Positions 1 through 58,218 of a stretch of DNA of 58,218 nucleotides are shown here, piece after piece. Source of the DNA: an uncultured Clostridia bacterium (GTDB taxonomy: Bacteria; Aerophobota; Aerophobia; Aerophobales; B3-G15); assembly GCA_964482715.1 (NCBI GenBank), contig CAYZYX010000006.1, positions 1-58,218 of the forward strand, given 5' to 3'. Each line of letters begins with the position of its first letter. Position 1 is the stretch's first letter. The translations under genes and the position numbers were made by a program. The notes under the pieces are model-generated. The model did not search any database. It had not been told where the DNA came from and saw nothing but the letters and a program-made list of their open reading frames with translations.

Positions 1-77
1 GTGTATACCTTTCCTTTTAGTGTTATAAGTTTTATCTTTGTTACAAGACTTTTTCACGAAACTGGAACTGCGAACTA

Positions 78-105
78 TTGACTTTAACGGGGAAGTTTAT
101 ATATT
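78..105 (+). promoter_or_regulatory. sigma70-type promoter of the tRNA cluster
   Basis: TTGACT (78-83), 16-nt spacer, TATATT (100-105) upstream of tRNA-Lys. Confidence 0.6.
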
Positions 106-153
106 ATAAAAACGAGAGGTTGCAGGCGTATAAAAAGGTTATATTTTTATATT

Positions 154-229
154 GAGCCGTTAGCTCAGTCGGTAGAGCATCGGCCTTTTAAGCCGAGGGT
201 CGCAGGTTCGACTCCTGCACGGCTCACCA
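154..229 (+). tRNA. tRNA-Lys(TTT)
   Basis: Cloverleaf; anticodon arm TCGGC-CTTTTAA-GCCGA, GGTTCGACTCC T-arm, CCA end. Confidence 0.97.
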
Positions 230-230
230 G

Positions 231-305
231 GTCCCCATAGTCTAACGGATAGGACACCGGGTTTTCATCCCGGCGATGGGGGTTCGACTCCCCCTGGGGG
301 CACCA
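231..305 (+). tRNA. tRNA-Glu(TTC)
   Basis: Anticodon arm CCGGG-TTTTCAT-CCCGG, T-arm GGTTCGACTCC, CCA end. Confidence 0.96.
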
Positions 306-313
306 TTGTTAAT

Positions 314-388
314 GCGGGGTTAGCTCAGTGGGAGAGCGCTTGCCTTACAAGCAAGAGGTCGTTGGTTCGAGTCCAGCACCCCGCACCA
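314..388 (+). tRNA. tRNA-Val(TAC)
   Basis: Anticodon arm CTTGC-CTTACAA-GCAAG, T-arm GGTTCGAGTCC, CCA end. Confidence 0.97.
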
Positions 389-411
389 TATTTTTTTAAT
401 AGTGGGTATAA

Positions 412-1113
412 ATGAGCGAGAGTGAAATAAGCCTTTTAATTCGGTTGCAGAATCTGGATTCTGAGATAGATGAAGGTAGAAAGAGAAAAAAGATTCTGGT
501 TTCCGAGATAGAAAAGGTAGAAGGTAGAATAAAGGAGATTCAGGAAGAGCTATCCGCTAAGAAGGATCAGTTAAAAGAAACAAAGAAAGAAAGAAGAGTA
601 AAAGAGGTTCGAATTCAGGAAATTGATGAACTTTTGCAGAAGCATGAAGAGGAAAAATACCGGGTTAAATCTAAGAATGAGTTTGAGGCTTTGGAACGGG
701 AGATTGCGGCATTGGAGAAGGAAAAGGATAAAGAAGAGGATTTTTTGTTAGAACTTATGGAAAAAGAAGATGAACTTACAAATCTTCTTCCCACACTGGA
801 AAGAAACTTCGCTCTCGAAAAAGAAAAATTGACTCAGCAGAGGGCAAAGCTGGATCAGGAAGTAGCTGCACTTGACATAAAGGAAGAAGGACTTGGTAAA
901 GAAAGAGAAAAGGTTGCCTCTCAAATCAGCAGGGTTTATTATCAACAATACGAACAGTTGAGAAAATTGAGAGACGGTTTAGCTGTAGTCATGATAAAGG
1001 ATGGGGTATGTGGGGGTTGCAATGTAAAAATCTCTCCCTCTTTGATTGGTCAAGCCAGACGACAACAGGTTGTTTATTGCGAGAATTGCAACCGGATTAT
1101 CTATATTGGGTAA
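412..1113 (+). CDS. Coiled-coil protein with C-terminal C4 zinc ribbon (DUF164/CT398/HP0958-like)
   Basis: Long E/K coiled coil, then CGGC...CENCNRI. Confidence 0.88.
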   Translation: MSESEISLLIRLQNLDSEIDEGRKRKKILVSEIEKVEGRIKEIQEELSAKKDQLKETKKERRVKEVRIQEIDELLQKHEEEKYRVKSKNEFEALEREIAALEKEKDKEEDFLLELMEKEDELTNLLPTLERNFALEKEKLTQQRAKLDQEVAALDIKEEGLGKEREKVASQISRVYYQQYEQLRKLRDGLAVVMIKDGVCGGCNVKISPSLIGQARRQQVVYCENCNRIIYIG

Positions 1114-1119
1114 AAAGGG

Positions 1120-1575
1120 GTGGAGTTTAATATCTCCAAAAAACCTGAAAAAATACTCTGTTTGGATGTAGGTGATAAGAGTCTTGGAATAGCCATTTCT
1201 GATTCCCTCCAAATTATTGCACAGGGTATAGGTTCCGTAAGATTTTCATCCTGCTCGCCTGATGAAAAAATTGCCTATGTTAAGAAGCTGGTTTCTTTTT
1301 ATAAAGTGGGTAAGATAGTTGTGGGCATACCGGTAGATTTGAAAGGCAAGGAAGGGGAACAGGCAAAGAAAACCAGAGAGTTTGCAAATCTTCTCCAGAA
1401 GGAAGTTAAAGTTCCTGTTGTTTTTGCTGATGAGAGGTTTACCACACTTAAGGCAGAAAGATTGTTGCGGGAAAGTAAGGTAAATTGGCGAAAAAAAAGA
1501 AAGGTGAAAGATAAACTGGCGGCTACAATCTTGCTTCAGGATTACCTGGAGGCTATAAGACAGAAAAAGCCTTAG
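1120..1575 (+). CDS. ruvX: YqgF/RuvX family pre-16S rRNA nuclease / resolvase-like protein
   Basis: LDVGDKSLGIAISD, DERFTT, DKLAATILLQ motifs; upstream of mltG. Confidence 0.92.
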   Translation: MEFNISKKPEKILCLDVGDKSLGIAISDSLQIIAQGIGSVRFSSCSPDEKIAYVKKLVSFYKVGKIVVGIPVDLKGKEGEQAKKTREFANLLQKEVKVPVVFADERFTTLKAERLLRESKVNWRKKRKVKDKLAATILLQDYLEAIRQKKP

Positions 1576-1589
1576 AAGAAGGAAAATCC

Positions 1590-2585
1590 GTGAATGGGGA
1601 ATTTTTAAAAAGAATCTCAAAGATTGGTTTTATATTTTTTATGATTTTACTTATCTCTTACCTGTTTATACCTGCTTTTGACCAGAAGAAAGTGACGGTA
1701 AGAATACCTCGGGGGACAGATTCAAAAAATATCTCCCGAATTCTCCGGGAAAACAAAGTAATTCCCAGCTGGTGGCTTTTTTTTATGCTGGTAAAAATTT
1801 TAGGGTGGGAAAATGATTTAAAAGCGGGATTTTACGAGTTCGAATCTCCAACTTTACTTTCTGTTCTTTGCAAAATTAAAAGAGGACAGGTGAAGTTATT
1901 CAGAATAACTATCCCTGAGGGGCTACCAAAATGGGAGGTGGCTAATCTTCTTGAGAAAAAACAGATTGTGGATGCCAGATCCTTCCTTGAGGTTGTTAAT
2001 AATGCTCAGATTTTCTACTCTGAATTTCCCTGGCTTTCCTCAGTGAACTCTCTCGAGGGTTATCTTTTTCCCGAAACTTACTATTTTTGCATGGAAGAGG
2101 ATCCAAGAAAAATTGCAGGAGAATTTTTATTAAAATTTGAAGAAAAGGTCTTGCCAATTTACAGGAAAGAGGTGAAAAAAAATGACTTTTCTCTGCACCA
2201 GATTATTATTCTGGCCTCTATCATAGAAAAGGAGGCCAGAGTGGATTCCGAAAAACCAATAATAGCAGGAGTTTTTTACAATAGATTGAAAAATGGAATG
2301 AAATTGATGGCCGATCCCACCATCAAATATGCGTTGGGAGATTTTCACCAGAAATTAACCAGAGAAATGCTAAGGTATCCTTCAATTTACAATACCTATC
2401 TTTATCCGGGACTTCCACCAGGACCAATTTGCAGTCCGGGAATAGAAAGTATTAAAGCAGCAATTCATCCAGCTCAGGTTAACTATCTCTATTTTGTTGC
2501 AAGGGGTGATGGCACGCATTACTTCAGCCAAACCTACAAACAGCATCTCAAGGCAATCAATATGTTTCAGAAAGTTAAGGGGTAA
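1590..2585 (+). CDS. mltG: Endolytic murein transglycosylase MltG
   Basis: N-terminal TM, LEGYLFPETY, ASIIEKE, YNTY..PGLPPGPI. Confidence 0.95.
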   Translation: MNGEFLKRISKIGFIFFMILLISYLFIPAFDQKKVTVRIPRGTDSKNISRILRENKVIPSWWLFFMLVKILGWENDLKAGFYEFESPTLLSVLCKIKRGQVKLFRITIPEGLPKWEVANLLEKKQIVDARSFLEVVNNAQIFYSEFPWLSSVNSLEGYLFPETYYFCMEEDPRKIAGEFLLKFEEKVLPIYRKEVKKNDFSLHQIIILASIIEKEARVDSEKPIIAGVFYNRLKNGMKLMADPTIKYALGDFHQKLTREMLRYPSIYNTYLYPGLPPGPICSPGIESIKAAIHPAQVNYLYFVARGDGTHYFSQTYKQHLKAINMFQKVKG

Positions 2586-2587
2586 CT

Positions 2588-3853
2588 ATGATACATTCAG
2601 TAAAAGGAGTAGAGGATCTTTTTCCACCAAAAACCGATTACTATAACTTTGTCGAAAAAGAGGCAAGAAGAATTTTTTCTCTTTACGGATATAGAGAGAT
2701 AAGAATCCCTACGTTTGAGCGGACAGAACTTTTTATTCGTAGTGTAGGACAAGAAACTGATGTTGGAAAGCAGATGTACACTTTCACAGATAAAGGGGGA
2801 AGAAGCATTTCTTTAAGGCCTGAAGGAACCGCCGGAGTTGTAAGAGCTTATCTCCAGCACAAAATCTACGGGAAAGGAAAAGAATGGAAAGTTTATTACA
2901 TGGGTCCGATGTTCAGGTACGAGAGACCTCAAGCTGGGAGACTTAGAGAATTTTATCAAATAGGGGTTGAGTGTTTTGGTGTGGATGTTCCCTGGATTGA
3001 TGTGGAACTTGTAGAAATGGCTTACAGTTTTTTTCAGAATATCGGCCTTAAAAATCTGGAAATCCAGATAAATAGCCTGGGTTGCAAAAAGTGTAGGTCG
3101 GAATACGTAAGAGCACTGAAAGTGTATTTAGGAGATAATTTAAATTCTCTCTGCGAGGTCTGCCAGAGGCGCTATAACACCAATACACTAAGACTGCTTG
3201 ATTGTAAAAACGAGATCTGTCGAAAAACCATAGAAAAAGCACCTAAAATAGGAGATTTTATCTGCTCTTCGTGTTTTGAGCATTTCAATCAAGTATTAAA
3301 ACAACTTGACAGATTAAATATCGCCTATAAAGTTAACCCTTACTTAGTTAGAGGTCTTGATTACTATACCCGAACTATTTTTGAAATCGTATCTCCACAT
3401 CTCGGTTCCCAGAATACCGTCTGCGCGGGGGGAAGATACGACGATCTGGTAGCTGAACTGGGAGGACCCCCCATTCCTGCTCTGGGTTTTGCCATGGGTG
3501 TAGAGCGACTGGTGATTAGTTTAAACAAAGCAGGAATCGATATTTTACCTGATCGGAAACCAGCGGTTTTTGTGGTAACCATAGGTAAGGATAGTATAGA
3601 GGAAGGATTGAAAATTGCCCGTCTAATTCGCTCCCAAAATATCCAGGCCCGGGTAAATCTTATGGAGAAAAGTCTTTCTTCTCAATTAAAAGAAGCAGAC
3701 AAAGAAGGATTCTCCTGGGTTCTTATAATAGGTGAGGATGAATTGAAGAGAAAAAAATTTCCATTAAAAGACATGAAATCAGGACACCAGGTTGAGATAA
3801 GTATCGGGGATATCTCGAATTTAAACGAGTATCTGATGAAAAGGACAGGTTGA
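2588..3853 (+). CDS. hisS: Histidine--tRNA ligase
   Basis: LRPEGTA, FRYERPQAGR, VRGLDYY, GGRYD. Confidence 0.98.
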   Translation: MIHSVKGVEDLFPPKTDYYNFVEKEARRIFSLYGYREIRIPTFERTELFIRSVGQETDVGKQMYTFTDKGGRSISLRPEGTAGVVRAYLQHKIYGKGKEWKVYYMGPMFRYERPQAGRLREFYQIGVECFGVDVPWIDVELVEMAYSFFQNIGLKNLEIQINSLGCKKCRSEYVRALKVYLGDNLNSLCEVCQRRYNTNTLRLLDCKNEICRKTIEKAPKIGDFICSSCFEHFNQVLKQLDRLNIAYKVNPYLVRGLDYYTRTIFEIVSPHLGSQNTVCAGGRYDDLVAELGGPPIPALGFAMGVERLVISLNKAGIDILPDRKPAVFVVTIGKDSIEEGLKIARLIRSQNIQARVNLMEKSLSSQLKEADKEGFSWVLIIGEDELKRKKFPLKDMKSGHQVEISIGDISNLNEYLMKRTG

Positions 3854-3856
3854 AAT

Positions 3857-5662
3857 ATGAGATTAAAAAGAACCCATTATTGCGGAAAATTGGATAAAAA
3901 TGATGTGGGAACTAAGGTAACAGTTGCCGGTTGGGTGAGGAGAAAAAGAGACCATGGTGGCCTTGTTTTTATTGACCTCTGGGACAGATCAGGTGTCGTA
4001 CAGCTTGTCCTGAATCCTGAGTTATGTTCCCAGGTTCATCGCCAGGGACATTTGATCAAAGAAGGGTGGGTTATTGCGGTTAGAGGAGAAGTTATGCAAC
4101 GACCCCCTGAGTCGATCAATCCAAAAATTTCCACCGGGGAAATAGAAATTCTGGTAGAGGAACTGGAAATATTGAATGTGTCTTTACCCTTACCTTTTAG
4201 TATTGAAGACAAAATCGAGATTAACGAAGAAATAAGACTTAAATATCGGTATCTTGATCTCAGACGTCCCACCATGCAACGCAATCTATGGCTCAGATAT
4301 GAGGCCACAAAGGCGGTAAGAGAGTTTCTGGACAAAAAAGGTTTTATAGAGATTGAAACTCCTTTTTTGACCCGAAGCACACCTGAAGGAGCTCGAGATT
4401 ATCTTGTTCCTTCTCGAGTTAACCCGGGGGAATTTTATGCTCTTCCTCAGTCTCCCCAGCTTTTCAAGCAGATGCTTATGGTAGCAGGTTTTGAGAAATA
4501 CTTTCAGATTGTAAAATGTTTTAGAGATGAAGATTTAAGAGCAGATCGCCAACCCGAGCACACTCAGATTGATATTGAGCTTTCATTTATTACAGAAGAA
4601 GATATATTTGAGCTTATAGAAGGTCTTTTGCAACACATTTTTCTCAAGACTAAAAATATAAAAATTTCTACTCCCTTTCCCCGACTCACTTATCAGAAGG
4701 CCATGGAGAGATACGGAACTGATAAACCAGATCTCAGGTTTACTCTGGAGCTCAAGGATCTTGGATTTCTGGGAGAGGAAGGAAAATTTAAAATTTTTCA
4801 GGAGATCGTGAAGGAGGGTGGAAGTATAAAGGGTATAGTTCTTCCTGATGGAGCAGCTTTATCGCGGAAAGAGCTTGATGAATTAAACCTCTGGATTATA
4901 AACCAGGGTGCAAAGGGTCTGTCCTGGATAAGGTTTGAAAATGGTAAAATAAAGTCCCCTCTGGAAAAATTCTATCCTGAGACAGTCTTGAGAAGAACTC
5001 TGGAAACTACAGAAATGAGAAAAAATGATATTCTGCTTATTGCAGGAGATAAAAAAAGAGAAATTGTTAACCAATCTCTGGGCCAGCTGCGGATTTATCT
5101 GGCTAAAAAGTTCAACCTTATTCCCCGGGATAAATTTAAATTTGTGTGGATAGTGGATTTTCCTCTCTTTGAAAGAGATGAAAATGGTGAGCTTTCACCT
5201 ATGCACCATCCTTTCACCAGTCCCCGGGAAAGTGATCTACCCCTTCTGGAGACCGATCCAGAGAAGGTAAAGGCCAGAGCTTACGATATAGTCTTAAATG
5301 GTGAAGAAATTGGGGGTGGAAGTATAAGAATCCATCAGTCTGAACTTCAACAAAAGATCTTGGAGATACTGGGAATAGACAAAGTCAAGGCCAGAGAGAA
5401 ATTCGGATTTCTATTAGATGCTCTTTCCATGGGAGCACCTCCTCACGGAGGAATAGCGATGGGTCTTGACAGGATAGTGATGCTTCTTGCCGGAGAGAAA
5501 TCAATCAGAGAAGTAATTCCCTTTCCTAAAACTCAAAAAGCAACCTGTCTCTTAACCCAGGCTCCCTCAAAAGTTGAAGAGGATCAGCTAAGGGAGCTTC
5601 ATATTAAATTGGACCTGAATGAAGAAGAGGATTTTTCTTCACATAAAGAACGAGAAAAGTAA
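3857..5662 (+). CDS. aspS: Aspartate--tRNA ligase
   Basis: RTHYCG, STPEGARDY, LPQSPQLFKQ, GAPPHGG. Confidence 0.98.
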   Translation: MRLKRTHYCGKLDKNDVGTKVTVAGWVRRKRDHGGLVFIDLWDRSGVVQLVLNPELCSQVHRQGHLIKEGWVIAVRGEVMQRPPESINPKISTGEIEILVEELEILNVSLPLPFSIEDKIEINEEIRLKYRYLDLRRPTMQRNLWLRYEATKAVREFLDKKGFIEIETPFLTRSTPEGARDYLVPSRVNPGEFYALPQSPQLFKQMLMVAGFEKYFQIVKCFRDEDLRADRQPEHTQIDIELSFITEEDIFELIEGLLQHIFLKTKNIKISTPFPRLTYQKAMERYGTDKPDLRFTLELKDLGFLGEEGKFKIFQEIVKEGGSIKGIVLPDGAALSRKELDELNLWIINQGAKGLSWIRFENGKIKSPLEKFYPETVLRRTLETTEMRKNDILLIAGDKKREIVNQSLGQLRIYLAKKFNLIPRDKFKFVWIVDFPLFERDENGELSPMHHPFTSPRESDLPLLETDPEKVKARAYDIVLNGEEIGGGSIRIHQSELQQKILEILGIDKVKAREKFGFLLDALSMGAPPHGGIAMGLDRIVMLLAGEKSIREVIPFPKTQKATCLLTQAPSKVEEDQLRELHIKLDLNEEEDFSSHKEREK

Positions 5663-5664
5663 AA

Positions 5665-7524
5665 ATGTCTTCCCGATACGTTGCAGTTGCCTTTGATTTA
5701 CCTCTGGATAAATTTTTCTGGTATAAGGTGCCTTCGGACATGAAGTTTTCTCTGCAAAAAGGTCAGAGGGTAAAAGCCCCTTTTAGAAATACCGAACTCA
5801 CAGGCTTTATAGTGAAAAGTAGTAATAAGAAGCCTCAAAGAAAGTTAAAGCAGCTTTTGCAGGTTGTAGATTTTTATCCTCCCCTCAATGAGAAATTATG
5901 GGAACTTGCCGTATGGATGAGCAAGTATTACCTTTGCACTTTGGGACAAAGCTTGCATTCTATTTTCCCTTTCCTGGAACCTTATAGAGTTGAATCAGAT
6001 TTGTCTTCAGCGGAGGAAAAAGCTGGTTGTGGAGAAGCTGGAGTTTACGTTGTCTTACCAGGTGAGAGAAAATTGGAATTAATTTTATCCTGGATAAAGC
6101 AAAATCATCATCTTAAAAAACAAACTATTGTTTTAGTTCCCGAGATAAATCTTATCCACCTGTTGCAGGAAAAAGCTGAAAGAGAGGGCTTTAAAACGGT
6201 TGTCTTTCACAGCAAACTTTCCCCTAAAGAAAGGTACTATCGATGGCTTATGATGAAAAAAGGTCAGGTTGAACTGGCGATTGGGACAAGATCAGTGGTT
6301 TTTGCTCCCTTCAACAGAATTGGTTGCATCGTTGTTGATCAAGAAGAGAGTACAGACTACAAGCAAAAAGAGACACCAAAATATAACGTGCGAGAGGTAG
6401 CTATTAAGAGGGGAGAGAAAGAAGGATTTCCAGTGTATCTTGTAAGTCATGCACCCTCTGTTGAGTCCTGGTACAAGATAAAAAAAGGCCTTTATCAACT
6501 TATGGATTTTTCCAGTGAGCAGGAAAATTCTGTTTCATCTTACATAGTTGATCTGAAAAGAGAAAAAAGAAGCGATCGAATTTTTTCCCATCTTTTACAA
6601 CAAAAAATAAAAGATGCCTTAAATCAGGGTCTTTTAGTTATGCTTCTTGTCATGAGACGTGGTTATGCCAGTTTTCTTTTGTGTCATGATTGTGGAGAAG
6701 TCATAAGGTGCCCTGAGTGTAACATCGGACTTACTTTTCATCTAAAAAAAGAAATGGTCTGTCATTACTGTGGACTAAAACAAGAAGCGCCTTCCATTTG
6801 CCCTTTCTGCCAGGGTAGAGAAATAAAAAAAATTGGATGGGGGACTCAAAGAGTTGAGATGGAACTCCGTAAAAGGTTTCCAGAAGCACGCGTTGAAAGG
6901 GTTGATCTTGATGCTGATACCTCTCCCGAAACGGTTGTAAAGAAAGTAAGAAAAAAGGAGGTTGACATTTTAGTTGGAACTCAACTTCTGGTAAAGGAAG
7001 AAATACTTTCTCAGGTTGACCTTGCTGGTGTAATGCTGATTGATGTACTTTTGAATCTTCCTGATTTTCGAGCAGGTGAACATGCTTTTCAATTTCTTGT
7101 TCGAATAAAAAGAAACTTAAAGAAAGGGGGTACCCTTATAATCCAGACCTACAATCCTACTCACTATGCGTTGACCAGCCAGAAAATCGAGGACTTTTAT
7201 TCTCAGGAATTGAAAACGAGAAAATATCTCATGTATCCTCCCTATGAGCAGTGGATAAGAATCCTTCTGGAGGGAAGCTATAAAGCAAAAGTCAGGGATA
7301 AAGCTAACAGGATAAAAGAACAGCTTGTAGAAAAAGATTTTAAATTCTTAGGACCTTCCCCTTGCCCATTTTCCAGAATAAAAGGGCGTTATCGATATCA
7401 TATAGTTATACGTAATGGATCAAATAATTTGCTGGAAAAATTCATCAGAAAGAAAATAAGTCCTTACATGGATAAAGGTTCAGTTAAAGTGGGAGTCGAT
7501 GTTGATCCCTTATTTACCATGTAA
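5665..7524 (+). CDS. priA: Primosomal protein N' (PriA), short, helicase motifs degenerate
   Basis: 3'-binding N-domain, LVPEI, IGTRS, four CxxC pairs, IQTYNP, VDVDP C-terminus; Walker A and motif II altered. Confidence 0.9.
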   Translation: MSSRYVAVAFDLPLDKFFWYKVPSDMKFSLQKGQRVKAPFRNTELTGFIVKSSNKKPQRKLKQLLQVVDFYPPLNEKLWELAVWMSKYYLCTLGQSLHSIFPFLEPYRVESDLSSAEEKAGCGEAGVYVVLPGERKLELILSWIKQNHHLKKQTIVLVPEINLIHLLQEKAEREGFKTVVFHSKLSPKERYYRWLMMKKGQVELAIGTRSVVFAPFNRIGCIVVDQEESTDYKQKETPKYNVREVAIKRGEKEGFPVYLVSHAPSVESWYKIKKGLYQLMDFSSEQENSVSSYIVDLKREKRSDRIFSHLLQQKIKDALNQGLLVMLLVMRRGYASFLLCHDCGEVIRCPECNIGLTFHLKKEMVCHYCGLKQEAPSICPFCQGREIKKIGWGTQRVEMELRKRFPEARVERVDLDADTSPETVVKKVRKKEVDILVGTQLLVKEEILSQVDLAGVMLIDVLLNLPDFRAGEHAFQFLVRIKRNLKKGGTLIIQTYNPTHYALTSQKIEDFYSQELKTRKYLMYPPYEQWIRILLEGSYKAKVRDKANRIKEQLVEKDFKFLGPSPCPFSRIKGRYRYHIVIRNGSNNLLEKFIRKKISPYMDKGSVKVGVDVDPLFTM

Positions 7525-7539
7525 ATAACGGAGGGTCAA

Positions 7540-10173
7540 ATGAAAGGTGACGCAATAAGACAAAAGTTTTTGGATTTTTTCCAGAAAAAAGGACACCTCC
7601 ATCGTCCTTCTGCCCCTTTAGCTATAGAAGATCCTCAGCTTCTCTTCACCATAGCAGGTATGGTTCCCTTTAAGGCTTTTTTCTTAGGACTGGAAAAACC
7701 TCCTGCTACCAGGATTACTTCCTGTCAGCTTTGTTTTCGGACCAACGATCTGGAGAGAGTGGGAGAAACTTCCTATCATCATACCTTTTTTGAAATGCTG
7801 GGTAATTTTTCTTTTGGGGATTACTTCAAAAAAGAAGCCTGTGAGTGGGCTCTTGAGTTTGTTACTCGGGAGCTGGATATAAATATAAAAAGAATCTGGA
7901 TCACCATATTTAAGGAAGATGAAGAAACTTTCTCCATATGGAGGAAACTGGGTATTCCCTCCTCAAGGATCATAAGAAAAGGCAAAGAAGACAATTTCTG
8001 GTCAGCAGCTGAAACCGGACCCTGTGGGCCTGATACAGAGCTTTTCTTTGACAGAGGTGAGAACACGGGCTGTGCTGGAGGGGTGTGTGAACCTGGATGT
8101 AACCGATGTTCCAGATGGGTAGAAATATGGAACCTGGTATTTATGCAATATAACAGAGATAAGGACGGTAATTTAACTGCTCTGCCCGCAAAAAATGTGG
8201 ATACAGGAATGGGGCTTGAACGGGTAGCTACGGTGCTTCAGGGAGTAGAGGATGACTATCACACCGACCTTTTTGTTTCACTTTACAACTGGCTAAAAGA
8301 GATAGCTCCTGTTGAAGACCCGGACGTGAAGGCTCTGCGGGTTATAAGTGACCACTTACGAGGTCTTACATTTCTTATAGCTGAAGGGATTTTTCCTTCC
8401 AATACAGGAAGGGGTTATGTGGTAAGACGAGTCCTTCGGCGAGCATTCCGTTATGGAAGAAAGTTAGGGTTGAACGAACCTTTCCTTTACCGAGGTGTTC
8501 CAGTGGTGATTAAGATGATGGGCGGCTATTACAGTCATCTGGAAGCAGAAAGAGAAAAAATAGCAAAGAAGATCAGAGAAGAAGAGGAGAATTTTCAGGA
8601 GACACTGACAAGGGGACTTAATATTCTGGAACAATTAATTGAAAAATACGGGTCTAAAAAAGAAAAGATACTCCCCGGAGAGGATATTTTCAGAATGTAT
8701 GATACTTATGGGTTCCCCTTTGATTTAACCAGAGAAATTGCCTTAGAATCAGGATTGAGTGTTGATGAAGATGGTTTTTTCAAGTTAATGGAAAAACAAA
8801 GACAAAAATCACGCATAGTGCTGGGTGAAAGAAAATTTGATTTTATAGACCAAGAAGGTGTCTCGCTTTTAAACAAACTGGAAAAGGAATATCTTACTGA
8901 AAAAAAGAAGGTTTTTCCGGGATACCAGAGACTTTCCGTTGAGGCTACTATTTTAGCTATAGTGAGTAAAAATAAGCTTGTTGAAGAGGTAAAAGAAAAC
9001 GAGGAGGCCGACTTTATTCTCTCTGCAACCTGTTTTTATCCCGAAGGAGGGGGACAGATTGGAGACAAAGGGGAGATATTTTCTGATAAGGCAAAAGCAC
9101 AGGTGATAGATACTCAGAAAAAAGGGGCTCTTATTTTTCACCGGGTCAGAGTTTTAAGTGGAAAATTTAGCAAAGGGGAAAGGATTAAAGCTAAGGTTGA
9201 CCAGCAGAGAAGGGCTGCCATTTCCCGTGCTCACACAGGTACTCATCTTTTACAGGCAGCCTTACGCCAGTTCCTGGGTGAGGAGGTTAGACAAAATGGA
9301 TCACTGGTTGAGGTTGACAGACTCAGATTTGATTTTACTTTTTCCTCGCCCGTAAAAGAAGACATTCTGGAAAAAGTCTGTTTCTTAATTAATGAAAAGA
9401 TAAGAGAAAATATACCAGTTAAGGTACAGGAAGTAGAACTTGAAGAAGCTAAAAAAAGAGGAGCTCTTACCTTTTTTGAAGAGAAGTACGCAGACAGAGT
9501 GCGGCTTGTGGAAATAGGGACTTTCAGTAAAGAGGTTTGCGGAGGAACCCATCTTTCGCAAACTGGCGAAATGGGTCTATTCCAGATAGTTTCTGAAAGT
9601 GGAGTTGCTTCGGGAATACGACGAATTGAAGCTTATACCGGAGAAAGAGCTCTTTTGTGGTTAATGAACAAAAAAAATACCTTAAATGAGATTGCAAAAT
9701 TTCTGGAAGTTTCGGAAGATAAAATATTTGACAAGCTAAAAGAACAGGACAGGAAAATTAGTCAGATGGAAAAAAGGTTAGAAAAATTTCAAAAAGTTAT
9801 TACTGAAAAAACGGTCCAGCAGCTTGTTAGCCAAATTATTCAGGTTGAAGGGATTAATCTATGCCTTGGAAATTTAGACGAGGCTTCACCCAAAATTTTA
9901 AGAGAGGCAGCCGAGACCATTAAAAAAAAATTAAATCAAGCTGTAATTTGCCTTACTTCATCTGCCAAGGAAAAGGCATTTATAGTGGTGGTTTCCACTT
10001 ATGAGAATCTTCCGGCCAATGATTTAATAAAACGGTTGGCTTCTCTTGCCGGGGGTAGTGGTGGTGGAAGAAGAGACTTTGCCCAGGGAGGAACTTCGCA
10101 TCCTGAAAAAATAAAAGACATGTTAAAAAAAATCCCTGAAATTGTTCAGAAAATGCTAATCAAACCTGAGTGA
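7540..10173 (+). CDS. alaS: Alanine--tRNA ligase
   Basis: HHTFFEMLGNFSFGDYFK, DTGMGLER, HTGTH, CGGTH, GGSGGG. Confidence 0.98.
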   Translation: MKGDAIRQKFLDFFQKKGHLHRPSAPLAIEDPQLLFTIAGMVPFKAFFLGLEKPPATRITSCQLCFRTNDLERVGETSYHHTFFEMLGNFSFGDYFKKEACEWALEFVTRELDINIKRIWITIFKEDEETFSIWRKLGIPSSRIIRKGKEDNFWSAAETGPCGPDTELFFDRGENTGCAGGVCEPGCNRCSRWVEIWNLVFMQYNRDKDGNLTALPAKNVDTGMGLERVATVLQGVEDDYHTDLFVSLYNWLKEIAPVEDPDVKALRVISDHLRGLTFLIAEGIFPSNTGRGYVVRRVLRRAFRYGRKLGLNEPFLYRGVPVVIKMMGGYYSHLEAEREKIAKKIREEEENFQETLTRGLNILEQLIEKYGSKKEKILPGEDIFRMYDTYGFPFDLTREIALESGLSVDEDGFFKLMEKQRQKSRIVLGERKFDFIDQEGVSLLNKLEKEYLTEKKKVFPGYQRLSVEATILAIVSKNKLVEEVKENEEADFILSATCFYPEGGGQIGDKGEIFSDKAKAQVIDTQKKGALIFHRVRVLSGKFSKGERIKAKVDQQRRAAISRAHTGTHLLQAALRQFLGEEVRQNGSLVEVDRLRFDFTFSSPVKEDILEKVCFLINEKIRENIPVKVQEVELEEAKKRGALTFFEEKYADRVRLVEIGTFSKEVCGGTHLSQTGEMGLFQIVSESGVASGIRRIEAYTGERALLWLMNKKNTLNEIAKFLEVSEDKIFDKLKEQDRKISQMEKRLEKFQKVITEKTVQQLVSQIIQVEGINLCLGNLDEASPKILREAAETIKKKLNQAVICLTSSAKEKAFIVVVSTYENLPANDLIKRLASLAGGSGGGRRDFAQGGTSHPEKIKDMLKKIPEIVQKMLIKPE

Positions 10174-11434
10174 TTGACTTTTCAATTACCCTTATTCCAT
10201 CCATGTAGGGCCAGAGAACTTCAGGTAAATGAACTCTTCCTTTTTCATCCTGAAAGTTCTCCAGAATGGCTACCACACATCGTCCAACAGCAAGACCAGA
10301 CCCATTAAGAGTATGCACATACCTTGTTTCACCGGTTGTATCTTCTCTATACCTTATAGCCGCTCTGCGAGACTGGTAACTTTCAAAGTTTGAACACGTG
10401 GAGATCTCAAGCCATCTCTGTTGGCTTGGGAGCCAGACTTCAATATCATATCCAAAAGCGGCAGCAAAGCCGAGTTCTTCTCCGCAGAGCTTTACCACTC
10501 GATAGGGAAGCTGGAGCTTTTTCAAAACCTCCTCGGCATCCTTAAGTAACTGCTCAAGCTGGCTATAGGATGTTTCAGGAGTGGTAAATTTAACCAGTTC
10601 CACTTTGTTAAACTGATGAACTCTTATCAAACCCTGGATTTTCTTACCATAAGCACCTGCTTCTCTGCGAAAACAAGGTGTGTATGCTGTATAAGAGAGA
10701 GGAAGTTCTTTTTCTTTCAGGATTTCCTCTCGATGGAGATTAGTTACAGGAACTTCAGCGGTAGGAACAAGATAAAAGTCATCTTTTTCGCACTTATAAA
10801 GTTCTTCTCTGAACTTGGGCAGCTGTGCGGTCCCAATTGTTGAGGCGGTATTGGTCATAAAGGGAGGCAAAATTTCTTCATAGCCCTGCTTTATATGTAA
10901 ATCCAGCATAAAATTAATTAAGGCTCTTTCTAATCTGGCTCCTAACCCTCTTGATACTATAAATCCGCTTCCTGTGATCTTGGCACCTCTCTTAAAATCC
11001 AGTATTCCCAATTGTTCCCCAAGTTCCTGGTGATTTTTGATCGGAAAGTGAAATTCAGGAATCTGTCCCCATCTTCTAACTTCCTGGTTTTCACCCTCAG
11101 GAACGTCAGGATGTAACCGATTAGGTAGATTTAAAAGAAAATTCTGGACTTTCTCTTCGAGCTGTTTTCTTTTCCTTTCCCATTTTTTAATTTCTGCCGC
11201 AAGCTCCTGTGTTTCCAGAATTAAAGAACTTACATCTTCTCCTTTACTTTTAAGTTCCCCTATTTGCCTGGACTTTTTATTTTGAATGTGTTTTAACTCG
11301 TCGGTTTTTTTTATGCAGTTCCTTCTTTCCCCATCCCAGGCAAGTAATACCTCAAGGTCGGCCTGGAATTTTCTTTTAGCAAGACAACTTCTCATGAAAT
11401 CCACGTTTTCTCTAATCCACTTAATACTTAACAT
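10160..11434 (-). CDS. serS: Serine--tRNA ligase
   Basis: PTAEVP, CFRREAG, GLIRVHQFNKVE, HTLNGSGLA. Confidence 0.98.
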   Translation of the reverse strand: MLSIKWIRENVDFMRSCLAKRKFQADLEVLLAWDGERRNCIKKTDELKHIQNKKSRQIGELKSKGEDVSSLILETQELAAEIKKWERKRKQLEEKVQNFLLNLPNRLHPDVPEGENQEVRRWGQIPEFHFPIKNHQELGEQLGILDFKRGAKITGSGFIVSRGLGARLERALINFMLDLHIKQGYEEILPPFMTNTASTIGTAQLPKFREELYKCEKDDFYLVPTAEVPVTNLHREEILKEKELPLSYTAYTPCFRREAGAYGKKIQGLIRVHQFNKVELVKFTTPETSYSQLEQLLKDAEEVLKKLQLPYRVVKLCGEELGFAAAFGYDIEVWLPSQQRWLEISTCSNFESYQSRRAAIRYREDTTGETRYVHTLNGSGLAVGRCVVAILENFQDEKGRVHLPEVLWPYMDGIRVIEKSITQV

Positions 11435-11453
11435 TCCGTAACCCCTTTTCTTT

Positions 11454-12314
11454 TTAGTTGTTAGAGAGATATTGGAGTGGGTCTACAGGTTTTCCATTTT
11501 CGTCTCTAATTTCAAAATGAAGCTTTATTTCATCAGTCCCTGTATTGCCTATTCTGGCAATAACATCTCCTTTTTTTACCACATCTCCAACTTCAACCAG
11601 ATTAACCGAATTGTGCATGTAACAGGTAAATATTTTAAGTTCCGGATGTTCAATTATTACAGTCTTCCCATAACCGCGCAACCATCCACTAAAATATACC
11701 TTCCCATCAGCAGGAGTAATAATTGCTGTCCCCTCAGGTGCAAAAATATCAATACCGGTTCCAGATTCACTGTATTTATAGCGAGCAAGATCTTTATTCA
11801 CCGGCCAGCTCATGTTTATAGTTATTTGTTTTCTTTTTTCCAGTTTACCTTTGCTGTGTTCAAATTGAAAGGAAATATCCTCTTTGAGGATGAGTTCTTC
11901 GGGTACCTTGATATTTTTAACACGGGTGGCACCTGGAATAAATATTTTTTGCCCCTCTTTAATGTTATCCGGATCCGATATGCGGTTCAACCTTATTACT
12001 TCTTCCATATCAACTCCATAGGTTTTGCATATCCGCCACAAATACTCCCCTCTTTTTACCGGATGGTAGATTCCCCTGATTTTGACGGAGATAATCAACT
12101 TTTGACCGGGGTAAATCCTGTCACTTTTGAGCCTGTTTTTCTTTTTTATTTCCTTTATGGAAACACTGTACTGTTTACTTATATCATACAAGGTATCACC
12201 TTTTTGAACTATGTGATAACGATAGTAAGTAAGCACTGCTGCCTGAGTAAAAGAGCAAAAACCTCCCCACCAGCTGGCTATAAAAATGATTAAAAATATT
12301 TTTGTTATTTTCAT
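11454..12314 (-). CDS. NlpD-like protein, two LysM domains plus degenerate M23 domain
   Basis: Signal peptide, LysM repeats (YHIVQKGDTL, YHPVKRGEYL), GIDI...LHFEIR; first Zn-ligand His absent. Confidence 0.88.
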   Translation of the reverse strand: MKITKIFLIIFIASWWGGFCSFTQAAVLTYYRYHIVQKGDTLYDISKQYSVSIKEIKKKNRLKSDRIYPGQKLIISVKIRGIYHPVKRGEYLWRICKTYGVDMEEVIRLNRISDPDNIKEGQKIFIPGATRVKNIKVPEELILKEDISFQFEHSKGKLEKRKQITINMSWPVNKDLARYKYSESGTGIDIFAPEGTAIITPADGKVYFSGWLRGYGKTVIIEHPELKIFTCYMHNSVNLVEVGDVVKKGDVIARIGNTGTDEIKLHFEIRDENGKPVDPLQYLSNN

Positions 12315-12334
12315 CCCCTTGCCTTCTACCTTGT

Positions 12335-12413
12335 TGGTCGGGATGGGGGGATTTGAACCCCCGACCTCCTCGTCCCGAACGAGGCGCGCTGGACCAGACT
12401 GCGCTACATCCCG
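12335..12413 (-). tRNA. tRNA-Pro(CGG)
   Basis: Reverse complement CGGGATGTAGCGCAG...CCTCG-TTCGGGA-CGAGG...GGTTCAAATCC...CCCGACCA. Confidence 0.96.
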
Positions 12414-12886
12414 CTTAAAAGTTTCCCTATTTCAAAAAATCCTGTTACAGCAAAAAGAACTATAAATCCTGCAAGACAAATTCCAGCAAAAATAGCGGGA
12501 AAAGCATATTTAACTGGAATAGAAAGAAGAGCACTGATCAAGCTTCCCGTCCAGGCTCCTGTCATGGGAAGTGGCACCATAACGACGAATATTATTCCGT
12601 AAATCCCGTATTTTTGAATTGTTTTTTGTTTCGAGAAAGCTTTTTTTTCGATAATTTCCAGAACCCCTTTAAGCCATTTGTATCTTTTTATTAGTTTAAT
12701 AAAAGATTTAAGACCTATCAAGAGAGGGAGTACCGGTATAGTATTTCCAATGACACTAATTAAATAAGCCCGAAATGGTGAAAGTCCTTGAGATAGAGCA
12801 AGAGGCAGACCCCCTCTAAGTTCACTTACAGGAAGCATGCTGATAAAAAAGGGTAAAAAATAGGAATAAAAAGTTTGCTTATTCAC
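12404..12886 (-). CDS. Small multidrug export-family membrane protein (COG2426-like)
   Basis: SMLPVSELRGGLP and VPLPMTGAWTG motifs; hydrophobic. Confidence 0.88.
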   Translation of the reverse strand: MNKQTFYSYFLPFFISMLPVSELRGGLPLALSQGLSPFRAYLISVIGNTIPVLPLLIGLKSFIKLIKRYKWLKGVLEIIEKKAFSKQKTIQKYGIYGIIFVVMVPLPMTGAWTGSLISALLSIPVKYAFPAIFAGICLAGFIVLFAVTGFFEIGKLLSGM

Positions 12887-13532
12887 GTTCTTCCTCCCAG
12901 CCGTACTGACCTATCAGGGGAACAAATACACATCTCTCAACGGTTTTACTTTTCAATCTACCTCCCTTTTTCTTTTCTACTACTCTAAGTTCCTGAGAAT
13001 ATGGATCTCCTACCGGAATTACCATGATTCCTCCATCATTCAACTGGTTGAGGAGAGGAGGAGGGATGTCTTTTGCCCCAGCAGTAACTATTATACGGTC
13101 ATAGGGAGCAAACTCCTGTAGCCCGACTGTTCCATTACCGACAAAAATTTTAACATTTTCGTAACCCAGCTCTTTAAGCAATCTTCTGGCTTTATTGGCC
13201 AGGGAGGGGATTCTCTCCACACTGTAAATCTCTCTGGACAAAAGTGCAAGAATAGCTGTCTGATAGCCAGATCCGGTACCAATTTCTAAAACTTTTTCCT
13301 GACCATTTAATTTCAAACATTGAGTCATTAATGCCACCATATAAGGTTGAGAAATTGTTTGCCCTTCGCCTATAGATAAAGGAAAATCACCGTAAGCATC
13401 TTCCCTAACTGAGGGAGGAACAAATTTTTCCCTTTCCACTTTAAGAAAAGCTTCCAGCACCTTTTTATCTTTTATTCCCCTTGGGATAAGTTGGTTTTTA
13501 ACCATTTGCTCCCGCAATTTCTTATAACCCAT
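12879..13532 (-). CDS. pcm: Protein-L-isoaspartate O-methyltransferase
   Basis: GQTISQPY, VLEIGTGSGYQ, FVPLIG; start moved to ATG 13532 because a TTGACA/TAAAAT promoter lies in the longer ORF extension. Confidence 0.95.
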   Translation of the reverse strand: MGYKKLREQMVKNQLIPRGIKDKKVLEAFLKVEREKFVPPSVREDAYGDFPLSIGEGQTISQPYMVALMTQCLKLNGQEKVLEIGTGSGYQTAILALLSREIYSVERIPSLANKARRLLKELGYENVKIFVGNGTVGLQEFAPYDRIIVTAGAKDIPPPLLNQLNDGGIMVIPVGDPYSQELRVVEKKKGGRLKSKTVERCVFVPLIGQYGWEEERE

Positions 13533-13591
13533 TTTGCACCTGTCACATAATTTTACAATACACAGCATAACTGTCAAAAGTGGCTTTTAGA

Positions 13592-14107
13592 TCAGTTTTT
13601 CGCTTTAGAAGAACGATTCTGGAATTTTTTTAACTTTTTGTCCTTTATAAGAATTCTTCGTAAAAGTTCTCGTAAACTCTCATCTTTGACATTTTTAACA
13701 GTATTTTCTATCCAGTTTAAATCTTTCTGGCTTAATCTTATCTTACGCAAATTAGGAGCCAATTTACCTTTTTTCCTTTGAGGATAAACTTTTCCCAGGC
13801 TAAGGTAAATATCACGGATTACTTCACTTCCCGCTTTTCGATTGAGTTCAGAGATGATTTTTTCTTTAAAATAGGTTATTTGTGCAAGCCATCCAGAACT
13901 GTCCACCTTGACAAAAAGGTTACCTTTGCGCACAGCAACTGGACAGGAATGGCGGGCCAGGGTTTTGCCAACAATTTCTTTCCAGTGTTTTAAGATACGA
14001 AGTTGCTTTATCTTATTGTCTATACCAAGACGTGAGAGTACTTCCTCCAGAATTTCTCCTACAGGAGAAGGTGGATTATCCATGGTCTTTAACCTCGACA
14101 TTTCCAT
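13592..14107 (-). CDS. DUF721/DciA family helicase-loader-like protein (start may be 14083)
   Basis: W.EIVG..LA.HS.P...L.V.V.SS.W pattern, directly after recF. Confidence 0.85.
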   Translation of the reverse strand: MEMSRLKTMDNPPSPVGEILEEVLSRLGIDNKIKQLRILKHWKEIVGKTLARHSCPVAVRKGNLFVKVDSSGWLAQITYFKEKIISELNRKAGSEVIRDIYLSLGKVYPQRKKGKLAPNLRKIRLSQKDLNWIENTVKNVKDESLRELLRRILIKDKKLKKFQNRSSKAKN

Positions 14108-15209
14108 TTTTTAAATGGAAAATCAAACTTTCATTTAAGATAGCCTTGTTTAATCTTGATAGGTCTTGACAGGTCAAAAAAACCTGACCCATACTTTTTA
14201 TTTTTTTTAACAGAAATTTTTCTCGTTCACAGTCGAGGTCAGAAGTGATGTCATCTAACAAAACCAATGGGGCTTCTTTTTGAGCTTCCCTGATTAGCTC
14301 TGCTTCCACCAATCGTAGACCGATAGCAACGACTCTTTGTTCACCCTGAGAACCAAAATTTCTAAGGTCAACACCATTCACAAAAATCTTAAATTCATCC
14401 CGATGAGGACCAATTAAAGTAATTCCGCTTTCTATCTCCCTTTGCCTAATCCTTGAAAGTTGAAAGGTAAAAAGCTCATTTATGGAATCTAAAGAAATTT
14501 TATCAGTTTCTCCATTTATAAAAGAACACTGATAAACAAGCTTACAGGAAACCTTTTTACCCATGAGCTGATTCAGGGTGTCTTTTAATCTTAAGGAAAG
14601 TTCTTTTGACATTTGAATACGAAGGTAAACTATTTTTGAGCCAAATTTGACCAGCTGAAAATCCCAGCTGTCCAGAAGTTTTTTACTGTTTTTACCTTTT
14701 TTTAACTGGTTAAGCACCATGTTCCTCTGATTTAGCACTCTGTTAAAGGATAACTTGAGATAATTGAACTCAGGATAGCTGAAGGAGAGTACCTCATCTA
14801 TGAAACTTCTTCGATAAAAAGGACCACTCTGAACTATCTTCATGTCCTGACTTGTAAATATAACTGGCCAGAGCCACCATTTGCTGTTTTTGAGTGAAAC
14901 AGCGTGAGAATTTACCTTCCTCCTTTTAGATTCGGTTTTCCCCAGTGAAAATTCGTATTTCAGGAAATTACCCTGCTTTTCCCCCTCCCCCTTAAGATAA
15001 AGATTTTTTTCTCCCCACTTTATCAGTCTCTGTTCCCTGGAAGTTCTAAAAGATAACCCTCTCGTTAAACAGTAAATCGCCTCCAGTAAATTGGTTTTCC
15101 CCTCACCATTTTTTCCTTCAAAAATATTTACACCGGGAGAAAATCTAAGATTAAGGTGAGAGAAATTCCTAAAATTTGTAACCTGAAGATTCCTTAACCA
15201 CAATAACAA
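14076..15209 (-). CDS. recF: DNA replication/repair protein RecF
   Basis: NFRN, GKNGEGKTNLLEAI, GPHRD, GSQGEQR, LLDD. Confidence 0.96.
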   Translation of the reverse strand: MLLWLRNLQVTNFRNFSHLNLRFSPGVNIFEGKNGEGKTNLLEAIYCLTRGLSFRTSREQRLIKWGEKNLYLKGEGEKQGNFLKYEFSLGKTESKRRKVNSHAVSLKNSKWWLWPVIFTSQDMKIVQSGPFYRRSFIDEVLSFSYPEFNYLKLSFNRVLNQRNMVLNQLKKGKNSKKLLDSWDFQLVKFGSKIVYLRIQMSKELSLRLKDTLNQLMGKKVSCKLVYQCSFINGETDKISLDSINELFTFQLSRIRQREIESGITLIGPHRDEFKIFVNGVDLRNFGSQGEQRVVAIGLRLVEAELIREAQKEAPLVLLDDITSDLDCEREKFLLKKIKSMGQVFLTCQDLSRLNKAILNESLIFHLKNGNVEVKDHG

Positions 15210-15235
15210 GACCCTGTTCTCTTTGCAAATGATAT

Positions 15236-16348
15236 TTAATCCCTTAATTTAACGGGCATAAGGATATAAAGATAATTTTGAGATTCTACAGGCTGGAAAA
15301 CCCCGGGAGATTCGTTGTCTATAAGATGCACTTCCACTAAATCTTCCTCCATTATTCTTAAAGCTTCTAAAAGAAATGTGGCGTTAAATCCAATTTCTAT
15401 TTCCTCTTTTTGTTCAGTTAAAACCGAAAGTTCCTGGTAAGCACTTCCCAGTCTTGCCGAGGTGGTGTTAATTAGTAGACTATCACCCTTCAAGGTAAAT
15501 TTTACCAGGCGAGTCTGCTGTTCGGTTAAAAGTGACACCCGTCTTATGGCCGCCATAAGCTCTTCTCTTTTAGCTTTGAAAGAAATTCTATAATCTCTGG
15601 GAATTACTCCCTGATAGTCAGGAAACCTGGCATCAATTAGTTGAGAGAAAAAGGAAAAATTATGGGTTTGAAAAAACACTCTGTTTTGCTCTACCCCTAC
15701 CTTCACCTCTCCCTCTTTCTCCAGAATTTTGGTAAGTTCTCTTACTGCTCTTAGAGGTATCAAAATCTGGAAAGGTTCGGAGATTTGAAGATCAGAAACG
15801 GTTAAAAGTGAAAGGCGACGTCCATCAGTGGCCACAGCTTTTAAGATAGCTGTGGCTTTTTGCTCCGGAAATGTTGTTTCTAAAAATACACAGTTAAGAT
15901 TCTGTCTTACCTCATCCTGCCCTGCAGAAAACATGGTTTTTTCAAAAATCATTCTCAGTACCTGCTGAGGAAGGGTGAAAACAGGTTTTAAAGGAGCAGG
16001 AGTTTCAGGGAAATCCTCTCCTGGAAGCCCCAGCAAAGAAAAGAAAATCTGTTCCATTTTTATTAAACCTTCAGAATCCCTGGTTTCCAAACTGAGCTGG
16101 CCAGGTGGAAGTTCTCTTAAGATGGAAAAAAGTTTTACACCCGGGAGACAGATATTTCCTTCTTCCTCGACATCTGCCTCAAAATTGGAGTAAATTGTAC
16201 TCTCCAGATTGGTAGCAATTACCTCTCCACCCTTTTCTTTTGCCAGAATAAGAACATGAGAAAGAACAGGAAGAGCGGTACTGGTGAGTGCATTCTGGAC
16301 GGTTCGTACCGCTTGTAGAAGATCATCTCTATTACAGATAATTTTCAC
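15236..16348 (-). CDS. dnaN: DNA polymerase III beta clamp
   Basis: ATNLE, ATDGRRL, FPDY, IGFNA.FL, YILMPV. Confidence 0.96.
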   Translation of the reverse strand: MKIICNRDDLLQAVRTVQNALTSTALPVLSHVLILAKEKGGEVIATNLESTIYSNFEADVEEEGNICLPGVKLFSILRELPPGQLSLETRDSEGLIKMEQIFFSLLGLPGEDFPETPAPLKPVFTLPQQVLRMIFEKTMFSAGQDEVRQNLNCVFLETTFPEQKATAILKAVATDGRRLSLLTVSDLQISEPFQILIPLRAVRELTKILEKEGEVKVGVEQNRVFFQTHNFSFFSQLIDARFPDYQGVIPRDYRISFKAKREELMAAIRRVSLLTEQQTRLVKFTLKGDSLLINTTSARLGSAYQELSVLTEQKEEIEIGFNATFLLEALRIMEEDLVEVHLIDNESPGVFQPVESQNYLYILMPVKLRD

Positions 16349-16375
16349 CTTCGGTTTCCTCCTTAGTATCTTTTT

Positions 16376-17908
16376 TCACATCCCGACAACTTCGCTTAAT
16401 TGGTCAAAATGATCAACCAGAGCAGGATAAAGAGAATGGTAAATCTGATAATATTTTTCGTATAACTTAATATTTTTCAGATTTGGTTTAATGCTGGTAG
16501 ACACCTTGATAGTGCTTTCACAGGCTTCTTCCACTGTGCTGTACACACCACTTCCCACCCCCGCTAAAAGAGCCGCCCCGAAAGCAGCACCTTCAGTAAC
16601 ATTTACAGTTTCAACTTCCAGATTATAAATATCAGCCTGAATCTGTCGCCAGAGCTTTGATTTTGCACCTCCACCTGATGCTCTTACCTTACTGGCGGAA
16701 ATTCCCATTTTTACAATAATCTCAAGGCAGTCTTTCATTCCAAAAGTTACCCCTTCAACTACAGCTCTTATAAGATGCTCTTTTTTATGGCGCAGATTTA
16801 ATCCAAAAAACACACCCCGGGCATGAGGGTTGGGGTAAGGACTCCTCTCTCCTGAAAGATAGGGAAGAAAGAGCAGGCCTTCTGCCCCTGGCGGGATTTT
16901 ACCAGCTTTCTCTAAAAGAATCTCGTAAGGATCAACTCCCTTTTTTCTGGCCTCTTCTTTTTCCACTTCACCCAGACTATCTCTGAACCATCTTAAGGAA
17001 CCTCCAGCCGAAAGCATAACTCCCATAACATGCCACTTTTCCGGTACAGCATGACAGAAAGTGTGAACTCTTCCCTCCTGGTCAATTTTTACTTCAGGAC
17101 TAAAGGCAAAAACTACTCCTGATGTCCCAATCGTACTGGAAATCATTCCTTTTTTAACAATACCATTACCCACCGCACCTGCAGCCTGATCTCCTCCTCC
17201 CCCCACAACTGGAGTGCCAGGATTAAGTCCGGTTAACTGCGAAGCTTTTCTGGTTATACTACCTGTGATCTGAGGCGATTCATAGCAGGAAGGCATGAGT
17301 TCTTCATCAATTTCCAGTTCAGAAAGAAGTTCCTTTGACCACTTTCTTTTTTTAATATCCAGAAGAAGGGTTCCCGAAGCGTCAGAAACCTCGGTGGCAA
17401 AATCCCCCGTTAAACAAAATCTAACGTAATCCTTGGGAAGAAGGATTTTATAAGTTTGATTATAAATTTCGGGCTCCATCTCCTTCACCCAGAGGATCTT
17501 TCCAGCTGTAAATCCAGTAAGGGCAGGATTGCAGGCAATTTCCATTAATCTCTTTTTGCCTATACGCTGGGTTATGTATTCGCACTGCTTGACAGTCCGC
17601 TGGTCATTCCACAGAATACAGGGACGAAGAACCTTGTAATTTTTATCCAGAAAAACTGACCCATGCATCTGTCCAGAAAGGCCTATTCCCGCAATATCTT
17701 TTCCTTTTAAACCAGCTTTGGTAAGAGCATCCCTTATGGTATTTACAGTGGCCTTCCACCAATCCTCAGGATTTTGTTCTGACCAGGTAGGGTAAGGCAT
17801 GTAAGTTGGATATTCTTCAAAAGATGTAGTAATCAGATTGCCATTTTCATCAATTATCAGAGTCTTGGTTCCTGTAGTTCCTACATCTATTCCCATTAAA
17901 TAAGCCAT
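16376..17908 (-). CDS. xylB: Xylulokinase (FGGY family)
   Basis: GIDVGTTGTK, SGQMHG, WNDQR, LLPKDY, GGGDQAA, PYLSGER. Confidence 0.9.
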   Translation of the reverse strand: MAYLMGIDVGTTGTKTLIIDENGNLITTSFEEYPTYMPYPTWSEQNPEDWWKATVNTIRDALTKAGLKGKDIAGIGLSGQMHGSVFLDKNYKVLRPCILWNDQRTVKQCEYITQRIGKKRLMEIACNPALTGFTAGKILWVKEMEPEIYNQTYKILLPKDYVRFCLTGDFATEVSDASGTLLLDIKKRKWSKELLSELEIDEELMPSCYESPQITGSITRKASQLTGLNPGTPVVGGGGDQAAGAVGNGIVKKGMISSTIGTSGVVFAFSPEVKIDQEGRVHTFCHAVPEKWHVMGVMLSAGGSLRWFRDSLGEVEKEEARKKGVDPYEILLEKAGKIPPGAEGLLFLPYLSGERSPYPNPHARGVFFGLNLRHKKEHLIRAVVEGVTFGMKDCLEIIVKMGISASKVRASGGGAKSKLWRQIQADIYNLEVETVNVTEGAAFGAALLAGVGSGVYSTVEEACESTIKVSTSIKPNLKNIKLYEKYYQIYHSLYPALVDHFDQLSEVVGM

Positions 17909-17918
17909 TTTTTCCCTC

Positions 17919-19007
17919 TTAAAAGATAGATTTTCCGTTTTCTCTGTTAAAAAGGTGCACTTTTTCTTCGTTTATCTTTATCCAGATTTTTTCTCCAGGA
18001 GTTGCTTCAAAATCGGCATCGCTTCTGACTTTTATGTAATGAGCTTTCAACTTCAAACTAACAATCGTCCAGGAACCCATAAGTTCCATCACGTCCATCT
18101 CTGTCTGAATAAATCCCGGTCCTTTTTCTTTGCTTATAGTGATTTCTTCTGGTCTTATTCCAAAGACAAGTTCTGATACCGGGGGTGAAACTTCTTGCAG
18201 TTTCTTTAGTTTTTCTGTTGAAAGAGCAACTTTAAAGATACCCGGACCTACATCTATTGATTTTTTATCCAATCTACAGGGAAGGAAATTCATTCCCGGA
18301 CTACCAAGAAAATTCGCTATAAACATTGTAGAGGGATTATTGTACACTTCAAAGGGAGTTCCTACCTGCTGGATCTTCCCTTCCTTTAAAATAGCTATTC
18401 TATCAGCCATGGATAGAGCTTCGGCCTGATCAGGAGTGGCGTAAAAAAAAGTAGCCCCAATATCAGCTTGCAGTCTCTTCAATTCGGCCCTCATTTCCTC
18501 TCTTAATTTAGCATCCAGATTAGTAAGAGGCTCATCCATCAGAAAAACGCGAGGGTTACGAACTAAAGCTCGTCCCAGAGCAACTCTCTGCATTTCTCCT
18601 CCACTTAGATGCTCGGGCTTACGATGAAGAAGATGAGCTATATGAAGCATATTAGCTGTTCTTTTTACAATCTTCTCTATTTCAATTCTATCCATTCCCC
18701 GAGCTTTTAAGGGGGATGCCATATTATCAAAAACTGTATAGCGGGGATATAAAGAGTAATTTTGAAACACAAAAGCAACATCTCTATCAGCCGGCGATAG
18801 ATGATTGACTTTCTCTTCACCGATATAAATTTCACCTTCCTCTGGATGTTCAAGACCTGCCACTGACCTTAAAGTGGTTGTCTTACCCGCTCCTGTTGGT
18901 CCAAGAAGCACTATTAATTCCCCGTCTTTTATGTGGAGATTTATTTTTTTTATAGCCTCCACATTACCGTATCTCTTACTTACATTTACCAGTCTTACGG
19001 TTGCCAT
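17919..19007 (-). CDS. Sugar ABC transporter ATP-binding subunit (MalK-like) 2
   Basis: GPTGAGKTT, LSGGEMQR, DEPLTNLD, TOBE tail. Confidence 0.93.
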   Translation of the reverse strand: MATVRLVNVSKRYGNVEAIKKINLHIKDGELIVLLGPTGAGKTTTLRSVAGLEHPEEGEIYIGEEKVNHLSPADRDVAFVFQNYSLYPRYTVFDNMASPLKARGMDRIEIEKIVKRTANMLHIAHLLHRKPEHLSGGEMQRVALGRALVRNPRVFLMDEPLTNLDAKLREEMRAELKRLQADIGATFFYATPDQAEALSMADRIAILKEGKIQQVGTPFEVYNNPSTMFIANFLGSPGMNFLPCRLDKKSIDVGPGIFKVALSTEKLKKLQEVSPPVSELVFGIRPEEITISKEKGPGFIQTEMDVMELMGSWTIVSLKLKAHYIKVRSDADFEATPGEKIWIKINEEKVHLFNRENGKSIF

Positions 19008-19023
19008 TTTGTTTTTTTAAAAA

Positions 19024-20109
19024 CTAAATAATATTTTCCTCACTTTCTCTATCAAAAAGTCTAAGTTTACCTTTTTTAATCTTTACCCAGACTTTTTCTC
19101 CTATTTTAGGAAAGAAACTGGGTGCACATCTTGCCTTTATTATACGTTCTCCTATCTTGAGATTAATTATATTTTCTGTCCCCAGAGGTTCAACCACATA
19201 AACAATGGCAGGGATAGTCTCAACCTCTTTTTTGTGAGTAAAAATTATGTCTTCAGGTCTTGCTCCAAGTATCAATTTTTTTCCTTCCAGTTTAGCTTTT
19301 ATCTCATCTTTAATTTGCTCATCAACAGGTAAAACGAAAAGATTCTCCTCTCCCACGAGCTTTCCCTGCTGGAAAGTACAGTTTAAGAAATTCATCCCTG
19401 GACTTCCAATAAAATTGGCCACAAAAAGATTACGTGGATGACTGTAAACTTCCCTGGGGGTTCCTATTTGTTGAACTACTCCAAGATTCATTACCACTAT
19501 TCTATCAGCCATAGATACAGCTTCTGCCTGATCATGAGTGACGTATAAGGTGGTTGTTCCAATATGAGTTTGGAGTCGGCGAAGTTCCAATCTCATTTCC
19601 TCCCTGAATTTAGCATCAAGGTTACTCAAAGGTTCATCGAGGAGAAATACCCTTGGATGACGGACTATAGCTCGGCCAAGAGCCACTCTTTGAGCCTGTC
19701 CACTGGTGAGCTTTCTGGGACTTTTTTCCTTTATATCCTCAATTTTGAGAAGCTTCAATATTCTATTTACTCTTTCTTTAACCTCTTTCTCTGGAATCTT
19801 TTCCGCCCTCAATGGAAAGGCAATATTGTCAAAAACGTTAAGGTAAGGATAAAGAGCGTAGAACTGAAAAACAAAAGCCACATTCCGGTCAGAAGGAGAA
19901 AGGTCATTAACCAGTTCATCATCAAAGTAAATTTCACCTTCATCGGGATGTTCAAGACCAGCAACGCAACGAAGTGTTGTAGTCTTTCCACATCCGGATG
20001 GACCAAGAAGAACTACAAATTCCCCTTCTTCTACTTTAAGGTTTAAATTCTTAACCGCTTCTAAATTCCCAAATCTTTTGGTAAGGTTTTTTATGGTTAT
20101 ACTGGCCAT
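19024..20109 (-). CDS. Sugar ABC transporter ATP-binding subunit (MalK-like) 1
   Basis: GPSGCGKTT, DEPLSNLD, YVTHDQ. Confidence 0.93.
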   Translation of the reverse strand: MASITIKNLTKRFGNLEAVKNLNLKVEEGEFVVLLGPSGCGKTTTLRCVAGLEHPDEGEIYFDDELVNDLSPSDRNVAFVFQFYALYPYLNVFDNIAFPLRAEKIPEKEVKERVNRILKLLKIEDIKEKSPRKLTSGQAQRVALGRAIVRHPRVFLLDEPLSNLDAKFREEMRLELRRLQTHIGTTTLYVTHDQAEAVSMADRIVVMNLGVVQQIGTPREVYSHPRNLFVANFIGSPGMNFLNCTFQQGKLVGEENLFVLPVDEQIKDEIKAKLEGKKLILGARPEDIIFTHKKEVETIPAIVYVVEPLGTENIINLKIGERIIKARCAPSFFPKIGEKVWVKIKKGKLRLFDRESEENII

Positions 20110-20145
20110 TTTTGTTTTTAAAAAGTGTATAAAAAATTTAAATAT

Positions 20146-20298
20146 TTACAAATGAGACAGCACTATGTAAAGTGCAGCTCCTGCTCCCAAAAAAGCAAAA
20201 CCCCAATGATAAAGCGAAAAGGTAAACGGTTGACACATGCTAAAAATGCCAAAGAGTATGAGAACAACAGAAACTGTGGTTAAATGCCTTTTTAGCAT
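20146..20298 (-). CDS. 50-aa two-TM small protein inside the ABC operon (not in ORF track)
   Basis: ATG 20298 to TAA 20146: MLKRHLTTVSVVLILFGIFSMCQPFTFSLYHWGFAFLGAGAALYIVLSHL; fills the gap between permease and ATPase. Confidence 0.8.
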   Translation of the reverse strand: MLKRHLTTVSVVLILFGIFSMCQPFTFSLYHWGFAFLGAGAALYIVLSHL

Positions 20299-20303
20299 AA
20301 AGC

Positions 20304-21188
20304 TCACCCTTTTATAGCTCCAAAAGTAAATCCTCTAATAAGATTTCCTCTTAAAAGAAAGGTAAAGATGACAACCGGGATTACCATCAAACCGGAGCCA
20401 GCAGCGATGTGACCCCAGTTAATTCCTGCTGTTCCGAGAGACTGAGCAATTGCCGGGGGCGCTGTTCTGGCATTTTCACCTGTCAAAAGTAGAGCAAAGG
20501 TAAATTCATTCCAGGCCATAATTAAACTAAAAATAGCTGTTGCCACCATTCCGGGACGCATTTCTGGTAAAACAAACTTGAAAAAAGCTTGAAAACGGGA
20601 ATACCCGTCAACCATAGCTGCTTCTTCGTATTCTCGAGGGATTTCATCAATGAAGCTCCTCATTATCCATACAGTAAAAGCCAGATTAAATACAGTGTAC
20701 ATAATGATAAGGCCGATACGTGTATCGTAAAGCCCCAAGGTTCTATACATTATTACCAGAGGTATTACTATCACTATGGGAGGGAGCATTCTGCTGGATA
20801 GAATGATAAATAGAAGATCATTTTTTCCTTTTATGTCAAAGCGAGAGAAAACATAAGCAGAAAAAGAACCTATGAATACCGCAAGACCTGTACTGATAAA
20901 GGATACAATTATGGAATTAAAGAGTTGATGAGGGAATGCTGACCATTTAAATTCTCCCTTGATCTCAACTCTTCCCACAGCTCCACCGGCACCCGCAATA
21001 AATATATTTTTAAAATTGTCCATAATAGGTCTATAAACCCACTTGGGAGGTAGAGAGAAAGCATCCAGCTTGGTCTTGGTGGCTGTAGCAAACATCCAGT
21101 AAACGGGAAAAAGATAGATACACAGAATAAAGATCAAAATACCAATAATAATGTAATTTTTATATTTCTGTTTTTTCAGGTAATTCAT
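20304..21188 (-). CDS. Carbohydrate ABC permease (MalG-like)
   Basis: EEAAMVDG EAA loop, AWNEF. Confidence 0.93.
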   Translation of the reverse strand: MNYLKKQKYKNYIIIGILIFILCIYLFPVYWMFATATKTKLDAFSLPPKWVYRPIMDNFKNIFIAGAGGAVGRVEIKGEFKWSAFPHQLFNSIIVSFISTGLAVFIGSFSAYVFSRFDIKGKNDLLFIILSSRMLPPIVIVIPLVIMYRTLGLYDTRIGLIIMYTVFNLAFTVWIMRSFIDEIPREYEEAAMVDGYSRFQAFFKFVLPEMRPGMVATAIFSLIMAWNEFTFALLLTGENARTAPPAIAQSLGTAGINWGHIAAGSGLMVIPVVIFTFLLRGNLIRGFTFGAIKG

Positions 21189-21197
21189 CTTCCCACA

Positions 21198-22130
21198 TTA
21201 AACTGCTCTTAACTTGTTAAGATAATTAACATAAATGTTGCTTAAGGCAATAATTATGATCAAGAAAATGTAAGCCAAAGCACAGGATTCACCCGTGTAC
21301 CAGTACTGAAAAGCCAGTTTATACAGATAATAAGGAAGAATCTGGGTGGAGTAACCCGGTCCTCCACCTGTTAAAACATAGACTATATCAAAAAATCTGA
21401 AGGCATCCATAGTGCGGAAAAGTAAAGCTAAAATTAAAAGCGGAAAGATGTGAGGAAGCGTAATATAACGAAATTTAAACCACCCTGAAGCTCTGTCTAC
21501 TTCAGCAGCTTCATAAAGGTAGCGGGGAACCGTAGAAAGTCCCGCTAAAGTTAAAAGTAGCATAAAAGGTGTCCAGATCCACACATCAGCTATTACCAGT
21601 GAATAAAGAGCCCACTTATAACTGGTTGTCCAGGCTATTTTAGGTATTCCAAACAGGATGCCTAAAATGTAGTTTAATATCCCCCAGTTGGTATCCAGAA
21701 TAAAAGCAAAGAATTTACCAATAACAACTGGAGAAAACATCATAGGTAAAAGATAAAGAGTAGTAATAATTCCTTTCCCTTTAAATTCTCTATTTAAAAG
21801 AAGAGCAAGGACAAATCCCAGAGCAAATTCAATAAGCACAGCAAGAGCCACAAATTTACCGGTAATGACAAATCGTGCCCAGACTTCAGGATCAGATAAA
21901 AGTCGGGCATAGTTTTTAAGTCCTACAAATTGGGGTGGAGCCTGAGCTACTGCATTATAACGAGTAAAGCTTAAGTATAAGGACCATATAAGGGGGAAAA
22001 TTATCATGAAAAGAAGAAGTGCAAAAGTAGGAACAAGAAAATAGATCTTTAAAGCGTTATCGCTTACCCTTCTACCAAATCCGCCTCTAATTTTCCTTTC
22101 TTTCACCTTCCTTTCCTCAGGGACCAGCAC
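21198..22130 (-). CDS. Carbohydrate ABC permease (MalF-like)
   Basis: FVGLKNY, YEAAEVDRA, TGGGPG. Confidence 0.93.
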   Translation of the reverse strand: MLVPEERKVKERKIRGGFGRRVSDNALKIYFLVPTFALLLFMIIFPLIWSLYLSFTRYNAVAQAPPQFVGLKNYARLLSDPEVWARFVITGKFVALAVLIEFALGFVLALLLNREFKGKGIITTLYLLPMMFSPVVIGKFFAFILDTNWGILNYILGILFGIPKIAWTTSYKWALYSLVIADVWIWTPFMLLLTLAGLSTVPRYLYEAAEVDRASGWFKFRYITLPHIFPLLILALLFRTMDAFRFFDIVYVLTGGGPGYSTQILPYYLYKLAFQYWYTGESCALAYIFLIIIIALSNIYVNYLNKLRAV

Positions 22131-22161
22131 CTTTAAAAGGTGCTGGTCACATGTAGCTTAT

Positions 22162-23505
22162 TTAATCGTAGTAGCCAGCTCTTCTTAAAATCTCTTCATG
22201 TCGCTTGGCTATGTTATCCATGGCCTGTTCCGGAGTTATCTTACCGAGAATGGCCTGGTTCAGCTGGATGGAAAGATACTCGCCCATCTCATTATACTGA
22301 GGAATTTCCCAGAAATCACGAAGTAAAGGAGCGCTTTCTCTAACAACCTGAGCAATTTCAGCATTAGGAAATCTCTCTAAGTAAGCAGGATCTTCAATAA
22401 TGGTTTTCTTTGCTGTATAGTTACCGCCCTCTGTCCATTTCCACTGGAACTCATCACTTGTTGTCCATTTGATAAACTTAAGAGCTTCTTCTTTGTAAGG
22501 ACTGTAAGCTGAAACTGCAAGTCCCTGACCTCCAAGCTGGACAAAATGTCTGAAAATACCATCACGTCCTATACCACCAGGTTCAGTGAAAAATCCAGTT
22601 TGATCTGCATACAGGGACAGGTTAGGATCAAGAAGTCCGGGGTAAAACATGGCATACATAGCTGCCATGGCTATAAGGCCCTGTTGAAAGGCAGTCATTA
22701 CTTCGTCTATGCTGTAGTTTGCTGCTCCAGGAGGATGAGTTTTGTAAAGCTCAACCCAGAGTTTAGCCGCTTCAATTCCGTCCCAGTTGTTAATAATTCC
22801 CTGAACTCTTTTTGTTCTGGGATCCCAGAGATTACCACCCATGGACCAGAAAGGTCCTAAGAACACATCAGCAAGTCCTGCTGTGGCAATGGGAGCCTCC
22901 CAGGTGGCAAATCCGTATAAATTTTTGTCAGGTCGGGTAAAAAAGCGCGCAATATCCAGAAGTTCCTGCCAGGTTTTTGGAATATCAAGGTCATACCCGT
23001 ACTGTTTTTTGAATGCAGCTTTTTCGTTCGGATCATTAAAAAGATCCTTACGATAAGCACATAAAACGAAGTCCAGGAGAAGAGGAACACCATACCAGTG
23101 GTCCGAATAGTCAGGATATTCCCCATAAGAACGGAGCGGAAATTCGTACCATTCATCAAAATTTATGTTTTTCTTCATCCAATCACTGAGTTCCAGCAAA
23201 TGTCCTCCTTCAACGGCCTCTCCTATCCATTGACTATCCGGTACCACTATATCAAAACTTGGTTTCCCAGAGGCAAATTCGGTGAAGACTCGATCATGGT
23301 ACTGAGGCCAGGGGATGAATGCTCCTTTCACTTTTATGTTGGGATTTTTCTTGGTAAACTCATCGGCAAGTTTTATCAGATAGTCGGCAGGATACCAGGC
23401 AGCCCAGGTAACTGTAAGGGTTACATCCTTTTGAGCAAGAGCTATTTGTCCAATAACTCCTAACAGGAAAAACCCCATAACTAAAACTATAGCTACCTTT
23501 TTCAT
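22162..23505 (-). CDS. Carbohydrate/polyol ABC substrate-binding protein
   Basis: Signal peptide, YRKDLF, PKTWQEL, GGQGLAVS; heads the CUT1 operon. Confidence 0.92.
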   Translation of the reverse strand: MKKVAIVLVMGFFLLGVIGQIALAQKDVTLTVTWAAWYPADYLIKLADEFTKKNPNIKVKGAFIPWPQYHDRVFTEFASGKPSFDIVVPDSQWIGEAVEGGHLLELSDWMKKNINFDEWYEFPLRSYGEYPDYSDHWYGVPLLLDFVLCAYRKDLFNDPNEKAAFKKQYGYDLDIPKTWQELLDIARFFTRPDKNLYGFATWEAPIATAGLADVFLGPFWSMGGNLWDPRTKRVQGIINNWDGIEAAKLWVELYKTHPPGAANYSIDEVMTAFQQGLIAMAAMYAMFYPGLLDPNLSLYADQTGFFTEPGGIGRDGIFRHFVQLGGQGLAVSAYSPYKEEALKFIKWTTSDEFQWKWTEGGNYTAKKTIIEDPAYLERFPNAEIAQVVRESAPLLRDFWEIPQYNEMGEYLSIQLNQAILGKITPEQAMDNIAKRHEEILRRAGYYD

Positions 23506-23619
23506 ACATTGCCTCCTTTTTCAATTTCCTTTTTGCTCTTATCTTATCTCTTCTTCTTTTCACCACCCCCTTTACTCAGATTTTTGCACCCACTCATACT
23601 TATCTTTTACTTAATATTT

Positions 23620-23648
23620 ATTTTACTTTAGATTACTAAACTTGTCAA
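23620..23648 (-). promoter_or_regulatory. sigma70 promoter of the ABC-xylB operon
   Basis: TTGACA-17-TAAAAT on the minus strand. Confidence 0.8.
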
Positions 23649-23660
23649 TCATATATGGCT

Positions 23661-23708
23661 CTGAAGTTGGGACACTTTTTCTCATCAGAAAAACTGTCTC
23701 AATTTTAG
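23661..23708. repeat. Inverted pair of the dispersed 20-bp motif
   Basis: CTGAAGTTGGGACACTTTTT (23661-80) and AAAAACTGTCTCAATTTTAG (23689-708) between divergent promoters. Confidence 0.75.
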
Positions 23709-23719
23709 ATCCTGGAAAT

Positions 23720-23748
23720 TTGACATCTCTTCATGTACAATTTAAAAT
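23720..23748 (+). promoter_or_regulatory. sigma70 promoter of the paaI-hupUV-kinase-regulator operon
   Basis: TTGACA-17-TAAAAT. Confidence 0.8.
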
Positions 23749-23789
23749 ATTACAGGTAAAGGCAAAATAAAAGGAGAGAATTTAAGCCA

Positions 23790-24200
23790 ATGCAAAGAAC
23801 CGATCTAAAAACTTACAGGGAGAAACTGGCCCATGATCCCTATGCAAAGCTTCTTGGGGTGAAACTGGAAAAGGTGGAAGAAGGGTATGCCAGGGTAAGT
23901 CTTGAGTTGAAAGAGGAATTTTTAAATTTTCTGGGTTACGTTCATGGAGGACTTATCTTTTCCCTGGCTGATCAGGCTTTTGCAGTTGCCTCCAATTCCA
24001 GAGAGAAAGTCTCAGTTGCCCTCCAGATGAATATTAATTTCCTAAAGGCCCCCTCCATAGGTGACACTTTAATTGCCGAGGCTGAAGAAAAAAGTTTAAG
24101 CAATAAAATCGGATTTTATGAGATAAAAGTAAAAAATTCTGCTCAAGAACTTATAGCCCAGGCTCAGGGCATAGTATACCGGAAAGAACCAAGAGGATAG
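23790..24200 (+). CDS. PaaI/hotdog-fold thioesterase
   Basis: N.LG.VHGG.IFSLAD.AF..ASN motif. Confidence 0.9.
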   Translation: MQRTDLKTYREKLAHDPYAKLLGVKLEKVEEGYARVSLELKEEFLNFLGYVHGGLIFSLADQAFAVASNSREKVSVALQMNINFLKAPSIGDTLIAEAEEKSLSNKIGFYEIKVKNSAQELIAQAQGIVYRKEPRG

Positions 24201-24205
24201 AAAAG

Positions 24206-25225
24206 ATAAAAAAAAGAGGAGCTTCAAAGCTCAATGTTTTGTGGCTGCAGGGTGGATGTTGTGGAGGGGAAAGTGTATCTTTGTTGAACTCAGAGCAACC
24301 CGGTTTTCTCACCACCGTCACTAATTTCAACCTCAATCTTCTCTGGCATCCCTCTTTTAGCTTACAGGGAAACAGAGAGATACCCCAACTTCTTAATAAT
24401 CTTCTTACCGGAAAATTGAAATTACACATACTGATGGTAGAAGGTGCTATCTACCAGGGTCCTCGGGGAACCGGAAAGTACAACCTGTTCTGCGGGAGAC
24501 CTTTTAAAGATTGGGTTATCCAGCTTTCCAGAATTAGTGATTATACCATAGCTGTAGGAACCTGTTCTTCCTTTGGGGGTATTCCTGCTGCCGGAAAAAA
24601 TCCTATGGAAGCTACTGGACTTCAATTTTTCAGGGAAACTAAAGGAGGGCTGCTGGGAAAAAATTACACTTCGCGAAAGAAGTTCCCGGTGATTAATATT
24701 GCCGGTTGCCCGGCACATCCTGACTGGATAGTTGAAACCTTACTCAATTTATCTGAAAGCAAACTCCAACTGGCTGATCTGGATCGATTTAATCGTCCTC
24801 GCATGTTTTACGAAAAATTAGCTCATCATGCCTGTCCTCGCAACGAATACTACGAATTCAAAGCCTCAGCTGAGAGTTACTCCCAGCAAGGATGTCTATT
24901 TGAAAATCTGGGATGTAAGGGTACCCAGTGTGAATCTGATTGTAACGAAAGATTGTGGTTGAATCGGACTGGAAGTTGTACCCGAGGAGGTTTTCCCTGT
25001 ATATCCTGCACATCTCCCCGTTTTCCCGATGGATTTGTTCCCTTCTTTGAAACAGAAAAAATAGGTAACATACCTACCACCCTGCCTCTGGATGTTCCCA
25101 AAGCCTGGTATGTTGGGATAAGTGGACTGGCCAAACTTGCCTGTCCTGAACGACTACTTGTAAACGCCACCTCTTTTAAACCCGTAAAAATCGAGGAAAA
25201 TAGAGAAAAATGGAAAAAAAGTTAA
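24206..25225 (+). CDS. hupU: H2-sensing [NiFe]-hydrogenase small subunit (HupU/HoxB-like, group 2b); start uncertain (ATA 24206 or TTG 24239)
   Basis: No Tat leader; NVLWLQ..C, VGTC..FGG, GCPAHP, HHACPRNEYYEFKASA, and C-terminal IP..LP.DVPKAW tail typical of sensor small subunits. Confidence 0.85.
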   Translation: MKKRGASKLNVLWLQGGCCGGESVSLLNSEQPGFLTTVTNFNLNLLWHPSFSLQGNREIPQLLNNLLTGKLKLHILMVEGAIYQGPRGTGKYNLFCGRPFKDWVIQLSRISDYTIAVGTCSSFGGIPAAGKNPMEATGLQFFRETKGGLLGKNYTSRKKFPVINIAGCPAHPDWIVETLLNLSESKLQLADLDRFNRPRMFYEKLAHHACPRNEYYEFKASAESYSQQGCLFENLGCKGTQCESDCNERLWLNRTGSCTRGGFPCISCTSPRFPDGFVPFFETEKIGNIPTTLPLDVPKAWYVGISGLAKLACPERLLVNATSFKPVKIEENREKWKKS

Positions 25226-26670
25226 CCTTAAGACCTTTTTCTCGTCTGGAAGGAGACCTGGAAATTGAAGTCAGATTTAAAAAAGAGGAAATTGTAGATT
25301 GTTGTTGTTCGGGAATCATGTTCAGGGGATTTGAAAATCTTCTTACAGGAAGAGATTTGATGGATGCACTGGTATTTGTCTGTCGGATTTGCGGGGTATG
25401 CGGGGTCTCTCAATCAGTGGCTGCTGCTAAAGCACTGAGAAAAATCTTTGGGATAGATATTCCTGTCAATGGATACCTTGCCACCGGTATTGTTCTGGCT
25501 ACCGAGATACTTCTTAATCAATTTACCCACTTTTACATCTTATTTACACCAGACTTAGTAAATCCAAGATATTCGGGACATCCTTTATATCCGGAAGTGG
25601 TAAAAAGATTTTCTCCCTTTTCAGGTCTTTCCTATCGAAAGATGGTTGAAGCAAGAAAAGCTCTTTTAACTATCATGGGAATATTTGCCGGTAAATGGCC
25701 CAACACCCTTGCTCTGCATCCAGGTGGAACCACCAAACCAATAAATAAAAGTGAGAAGATAAGATGTATGGGAAGTTTAAAGGAATTTCAAGATTTTGTT
25801 GAAAGTGTTTTCCTGGGTTGTGAAATTGAGCAATGGTTAGAAAAAAGAAGCTTTGAAGAAATTGAGTTATGGTTAAAGAAAAAAGAGGCTGTGGAAAGTG
25901 ATCTTGGTATTTTTTTGTTATTTGGCAGAGAAATTGGATTACCTGAACTGGGAAAAGGTCCTGTTAGATTCTTATCCTCGGCCGGATTTGAGCTTCCAGA
26001 AGGAAAGAGCTGGTATAAGGAGGGATTCTATGACGGCAATCTCCACCCTCTTGATACCGGAAAGATCCGTGAAGATCATACATTTAGTTGGTTAGAAAAT
26101 GGAGAACATCATCCCTTTGAAGGATCAACCAGGCCAGATATAGACAAAAAAACCGCCTACAGCTGGTCAAAGTCTCCTCGTTATGAGGGGAAGGTGGTGG
26201 AGGTTGGTCCCCTGGCAAGGCTTGTAATCAATCAGGAACCCCTGGTCACTTCTCTTTTTTCCAGATGGGGGGCAAATGTATATACCAGAGTGCTTGCCCG
26301 GATGCAAGAGGCTATAAAGCTTATTCCCAGAATATCTTTCTGGATAGAACAGATTGACTGGGAGAAGCCTTTTTATCATAAACCGGACAAGGTGGTAAAT
26401 AAAAAAGCGAGGGCACTTGTAGAAGCAGCAAGAGGAATGCTTGGGCACTGGATAAAGGTTGAAAATGGTAAAATCAAAAATTACCAGATAATAACCCCCA
26501 CCACCTGGAATTTTTCTCCTCGTGACTCCTATGGCAATCCAGGAGCTTGTGAGCAGGCTCTTGTAGGAACTCGTTTAAAAAATCCTGAACAGCCACTTGA
26601 AATTTTTCATATTATAAGATCTTATGACCCTTGTCTTTTCTGCAGTGTGCATATGATAGAAGTAAGGTAG
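25210..26670 (+). CDS. hupV: H2-sensing [NiFe]-hydrogenase large subunit (HupV/HoxC-like)
   Basis: PFSRLEGDLE, L1 RICGVC, GKWP, PTTWNFSPRD, L2 DPCLFCSVH close to the C-terminus. Confidence 0.88.
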   Translation: MEKKLTLRPFSRLEGDLEIEVRFKKEEIVDCCCSGIMFRGFENLLTGRDLMDALVFVCRICGVCGVSQSVAAAKALRKIFGIDIPVNGYLATGIVLATEILLNQFTHFYILFTPDLVNPRYSGHPLYPEVVKRFSPFSGLSYRKMVEARKALLTIMGIFAGKWPNTLALHPGGTTKPINKSEKIRCMGSLKEFQDFVESVFLGCEIEQWLEKRSFEEIELWLKKKEAVESDLGIFLLFGREIGLPELGKGPVRFLSSAGFELPEGKSWYKEGFYDGNLHPLDTGKIREDHTFSWLENGEHHPFEGSTRPDIDKKTAYSWSKSPRYEGKVVEVGPLARLVINQEPLVTSLFSRWGANVYTRVLARMQEAIKLIPRISFWIEQIDWEKPFYHKPDKVVNKKARALVEAARGMLGHWIKVENGKIKNYQIITPTTWNFSPRDSYGNPGACEQALVGTRLKNPEQPLEIFHIIRSYDPCLFCSVHMIEVR

Positions 26671-26676
26671 GTAAAC

Positions 26677-27873
26677 ATGCGGCTGACAGATAAAAACTCT
26701 GATAAGCTTCAGGAAACTATGTGGATTGAGATAATTGAAGGAATGGAACATCTTTATGCGGAACTTGCGGATAATCAGGCAGAATTGGAGAGAAAAAACA
26801 GAGAACTTTCCCGGACTAAGGAATTTATTGAAAATGTGCTAAACAGCATGATCGATTCAGTAGTGGTTATAGATCGAAGTGGAATCATAAAGAGAGTTAA
26901 CAGAGCTACTTTAGAACTTCTTGGGTATAGTGAGAGGGAAATAGTGGGGAAAAAAATGAAGGTTTTGCTTGGGAGGAGAAAAAGCACTCTTCTGTTTAGG
27001 AATCATTTTCTTAAGCAACTTATAGAGGAGGGGTCTATTCATAACTTTGAAATGGATTATCGAACCAGGAAAGGTGAAAAAATCCCGATGAGCTTTAACG
27101 GGTCCCTGATGTTGAGTAAAGAAGGTGAAGTAGAAGGAATAATTGTGGTTGCCCGGGATATGAGGGAGATCAAAAATCTCCAAAATCAACTCGTTCACTC
27201 GGAAAAGTTAGCTTCTATTGGAAGACTGGCAGCCGGTATAGCTCATGAAATAAATAACCCTTTAACAGGAATTTTAACATTTGCCCATCTGCTCCTCAGA
27301 GATGTTCCTCCCGATGATCCTATTCATAAAGACCTGGAAATTATCGTTAAAGAAGCAAACCGGTGCAAATTAATCACTCAAGGCCTTCTGGATTTTGCCC
27401 GGCAAACTGAACCGCGGAGAGTTCCTGTTAATATAAATCGGCTTATAAAAGATACTGTAGCCTTAGTTAAGAATCAGGCATCTTTCCAAAATATAAAGAT
27501 AATTGAGGATTTAAATTTGGTCTTACCTCTGGTAATGGTAGACCCAAATCAAATCAAACAGGTGTTTATGAATATTATCCTTAATGCCCAAGAAGCCATG
27601 CCTCAAGGGGGTTTTTTAAGTATAAGTAGTGATTTTAGTGAGGATGGAAGATCTATAGAAATAAAATTTACAGATACAGGATGTGGAATTCCTGAAGAAC
27701 ATATGGGGAAAATATTTGACCCTTTCTTTACCACTAAAAAAACAGGAAAGGGGACAGGGCTGGGACTTGCTATAAGCTATGGACTTATTAAAAGACACAG
27801 AGGAAACATCGAGGTAGAAAGCCAGGAAAGAAAAGGAACTACAGTCATCATAAAATTGCCTGTGAAAGGATGA
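26677..27873 (+). CDS. Cytoplasmic PAS histidine kinase (HupT/HoxJ-like)
   Basis: N-terminal WIEII..ME.LY.EL..Q.ELE.KN.EL helix, PAS, AHEINNPL, DTGCGI, GTGLGL. Confidence 0.88.
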   Translation: MRLTDKNSDKLQETMWIEIIEGMEHLYAELADNQAELERKNRELSRTKEFIENVLNSMIDSVVVIDRSGIIKRVNRATLELLGYSEREIVGKKMKVLLGRRKSTLLFRNHFLKQLIEEGSIHNFEMDYRTRKGEKIPMSFNGSLMLSKEGEVEGIIVVARDMREIKNLQNQLVHSEKLASIGRLAAGIAHEINNPLTGILTFAHLLLRDVPPDDPIHKDLEIIVKEANRCKLITQGLLDFARQTEPRRVPVNINRLIKDTVALVKNQASFQNIKIIEDLNLVLPLVMVDPNQIKQVFMNIILNAQEAMPQGGFLSISSDFSEDGRSIEIKFTDTGCGIPEEHMGKIFDPFFTTKKTGKGTGLGLAISYGLIKRHRGNIEVESQERKGTTVIIKLPVKG

Positions 27874-27889
27874 AGTAAAGGAGAATCTC

Positions 27890-29299
27890 ATGGAAATAGG
27901 AAAAGTTCTGGTAGTAGATGATGAACCTGTGGTTTGCCAAAGTTGTAAGCGTATCCTGGAAAGAGCTGGATACAAAGTAGAGACAGTTTTAAGTGGTAAG
28001 GAGGCAATTAATAGAGCAAAAAAAGAAATTTACGATGTGGCTATAGTCGATCTTAAAATGCCCGAGATGGATGGAATGGAGATCCTACAAAGATTAAGAG
28101 AGGAACATCCAGAGATAATTGTTATAATGATTACCGGTTATTCTACCGTGGAAACAGCAGTGGAAGCCATGAAACTTGGTGCCTTTGATTATGTTCCCAA
28201 GCCATTTACACCTGATGAACTTGAAATAATAGTCAGAAATGCTCTGGAGCGAAAAAAACTTCTCTGGGAAAATCGATATTTAAGAAGCGAACTTCAAGAA
28301 AAATACCGATTTGAAAACATTATTGGTAAAAGCAAGAAAATGCAGGAAATATATCGAATTATAGAAAAAGTTGCTCCCACTGATTCTACGGTAATTATCT
28401 ATGGAGAAAGTGGAACGGGGAAAGAACTTGTGGCACGAGCAATTCACTACAATTCTCCTCGCAAGGATAGACCCTTTATCTCAGTTGACTGCGGAGCACT
28501 TTCCGAAAGTCTCCTGGAAAGTGAACTTTTTGGACATGTAAAAGGCTCCTTTACTGACGCAGTGGTTACCAAACCAGGGCTTTTTGAAATAGCCAATGGT
28601 GGGACTTTTTTTCTTGATGAGGTTGGTAATATCAGCCTTTCTATTCAGGCTAAACTCCTAAGGGTTCTCCAGGAACGTGAATTTAAACCTGTGGGAGGGA
28701 CGACCTGGAAAAAAGTTGATATCAGAATAATTGCCGCTACAAATAAAGACCTGCGAAAAATGATTGAAGAAGGAACTTTCAGGGAAGACCTTTTTTACCG
28801 GCTTAACATTGTGCCTGTTTATCTGCCTCCTTTAAGAGAAAGACGTGAGGATATCCCTCTTCTGGTATCGTACTTTCTGGAAAAGTTCAATCGGGAAAGA
28901 AAAAGAAATATAAAAAGAGTTTCTCTGGAGGCTATGCAACTTTTGATTAATTATTCCTGGCCTGGAAATGTAAGAGAACTGGAAAACATGATTGAGAGAC
29001 TGGTAGTAATGGCTGATGAAGACACCATACGAGTAGAACACCTGCCAATCAGTTTAAGAGAAAAGGAGATTCAGGCGGTAAAAGTTCCCAGGACCAAAGA
29101 AGAGTTAAAAAGATTAAAGAAAGAAGTAAGAAAAAAAGCGGTGGTTCAAATTGAGAAAAGGTTTATTCTTGAGGCTCTAAAAAGAAACAACTGGAACGTA
29201 ACCAAAGCAGCAAAAGATGTGGGTATGCAGCGACAAAATTTTCAAGCTTTAATGCGTAAGCACAAGATTTCCCGCCCAAACAAGAAAAATATTCACTGA
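27890..29299 (+). CDS. NtrC-family sigma54 response regulator (HupR/HoxA position)
   Basis: REC (VVDD, DLKMP), GESGTGKE, ESELFGH..GSFTDA, FREDLFYRL, WPGNVREL, Fis-type HTH. Confidence 0.93.
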   Translation: MEIGKVLVVDDEPVVCQSCKRILERAGYKVETVLSGKEAINRAKKEIYDVAIVDLKMPEMDGMEILQRLREEHPEIIVIMITGYSTVETAVEAMKLGAFDYVPKPFTPDELEIIVRNALERKKLLWENRYLRSELQEKYRFENIIGKSKKMQEIYRIIEKVAPTDSTVIIYGESGTGKELVARAIHYNSPRKDRPFISVDCGALSESLLESELFGHVKGSFTDAVVTKPGLFEIANGGTFFLDEVGNISLSIQAKLLRVLQEREFKPVGGTTWKKVDIRIIAATNKDLRKMIEEGTFREDLFYRLNIVPVYLPPLRERREDIPLLVSYFLEKFNRERKRNIKRVSLEAMQLLINYSWPGNVRELENMIERLVVMADEDTIRVEHLPISLREKEIQAVKVPRTKEELKRLKKEVRKKAVVQIEKRFILEALKRNNWNVTKAAKDVGMQRQNFQALMRKHKISRPNKKNIH

Positions 29300-29391
29300 A
29301 TATAAAAATTATTCAATAGCATTAATCCTTTCACGTTAAAAAGCAGAACCAACCTGAGTTTTTCTAAAATAATGAATAAATATTTTATGCA
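29297..29391. promoter_or_regulatory. Two palindromic candidate enhancer (UAS) sites TGAATA-N7-TAT(T/G)CA
   Basis: TGAATATAAAAATTATTCA (29297-315) and TGAATAAATATTTTATGCA (29373-391). Confidence 0.6.
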
Positions 29392-29451
29392 CTACATGGC
29401 AAAATAAAAGTAAAATCCCTTTGATAAAGCGAAAGAAGAAATCAGTAAAAC

Positions 29452-29466
29452 TGGCATGATGATTGC
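29452..29466 (+). promoter_or_regulatory. sigma54 -24/-12 promoter
   Basis: TGGCATGATGATTGC matches TGGCAC-N5-TTGC with exact GG-N10-GC spacing. Confidence 0.85.
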
Positions 29467-29502
29467 CCTTTTTCCTACAGAAATCATACTTTAAATTAAA
29501 AG

Positions 29503-29883
29503 ATGGAGACAAAGGGTAAAGTTCTAATAGCTGATCAGGATAGGGAAAGCAGAGAAACTTTAGCTGACTTTCTTTTGAGAGAAAATTTCTCAGTGGATAC
29601 TACATCTGTAGCCAGTGAAGTGATCCAGAAAATTCAGAATGTCAAGATTGATGTATTGATAATGGACGTAGAACTTAAAGGAATGAAGGGATATGAGATA
29701 ATCCCCATCCTGAAGAAAATAGACCCTCAGCTTTGTATAATTGTCACTTCGGGTAATCTCTCACTGGAGCTTGCTCGAAAAATATGGGAACAAGGTATAT
29801 TTTTTTATGCGGTGAAACCTCTTGATTTAAAAGAAATAAGACTGGCAGTTAATGACGCTCTAAAAAAACTCACCAAAAAATAA
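29503..29883 (+). CDS. Single-domain response regulator receiver
   Basis: VLIADQD, LIMD, KP motif; no output domain. Confidence 0.85.
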   Translation: METKGKVLIADQDRESRETLADFLLRENFSVDTTSVASEVIQKIQNVKIDVLIMDVELKGMKGYEIIPILKKIDPQLCIIVTSGNLSLELARKIWEQGIFFYAVKPLDLKEIRLAVNDALKKLTKK

Positions 29884-29893
29884 GGAGGAGGCG

Positions 29894-31855
29894 ATGGAAT
29901 CATTTGTACTTTTCTATCCCATAGTGATATGTTTTGTAGCTGGATTTTTGTGCCTTGTAATTCCTAAAAAAGGAGTAGGAGAAGGAATAACCCTTGGTGT
30001 TAGCGGAGTACTTATGATCATAGCTTCATATCTTTTTGTAATTTCCAGAAAATCACCTGTTTACTGGACCAGGAACTGGATTCCTTGGGTGGGTGTAGAT
30101 TTTTCTTTAAGGTGTTTTCCTCTTTCTTCTATGATGGTTCTCTTTGTCTCTTTATTTGCCCTTCTTATATCTGTTTACTCTTTAAGATTTATGTGGAAAA
30201 ATCCAAAATCAAGAGGTTTTTATACCATCCTTTTGTGGATTCTCGGAGCTTCCTGGGGTGTTGTTTTGACCAATAATCTTTTTGTTTTTCTCCTTTTTTG
30301 GGGAGGACTGGCAATTCTTCTTTATGCCTTCCTCACTCTTGGATCTTATACTCTTGCTACCAAAGGTATTTTTACCATAGGCGTTGCCGACTTTGCCCTT
30401 ATCTTAGGGACTTTATTTTTATATAAGCTTTCTGGCACTTTAAATATGGATAGCATCTCCAAGATAACCCTATATGGAACTTTACCTGTTGCTACTTTTC
30501 TCCTTTTGTCAACCGGAGCAATAGCCAAGATAGGGGCTGTACCTTTTCATACCTGGATTCCTGAAGCTTCAGAGAAAATACCGCCACCTGCTATGGCCTT
30601 TCTGGTGGGTGCTCTGGATAAGCTGGTTGGCATATACTTTTTAGCACGTGTATGTGTTGATTTCTTTGATTTCAGTGCATTTTCTGTTGGTCCAACTGTA
30701 TTAATGATATTGGGTAGTTTCACCATTGTGATTTCAGTAATGATGGCATTAGTCAGTTCTAATATGAAAAGGATCATCGCCTATTTCAGTATCTCGGCTG
30801 CAGGCTACATGATGATAGGTATGGCTTCTAAAAATCCTGTAGGAATGGCTGGAGCAATTTTCTATCTTTTAAGTACCACTTTGTGGACAAGTTTGCTTTT
30901 CTTGGTCGCCGGAGCGGTAGAAAGGCAAACAGGAACCAGTGAGCTTTCTTCGCTCGGTGGCCTTTCGCGCTGGATGCCACTTACATTTACTGGATGTCTT
31001 ATCGGAGGGCTTTCTATCTCTGGTGTACCTCCCTTAAATGGATTTTTCTCTAAATGGATGATTTATCAGGGAGTAATTGAGTTAAATATGGCGGGGGGAA
31101 AACTCTGGATTATATGGCTTATGGCTTGTATGTTTGGAAGTGTGATTACCCTGGCCAGTTTTATCCGTATGATGCATTCCGTTTTTCTGGGAGAAATAAG
31201 CATTATGGAAAAAATGGAAGTTGCAGAAAAATCTACGGCCTATACATCTCCCAATCCCGGCAGAAAAGTAAGTGAAGTACCTATGGAGATGAGTTTACCT
31301 ATTCTTATCCTGGCAGCTCTATGTGTTGGATTTGGTATTTTTGCTTATGACCTACCCCTGAAATTATTCATATTTTCTTCGCTTCCCGCGTTACCTGCAC
31401 CTTATCAATGGATAGGATGGTGGCAACCTGGACTGGCAACTATCTTGATAATCATTGGCATAATAATCGGGCTCCTGGTTTATCTTTTGAGCAGAGTGAA
31501 AAGGGTGCGGAGAGATATATCTTATATTGGAGGAGAAAATCCCCGTGAAGATATGAGTATAAGTGGTGTGGAGTTTTACGATACTATTACCAATTTCCTG
31601 GGTATTCGCCGGTTATATCGTGCCTCTCAGAAAGGTCTTATGGATATCTATGCAGGAATGTTGAATTTTGCCAGAGGGATTGCCCTTTTCCTTTTTGCGG
31701 TGGATAGAATTCTGGATTATACCTGGAGAGGTCTTGCCTGCATAGTTTTACTGGCAGGTAAAGGGGCAAGTCTGGTTCATGGTGGGATTCTACATACTTA
31801 CCTGGGATGGTTTCTTGTGGGGCTGACCATTTTACTTATTGTATTTTTACTATGA
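29894..31855 (+). CDS. Mrp/NuoL/HyfB-like proton-conducting membrane subunit
   Basis: Many TM helices; KIGAVPFHTWIPEA, SISGVPPLNGFFSKWMIY. Confidence 0.9.
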   Translation: MESFVLFYPIVICFVAGFLCLVIPKKGVGEGITLGVSGVLMIIASYLFVISRKSPVYWTRNWIPWVGVDFSLRCFPLSSMMVLFVSLFALLISVYSLRFMWKNPKSRGFYTILLWILGASWGVVLTNNLFVFLLFWGGLAILLYAFLTLGSYTLATKGIFTIGVADFALILGTLFLYKLSGTLNMDSISKITLYGTLPVATFLLLSTGAIAKIGAVPFHTWIPEASEKIPPPAMAFLVGALDKLVGIYFLARVCVDFFDFSAFSVGPTVLMILGSFTIVISVMMALVSSNMKRIIAYFSISAAGYMMIGMASKNPVGMAGAIFYLLSTTLWTSLLFLVAGAVERQTGTSELSSLGGLSRWMPLTFTGCLIGGLSISGVPPLNGFFSKWMIYQGVIELNMAGGKLWIIWLMACMFGSVITLASFIRMMHSVFLGEISIMEKMEVAEKSTAYTSPNPGRKVSEVPMEMSLPILILAALCVGFGIFAYDLPLKLFIFSSLPALPAPYQWIGWWQPGLATILIIIGIIIGLLVYLLSRVKRVRRDISYIGGENPREDMSISGVEFYDTITNFLGIRRLYRASQKGLMDIYAGMLNFARGIALFLFAVDRILDYTWRGLACIVLLAGKGASLVHGGILHTYLGWFLVGLTILLIVFLL

Positions 31856-32142
31856 GAGAAAAAAACAGAAATTTTAATTTTGAAGGGAATACCAAAATTG
31901 TAGAATATGTAAGTTCCGGAGCAATTATAGGGGCAATAGGTTTCACTATTTTTGCTGGACTTATAACTGACGCCAAAACCACATTTTTGATGAATTATTC
32001 CCCTCTCCTTGGAGGATTAATAGGAGGCTTTGTCTCATTTATTCTAAATCTTGCCAGTAGATTAATAAAAGGAAAAAAGAAAGATTTGAAAAGAAAAAGT
32101 GAAAAGATAAAAAGACCTCTGAAAGAGAAGGTTCGGCTCTAA
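31852..32142 (+). CDS. 96-aa two-TM hypothetical protein
   Basis: ATGA overlap with the upstream stop; Gly-rich TM helices and basic tail. Confidence 0.6.
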   Translation: MREKNRNFNFEGNTKIVEYVSSGAIIGAIGFTIFAGLITDAKTTFLMNYSPLLGGLIGGFVSFILNLASRLIKGKKKDLKRKSEKIKRPLKEKVRL

Positions 32143-32371
32143 ACACCAGCGACATACTCCTTGGTTTATATCTTGCCCTGCAGGCTTCCAGGTATCTCAG
32201 GGTTAAAGGCGAGATTTCTTCCCCCGGTAGCATTCCCTTTGCTCACTTTTGCCGGGAGCCTTCATTTTTGAGAATAGAAGACTTCCAGGGTATTCTCGGG
32301 AAAGCTTCTTTTGATGAAAAGCATACTTTTACATTATTTACAAATAAGATATATTATAAAATAAAAAAACC

Positions 32372-32890
32372 ATGGGGGTGAGAAAGATGAAAACATGGGT
32401 GATGGGAATAGCTTTTATGAGTATAATAATGGTGTTTATCTCTTCTTTTTCTTCAGCTGAGGAAACCCAAGGTCCTCTGAGTTTGACCATAAGCCTGGAT
32501 AAGGAAGAATACCAGATGGGTGAGCCAATAGAATGCACCTTAGTGTTAGGAAACATCAGCGAACAATCATTAACGGTAAATAAGAGACTCCTGGTGAACT
32601 ACGATGTCACTTTTCCTCATGAAGTTCTTTTTGAAATAAAAGGACCCGACAATAAACCATTAGAATTTATCCCCATAATTAAAGCAGGTCTTCCCGAAGT
32701 TGAAGATTTTATCTCCCTCTTACCCAGGGAGTTCATTATGAAGATCTACCAATTAGAGCGTTATTTTTCTTTCAGTAAAAAAGGAAAATACACTGTTCAG
32801 GCTATTTACGAAAATTATCATCAACCTTCGGATTTGAAAGTTTGGACAGGAAGTATAAAATCAAATATAGTTGAAATTAAAGTAAGATAA
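32372..32890 (+). CDS. Secreted beta-sandwich (Ig-like) hypothetical protein
   Basis: Signal peptide; L.L.ISLDK.EY..GEPI...L.N and GKY.VQAIY...SN.VEIKV pattern. Confidence 0.7.
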   Translation: MGVRKMKTWVMGIAFMSIIMVFISSFSSAEETQGPLSLTISLDKEEYQMGEPIECTLVLGNISEQSLTVNKRLLVNYDVTFPHEVLFEIKGPDNKPLEFIPIIKAGLPEVEDFISLLPREFIMKIYQLERYFSFSKKGKYTVQAIYENYHQPSDLKVWTGSIKSNIVEIKVR

Positions 32891-32911
32891 AAATTTCAGA
32901 GAGGGGAAATC

Positions 32912-34216
32912 ATGAAAAAAATATTTTTCATACTAATTGCTGTTTTTTTAGTGTTCCTTTTCATTCCTGGCTCAGGAGCTTCGGCTCAGCCTCCTCCGGC
33001 CAATAAAGTGGCGAAAATCCAGGAAGCTATAAATAAGGCAAAAGCTCTAAAAACCAAGGCCGATAAGATCTACCAACAAGCTCTCAACGAAACGGTAAAG
33101 AAATTTGGTGATGAATATGCTAAAGCTAAGACTGATGCCGAAAGAAGAAAGGTGGTTGATCAGGCCAGAAAATTTTTCCAGCAAAGACTGCGTACCCTGG
33201 GCTGGGGCAGGGCAAAAAAGGCTAAAGATGAGGCTTTTCAAAGGATAATTCAAGAGGTAAATAAAACCTATAAGATTGACACCAGAAATGTCAGAGGTGA
33301 GCCTACCTTCAGTCAGGATGTAGAAGGCGAAGGTGAATGCTATCCCGATGGAACAGTTAGAATTGGACCATCGGCTTTTACCTCTCCTGGAGTGGTAGCC
33401 TCTACCAAAAAACATGAAGCAACTCATGCTGATCAAGCTGCTGGAGGTAGATGGCCGAGAGGGGCTGTGGAACGCCATGATGCTGAGATTGAAGCTTATG
33501 GAAAAGAAATGACAAGTGCTGACACCGTAGGCCTTACCGATGCAGAAAGAAACGAGGTTCTCACCAGGCTTCGCTATCATTTAGCACAGAAAAAGGTGGC
33601 TCTTATAAATGAAATACGATCAGCAAAGACTTCAATGAATAATGATAAACAACGAAAAGAGCTGGATAAAATTGTGGAAAAGGTGCGCCAGATTCAAAAA
33701 ATGGAACAAAAAGGTGACGAAGAAAAGGCTATGCAGAAGAAAAACGAAGCGATAAAGGAGATTAAGCAGCTTATAAAAGGGGCAAAAGGCCGGGCTAAAA
33801 ATACATTAGAAAGGCTGAGAGATCACTTTGAAGGACTTAAGGAGGCAGAGCTTTTTGTTATGAAGGTGGAGGCAATTGAAAATTTGAGAGATGCTCAGGA
33901 TGCTCCAACTACCGGTAAGAAGCAAAAAAAGGAAATTAATAAGATTATAGGTAAATTAAAAAAGTTAATCGAGGCTCAGAGAAAAGGAAAAGAGAAAGAA
34001 GCTCTCAAGATAAAAAAAGATGCTTTTGAGGAGATAAATGAGCTATTAAAAAGGAGTAAAGGGTCAACAAAAGAGGAGCTGAATAAAGCAAAACAGAAAA
34101 TAGAAAAACTGATAAAAATTCAAACTACACTTGTTGGTAAGATTTATATTCCGAGATTCAGAATCTGGATTGGCTATCTTTATACAATACCCTATTTGAA
34201 AAAAGCAAATGAAAAC
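32912..34216 (+). CDS. Secreted HEXXH zincin-like protein with helical repeats (truncated by assembly gap)
   Basis: Signal peptide, HEATH plus downstream EIEAY, two ~91-aa K/E-rich repeats; open into the Ns. Confidence 0.75.
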
Positions 34217-34316
34217 NNNNNNNNNNNNNNNNNNNNNNNNNNNNNNNNNNNNNNNNNNNNNNNNNNNNNNNNNNNNNNNNNNNNNNNNNNNNNNNNNNNN
34301 NNNNNNNNNNNNNNNN

Positions 34317-34547
34317 GGAGAACTGGCAGAAGGGAAGGGTAGGGGTAGTGGTTATAAAACATCCTTAGGCGTAGAGTTTAATTTGTCCCGGAACCTTTCT
34401 CTTTTTATTGAAGGAGGATACCGAAACTTATTGGTTACAGCAAAAGGAGACTTATCCTACATGGGGACAGAAGATAGCGAAAAAGAAGAAATCGAACTTG
34501 ATTATAGTGGAACAGAGATAAAGGTAGGTTTATCAGGAAGATTTTAA
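34317..34547 (+). CDS. C-terminal outer-membrane beta-barrel fragment (probably the end of the preceding CDS)
   Basis: Alternating beta strands LGVEFN, LSLFIEGGY, IKVGLSGRF-stop with terminal Phe. Confidence 0.65.
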   Translation, partial: GELAEGKGRGSGYKTSLGVEFNLSRNLSLFIEGGYRNLLVTAKGDLSYMGTEDSEKEEIELDYSGTEIKVGLSGRF

Positions 34548-34556
34548 ATTTTTAAT

Positions 34557-34585
34557 TTGACATTTTAGAAAAGGTAAAGTAAAAT
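34557..34585 (+). promoter_or_regulatory. sigma70 promoter of the pyr operon
   Basis: TTGACA-17-TAAAAT. Confidence 0.8.
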
Positions 34586-34628
34586 AAAAAGAGCTTTATG
34601 GAAAATTTTATGCTAAAAAAGATGGTGG

Positions 34629-34663
34629 AACTCCTTCTTGCTCCGGCAAGAAGGAGTTTTTTT
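34629..34663 (+). terminator. Intrinsic terminator/attenuator in the pyr leader
   Basis: 13-bp stem AACTCCTTCTTGC-TCCG-GCAAGAAGGAGTT followed by a T run. Confidence 0.88.
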
Positions 34664-34677
34664 ATGGAGAATAATTC

Positions 34678-35220
34678 ATGAAGGTTATGGACGCTACAGA
34701 AATTAGGGCGACTTTAAATGAAATCTGTCAAAAAATAGTGAGCAAAAACCAGGATCTTTCTAAAACCTGCCTGGTTGGTATTCAAAGACGAGGGGCTATT
34801 TTAGCCCAGAGAATGAGTAAGATTATAAGTAGGCTGTGTGGACAGAAGTTACCGGTTGGAAGACTGGATATAACTCTTTATCGAGATGATCTATCACGTA
34901 TTTCTTATCAACCCATCCTTAGAAATACCAATATTCCCTTTTCCATAGATGATAAACATATCTTACTTGTTGATGATGTTCTTTTCACCGGTAGAACTGT
35001 AAGGGCAGCTCTTGATGCTTTACTTGATCTCGGCCGGCCAGCCAGAATTGAACTTGTAGTCTTAATAGACAGAAATCACCGAGAACTTCCAATTCAAGCA
35101 GATTATGTGGGTAAATATCTTGCCACTTCAAGCTCACAGATGGTAGAACTAAAAGTAGAGGAGATAGACAGAAAAGAAGAGGTAGTAATTATTGATAAGG
35201 ATGGGCAAAATGAATTTTGA
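34678..35220 (+). CDS. pyrR: PyrR pyrimidine regulator / UPRTase
   Basis: [35 protein letters not shown]. Confidence 0.96.
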
Positions 35221-36136
35221 GAAGAAAGATCTACTTGATATAGAGACTCTTTCGGTAGACGAGATTAATCTCATTCTGAATACAGCAAAATCATTTCGGG
35301 AGGTTCTGGAGCGTCCAATTAAAAAAGTTCCTACTCTAAGAGGTAAAACTATTGCCAATCTCTTTTTTGAACCAAGTACCCGGACAAGAATTTCTTTTGA
35401 ACTTTCTGCTAAAAGACTTAATGCAGACCTTATTAATTTTTCCTCCTCAACCAGTAGTGTTTTAAAGGGTGAAACTCTCTTAGATACCGCTAAGAACATT
35501 ATGGCCATGAAAGTGGATGCATTGGTAGTACGGCATTCCGCTCCGGGAGCTGCTCATCTTCTGGCCAGAAACCTTCCTATCAGTGTTATAAATGCTGGCG
35601 ATGGGGCTCATGAACATCCAACCCAGGCTCTCCTTGATATTTACAGTATAAGAGAGAAGAAAAATAAAATAGAAGGTTTGGAAGTTGCCATAATAGGAGA
35701 TATAGCTCATTCCCGAGTGGCCCGTTCAGATATATGGGGATTAACTAAATTGGGGGCTAAGGTTAAAGTTTGTGGGCCACCCACACTGATTCCTGTGGGA
35801 ATTGAAAAAATGGGTGTTGAGGTAATCTACAATATTGAATCAGTTTTAAAAAACTGTGATGTTATAATTATGCTCAGAATTCAAAAGGAAAGACAGAAAT
35901 CCTCCTTTATCCCCAGTTTACAGGAATATCGTGAATTTTTTGCTCTGACTGAAGAGAGGTTAAAATTAACCAGGCCTGACGTTATAATTATGCATCCCGG
36001 CCCTGTAAATCGAGGAGTAGAACTTCCCCCTCGAGTGGCAGACTGTGGACGAAGTATAATTCTACAACAGGTAACCAATGGAGTAGCTGTAAGAATGGCT
36101 GTACTTTATTTACTTTTAACTCGAGGTGGTGAGTAA
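35210..36136 (+). CDS. pyrB: Aspartate carbamoyltransferase catalytic subunit
   Basis: [26 protein letters not shown] 35210 preferred. Confidence 0.97.
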
Positions 36137-37417
36137 ATGAGCATCTTAATCAAAGATGGTAAAATAATCGATCCGGCTTCCCAATGCGAGGATTTCCTTG
36201 ACGTTTTCATTTCAGGGGAAAAAATAAAGAAGCTCCAGAAAAACCTTAAAATGAAAGAGGCGGAAATCATCATAGATGCCCGGGAAAAGATCATAATTCC
36301 AGGACTGGTAGATATGCACACCCACGTTCGCCAACCAGGAAGAGAAGATGAGGAAACTATAAAAAGTGCAAGTCTTGCTGCAGCCAGGGGAGGATTTACC
36401 ACTATATGCTGTATGCCCAACACAACTCCACCCATAGACAATCCAGCCCTGGTCAGGTTCATTCATGAGGAAGTAAGAAGAAATTCTTTGATCGAGATTC
36501 TACCTGTTGGTGCTATCACTCAGAACCTTGAGGGGAAAAAAATTTCTGAGATGGGGAGACTTAAAAAAGCCGGAGTTGTTGGTTTTTCTGATGATGGAAA
36601 ATGGGTGGTTAACTCTCAAATTATGCGAAGAGCACTTGAATATGCAAAGATGTTGGATATTCCTCTGATTTCCCACTGTGAGGATCCCTCTTTAAGTGAG
36701 GGTGGGGTAATGAACGAAGGCTACTGGTCCTGTGTTCTTGGTTTTCCTGGAATACCAGGAGAAGCTGAAGAAATAGCTGTGGCACGAGATCTGACTTTGT
36801 GCAGATTAACTGGATGCAGACTTCATATAGCCCATGTTTCTACCAGAGAATCGGTACAGCTGATTAGAGAGGCAAAAAAGAGAAATCTCAAAATAAGCTG
36901 TGAGGTAACCCCTCATCATCTTGCCCTTTCTGATGAAAAAGTGAGGACCTTTGACACCAATACCAAGGTTAATCCTCCTTTAAGAAGCCATGAAGATATC
37001 GAAGCTTTAAAACAAGGATTAAAGGAAAACGTTATTGATGTCATCGCTACAGATCATGCTCCACACTCACCGGAGGAAAAAGAACTTGAGTACCCTGATG
37101 CCCCTTTTGGAGTTATCGGACTTGAGACAGCCCTCAGTGTAGTTCTTAAAACGCTTGTTCAATCTGGAGTTTTAACATTGAAAGAGGCAATTGCCAAACT
37201 AAGCCTGAATCCAGCACGAATTCTTGGCATTGACAGAGGGTCCATTCAGGAAGGCAAAACAGCCAATCTCGTTATAGTGAATCTTAAGGAAAACTGGGAG
37301 GTCAGGGAGGAAGATTTTCTCTCTTTAAGTAAAAATTCTCCCTTTATAGGATGGACACTACCGGGTAAAGTTGAATATACTATTTGTAGAGGTAAAATAG
37401 TATACAAAGGAGAGTAA
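36137..37417 (+). CDS. pyrC: Dihydroorotase
   Basis: [28 protein letters not shown]. Confidence 0.96.
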
Positions 37418-37427
37418 GGAACAAGCC

Positions 37428-38978
37428 ATGTATCAGAAAAAGATAATGATTCTGGGAGGTGGTCCCAACAGGATTGGACAGGGAATTGAATTTGATTACT
37501 GTTGCGTTCAGGCAGCCTTTGCCTTGAGAGAAGAAGGGTACAAGGTGATTATGGTAAATTGTAATCCCGAAACAGTTAGCACTGATTATGATACCTCCGA
37601 TAGGCTTTACTTTGAACCTTTAACCGTAGAGGACGTTTTAAATATCTATGAAAAAGAAAAACCCGAAGGAGTAATTGTTCAGTTTGGAGGGCAAACACCT
37701 CTTAATATTGCCTGGGAGCTGATGGAAGAGGGGGTTTCTATTATCGGGACTTCTCCCGAAAGTATAGATAGAGCAGAAGATCGGGAAAAATTTTCCAAAC
37801 TTATAGAAAAGTTAAACCTTAAACAACCTCCCAATGGAACTGGTAAATCCTTTGCTGAAGCTAAAGAAATTGCACGTAAAATAGGTTATCCAGTACTGGT
37901 TAGACCTTCCTACGTTCTTGGAGGAAGGGCAATGGAAATAGTTTACGATGAACCTTCTCTGGAGCAGTATATACGCACGGCAATTGATGTGTCACCTGCT
38001 CATCCCGTCCTTATAGACAAATTTATAGAAGATGCAATTGAGGTAGATATCGATGCGGTAGCTGATGGAGAAAGGTGCATAATAGGAGGAATAATGGAAC
38101 ATATAGAGGAAGCGGGAGTTCATTCTGGAGATAGTTCCTGTAGCCTGCCTCCCTATACCCTGTCGCAAAAAATAATCCAGAAGTTAAGAGAGCTAACCCA
38201 TGCCCTGGCCAGAGAGCTTAAAGTAGTAGGTCTCATAAACATTCAGTGTGCTATCAAAGATGAAAATGTTTATATTCTGGAGGTCAATCCCCGTGCTTCC
38301 AGAACTGTCCCTTTTGTAGGAAAGGCAACGGGGATACCTCTGGCAAAAATTGCTGCTAAGGTGATGATCGGAAAAAAACTGCAAGAAGTGGGATTTTTCA
38401 AGGAACCGGAGATATCTCACATAGCTGTTAAAGAGGCGGTTTTTCCTTTTATCAGATTTCCAGGTGTGGATATCATCCTGGGACCAGAAATGAAATCCAC
38501 CGGTGAAGTAATGGGGATTTCTGATAATTTTGGAACAGCTTTTGCGAAAGCTCAGATGGGAACAGGACTTTCTCTTCCGCTGGAGGGAACTGTTTTTGTT
38601 TCAGTAGCTGACAAAGACAAACCCTCTATTGTTCCCTTAGCTCGTGAACTTCACAAACTCGGATTTAAACTGATAGCTACAAGAGGGACGGCCGGTGTAC
38701 TTAAAAAAAATGGAATCCCGGTAGAAGTTGTTAAAAAAATCGCTGAGGGGCGTCCCAATGTGGAAGATTGCATCAAAAACGGTCAAATTAACCTTATTCT
38801 CAACACCCCGGTGGGTAAAGGTCCTAAATATGATGAGTATCGTATTCGGCGGGAGGCAACGATCCGTCGAATTCCCATAGTGACTACTATTCCTGGAGCG
38901 AGGGCTGCTGTGGATGGTATAAAGGCTCTAAAAAGTGGAAAAATCAACGTAAAACCCTTGCAAGACTACTATGGATAG
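37428..38978 (+). CDS. carB: Carbamoyl-phosphate synthase large subunit, C-terminal half only
   Basis: Starts at [15 protein letters not shown] (second ATP-grasp unit); [12 protein letters not shown] domain; 516 aa. Confidence 0.93.
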
Positions 38979-40135
38979 TATTTCTGTACCCACCGGGAAA
39001 TATCATCTTCTTGGATGTTGACGATTTTTATCTCTCTTTCTGCTGACTCAGGTGAATCCGAAGCATGAGCGCCATTTTTTATCACGTCATGACCAAAATC
39101 CTTTCTTACAGTTCCCGGTGCAGCCTCCTCTGGATTTGTTTCGCCTAATATTCTTCTTATTTTACCAACTGCTCCTTCACCTTCGTAAACAAGTGCAAGA
39201 CACTTTTCCAGACCAGGAGCTCTTCTTTCCTCCAGCGATGCTTTCTCTGGATCTCTTCCGGTGATAAATTTAATGATTTTGTTAAATTCATGCCTGGCCT
39301 TAGGAACTTTCAGGTCTTCGGCTATCTTTTCTTCTATACCCGATGGAATACTAAAATCCAATTTTTCTTCAAGGGCGGTGCGAACTTCTCTCATAAGAGC
39401 CTTTTTCATTTTTTCTGCAAGCCTTCCCTTTATAGGTCGGTAAAACTCTTCAGCCTGTTCTATTCCCATATATATGACTCTGGCCCCAACAATAAAAAGA
39501 CCGGTCTGGGAAAATCTGTCAATTATATTTCCTGCCCGGGAACTGAGTTCCTGAAAGCTGTCCGGTTTTATTAAAACCAGTGTTCTTTCCGGTTTTATTC
39601 CAGGAGGGTAGGAAATAACATTTTCCAATAATCCTCCATCTTTAATTGAATATTTAGCCCAAACTTTTAGCTCTTTCTCCACTTCTTTTTTGTTTGTACC
39701 TATAAGGACCGCAGGTTCAAAATACTTGATTTGTCCATCTTCTTCAATGTAATCACCGTAGGTTCCTCTTATGGTCTCTCCAATGGAAACTCTTGTTATG
39801 TGGCCAACAACCCTCTTTAATTCTTCTATTGCATTTTCACCTTCAAAGAGAAGAAGCATTACCCGGGGACGTACTGGATTTCCATCTCTGGGCAGATAAT
39901 TTCTGTAAAGGTATCTTTCAATTTCCTTTAAAATTTTTTTCTCCCTGGGATCCTTCGGTTCATTTGAGGTTAAGGCTTCTATGTATTCCTTTACCAGCTT
40001 CTCACCTGGAGAAAACATCCTTGCTGCAACCAGACTTACCCTTCCCCAGGAAAGAAGCCTGCTTATAACCCCTCCTGTGCGTGATTTTATTATAGTATAG
40101 GGATTTATCAAAACATAGCCTAACTCTTTAGCCAT
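38969..40135 (-). CDS. Long nucleoside-diphosphate kinase-like protein with duplicated NDK fold
   Basis: [29 protein letters not shown]; degenerate N-terminal copy (YVLINPY...ETIRGTYG). Confidence 0.85.
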
Positions 40136-40161
40136 TTTTTACCCCAAATCCGTTTTATTCT

Positions 40162-40190
40162 AATATAAACCTTACAAGCCAAAATGTCAA
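40162..40190 (-). promoter_or_regulatory. sigma70 promoter of the ndk-like gene
   Basis: TTGACA-17-TATATT. Confidence 0.75.
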
Positions 40191-40318
40191 CAGCGCATGA
40201 CCTAAAGTTAGGACAATTTTAATGGTAAAAACGAATCAATTTTGGCTGGCGATCAACGTAGGTTTATTAAGGACTTGAGAATGTAGGGAGTGAAAAATCT
40301 ATTTCAATGACTTCGGCT

Positions 40319-40726
40319 TCATTTTTGCTCTTCAATTATCTTTAAGGTTAACCGTTCAATCCTATTTATAAATTCTTCACCTTTTTTAAGCCATTCTGTA
40401 ACATCCTGTCTTTCGAATTTTACAAAATCCTGATAGTCACCTTTTTGCCTTCTTTTAAACATATCGGAGTAAAACTCTCCCAATTTTTCTTCTACAAGTC
40501 CTTTATTTACAAACTCTTTGTTAAAAAATGCTCGGACTCCTGAATGTTTGGAAGATGATAATCCTTTTGTTATCAATAAAGCATTAACAGCATAGAACAT
40601 CGCATAGTAAATGCGATTTACTGTAGATTCTAAAGTAGCATTGTTGATATACTTTTTGGCATCGGAAAGAGTATTTCTGGCTTTCTTTAATCGATACTTT
40701 GCTAAATCAATAAATTCCTGTTTCAT
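40319..40726 (-). CDS. HEPN domain protein (toxin partner)
   Basis: NRIYYAMFY, KHSG, RQKGDY; overlaps the MNT gene by 4 bp. Confidence 0.9.
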   Translation of the reverse strand: MKQEFIDLAKYRLKKARNTLSDAKKYINNATLESTVNRIYYAMFYAVNALLITKGLSSSKHSGVRAFFNKEFVNKGLVEEKLGEFYSDMFKRRQKGDYQDFVKFERQDVTEWLKKGEEFINRIERLTLKIIEEQK

Positions 40727-41067
40727 AACCTAACTCCTTCTCTGTCTATATTCCAGTGAAGAGGCATAGCATTGGCTAAAGGAGAATTCCAGAAATTTTT
40801 ACTCTGTACGATCTCTCCAAAAACTACATCGTGCTTCAATTCTATCTCATACGAGATATGGAAAATCTCTTCTTCCAGCTTAGTGTCAACCGGAGAGTCC
40901 ACAAGTATTAACAAATCAATATCTGACTCCTCATCAGCATCTCCTCTTACTTTTGAACCAAAAAGGATGATTTCAGCATCAGGGAATTTCTCGCAAATTC
41001 TTTTTTTCAATTCCAGCAATGCCTTTTTTTCATTTTCTTTTAATTTTAAGTTTTCCAATGTCCTCAT
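40723..41067 (-). CDS. Minimal nucleotidyltransferase (MNT antitoxin)
   Basis: LFGSKVRGDADEESDIDL (GS-X10-DXD). Confidence 0.92.
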   Translation of the reverse strand: MRTLENLKLKENEKKALLELKKRICEKFPDAEIILFGSKVRGDADEESDIDLLILVDSPVDTKLEEEIFHISYEIELKHDVVFGEIVQSKNFWNSPLANAMPLHWNIDREGVRL

Positions 41068-41184
41068 CTTTTTGTCTCAATTAAAGACACAAGGTATCTC
41101 CTCATTATGGCATATACTATAGATAAAATCGAAGGAAGTCAAGAATGCGTGTAAATATTTAAGGAGACTTTCTTCATATATTAT

Positions 41185-41637
41185 CTAACTTTGCGGGGGG
41201 ATTTTCCAGACTCTTTTTTGGTCAATAACATGAACTATACGCCATCCTTTTTTGCTCAGTGTCTTTGCTATGAATTGACGATGGCATCTCCAGGGAACTT
41301 TCTCCGCACACAAAATTGCTGTAAAATTGCTGGTTGCAGATCTTTCCAGTTTTTCAATACCTTGTCTGTAAAAGTCTGTTTTCATATATTCCTGGTAGCC
41401 TCCTTTTCTAAAACCGCCAAGTTCTTTTCCGAGATATAGATAAGATATACCTTCTTTTTTCAAAATTTCCTGGAGATTTTTCTTTTTAAAATGTTCCCAT
41501 CTACTGGTAGGAAACCTCCGTACATCAATGATGCGCTTTATTCGATAAAGTTTCAAAAGGTTAATAAATTCTTCCTGGCTTAAAATACTGGTTCCAAGAG
41601 TGTATATTGTCCTTACAGGCATCTTAATAGTCGTCAC
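41185..41637 (-). CDS. DUF488 family protein
   Basis: DVRRFPTS, ELGG.R, CAE..PWRCHR. Confidence 0.9.
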   Translation of the reverse strand: MTTIKMPVRTIYTLGTSILSQEEFINLLKLYRIKRIIDVRRFPTSRWEHFKKKNLQEILKKEGISYLYLGKELGGFRKGGYQEYMKTDFYRQGIEKLERSATSNFTAILCAEKVPWRCHRQFIAKTLSKKGWRIVHVIDQKRVWKIPPQS

Positions 41638-42748
41638 TTAAAAGATGTAAGTTTCCAATTCGAACCCTGCAGAGTCCCTCTTTTTCCGCTACTTCTTTGC
41701 ATTTTTGAGCGTGACTTTTAGAAGTGCAGGGAAGATCATGCATGTAAAACTGGGGATAAAAAGCAAGGAGCGTATAGGGAATTTCTGGATTAAGAGAGGC
41801 TATAAAACGAGAAATACCTCTTACCTCTTTCTCGTCTACATAACCGGGAACAAGAAGAGTACTGGCTACAAGAAAGGGAGGATTGGGTCTTTTATCCACG
41901 AACGAAGCAAGATAACTAAAGTTTGCCAGGGTTGCTTTATTGCTTACTCCACAAAGGGCTATATGCATTTGTTCATTCCAGGCTTTGAGGTCAAACTTTA
42001 TACATCCACCCGATTCCAGAGCAATTTTTGCCATTTCATCCAGAAATTCACGGGACATACTCCCATTTGTCTCCCAGCATATCCGGAGAATTCTTTCTTT
42101 ATTTTTTTGGCGAGCTATTTTCGCCACCTCAAGAGAGTGTTGGATCTGGCAGGAAGGGTCTCCACCAAAAAAGCAGATACAGGAAGTGCGAAAATCAACA
42201 CAATCGGCCAGAACTTCTGCCGATACACTCTTTCTCCCCTCAGGTGTGTCTCTCCAGTGCCAGTTCTGGCAAAAAAGACAGTTAAAAGAGCATCCATGAT
42301 AAAATACAGCAAGATTCTTGTATCCATATTCTGGCCCTTGAGTGTAAGAAAATTGAGGAAAACCACTTCCGGTCCCTCCCGGACAAACCCAGTCAGCCAC
42401 ACAGTTGGTTGGCAGGTTGTCATAATACCAGTCAAGTAGACCCTGTTTTTGAGTAGCCCCCTTAAGTTTCCCCCCGAGGTTGGCTCTTATTCCACAAAAG
42501 CTCCTCTCGCCCGGGCCAATTTTGCACTGGTTAATACAGTATCTGCAGGTAATTCCTTCTGGAGACGCAGGAGGCTTTACCGGAAGGTCGAATTCTCTCC
42601 TTGTCTTTCGGTGAGTCTCTTCCACAAGAAGGGCAATACTGGAAAATTTTTCTCTTATACATTCAGCACAAACCTTTAAGGTTGAGGAAATTAAAAAAGA
42701 CTCCTTTCCGCAAACGAGACACTTCACCTTTTTAACTCTCTGGACCAT
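41624..42748 (-). CDS. Radical SAM protein, PFL-activating-enzyme-like, with N-terminal Zn ribbons
   Basis: CSFNCLFCQN, FFGGDP, WETNG, FYPQF. Confidence 0.88.
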   Translation of the reverse strand: MVQRVKKVKCLVCGKESFLISSTLKVCAECIREKFSSIALLVEETHRKTRREFDLPVKPPASPEGITCRYCINQCKIGPGERSFCGIRANLGGKLKGATQKQGLLDWYYDNLPTNCVADWVCPGGTGSGFPQFSYTQGPEYGYKNLAVFYHGCSFNCLFCQNWHWRDTPEGRKSVSAEVLADCVDFRTSCICFFGGDPSCQIQHSLEVAKIARQKNKERILRICWETNGSMSREFLDEMAKIALESGGCIKFDLKAWNEQMHIALCGVSNKATLANFSYLASFVDKRPNPPFLVASTLLVPGYVDEKEVRGISRFIASLNPEIPYTLLAFYPQFYMHDLPCTSKSHAQKCKEVAEKEGLCRVRIGNLHLLSDDY

Positions 42749-43881
42749 CGACGATAGTCCTTCAACTTCCAGCCCGGATAGGTTTCTTTTCCTCTCAGAG
42801 CAAGATCAGATATTCCACACTTAGGATCAGAACAATTAAGGCAATTTCCTTTACAATTTGTGCCTGGATAAAACTTACCGTTCTTTCTTATATATACAGG
42901 AATATCAATTCCCTCACAGTTGATGGAACTCATGAATTCCCGATTCAGTCCTCTGGGTTTACCATCAACTATTTCGTACTCCATGCAAAGGGCGAAAGAA
43001 AGATTTTTTCTCTCACAAATATTGCGTAGTCGGTCAAAAAGTCTCTTTCTGTAGTTTATCCCGGCGTTAAGATATCCGTCTATATTTTCTTTATAAAGCC
43101 TCTGATAGTCTCTTTTTATTCCTGTTCCGAATTTTTTATCTATTTGATCAAAAATCTGAGTGGAGATTTTTTGAGGGATATCCAGAACACTTGCCACTAT
43201 GTGTGTACATCCTGAGGATTTTGCTTTTTCTATCAATTCTTCAAGTTTTCCGGGATGGTCGGTGATGTAAGGGAATATAGGGTCAATCCGACAAACAGAG
43301 AATATCCCCTCCCGAGAGAGAAACTCAAGATTCTGAAAAAGTTCATCGCAGGTTGCCCCTTTTGGAACAAGGACCTTGCGAAGATTATCATCGGGTGTAA
43401 GTATGGAAACCTGACCGAAAGAATGACGTTGAGCCTTCATTGTTTCAATAACCTGAGGGGGGATCTTTGACTTAGTAATAAACTCTACAGGAATATTTCT
43501 TTCCACAAATACCCGGATTATTTTTTCTGAAAGCCGGTATTTTTTCTCCAGAGGTTGGAAAGGTTCGGTTACCGGAGAAAGGTAACCACAAAAAGCAACG
43601 TCAATTGAGTCAAGCTGCCGGGCAATTTTCCGATCAAAATCTTTGGCCACGGTAATTATTCCCTTCTCCCTGAAAAGTTGAAAATATCCCGGGAAGGCGA
43701 GAGTGTAACAGAAAAAACACCCTATTCCACAGCCATTGTAAGGATTAATGAGCATTCTCTCCGCTGTACATTCTCTTTTGCCTGGCCACCATCCGTGAAG
43801 TTCTTTTTTTGTTGGTACGAGAATGTGAGGTTCAGGAGCGGGAATAACTTCATATTCCTTCTTGTTAATATAAACCTTCAT
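42724..43881 (-). CDS. Radical SAM protein, spore-photoproduct-lyase-like
   Basis: INPYNGCGIGCFFCY, TEPFQP.E, ITKS, RIDPIFP; Cys-rich C-terminus. Confidence 0.82.
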   Translation of the reverse strand: MKVYINKKEYEVIPAPEPHILVPTKKELHGWWPGKRECTAERMLINPYNGCGIGCFFCYTLAFPGYFQLFREKGIITVAKDFDRKIARQLDSIDVAFCGYLSPVTEPFQPLEKKYRLSEKIIRVFVERNIPVEFITKSKIPPQVIETMKAQRHSFGQVSILTPDDNLRKVLVPKGATCDELFQNLEFLSREGIFSVCRIDPIFPYITDHPGKLEELIEKAKSSGCTHIVASVLDIPQKISTQIFDQIDKKFGTGIKRDYQRLYKENIDGYLNAGINYRKRLFDRLRNICERKNLSFALCMEYEIVDGKPRGLNREFMSSINCEGIDIPVYIRKNGKFYPGTNCKGNCLNCSDPKCGISDLALRGKETYPGWKLKDYRRWSRELKR

Positions 43882-43893
43882 TTTACCTTAATT

Positions 43894-45246
43894 TTATTCT
43901 GATTCTATTTGGATGTAAAGGTCGTAAAAATCTTTTACAGAGGTGACCTTGCCCCGGAAGATCTGGCCAGGAGTAAATCTTTTAGCTATAAAAAGGGTTT
44001 TACCATCAATCTCCGGAGTTTGGAAGGGAGTGTGACCTTCTCCCCATTCTGAATCGGAATTGGTGATATCTACAAGAACAGGAAAGATCTTTCCTACTTT
44101 TTCTTTGTTTTTCTTTAAAGTTATGGCTCTTTGTAAGAGGAGAAGCTCGTTTTTTCTTTTTTCTTTAATTTTTTTAGGGACCTGTTCAGGCAAAAAGTGG
44201 GCTGGAGTATTTTTTTCGCGGGAATAGGTAAAAACTCCAAGCCAGTCAAACTCTAAGTTTTCCACATCTTTCATCAATTTCTCAAAATGATAAGCCTTTT
44301 CTCCAGGAAAACCCACCATAAACGTTGTTCGTAAAGTTACATCGGGAACAGCTTCTCTTATCTTTTCTATGAGGGTTTGAGCCACTTTAAATGGGGGTCG
44401 ATTCATCATTTTTAAGATCTCATCATGAGTGTGTTGAAGAGGGATATCAACATACCGGCAAACTTTATCAGAATCTCTCATAAATCGGATAAGTCCAACA
44501 TCAAAATGACCTGGATGAAGATAGAGTAGCCTGATCCAGCTTATACCTTTGATCTTCTCTAATTTTTCCAATAAGCGTAAGAGTTCACCTGATTTTCCTC
44601 TATCCTGTCCATAATAGGTAATATCCTGGGCAATTAAAATGAGTTCCTTTACCCCCATTTTGGCAAGAGACTTTGCCTCCTTTACAACATCCTCCACTTC
44701 TCTGCTTCTAAAGTCACCTCGCAAATAGGGAATAAGGCAGTAAGAACAACAATTGGAGCATCCCTCGGCAATTTTCAAATAGGCATATCCCGGAGGAGTA
44801 GAGACTAACCTTGAGAAACCTGAGTTATAGATGAATTTAGGAGTAGATACCAGAAAAACTCGCTCTCCCTGAAGGATTTTTTCTACAGCTTCATCAATTC
44901 TGTAAAAATCTGAACTTCCAAGAAGAGCATCTATCTCGGGAAATCGATAAAAAAGTTTCCTTTTTTCAAGCTGAGGAAGACATCCACAAACAATTAATTT
45001 CTGGTAGGCAGATTTTTCTTTTGCCTCTCTGGCGATAACATCATAACTTTCCTTCCTTGCATCTTTTATGAAACTGCAGGTATTTATGATTATAATATCG
45101 GCAAATTTGGGAGAAGAAACCAAAATACAGCCTTTTTCTCCCAATCTCCCCAGAATAAGCTCACTATCAACAAGATTTTTGGAACAGCCAAGTGATATAA
45201 CATTAACCTTTAACTTATTTAATTTATCAAGTTTAGAGATAGTCAT
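43894..45246 (-). CDS. rimO: Ribosomal protein S12 methylthiotransferase
   Basis: SLGCSKNLVDSE, NTCSFI, KIAEGCSNCCSYC, PEIDG. Confidence 0.94.
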   Translation of the reverse strand: MTISKLDKLNKLKVNVISLGCSKNLVDSELILGRLGEKGCILVSSPKFADIIIINTCSFIKDARKESYDVIAREAKEKSAYQKLIVCGCLPQLEKRKLFYRFPEIDALLGSSDFYRIDEAVEKILQGERVFLVSTPKFIYNSGFSRLVSTPPGYAYLKIAEGCSNCCSYCLIPYLRGDFRSREVEDVVKEAKSLAKMGVKELILIAQDITYYGQDRGKSGELLRLLEKLEKIKGISWIRLLYLHPGHFDVGLIRFMRDSDKVCRYVDIPLQHTHDEILKMMNRPPFKVAQTLIEKIREAVPDVTLRTTFMVGFPGEKAYHFEKLMKDVENLEFDWLGVFTYSREKNTPAHFLPEQVPKKIKEKRKNELLLLQRAITLKKNKEKVGKIFPVLVDITNSDSEWGEGHTPFQTPEIDGKTLFIAKRFTPGQIFRGKVTSVKDFYDLYIQIESE

Positions 45247-46003
45247 CTAAGTTAATCTCAGATCCATCATTGGCCGCTATTATTTTAACTCCCAGTTTCT
45301 CTTTGAGTTTTTTAGCTATTTCCCAGGGTTTAGCCCGGAGCATGGTCATTCCAAAATGAGTCAAAATAGAAAGTCTGGGATGATTGAAAGATATAATCCT
45401 TTCCACATCTGGCAGACTCAGATGATCAATTTCTCCCCTGGGTTCCAGCCTCACCACATTGATGATGAGTACCGGTTCGGAATAAAAACTCTCCAGGCCA
45501 TCAAAATAGCGAGTGTCACTAATTAAAGATAATGAATAGGGCTCAGAGTAAAAATTTATACCGTAGGTTTCTACGCGATGTACCAGTTTTTTGGGGGTGG
45601 TGAATGTAATATTTCCTACACGGTATTTCCCCCCTTCTCTGAGAACTTCAATTTTATCCAGGAATTTACGTAGATACCGGAATACCACGTAGTCCTCTCC
45701 TTCCAGTGCATCCAGAGGAGCAAAAAGAACCCCCTTTGGTTTGAACCCACCTTGAGTCATAGCTTCAATCATTATATTTACATCACCTGAGTGATCCAGA
45801 TGCTTGTGAGTAAGAATTATCCCATCAAGTTGCGCCGGGTTAAGGGAAGGGCGTGATTTTACACACCGAACAAGTGAGCCAGGTCCAGGATCTATAAGCA
45901 AGTTGGTTTCGTTTAGATTGAGCCATATACCTCCTGATGACCTGAGCTGTTTGGTGACCACCACCCTTGCTCCTGCTGTTCCCAGAAACTTTATCTTTCC
46001 CAA
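45233..46003 (-). CDS. Metallo-beta-lactamase-fold hydrolase
   Basis: FLGTAG, DPGPG, THKHLDH, THFG. Confidence 0.88.
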   Translation of the reverse strand: MGKIKFLGTAGARVVVTKQLRSSGGIWLNLNETNLLIDPGPGSLVRCVKSRPSLNPAQLDGIILTHKHLDHSGDVNIMIEAMTQGGFKPKGVLFAPLDALEGEDYVVFRYLRKFLDKIEVLREGGKYRVGNITFTTPKKLVHRVETYGINFYSEPYSLSLISDTRYFDGLESFYSEPVLIINVVRLEPRGEIDHLSLPDVERIISFNHPRLSILTHFGMTMLRAKPWEIAKKLKEKLGVKIIAANDGSEINLDDYL

Positions 46004-46384
46004 CTCCCTTTCTCCTTAAGTTTTTGTAAAGTATAAAATAAAAAAGATGGTGGTCAATCTTTCTTTTTACTTTTTACTTGACGAAAGGTTAAAAATAGTC
46101 TAAATAATGAAAAAATTAGGAGAGGCCCGGGTAGATGGCTATGAGGAAATTGACGCTGTAGAGTTAACCGGAGTTGTAGTAGAAAGATAAAAAATGTCCT
46201 GCTAAAAATAAATAAGAGGAGTTAATCTGGAAAATGAGAAAGACTTTTTTGTATTTTTTAATAGTACTTCCTTTGTGCTTTGTAAGTTTGAAGTGATAGT
46301 TGAGGGAAAGTACAGGGCATATAGCAAAGAATTACAGGCTGAAAAGGTGATCTGGTAAAAATTCGGGCAGACCGGGAGAAAAAA

Positions 46385-47203
46385 TTGATAAAGATAGAAA
46401 AGGTCATCGACCTTGTGAAAAATGCTGGAGAGGCGGTTTTAAAGGTATATTCTAAACAAAATCCGCGTATCTACCATAAAAAAGATTCATCACCTGTTAC
46501 CGAGGCTGATTATCTATCAGAAAAAATTCTTTTTTCCGGTTTGCAAATCTATGGCTGGAGAATCCTTTCTGAAGAGACAAAAGACGATCTTTCTCGTTTA
46601 AATAAAGAAAAAATATGGATAATAGATCCTCTTGATGGTACAAGGGATTTTCTGAATAAGACAGGGGAATTCTCCGTCATGGTGGCTCTTGTGGATAAAA
46701 GAAAACCTTTTCTCGGTGTTGTTTACAAACCGGTGGATGATAAGATTTACTTTGCTGTAAAAGGAGAGGGTGCCTTCCTAAAAGAAAAAGATAAAGCACT
46801 AAAGAGATTAAAGGTATCTGAAATTTCTTCTTTATCAGAAGCTCGTCTTGTTTTTACCAGATCCCATCTTAATGAAATGGAAAAAAAGTTCATTCAAAAT
46901 TTAAAAACAAGAAGGATAACTTTTATGGGAAGTGTTGGAGTTAAGCTGGGAGAAATCGCCGAGGGAAAGGCGGATGGTTATATAAGCATAAGTAATAAGA
47001 CTTCCCAGTGGGATATATGTGCTCCGGAGATTATTTTAAAAGAGGCAGGAGGAGTAGTGACAGATCTGAGCGGTGGGGAATTTATTTACAACCGCAAAGA
47101 GATTAACAATGACAATGGTATCGTAGCAAGCAATGGCAAGATCCATTTTCAGATGCTTAAAAAACTCCATCAAATTCTGCCTGAAAGGAGGGAACACAAA
47201 TGA
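46385..47203 (+). CDS. cysQ: 3'(2'),5'-bisphosphate nucleotidase
   Basis: SPVTEAD, WIIDPLDGT, WDICA; next to sat/cysC. Confidence 0.9.
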   Translation: MIKIEKVIDLVKNAGEAVLKVYSKQNPRIYHKKDSSPVTEADYLSEKILFSGLQIYGWRILSEETKDDLSRLNKEKIWIIDPLDGTRDFLNKTGEFSVMVALVDKRKPFLGVVYKPVDDKIYFAVKGEGAFLKEKDKALKRLKVSEISSLSEARLVFTRSHLNEMEKKFIQNLKTRRITFMGSVGVKLGEIAEGKADGYISISNKTSQWDICAPEIILKEAGGVVTDLSGGEFIYNRKEINNDNGIVASNGKIHFQMLKKLHQILPERREHK

Positions 47204-48894
47204 TAAAACCACACGGAGGAAAGCTCATAAAAAGAATCTTATTTCCGGAAGAAAAAGAAGAGATCCTAAAGGATGCTTGCAAATTAAAACATTTGACGCT
47301 GGATGAAGAGAAAATTAGAGATGTAAAAAATATTGGAAGAGGTGTATATTCACCTTTAAAAGGATTCTTAAATGAGAAAGATTTTAAAGAAGTTTTGTAT
47401 TCCATGAGACTTTCAAATGGCTTATTATGGCCCATTCCAATTGTACTTGATATATCAAAAGAAGAATACGATAAGATAAAAGGAACAAATATAGTTCTTT
47501 TAAAGGATACTTATAGTAAACCAGTGGCTATTTTGGAAAATCCTGAGATTTTTTCTTACAACAAAAGAGATTTTTCGCAATATGTTTTTTCAACTACTGA
47601 TGAAAAGCACCCTGGAGTGGAAGATGTTTATAAAATGAAAGAGCTTTTGATAGGAGGGAAAATAAAGCTTTTAGATGATGAAGCAGATGTATTTCCTGAG
47701 TATAACTTCTCTCCTCATGAAACGAGAAAGATATTCCAGGACAGGGGATGGAATACAGTGGTTGCCTTTCAAACCCGTAACGTGCCTCATCGTGGACATG
47801 AGTTCTTACAGAAACAAGCCTTAAAAGAGGCTGATGGACTTTTTATCCAACCGGTAGTTGGAAAAAAGAAACAGGGCGATTTCAAGGATGAGTACATCAT
47901 AATAAGTTATGAAATCTTGATAAGAAGACACTATCCCATAGACAGGGTTCTTTTAGGTATCCTGCCTCTGAAAATGAGATATGCAGGTCCCAGAGAGGCT
48001 GTTTTTCATGCCATAATCAGAAAAAACTTTGGTTGTACTCATTTTATAGTGGGAAGAGATCATGCAGGTGTCGGAAACTACTATGGTCCCTTTGATGCTC
48101 AGAGAATCTTTGACAATTTCAAAAAGGAGGAAATTGGTATAAACATTCTGAAGTATCAAGAAGTTGTTTATGATTCCAGAAGGAAAATACATATCTTCAA
48201 GGACGATTGTCCACCCGAGGATAGAGTATTTTTCAGTGGAACCAGGCTTCGAGAATATATTAAATCCAAGAAGATGCCTCCATCTTACATAATAAGAGAG
48301 GAAGTTTATAACTTTCTGGCCCAAAGCCTTAACGCCTTTGTTGAAGATAAAATATCCGGGAGGAAAAAGGCAAAAGAGGGTTTTGTTTTGTGGTTTACAG
48401 GTCTTTCACAGGCAGGAAAAACAACTGTAGCCAATAGAGTCTATCAGATATTAAAAGAAAGAGGGTTAAAACTGGAAAGATTGGATGGAGATATTGTTCG
48501 AAAGTCATTGAGTGCGGAGCTTGGATTTTCTAAAGAAGATAGAGACGAGAATATAAAGAGAGTTGCCCACGTTGCCAAGCTTTTAAGTGACAGGGGAACG
48601 GGGGTTATTTGCTCCTTTATCTCCCCTTACAGAAAAACAAGAGATGGGATAAGAAAACAGGTGACAAACTTTATAGAGGTATTTTGCAACTGTCCGCTGG
48701 AAGTTTGCGAGAGAAGAGATACAAAAGGATTATATGAAAAAGCGAGGAGAGGAGAGATTCAAAATTTTACCGGGATCTCCGATCCTTACGAACCACCGGA
48801 AAATCCGGAAATAGAACTTAGAACGGATTTAGAAACGATAGAAGAAAGTACCAATAAAGTGATAAAATATCTTGAAGAAAAAGGGTTTATTTGA
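47200..48894 (+). CDS. sat: Bifunctional sulfate adenylyltransferase / APS kinase (Sat-CysC fusion)
   Basis: FQTRNVPHRGHE, GRDHAG; then WFTGLSQAGKT, LDGD, FTGISDPYE. Confidence 0.94.
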   Translation: MIKPHGGKLIKRILFPEEKEEILKDACKLKHLTLDEEKIRDVKNIGRGVYSPLKGFLNEKDFKEVLYSMRLSNGLLWPIPIVLDISKEEYDKIKGTNIVLLKDTYSKPVAILENPEIFSYNKRDFSQYVFSTTDEKHPGVEDVYKMKELLIGGKIKLLDDEADVFPEYNFSPHETRKIFQDRGWNTVVAFQTRNVPHRGHEFLQKQALKEADGLFIQPVVGKKKQGDFKDEYIIISYEILIRRHYPIDRVLLGILPLKMRYAGPREAVFHAIIRKNFGCTHFIVGRDHAGVGNYYGPFDAQRIFDNFKKEEIGINILKYQEVVYDSRRKIHIFKDDCPPEDRVFFSGTRLREYIKSKKMPPSYIIREEVYNFLAQSLNAFVEDKISGRKKAKEGFVLWFTGLSQAGKTTVANRVYQILKERGLKLERLDGDIVRKSLSAELGFSKEDRDENIKRVAHVAKLLSDRGTGVICSFISPYRKTRDGIRKQVTNFIEVFCNCPLEVCERRDTKGLYEKARRGEIQNFTGISDPYEPPENPEIELRTDLETIEESTNKVIKYLEEKGFI

Positions 48895-48912
48895 AAGTTG
48901 GTTTGTTATAAT

Positions 48913-49329
48913 TCATTTTTTCTCATAATCTGCTTTGACAATGGTCTTCACTCCGCCACGAATTTTAAACTCTCCAATCACTGACATACGAATAGGGTCG
49001 CAACATTTAACAAGATCTTCCAGGATACGATTTACCACATGTTCGTGAACAATTCCTACCTGCCGGTAGGACAGAAGATAGTACTTAAGCGATTTTAATT
49101 CTATACATTTTTTATTGGGAACGTACCTGATGGTAATTCTGGCAAAATCGGGAAGGCCTGACCATGGACAAACACAGGTAAATTCTTCGGTAGATATGTC
49201 AAGCTCTATAGGTCTGTAGGGATATTTATAATCAAAAGTTTTTAGAATCTCAGGGGTTATTTTGTCCGGGCTTTCAACTCTGGGAAGGATCTTTCTTTCC
49301 ATAGGGCTCTGTTTATTATCAAAATCCAT
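48913..49329 (-). CDS. queF: PreQ0 reductase QueF
   Basis: EFTCVCPWSGLPDF, ELKSLKYY, HE, RGG. Confidence 0.94.
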   Translation of the reverse strand: MDFDNKQSPMERKILPRVESPDKITPEILKTFDYKYPYRPIELDISTEEFTCVCPWSGLPDFARITIRYVPNKKCIELKSLKYYLLSYRQVGIVHEHVVNRILEDLVKCCDPIRMSVIGEFKIRGGVKTIVKADYEKK

Positions 49330-49334
49330 AAAAA

Positions 49335-50036
49335 TTACCTCCCACAGGCATTTTTTATTTGAATTTTTTTACCAACCAAAATTTTGACCCCCAGATAACA
49401 AAAAGGAGTATCACATAAGGCTATTATTAATTTTATCAGATACTGACCAATTATTAAAGGGACAAGGGGCAAAATTCCATAAAAGGCAATGGTTATAAAT
49501 ATACCGGTATCTATTAGCTGACTTACCGCAGTCGAGAGGTTATTTCGTAGCCAAAGGTGTCTGCCCCGGGTTTTTCTTTTCCAGAAGTGAAATGCCAGCA
49601 CATCATGGGTCTGAGAGATAAGATAGGCAACCATACTGGCAAATACAATTCTTGGCGTAAGTCCCAGAATAGACTCCAGAGCTTGCTGAGCCTGCCAAAA
49701 TCTGGCTCCAGGCCATTTAATTGTCAAATAAACCCCTAAAACCAAAAATATGTTAGCAAGGAATCCACCAATGATAGCTAACTGAGCTTCTCTTTTTCCC
49801 CAGATTTCAGTTATGACATCAGTCATTAAAAAGGTGGCTGCATAGATCAGGACTGCTGCTGGAACCACAAAGGGACCAAAGATTACAGGTTTTACAGCAA
49901 TCACATTGGCAACGACTACCATTCCTGCAAAAACCCCCACAGCAATTCCAAGCCCATACCTCTTAGCCAGAATCAGAACCAAAGTTGAAAGGACAAGTGT
50001 TAAAATAATCCATCCTGCCAATAAAACAGGCTGCAT
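49335..50036 (-). CDS. yhhQ: Queuosine precursor transporter (YhhQ/Vut_1)
   Basis: TFL.TD..TE.WG, RI..AS..AYL.SQ, WLRNN.ST..SQL.DT. Confidence 0.92.
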   Translation of the reverse strand: MQPVLLAGWIILTLVLSTLVLILAKRYGLGIAVGVFAGMVVVANVIAVKPVIFGPFVVPAAVLIYAATFLMTDVITEIWGKREAQLAIIGGFLANIFLVLGVYLTIKWPGARFWQAQQALESILGLTPRIVFASMVAYLISQTHDVLAFHFWKRKTRGRHLWLRNNLSTAVSQLIDTGIFITIAFYGILPLVPLIIGQYLIKLIIALCDTPFCYLGVKILVGKKIQIKNACGR

Positions 50037-50153
50037 TATTAGCCTCTCTTGAAATATGATGTGTTAACATTTAATTAAATGTACTACATACTTAGCTTGT
50101 GTCAACTAAAAATTTGCTGAAAAAGTGTCCCAATTTCAACGGATTATTGTTGG

Positions 50154-50181
50154 TTGACAGTCAAAGGTTTTTTTCTATAAT
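50154..50181 (+). promoter_or_regulatory. sigma70 promoter of the aldolase-like gene
   Basis: TTGACA-16-TATAAT. Confidence 0.8.
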
Positions 50182-50220
50182 TGCCTAAACTTTAAGTTCT
50201 TGACATAAGGAGGATTTAAA

Positions 50221-51471
50221 ATGCCTTTGAGAACTGGAAGGGAGTTAAAGAAGGTATTTCAGGAGCTATGTCCATTTGAGCCTGATGGAAAACTCAAACC
50301 AGAGGAAGAGAGAGTAACACTTCTGGCCTCCAATGCCAACATACCCATCGAAATTCAGATGACCGCCTTTGTTCAGGCGGCCGTGGTTGGCGAAGGAAGC
50401 CCTCATATAGTCCAGATAAGCCAGAACTGCTCCATGACCACGGGGCATCATCCAAAGAGAACTGCTTTTCTTGATGGTGTAAAAAGAGCCGATGCTTCCC
50501 GCCCTATTCCTGTAGGAGCAGCACGTGCAAAAAGGGTGTTAGAGGAATTTGTAGAAGATTTCGGTGCTAAACTTGTCTTCGCCTCACTTGACCACTTCAC
50601 AGCACCACCATTTGACCCGGATCTTTACTCAACGCATCAGGGCAGTGGTGGGCTTGATCTTGCTGTGGCTAAAGCAAGAATTGAAGAGGCAATAGAAGTA
50701 ATGAAACCCTTCTACGGGAAAGAGGTCGATATATCAAAAGAGCTTTATCAGACTTATGTCAACTATCTTTGCAGCGACGCTGTGGGAGATTATAAAAAAG
50801 ATTTTCTGGGGGCAGTTGATCTGGCAAAACCTGCCTGGTCAATGATTGATACTGGTGAGCTGCCTCCGGTTCTTAATTTTGCTCTTTCCAGGGAACTTGC
50901 AACCTGCGTGCGGAAAGATCTGGACAATCAGGATACTATGATTGAGGCTGAGATTTCTGCCACAGGCGTAAGTGGAAAGGGTGGAGGATATGAAAAATTA
51001 ACTGGAGAAAGACTTGAAAACTACAAAGATCGAGTAGTAGCATTTGTCAAATTTGTCGGAGCAGAAGGAGTTTCTTACGACATCGGAATGAAGCACGCGG
51101 CAAAGAAAGGTGAGAAACATGAGCCAGATGTTGAAAGATTAGAAGTAGTCCAAAGAGGTCTTTTTATGGAGCTGGGAGAATATATACCTTTTGCGCAGCA
51201 TGGAGGGACAGGAGCTGCAAAAGTTATAAGAGGACTGGTAGGAAAAAATAACATCAATACTCAGTATCTTGTCGATGGTGCCAACTACTTTGCTGATTAC
51301 TACGAAAAGAATAAAGAAGCTATCAGAGCTGGATCTAAGTCAGCCTGTGGGAGAAATATCTACATAAATATGGTTATCCCTCAGGCAGAAAGAGCCGTCA
51401 ACAAGATGAAAGAAGCGGGGAGTTTCGGCCTTGCTCCAAGGCTTTTAAAAGTTTTAAATGAAAAAGCTTAG
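50221..51471 (+). CDS. Divergent class II (Zn) fructose-bisphosphate aldolase-like protein
   Basis: SLDH, IEAE, IGMKH, QHGGTG, KNNINT; strong SD AAGGAGG. Confidence 0.75.
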   Translation: MPLRTGRELKKVFQELCPFEPDGKLKPEEERVTLLASNANIPIEIQMTAFVQAAVVGEGSPHIVQISQNCSMTTGHHPKRTAFLDGVKRADASRPIPVGAARAKRVLEEFVEDFGAKLVFASLDHFTAPPFDPDLYSTHQGSGGLDLAVAKARIEEAIEVMKPFYGKEVDISKELYQTYVNYLCSDAVGDYKKDFLGAVDLAKPAWSMIDTGELPPVLNFALSRELATCVRKDLDNQDTMIEAEISATGVSGKGGGYEKLTGERLENYKDRVVAFVKFVGAEGVSYDIGMKHAAKKGEKHEPDVERLEVVQRGLFMELGEYIPFAQHGGTGAAKVIRGLVGKNNINTQYLVDGANYFADYYEKNKEAIRAGSKSACGRNIYINMVIPQAERAVNKMKEAGSFGLAPRLLKVLNEKA

Positions 51472-51476
51472 TCTAT

Positions 51477-52022
51477 TTATTCGTCTTCAAAAACGATTTT
51501 TTTAAACTCATCAGAAGAGGGGAGGGGACTGAGAGAAAAAAAAGACGTGGTTTTCCTGTTGTTGCTGGAGGATGGAGTCTCCTCCTCGTAAAACTTTAAT
51601 ATCTCCATCTGTGAATCGAGAAGGTTTTTTAATCTGGTGATGAGATTCTTCTTTTGAGAGCAAAGTTTATCTACTTCTTTTTTAATCTGTTCAAATTTTT
51701 TCTTTCCCTCTTCAACAATCCTGTTAGCTTTTATCTCGGCTTGTTTTATAATAAAATCAGCTTTTTCCTGACCTTCCTCCACAATCTTATTAGCATTCTC
51801 TCGAGCTATACTGATTAAGTTATCGATATCTTTATCTTTTAACTGATACACTTTCAATTTTTCTTGCAGGATTTTAACTTTTTCTGTCAATTTTTGATTT
51901 TCTATCCAGAGCTTTTTATATGAGCTTGTTACAGTTTCCAGGAAGTCTCTAACCTCCTTTCGATTATATCCTTTTAAAGCAAGAGAAAACTCTTTTTTGT
52001 TTATAGATGAAGGCTCAATCAT
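51477..52022 (-). CDS. divIVA: DivIVA domain protein
   Basis: I.KKEF...LKGY...EV..FL N-terminus plus coiled coil. Confidence 0.88.
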   Translation of the reverse strand: MIEPSSINKKEFSLALKGYNRKEVRDFLETVTSSYKKLWIENQKLTEKVKILQEKLKVYQLKDKDIDNLISIARENANKIVEEGQEKADFIIKQAEIKANRIVEEGKKKFEQIKKEVDKLCSQKKNLITRLKNLLDSQMEILKFYEEETPSSSNNRKTTSFFSLSPLPSSDEFKKIVFEDE

Positions 52023-52029
52023 TTTCGAT

Positions 52030-52848
52030 TTAAATTTTTGATTCTATTTCTATGCTTATTTCTCGAGCACGCCAGGCAGCTCTCACAACTGCCTCAGCCA
52101 GAGTATCAACAAAATTGTTTTGCTCCAGAACCTTCAATCCTTCAACCGTAGTTCCACCAGGGGTGGCAACTGAGGATATAAGCTTTCTAAGATCTTTATT
52201 ACTACAAAGTGCTAATTTACTTGCCCCTATAAAAGTCTTTAAAGCAAGCCTTCTGGCAAGCTCCTCCGACAAACCAGCTTTCTCACCCCCTTTAATCAAT
52301 CCCAAAATGGCAAGATAAACAAATGCTGGACCGCTTCCACTCAATCCGGTAACTGCATCAAAGTTTTCCTCTGGTATCTCTATTAGCTCTCCCAAAACAC
52401 TCAATATTTCAGTTACATCCTCCAGGTTATTCTGAGTTACCTGTTTTCCTTTGCAAAAGGCACATACACCTTCGCCTATGACTACTGCAGTGTTGGGCAT
52501 AACTCTAATTATGGGGATCGGTATCTTTATAATCCTGGATATGTAAGATATACTAACTCCAGCCACTATAGATACAATAACTTTCGATGAGGTTAGATTA
52601 TCTTTCATACCTTCCAGAACAGCTTTTAAATCATGAGGTTCAACAGCAATGATTATTAAGTCAGCCAGCTTAGCAAGCTCCTGGATTGAGCAGATTTTTG
52701 TTCCCTCTTTTTGAAAGGGAATAAGTTTTTCCTTTACCTTCTCACATAAAATAAGATTTTGAGGTAAAACTACCTTTTGCTCAATAAATCTTTTGGCTAT
52801 TCCACCACCCATTTTTCCAATGCCAACAATTCCTACTTTTTTATTCAT
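52030..52848 (-). CDS. proC: Pyrroline-5-carboxylate reductase
   Basis: GIGKMG, RVMPNT, SGSGPA, TPGGTT. Confidence 0.96.
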   Translation of the reverse strand: MNKKVGIVGIGKMGGGIAKRFIEQKVVLPQNLILCEKVKEKLIPFQKEGTKICSIQELAKLADLIIIAVEPHDLKAVLEGMKDNLTSSKVIVSIVAGVSISYISRIIKIPIPIIRVMPNTAVVIGEGVCAFCKGKQVTQNNLEDVTEILSVLGELIEIPEENFDAVTGLSGSGPAFVYLAILGLIKGGEKAGLSEELARRLALKTFIGASKLALCSNKDLRKLISSVATPGGTTVEGLKVLEQNNFVDTLAEAVVRAAWRAREISIEIESKI

Positions 52849-53537
52849 TTGCCTGGTCTCTCTCCAAAAATTGCTCTTCCTATCCGAACCATGTTGGAAC
52901 CTTCTTCAATAGCGATGGTAAAATCATCAGTCATTCCCATGGAAAGATAGGTAAACTCCACACTCTGGATATTTTTTTTCTTTATAGTATCAAAAATCTC
53001 CTTCATTTTTGCAAAAAAGGGGCGGACTTTTTCTGCTTCTACCCAGGGAGCAACGGCCATTAATCCCCTGATCCTTACCCCTTGAAGAGTGGAATTTTTT
53101 TCTACAAATTCTTCTACCTCATGAGGCGGCAGACCATATTTACTTTTTTCTTCTCCAATATTTACTTCTATCAGAATATCCATAATTTTACCTGTTTGCA
53201 TGGCTCTTTTATTTATTTCGTCAATTAAATTCTGGCTATCTACCGATTGAATCAGGTGAAAATTCTCCATTACCTGTTTTACCTTATTGGTCTGGAGATG
53301 TCCAATAAAATGCCACTCAACAGGTTTATCTCTTAAGAGGGGGATCTTTTTTCGTGCCTCCTGCCACCTGTTTTCTCCTATTATTCTTATTCCTGCATCT
53401 ATGACTTCGCGAATTTCCTGAGGTGTCCTTCCTTTCGTTACTGCAACAATAAAGATATCCTCTGGATTGCGACCAGCTTTTAAAGCAGCCTCAGCTATTT
53501 TTTCTTTAACTTTTCTTAAATTATCGCTGATGCTCAT
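52845..53537 (-). CDS. yggS: PLP homeostasis protein YggS
   Basis: AVTK, GENR.QE, WHFIGHLQTNK, LSMGMT.D, VRIGRAIFG. Confidence 0.96.
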   Translation of the reverse strand: MSISDNLRKVKEKIAEAALKAGRNPEDIFIVAVTKGRTPQEIREVIDAGIRIIGENRWQEARKKIPLLRDKPVEWHFIGHLQTNKVKQVMENFHLIQSVDSQNLIDEINKRAMQTGKIMDILIEVNIGEEKSKYGLPPHEVEEFVEKNSTLQGVRIRGLMAVAPWVEAEKVRPFFAKMKEIFDTIKKKNIQSVEFTYLSMGMTDDFTIAIEEGSNMVRIGRAIFGERPGK

Positions 53538-53576
53538 TTTAAACTGAAAATCCCCAGGATGAAATACACTTAGTTT

Positions 53577-53605
53577 ACTATAGGTTAAAAAATATATTCT
53601 GTCAA
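53577..53605 (-). promoter_or_regulatory. sigma70 promoter of yggS-proC-divIVA
   Basis: TTGACA-17-TATAGT. Confidence 0.8.
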
Positions 53606-53994
53606 TTGTACCTGACTGAAGTTGGGCCAGTTTTACTTATAAGAAAAAAAGAAAAATCTGCAACACTAAAATGATAAGTGAGATAAGACCTCCTGTCAAT
53701 ATCAAAATTTAAGGTAAAAATTCAAAATTAATATATAAATTAAATTTTTATCAAAATCTTAAATCTTGTTTTAATTTTTAAGCGGTAATAGCCAGTAGTG
53801 GACTATCTAACAACAAAATCTAATACACTTCATAAATTTTTTCGGATCAATTTTAGAAATAGGGCACGAGAGTTAGATACTATAGCATAAATATAAAATA
53901 TATTTTAAAGCCTATTAAAAGACTAATAAACTTATCTAACTTTAAAAGAAAGTTTAAAATTTTTAAAACTTTGCCTCCATTTTTAAAAAATTTA

Positions 53995-54022
53995 TGTTCC
54001 GATAATAAATATTATGTTAACC
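53995..54022 (+). other. XerCD dif-like recombination site
   Basis: TGTTCCGATAA-TAAATA-TTATGTTAACC: 11-6-11 layout, XerD arm 9/11 to TTATGTTAAAT, in AT-rich intergenic DNA. Confidence 0.82.
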
Positions 54023-54385
54023 AAATAATTAAAAAGAAATTTTTGGGTTTTTTAATTTATTTAATAACAAGGGCATTGGAGATTTTTTTTAAAGTGAAAA
54101 CTGTAATTTTTCTAATAGCATAAGGCCTCTAAATTTAATTTAATTTCTCTTTGAGCAAAATAATTGCTTTCAGTTTACGATCATCTTTCGGGATGTTTGG
54201 ACAAGAAAGTATGAAGAAGTATTATTCTTTAATCGCTAAATAACTCATTATGAAGGAAAAAATACATTGATATAAGTTCATACTTTCTACGTTAAATTTT
54301 AACAAAAAGTTCATACTCCTGTGGAAAAAAATCTTCATACCTCCTTTCTTTGGCTTCAGATGGACTTTTTAAGCGAGAATTAATG

Positions 54386-54529
54386 TTACTTATTTTTCTG
54401 TTGAAATCGGTAGTCCCAGAGTATTTTTTCTACGAAAGAGGAGAAGCTCCTGAAACCTCTTCTTTTATATTCTTTTTCAATCCAGTAATGCAGATCTTCA
54501 TCGATACTGATAGTTCTTTTTCGTTTCAT
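54386..54529 (-). CDS. 47-aa ribbon-helix-helix-like DNA-binding protein (not in ORF track)
   Basis: SD GAGGTG; MKRKRTISIDEDLHYWIEKEYKRRGFRSFSSFVEKILWDYRFQQKNK. Confidence 0.72.
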   Translation of the reverse strand: MKRKRTISIDEDLHYWIEKEYKRRGFRSFSSFVEKILWDYRFQQKNK

Positions 54530-54598
54530 AAAGCACCTCATCATTTATCTTCGGAGTTTAATCTGAAAGCGTCAAAATATTTTGGATGAAATTAATTT

Positions 54599-54922
54599 TT
54601 ACCCACACAGATTTTTAAAGTGATTTATTAATTTTTCCGGATCACCCTGAATTTTGATTCGTTTAACCCGGGTATTTTCTCCCTGTTCAATTATTACCCG
54701 GGATGGTTTCACTTTTAACCAGGAAGCAATTACTTCGATAAATTCCTTATTTGCCTTTCCTCTGGTAGGTGGGGATGAAACCTTAATTTTTAAATAGTCA
54801 CTTTGAATTCCAACAACCTCACTGCGTGAAGATTTTGGTTGAATCTTAACCTTGAATCTGATTCCATCCCCTACTCTCTCCACTTTGAACGAAGAACTCT
54901 GAAAAAATACCCATTTATCCAT
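54599..54922 (-). CDS. DUF167/YggU family protein
   Basis: VKIQPKSS, KV.SPP..GKANKE, GE..R.K. Confidence 0.9.
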   Translation of the reverse strand: MDKWVFFQSSSFKVERVGDGIRFKVKIQPKSSRSEVVGIQSDYLKIKVSSPPTRGKANKEFIEVIASWLKVKPSRVIIEQGENTRVKRIKIQGDPEKLINHFKNLCG

Positions 54923-55384
54923 TTTGTCATCTGGTTATATAAAAAATTAATTTCTAAGTNNNNNNNNNNNNNNNNNNNNNNNNNNNNNNNNNNNNNNNNN
55001 NNNNNNNNNNNNNNNNNNNNNNNNNNNNNNNNNNNNNNNNNNNNNNNNNNNNNNNNNNNATTTCTAAGTCCACCTACTACAAAACAGGTAAGGTCTGAAT
55101 CTTATATTTTAAAAAAACCCATAGAGACCATTTTAAGACCAATTTTACATCTGGTTAATAGTTTTTATCGTCTTAAAAAGAAAAATGCGAAAATAGCCCA
55201 TAATTTGGCCGTTTTTATGAAGTATAAGTTTACCTTCTACGAAAGGGACACAGATAGAAGGTTCATCTCTCCTCTTGATAGTAAAAAACTCAAATTTGTC
55301 AATGATAATCAAAATAGTATAAAGTGCCCCTTTTTAGAAGTATTTACTTGACAATTAGTATTTTTCGGACATAGTAAAAATAAG

Positions 55385-55864
55385 ATGAAAAAGGCAGGGA
55401 AAATCAAAAAGAGATTAATTGCTTTAGCGACCGTTTTAATTGCCTTAAACTTGATATTTGTCAGTGAAATTTCAGCCAGCAGTGTGGATAAAAAACTGGG
55501 TGTTGGAATGGCAATTCCTGCTTCAATTACTATCAAGCTCTGGACAAACGTTATCAACAGTGTGGATATAAAAATCGGATGGAATTTGGATAACGATAAA
55601 TCGAGAATTTGCTTTGACTATCTATGGCACAATTTTGACTTTTTTTCCGAGACAGAAAATTTAAATTTTTACTATGGACTGGGAGGTAAGTTCTGTTCTG
55701 GTGAGAAAAAGGATAGATTAGGTTTACGGATTACCTTTGGTATTAACTACATATTTAGAGAAGCTCCCTTCGATTTTTTTATGGAGATCTCCCCTACCCT
55801 TCAACTTTCACCCTCAACCAAATTAGAAATTGACCCAGCGATTGGATTAAGGTACTTTTTTTAA
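55385..55864 (+). CDS. Small outer-membrane beta-barrel protein (DUF3996-like)
   Basis: Signal peptide, G.G...P..ITIK.W, YYGLGG, AIGLRYFF terminus. Confidence 0.75.
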   Translation: MKKAGKIKKRLIALATVLIALNLIFVSEISASSVDKKLGVGMAIPASITIKLWTNVINSVDIKIGWNLDNDKSRICFDYLWHNFDFFSETENLNFYYGLGGKFCSGEKKDRLGLRITFGINYIFREAPFDFFMEISPTLQLSPSTKLEIDPAIGLRYFF

Positions 55865-55865
55865 T

Positions 55866-56438
55866 CTAAGAAACAAAAGGGTTACCTTTTATAAAAAAAC
55901 GAAGCTTTTTATCCAGTCCTCTTTTTATACCCCGTCTTGAGGAACAGCCTATTTCATATGTCTTTTTTTCTCCCCGGCTTATGTAAAGTTTTTCTCCTCT
56001 GGTAAGATCATGCCCATTGAAGCTTCTATCAATGTCAAAAGCCTGAGTAACACGACCAGGCCCGGTTGTAAGCTCTCTAAGTGCCTTTTTCTTTCTATTC
56101 TTCTTCATTATTTCTATTCCCTGTAGGGGCTCGACTGCCCTTATTAAAACTGCTCCAGCCACTCCTTCTTTTTCTGTTACTACATTAAGCAGAAAGTGCA
56201 TCCCGTAAGTAAAATAAACGTAACAGATGCCAGGCTGTCCCCACATAATTGCCGATCTTCTGGTTTTTCCCCGGAAACTATGGGAAGCAGGATCTCCTTG
56301 GCCATAGTAAGCTTCTGTTTCCACTATCTTACCTACCAGATTTCCCTCTGGAGTTTGCCGAACCAGTAGCTTACCCAAAAGCTGTTTAGCCACCTGCGCC
56401 GTGTCTCGAGCATAAAAAGTTGAAGGTAGAGGCTCCAT
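55866..56438 (-). CDS. mpg: 3-methyladenine DNA glycosylase (MPG/AAG family)
   Basis: IVETEAY, DPASH, YVYFTYGMH, AVLIRA, GPGR; start set to ATG 56438. Confidence 0.94.
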   Translation of the reverse strand: MEPLPSTFYARDTAQVAKQLLGKLLVRQTPEGNLVGKIVETEAYYGQGDPASHSFRGKTRRSAIMWGQPGICYVYFTYGMHFLLNVVTEKEGVAGAVLIRAVEPLQGIEIMKKNRKKKALRELTTGPGRVTQAFDIDRSFNGHDLTRGEKLYISRGEKKTYEIGCSSRRGIKRGLDKKLRFFIKGNPFVS

Positions 56439-56476
56439 TTTAAGACTAAATAAATCCTGAGATTGACAGTTTAGCC

Positions 56477-57310
56477 TTAGAGGATGTAGGGGCATCTCTG
56501 ATAAAAACAGGGTAAAAAGATTTTGAAAAATTTTTCTTTAAGCCCTTCACTGGTAGAGAATATAAGCTTAGTAGCTCTGGAGAGAAGTCCAAATTCCTCA
56601 AGAGCATCTTCTATTTTAATCTTATACCGTCCGTTTTTTCTGTTACGCAGGTCAATTTGGTCACACAGGTAAACGTATATATCTCCCACAGTAGCATTTC
56701 TCAAATATTGACGGAGATTCACTTTTCTTATCTCCTCAATTACTGGAAAATAAACCGATTGGAACCAGTCTCTTGCTGCTTCCTGAAAAGAAATGTTTCT
56801 TTTTTCTTTCTCTTCCAGATACTGGTGATGCTGTTTTATCTGTTCCAGCAATTTGTCGTAAGAATATCGATGAGAAAGTTCAATCCCCTGAAGGCTGGTT
56901 TTGTGCTCAAATTCAATCTTCTTTCTAAGTAAAAGATGTTTATCATTATTTGCCGGCGGTAGATACTCAATTACATGAGCATCTATAAATTTCTGACCCA
57001 TCTCTTTTGCCGCTGCAATGCGATGATGTCCATCTACAACGTAATACTCATCCTTCATTTTATATAACTCCACGAGTGGTAGAGGCTTTTGTTTCTGTAA
57101 GGCGTCCTTTATAGACTGTAATCTTGGTAAGTTGTGTTTAGCCTTAAGGGAAAACTTGGCGTCAAAATCAAGGCATCTCCCCACGCTACCCACAATTTTA
57201 TCTATTTCCACTACTTGAATTCCACGGTCAACCCGGGCATTAAAACCTCTTTTTTTTGACTCATACTCAAAACATTTAAGAGGTTTTTCGGCTAATTTAA
57301 TTAAAGCCAT
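56477..57310 (-). CDS. ParB/Srx-like N-domain plus DUF4032-like domain protein
   Basis: IVGSVGR..DFD, YYVVDGHHR, I..H..YL...A..WF..VY.P. Confidence 0.8.
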   Translation of the reverse strand: MALIKLAEKPLKCFEYESKKRGFNARVDRGIQVVEIDKIVGSVGRCLDFDAKFSLKAKHNLPRLQSIKDALQKQKPLPLVELYKMKDEYYVVDGHHRIAAAKEMGQKFIDAHVIEYLPPANNDKHLLLRKKIEFEHKTSLQGIELSHRYSYDKLLEQIKQHHQYLEEKEKRNISFQEAARDWFQSVYFPVIEEIRKVNLRQYLRNATVGDIYVYLCDQIDLRNRKNGRYKIKIEDALEEFGLLSRATKLIFSTSEGLKEKFFKIFLPCFYQRCPYIL

Positions 57311-57313
57311 TGC

Positions 57314-57964
57314 TTAATATTTTTCCTCCTTCTTGTTTTTTAATTTTAATTTACTTTTTATAGACTCTAAGGGTTCTATCTCCAGAACATAATAGCCATC
57401 AACATTTATCACCTTGGTTTCCTGAACCTCACTTATTTTTTCCTTACTATAACCATAATTTGCATGAGTGTGACCATGGACAAAATAGCGAGGTTTGTAT
57501 TTTTCAATTAATTTAAGAAAACAGGAAAATCCCCTGTGACAAAGGTCCTTTCCATCGTGAATACCTTTAGGAGGTGCATGAGTTAGAACAATATCTATAC
57601 CTCCTTTTCTCCAGATCTGGAGTTTAACCCGATGTATCTTCCAGTTCATCTGTTGCTCAGTATATTCAACCCCTCTTCCTCCATACCACATGGATCCCTC
57701 AAGACCAAGTATTCTTATACCTTCATATTCAACCACCTTTCCATCAATATCCACACATCCCAGAGGAGGGGTCTTCTCATAAATAATATCATGATTACCC
57801 CTGACGTAAAAACATCTTTTGTTTAACATGCTAACCAAAAATGATAGAAATTTGGGTCTTAAATCACCCGCTGAGAGAATAAGGTCTATATCGGAAAATC
57901 TTTCTTTGTCAAAATAATCATAAAGAAGAGGGTGCTCTCTATCGGCTACAATCAGGACTTTAAT
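57314..57964 (-). CDS. Calcineurin-like metallophosphoesterase (Icc-like); probable ATT start at 57964
   Basis: Frame extends to (M)KVLIVAD...SAGDL...VRGNHD...THAPP...HGHTH; SD AAGGAG 7 nt before ATT. Confidence 0.88.
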   Translation of the reverse strand: MKVLIVADREHPLLYDYFDKERFSDIDLILSAGDLRPKFLSFLVSMLNKRCFYVRGNHDIIYEKTPPLGCVDIDGKVVEYEGIRILGLEGSMWYGGRGVEYTEQQMNWKIHRVKLQIWRKGGIDIVLTHAPPKGIHDGKDLCHRGFSCFLKLIEKYKPRYFVHGHTHANYGYSKEKISEVQETKVINVDGYYVLEIEPLESIKSKLKLKNKKEEKY

Positions 57965-57993
57965 TTTTTCACTCCTTAAAAGAATCCCCGTTA

Positions 57994-58021
57994 ACTATAA
58001 TAAAAAAGACTTGACCGTCAA
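57994..58021 (-). promoter_or_regulatory. sigma70 promoter of the phosphoesterase operon
   Basis: TTGACG-16-TATAGT. Confidence 0.7.
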
Positions 58022-58218
58022 GGGTGGGTCGTCTCAAAAATGTCCTGACTTCAGTGGATCATAGGGGTCAAATAAAATTTTGGCATCTTTTCTGCCTCCA
58101 CAACCACAGTGTGCTGGTCAGTAAAGCTTATCTCTATCCCAAATCTTTAGCCATTGATTATGATCAATATTTCAACAGGGTTCCTGTTTCCAGTAATTAC
58201 TTTTGCCTCATCCAGATT

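Follow-up and report, generated by a model that had tools for sequence, protein, structure and literature searches.

A predicted H2-sensing cascade adjoining the gene for a variant paralogue of an antiporter-like group 4 hydrogenase subunit in an Aerophobetes-like anaerobe

Results

Organization of the locus

We analyzed a window of 58,218 nt, the term denoting the whole stretch of DNA studied. On the plus strand, the region 23790-32142 begins with genes for a PaaI-like thioesterase, the small (Tat-less) and large subunits of a [NiFe] hydrogenase, a PAS kinase, and a sigma54 activator. A second operon follows, in which two palindromes and a -24/-12 promoter precede genes for a receiver, for an antiporter-like protein of 653 aa, and for a small membrane protein. 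Open reading frames and family profile matches agreed with the gene positions of the original prediction, and the window held no other hydrogenase or hyp gene, as had been claimed. A single contig from an independent run (X3) spanned 28114-31060, across the junction of the two operons; therefore, an assembly artefact at this junction was ruled out.

A sigma70-type promoter-like site (TTGACA-17-TAAAAT, 11 of 12 matches, a consensus match only) was located at 23720-23748 on the plus strand, upstream of the sensor operon, and the genes of the four sensor proteins share one operon behind it. A divergent twin of this site lies on the minus strand at 23648-23620. The first gene of the operon (23790-24200) encodes a PaaI-like hotdog thioesterase that matches PF03061 and scores 114.4 bits against TIGR02286, just below the cut-off of 118.9 bits. 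No PaaI-like gene was found upstream of the sensor in the three relatives' loci examined (G003, G011, and G017). G003 is the genome of a different genus of the host's family, and its large subunit is identical to an NCBI protein labelled Candidatus Aerophobetes, consistent with the prediction that the host is a non-proteobacterial anaerobe.

Sensor-type hydrogenase subunits

The small subunit (24239-25225, 328 aa) showed 50% identity to HoxB over 329 residues. It begins directly at the residues WLQ and thus has no Tat leader, its C-terminal tail aligns with the RH-type tail of HoxB, and it carries the fourth Cys for the medial cluster. Its proximal-cluster motif is CCGGE rather than CxxC, with Glu replacing the second Cys. 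Of the 12 non-proteobacterial rows listed, 9 have Asp, Glu, or Ser at this second position; among the others, L018 has a different motif, L039 retains Cys, and L045 is out of register, its own sequence reading GCGGDT.

The large subunit (25210-26670, 486 aa) showed 40% identity to HoxC and has only five residues after the DPCxxCxxH motif. Val63 and Leu111 align with Ile and Phe of HoxC, so the bulky Ile/Phe pair is absent; we take these positions to be the narrow-gas-channel pair, for which Val/Leu is presumably the standard. Gln68, in the L1 motif, aligns with the Gln at the RH-specific position of HoxC. Gln was present at this position in only 3 of 41 aligned homologue rows (the window protein, P0002, and P0017), and most close homologues have His. 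For the RH, PMC5665086 describes Gln where other hydrogenases have His, three [4Fe-4S] clusters of which the proximal and the medial have four Cys each, and a narrow gas channel. The small subunit of the window thus departs from the RH at the proximal cluster and retains the fourth medial Cys.

In a quick tree of 67 rows, built without group 2c, 2d, and 2e references, the large subunit fell into a 56-row clade with the HoxC/proteobacterial clade (SH-aLRT 99), with the group 2a references and group 1 outside. The best plasmid matches were of HoxC/HupV type (39-41% identity, compared to 35-36% for the 2a type). Within the scope of this tree, the original assignment to group 2b held. Judged from these sequence features, the pair is a cytoplasmic sensor-type [NiFe] hydrogenase.

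Kinase and sigma54 activator

The gene for a soluble PAS-HisKA-HATPase histidine kinase (26677-27873) begins 7 bases past the end of that for the large subunit. The kinase resembles HoxJ/HupT and aligns with HoxJ from residue 3 to 396, including the N-terminal helix, at 29% identity. The definition of group 2b given in the HydDB table of PMC5037454 is genetic linkage to a histidine kinase ("histidine kinase-linked"), and such linkage is found here. In 7 of the 8 non-proteobacterial clade loci with context, the kinase directly follows the large subunit.

An NtrC-type activator (REC-sigma54 AAA-HTH_8) is encoded at 27890-29299. It showed 38% identity to HoxA and carries the motif GSFTDA, compared to GAFTGA in HoxA. 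In C. necator, the active form of the activator is the unphosphorylated one. All four proteins aligned essentially over their full length with HoxB, HoxC, HoxJ, and HoxA of C. necator, as expected for the HoxBC/HoxJ/HoxA-like cascade that had been proposed. The genome encodes four true sigma54 activators and two divergent sigma54-like genes, of which the C-terminal part alone matches (126 and 98 bits, against an NCBIfam cut-off of 277). The original prediction would have failed in a genome lacking rpoN or hyp genes; hypD, hypF, and the sigma54-like genes were found on other contigs.

Candidate promoter of the second operon

A candidate sigma54 -24/-12 promoter element, TGGCATGATGATTGC, was found at 29452-29466 on the plus strand (29452-29467 when taken as TGGCAT-N5-TTGCC). 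It is the sole match in the window, where 0.13 matches were expected; since 13 of 100 shuffles gave at least one match, the element is weak taken alone. A sigma54 element occupies the equivalent place in G003, in the metagenome contig L140, and in two genomes of the sister family (G011 and G019).

The previously noted inverted repeat at 29297-29391 is real and resolved into two palindromes, which are candidate activator sites: TGAATA-N7-TATTCA at 29297-29315, overlapping the stop codon of the activator gene, and TGAATA-N7-TATGCA at 29373-29391. The relaxed pattern TGMAT-N9-ATKCA has five matches in the 1.565-Mb genome, two of them at this promoter. The other three are on contigs C7, C17, and C31; the two that were checked (C17 and C31) both lie inside open reading frames.

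Receiver, variant subunit, and small membrane protein

The receiver-only protein (29503-29883) retains D55 and K105. It showed 63% identity to its G003 counterpart and 41% and 39% to those of G011 and G019, respectively, and is the orthologue of the first REC domain in the protein that heads the sigma54 operon of the latter two.

The 653-aa protein (29894-31855; PF00361, 155 bits) is what we call a class B, or variant, antiporter-like subunit, and its best match among solved structures is MbhH. Aligned over 640 residues with a 640-aa subunit encoded in a group 4 hydrogenase operon on contig C2, it showed 52% identity, and the alignment takes in the last 150 residues at the C-terminus. By this similarity, it is a paralogue of the antiporter-like subunit of the genome's own group 4 hydrogenase. 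Only this genome (G000) and G003, among 41 genomes searched, have two copies of the subunit.

The C2 operon, with which HycI, hypD, and hypF are found, encodes AsrA/AsrB-like, NuoH/B/C/D-like, antiporter-like, and Mrp-type subunits, and the closest match to the catalytic subunit is MbhL (296 bits). Sigma70-type and Rex-like elements were present at this operon and a sigma54 site was not found there; the two copies are therefore not visibly co-regulated. A Tat-less group-1a-like hydrogenase is also encoded in the genome.

The variant belongs to the PF00361 fold family and lacks the full set of conserved charged residues of the lateral axis. It retains the Lys of TM7 and of TM12 (helix numbers as we take them to apply). 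The TM8 His and Gln and the TM11 His, His/Asn, and Lys are replaced by Phe, Ala, Tyr, Thr, and Thr, respectively. At the position of Thr332, MbhH, MrpD, MrpA, and NuoL have a conserved Lys, and across 80 metagenome loci the residue there was Lys in 75, Thr in 4, and Glu in 1. These alignments indicate that the variant class is rare and has lost His/Lys residues of the central axis. The TM5 Glu is Gly in the variant and in the standard copy alike; therefore, neither form is a textbook pump.

The variant class forms one clade (100/99), in which the sensor-linked copies have long branches (0.52 and 0.43). The clade includes copies from the related genomes G023 and G029 that occupy the canonical slot inside a group 4 operon. 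These two organisms seem to possess no copy besides the variant, which argues that it is not simply a defective subunit.

The last gene (31852-32142) encodes a small two-helix membrane protein of 96 aa with 48% identity to its G003 homologue. Its reading frame is open from 31807; the sequence and the G003 homologue make a start at the ATG at 31852, overlapping the stop codon of the 653-aa gene, more likely. A profile search with this protein gave no family match. It occurs only with the sensor-linked variant, and the group 4 operon encodes nothing equivalent to it.

Neighborhoods in relatives

The layout of activator, sigma54 promoter, receiver, variant, and small protein recurs in G003 at approximately 60% identity, and L140 has the palindrome, promoter, receiver, and variant. 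The arrangement, with an intact frame, is thus kept at 55-60% identity in two genera and in one contig besides. These observations agree with the earlier description of a downstream sigma54 operon (receiver, antiporter-like protein, and small TM protein) and show it to be conserved in the relatives surveyed. In G011 and G019, a terminator and a sigma54 promoter come after the same cascade, and then the orthologous receiver gene, which there heads a group 3b hydrogenase operon; the cascade and the group 4 operon also stand back to back.

The cascade had been suggested to act on something other than a hydrogenase. This is not supported, in view of the 52% identity of the variant to a group 4 subunit, the in-operon position of its class in G023 and G029, and the group 3b and group 4 operons that adjoin the cascade in G011 and G019. 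The output is therefore still hydrogenase-related. The claim of an undescribed output stands as to its kind, one alternative subunit instead of a whole enzyme.

Discussion

The locus shares its four proteins with HoxBC-HoxJ-HoxA of C. necator and HupUV-HupT-HupR of Rhodobacter. With the C. necator RH, it has in common the Tat-less small subunit and its tail, the fourth medial Cys, the Gln in L1, the large subunit almost devoid of a C-terminal extension, the sigma54 activator, and the tree clade. In contrast to the RH, the second proximal-cluster Cys is Glu, Val/Leu replaces the Ile/Phe pair to which we ascribe the narrow channel, and the host is an anaerobe. Its genes run from small subunit through large subunit and kinase to activator, whereas proteobacterial loci have activator, kinase, small subunit, and large subunit. 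The adjacent target is a receiver with one alternative membrane subunit and not an uptake hydrogenase operon.

We propose that the cascade controls, in response to H2, the exchange of a pump subunit in a membrane hydrogenase of this Aerophobetes-like anaerobe, a reading from sequence to which we give an even chance. The sensor hydrogenase would report H2 to the kinase, which would set the phosphorylation state of the activator. The activator would bind the candidate palindromes at 29297-29391 and open the sigma54 promoter at 29452, driving expression of the receiver, the variant paralogue of an Mbh/Hun-type group 4 subunit, and the small membrane protein. The variant would then take the slot of the standard subunit in the group 4 complex. 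Because the lateral hydrophilic axis of the variant is without its His, Gln, His, and Lys, a complex that carries it would be expected to translocate fewer or different ions per H2, and the coupling ratio might thereby be matched to the smaller free-energy span at high H2. A rather doubtful extension is a gear shift set by H2 partial pressure, in which the sensor swaps the proton-conducting subunit for a paralogue with an uncharged path, so that the number of ions per H2 changes and the enzyme stays workable in both directions as H2 rises.

The C2 operon has the subunits of Mrp-Mbh/Hun-type hydrogenases (P. furiosus Mbh, PDB 6CFW; Hun, Glass et al., bioRxiv 10.1101/536078); its likeness to Hun is one of subunits, apart from the defining features such as the CYCC motif. 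Unlike those operons, the window contains only one gene for a subunit of this kind; it stands apart from the operon, behind a candidate sigma54 promoter, and the axis residues of its product are changed. A parallel is offered by cyanobacterial NDH-1MS (NdhD3/NdhF3/CupA/CupS), a complex-I-type enzyme with inducible, isoform-specific antiporter-like subunits. In the account that PMC6981117 gives of this isoform, charged residues of NdhF3's lateral proton channel have given way to non-polar ones, and small accessory proteins accompany it. In the window, the variant has similarly lost His/Lys residues of the lateral axis, and a small protein is encoded alongside it. As far as that account goes, the two systems differ in that the enzyme here is a group 4 hydrogenase, the signal would be H2 and not CO2, the regulator is a two-component system with sigma54, and no CupA-like catalytic add-on is present; the exchange, structurally shown for NDH-1MS, is proposed here. 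By analogy with NdhF3, the uncharged channel and the small protein could, more boldly, form a gas path.

The three genes of the second operon may instead form a free-standing ion-translocating or ion-sensing module, switched by H2 and unconnected to any hydrogenase, as originally suggested. Their location in an operon of their own, away from the group 4 genes, fits this idea, as do the restriction of the small membrane protein to the sensor-linked copy and the long branches of the sensor-linked copies, which would be expected after a change of job. It is nevertheless unlikely, given that the similarity to the operon subunit extends over the whole length including the C-terminus and that the nearest clade-mates (G023 and G029) are ordinary members of group 4 operons. 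We also know of no antiporter-like subunit of Mrp or complex I that works alone. Another improbable reading is that the cascade senses H2 and drives the operon while the extra copy is a redundant leftover from the loss of group 3b cargo, with no exchange or change in coupling. The same promoter and receiver do head a 3b operon in the sister family, no 3b large subunit was found in G000 (94.7% complete), and the sensor-linked copies have long branches. Such a remnant would hardly keep an intact frame and its arrangement in two genera and a further contig, or a dedicated small protein conserved alongside it. The class-defining substitutions are moreover shared with the in-operon copies of another family, and are therefore old and maintained.

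Doubt could also fall on the sensor, in that the hydrogenase-like pair might be a catalytic enzyme of low activity, or else a redox sensor through which the kinase receives a signal other than H2. The Glu in the proximal motif, the presumed standard Val/Leu of the gas channel, and the catalytic-type His retained by most clade members would suit such a role, and our literature search found no studied member of the non-proteobacterial clade. We consider it quite improbable: the genes are tightly packed with those of the HoxJ-like kinase and the HoxA-like activator, the kinase adjoins the large subunit in nearly all non-proteobacterial clade loci with context, and the RH-type tail, the medial Cys, and the Gln are all present. 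No electron-delivery partner was found encoded near the hydrogenase genes.

To our knowledge, work on this class of H2 sensors has been confined to aerobic Proteobacteria, in which the sensors turn on whole uptake hydrogenases. In this uncultured sediment anaerobe, control by the cascade appears to extend to just one alternative subunit of an energy-converting hydrogenase, which suggests that the H2 level decides which version of the subunit is made. The locus also draws attention to a clade of sensor hydrogenases in which the proximal cluster probably has a non-Cys ligand, and its four sensor genes, 250-bp promoter region, and defined output make a compact set of parts for H2 reporters in anaerobes. 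If the subunit exchange is true, this would be the first respiratory-type complex to adjust its ion-coupling module according to how much there is of the gas that it consumes or produces, with direct relevance to the ways in which organisms living at the thermodynamic limit deal with changes in H2.

Gene layout of the sensor and output operons

ORF calling and family scans were applied to the window, contig C6 of the source genome G000 (1.57 Mb, 54 contigs, 94.7% complete), and every gene listed in the original prediction was borne out. The sensor operon comprises a PaaI-like thioesterase (23790-24200), a [NiFe] small subunit (24239-25225), a [NiFe] large subunit (25210-26670), a soluble PAS-HisKA-HATPase kinase (26677-27873), and a REC-AAA-HTH_8 sigma54 activator (27890-29299), with a sigma70-like consensus match, TTGACA-17-TAAAAT, upstream of its first gene. 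A 203-bp spacer is followed by a receiver-only protein (29503-29883), a PF00361 antiporter-like protein of 653 aa (29894-31855), and a small membrane ORF, whose most likely start codon, the ATG at 31852, overlaps the stop of the 653-aa gene and gives a product of 96 aa. One contig of an independent run spanned the junction 28114-31060. The PaaI-like gene was rejected as a conserved part of the system because it is not beside the sensor in the related genomes G003, G011, G019, and G017. Two further ORFs of 172 and 476 aa (32372-34342) have signal-peptide-like N-termini and their own sigma70-like site at 32328, matched no Pfam or NCBIfam family, and are not kept after the small protein in G003; the second is Lys/Glu-rich, and a stretch of N near 34200 breaks it.

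The spacer contains a pattern match to a sigma54 -24/-12 element, TGGCAT-N5-TTGCC (29452-29467), which occurs once in the window against 0.13 expected and is weak on its own, and two palindromes (29297-29315 and 29373-29391) that are candidate activator sites. In contigs of two independent sequencing runs, one extra T lies right after the -12 element (29468), leaving the -24/-12 spacing unaltered. When the genome was scanned for both elements, the relaxed palindrome pattern gave five matches, two of them in this spacer and the others on contigs C7, C17, and C31; those on C17 and C31 lie inside ORFs and were therefore rejected as further activator targets. Strict -24/-12 matches numbered 19, none of which was on contig C2. 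Other activator targets were sought upstream of the group 4 hydrogenase operon and a Tat-less hydrogenase, where only sigma70-type and Rex-like elements were found; the group 4 operon promoter (C2:24675-24840) has two Rex-type TTGTGA-N-TCACAA palindromes over sigma70-like hexamers.

The genome holds both sigma54-like and hyp genes, on which the original prediction had been made to depend. Two divergent sigma54-like genes, of 381 aa (C16:6806-7951) and 372 aa (C12:4815-5933), match sigma54 models in their C-terminal part only and under the NCBIfam cut-off, and the genome encodes four true sigma54 activators. In G017, the sensor operon is immediately preceded by a 272-aa ORF (L104:6865-7683) that encodes a sigma54 DNA-binding domain. 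On C2, hypD and hypF adjoin an 18-gene Mbh/Hun-type group 4 hydrogenase operon with HycI, whose catalytic subunit is nearest to MbhL. The same contig carries the Tat-less group-1a-like hydrogenase adjoining MetF/MetV (G000:C2:65300-69350; L005:8322-12348); its small subunit (290 aa) and large subunit (519 aa) most resemble periplasmic [NiFeSe]/group 1a enzymes (457 bits). The MetV/MetF-like genes directly follow this hydrogenase, and CbiMNQO-type transporter genes lie upstream.

The antiporter-like protein is a paralogue of a group 4 hydrogenase subunit

The 653-aa protein (the variant) shared 52% identity over 640 residues with the antiporter-like subunit encoded in the C2 operon (the standard copy, 640 aa). 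Homologues were present in 18 of 41 related genomes, and only G000 and G003, a genome of the same family but another genus, had two copies. An alignment of 15 copies revealed two classes. The standard class reads SYHAISQVGYM in the TM8 region and FHMxN(N/H)AIYK in the TM11 region, whereas the variant class reads AY(F/L)xIxAAGYM and FYLL(S/N)T(T/A)xWT, respectively; the helix numbers are those we take to apply to antiporter-like subunits. The variant Thr aligns to the conserved Lys of MbhH, MrpD, MrpA, and NuoL. The TM7 and TM12 Lys are retained in the variant, and the TM5 Glu is missing from both classes. Among 80 metagenome loci, the position of the variant Thr was Lys in 75, Thr in four (one being the window's own sequence), and Glu in one. 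The variant class formed one clade (support 100/99), in which the sensor-linked G000 and G003 copies are joined by copies from G023 and G029 that occupy the usual position within the group 4 operons of those genomes. In metagenome locus L141 (26-2582), a variant-class gene follows a gene for an IS200-like Y1 transposase; the N-terminal part of the variant-class protein appears standard-like by eye, so its gene may be recombinant.

Transporters encoded by two genes, such as the DabAB type, were also considered. This reading was dropped because a DabA-like partner is lacking and the 653-aa protein is itself closely paralogous to the hydrogenase subunit. The same paralogy bears on the proposal that an H2-sensing cascade is wired to an ion-translocating module rather than to an uptake hydrogenase: the H2-sensor-type cascade is supported, but the separation from hydrogenases is not. 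The small protein was convincingly found in G000 and G003 only, belonged to no Pfam or NCBIfam family, and did not resemble the MbhD/E-like subunit encoded after the standard copy. When the 653-aa variant was modelled in complex with the 96-aa protein, the score was 0.00, which speaks neither for nor against binding. The main texts of the literature searched described no alternative antiporter-like hydrogenase subunit in such an arrangement.

The sensor resembles the regulatory hydrogenase of C. necator

In comparison with the hox region of C. necator pHG1, identities were 50% for the small subunit with HoxB, C-terminal tail included, 40% for the large subunit with HoxC, 29% for the kinase with HoxJ from residue 3 onward, and 38% for the activator with HoxA. 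Among solved structures, the large subunit best matched Huc, an enzyme of group 2a (308 bits), followed by group 1 enzymes at approximately 220 bits. In a quick tree of 67 rows, which held no 2c, 2d, or 2e references, it fell within a 56-row clade (SH-aLRT 99), with the proteobacterial histidine kinase-linked clade, including HoxC, nested inside; three group 2a references and five group 1 rows lay outside. The large subunit therefore shares a clade with HoxC, in line with the predicted 2b placement. Neighborhoods of the sensor homologues were surveyed, and the kinase was directly 3' of the large subunit in seven of the eight non-proteobacterial clade loci with context. In HydDB, linkage to a histidine kinase defines 2b and linkage to a diguanylate cyclase defines 2c (PMC5037454); being kinase-linked, the window sensor is 2b by this functional definition.

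Hallmarks of the regulatory hydrogenase (RH) were present: a small subunit without a Tat leader, the fourth Cys of its medial cluster, only five residues after DPCxxCxxH in the large subunit, and Gln in place of the His of other hydrogenases, the last described as an RH hallmark in PMC5665086. Unlike in RH, the proximal CxxC of the small subunit has Glu at its second Cys position (CCGGE; 24239-24290). The large subunit also has Val/Leu where HoxC has Ile/Phe, at the pair of positions assigned to the narrow gas channel. Asp, Glu, or Ser at the second proximal Cys is general in non-proteobacterial histidine kinase-linked sensors (loci L104, L105, L106, L107, L019, L027, and L057), whereas proteobacterial sensors keep GCGGC. 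These substitutions suggest that a residue other than Cys ligates the proximal cluster in the non-proteobacterial sensors. In the activator and its orthologue in G003, the loop reads GSFTDA versus the usual GAFTGA of HoxA. For non-proteobacterial histidine kinase-linked [NiFe] sensors, the main texts searched gave no description of a cascade placed beside a variant-subunit operon as in the window.

The promoter and receiver are conserved while the cargo varies

In G003, one contig ends with the small subunit, large subunit, kinase, and activator start, and a second continues with the rest of the activator, a palindrome, TGGCATAAAAATTGC, a receiver (132 aa), the variant (659 aa), and the small protein (81 aa). 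Metagenome contig L140 presents a palindrome, TGGCACAAAAATTGC, the receiver, and the variant. In G011 and G019, of the sister family, a terminator and TGGTATAAAAATTGC come after the cascade, ahead of genes for a REC-REC protein, a hybrid kinase, and a group 3b hydrogenase. The first domain of the REC-REC protein is orthologous to the window receiver (41/39%). In the 94.7% complete G000, the search turned up no 3b large subunit. On the opposite side of the cascade, both G011 and G019 have the group 4 operon in divergent orientation, and in G011 a GC-rich hairpin-like repeat occurs twice in the spacer between the sensor and group 4 operons (L107:12440-12680). From these layouts, the promoter and receiver head is old, with changing cargo.

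Proposed mechanism

From the observed gene content, homologies, conserved layout, and residue changes, we infer that H2 would act via the kinase on the activator, in either direction; in C. necator the active form of the activator is the unphosphorylated one, as stated in PMC10073562. The activator would use the two palindromes. The original prediction was sound as an observation and is partly supported in its interpretation. In the main texts searched, no case was described of an H2 sensor that controls an alternative subunit of a hydrogenase. The nearest precedent for a subunit exchange is cyanobacterial NDH-1MS, in which, according to PMC6981117, inducible isoform subunits are swapped in and NdhF3 has non-polar residues in place of lateral charged ones. 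The variant would replace the standard subunit in the group 4 complex, and through this exchange the ion/H2 ratio would shift.
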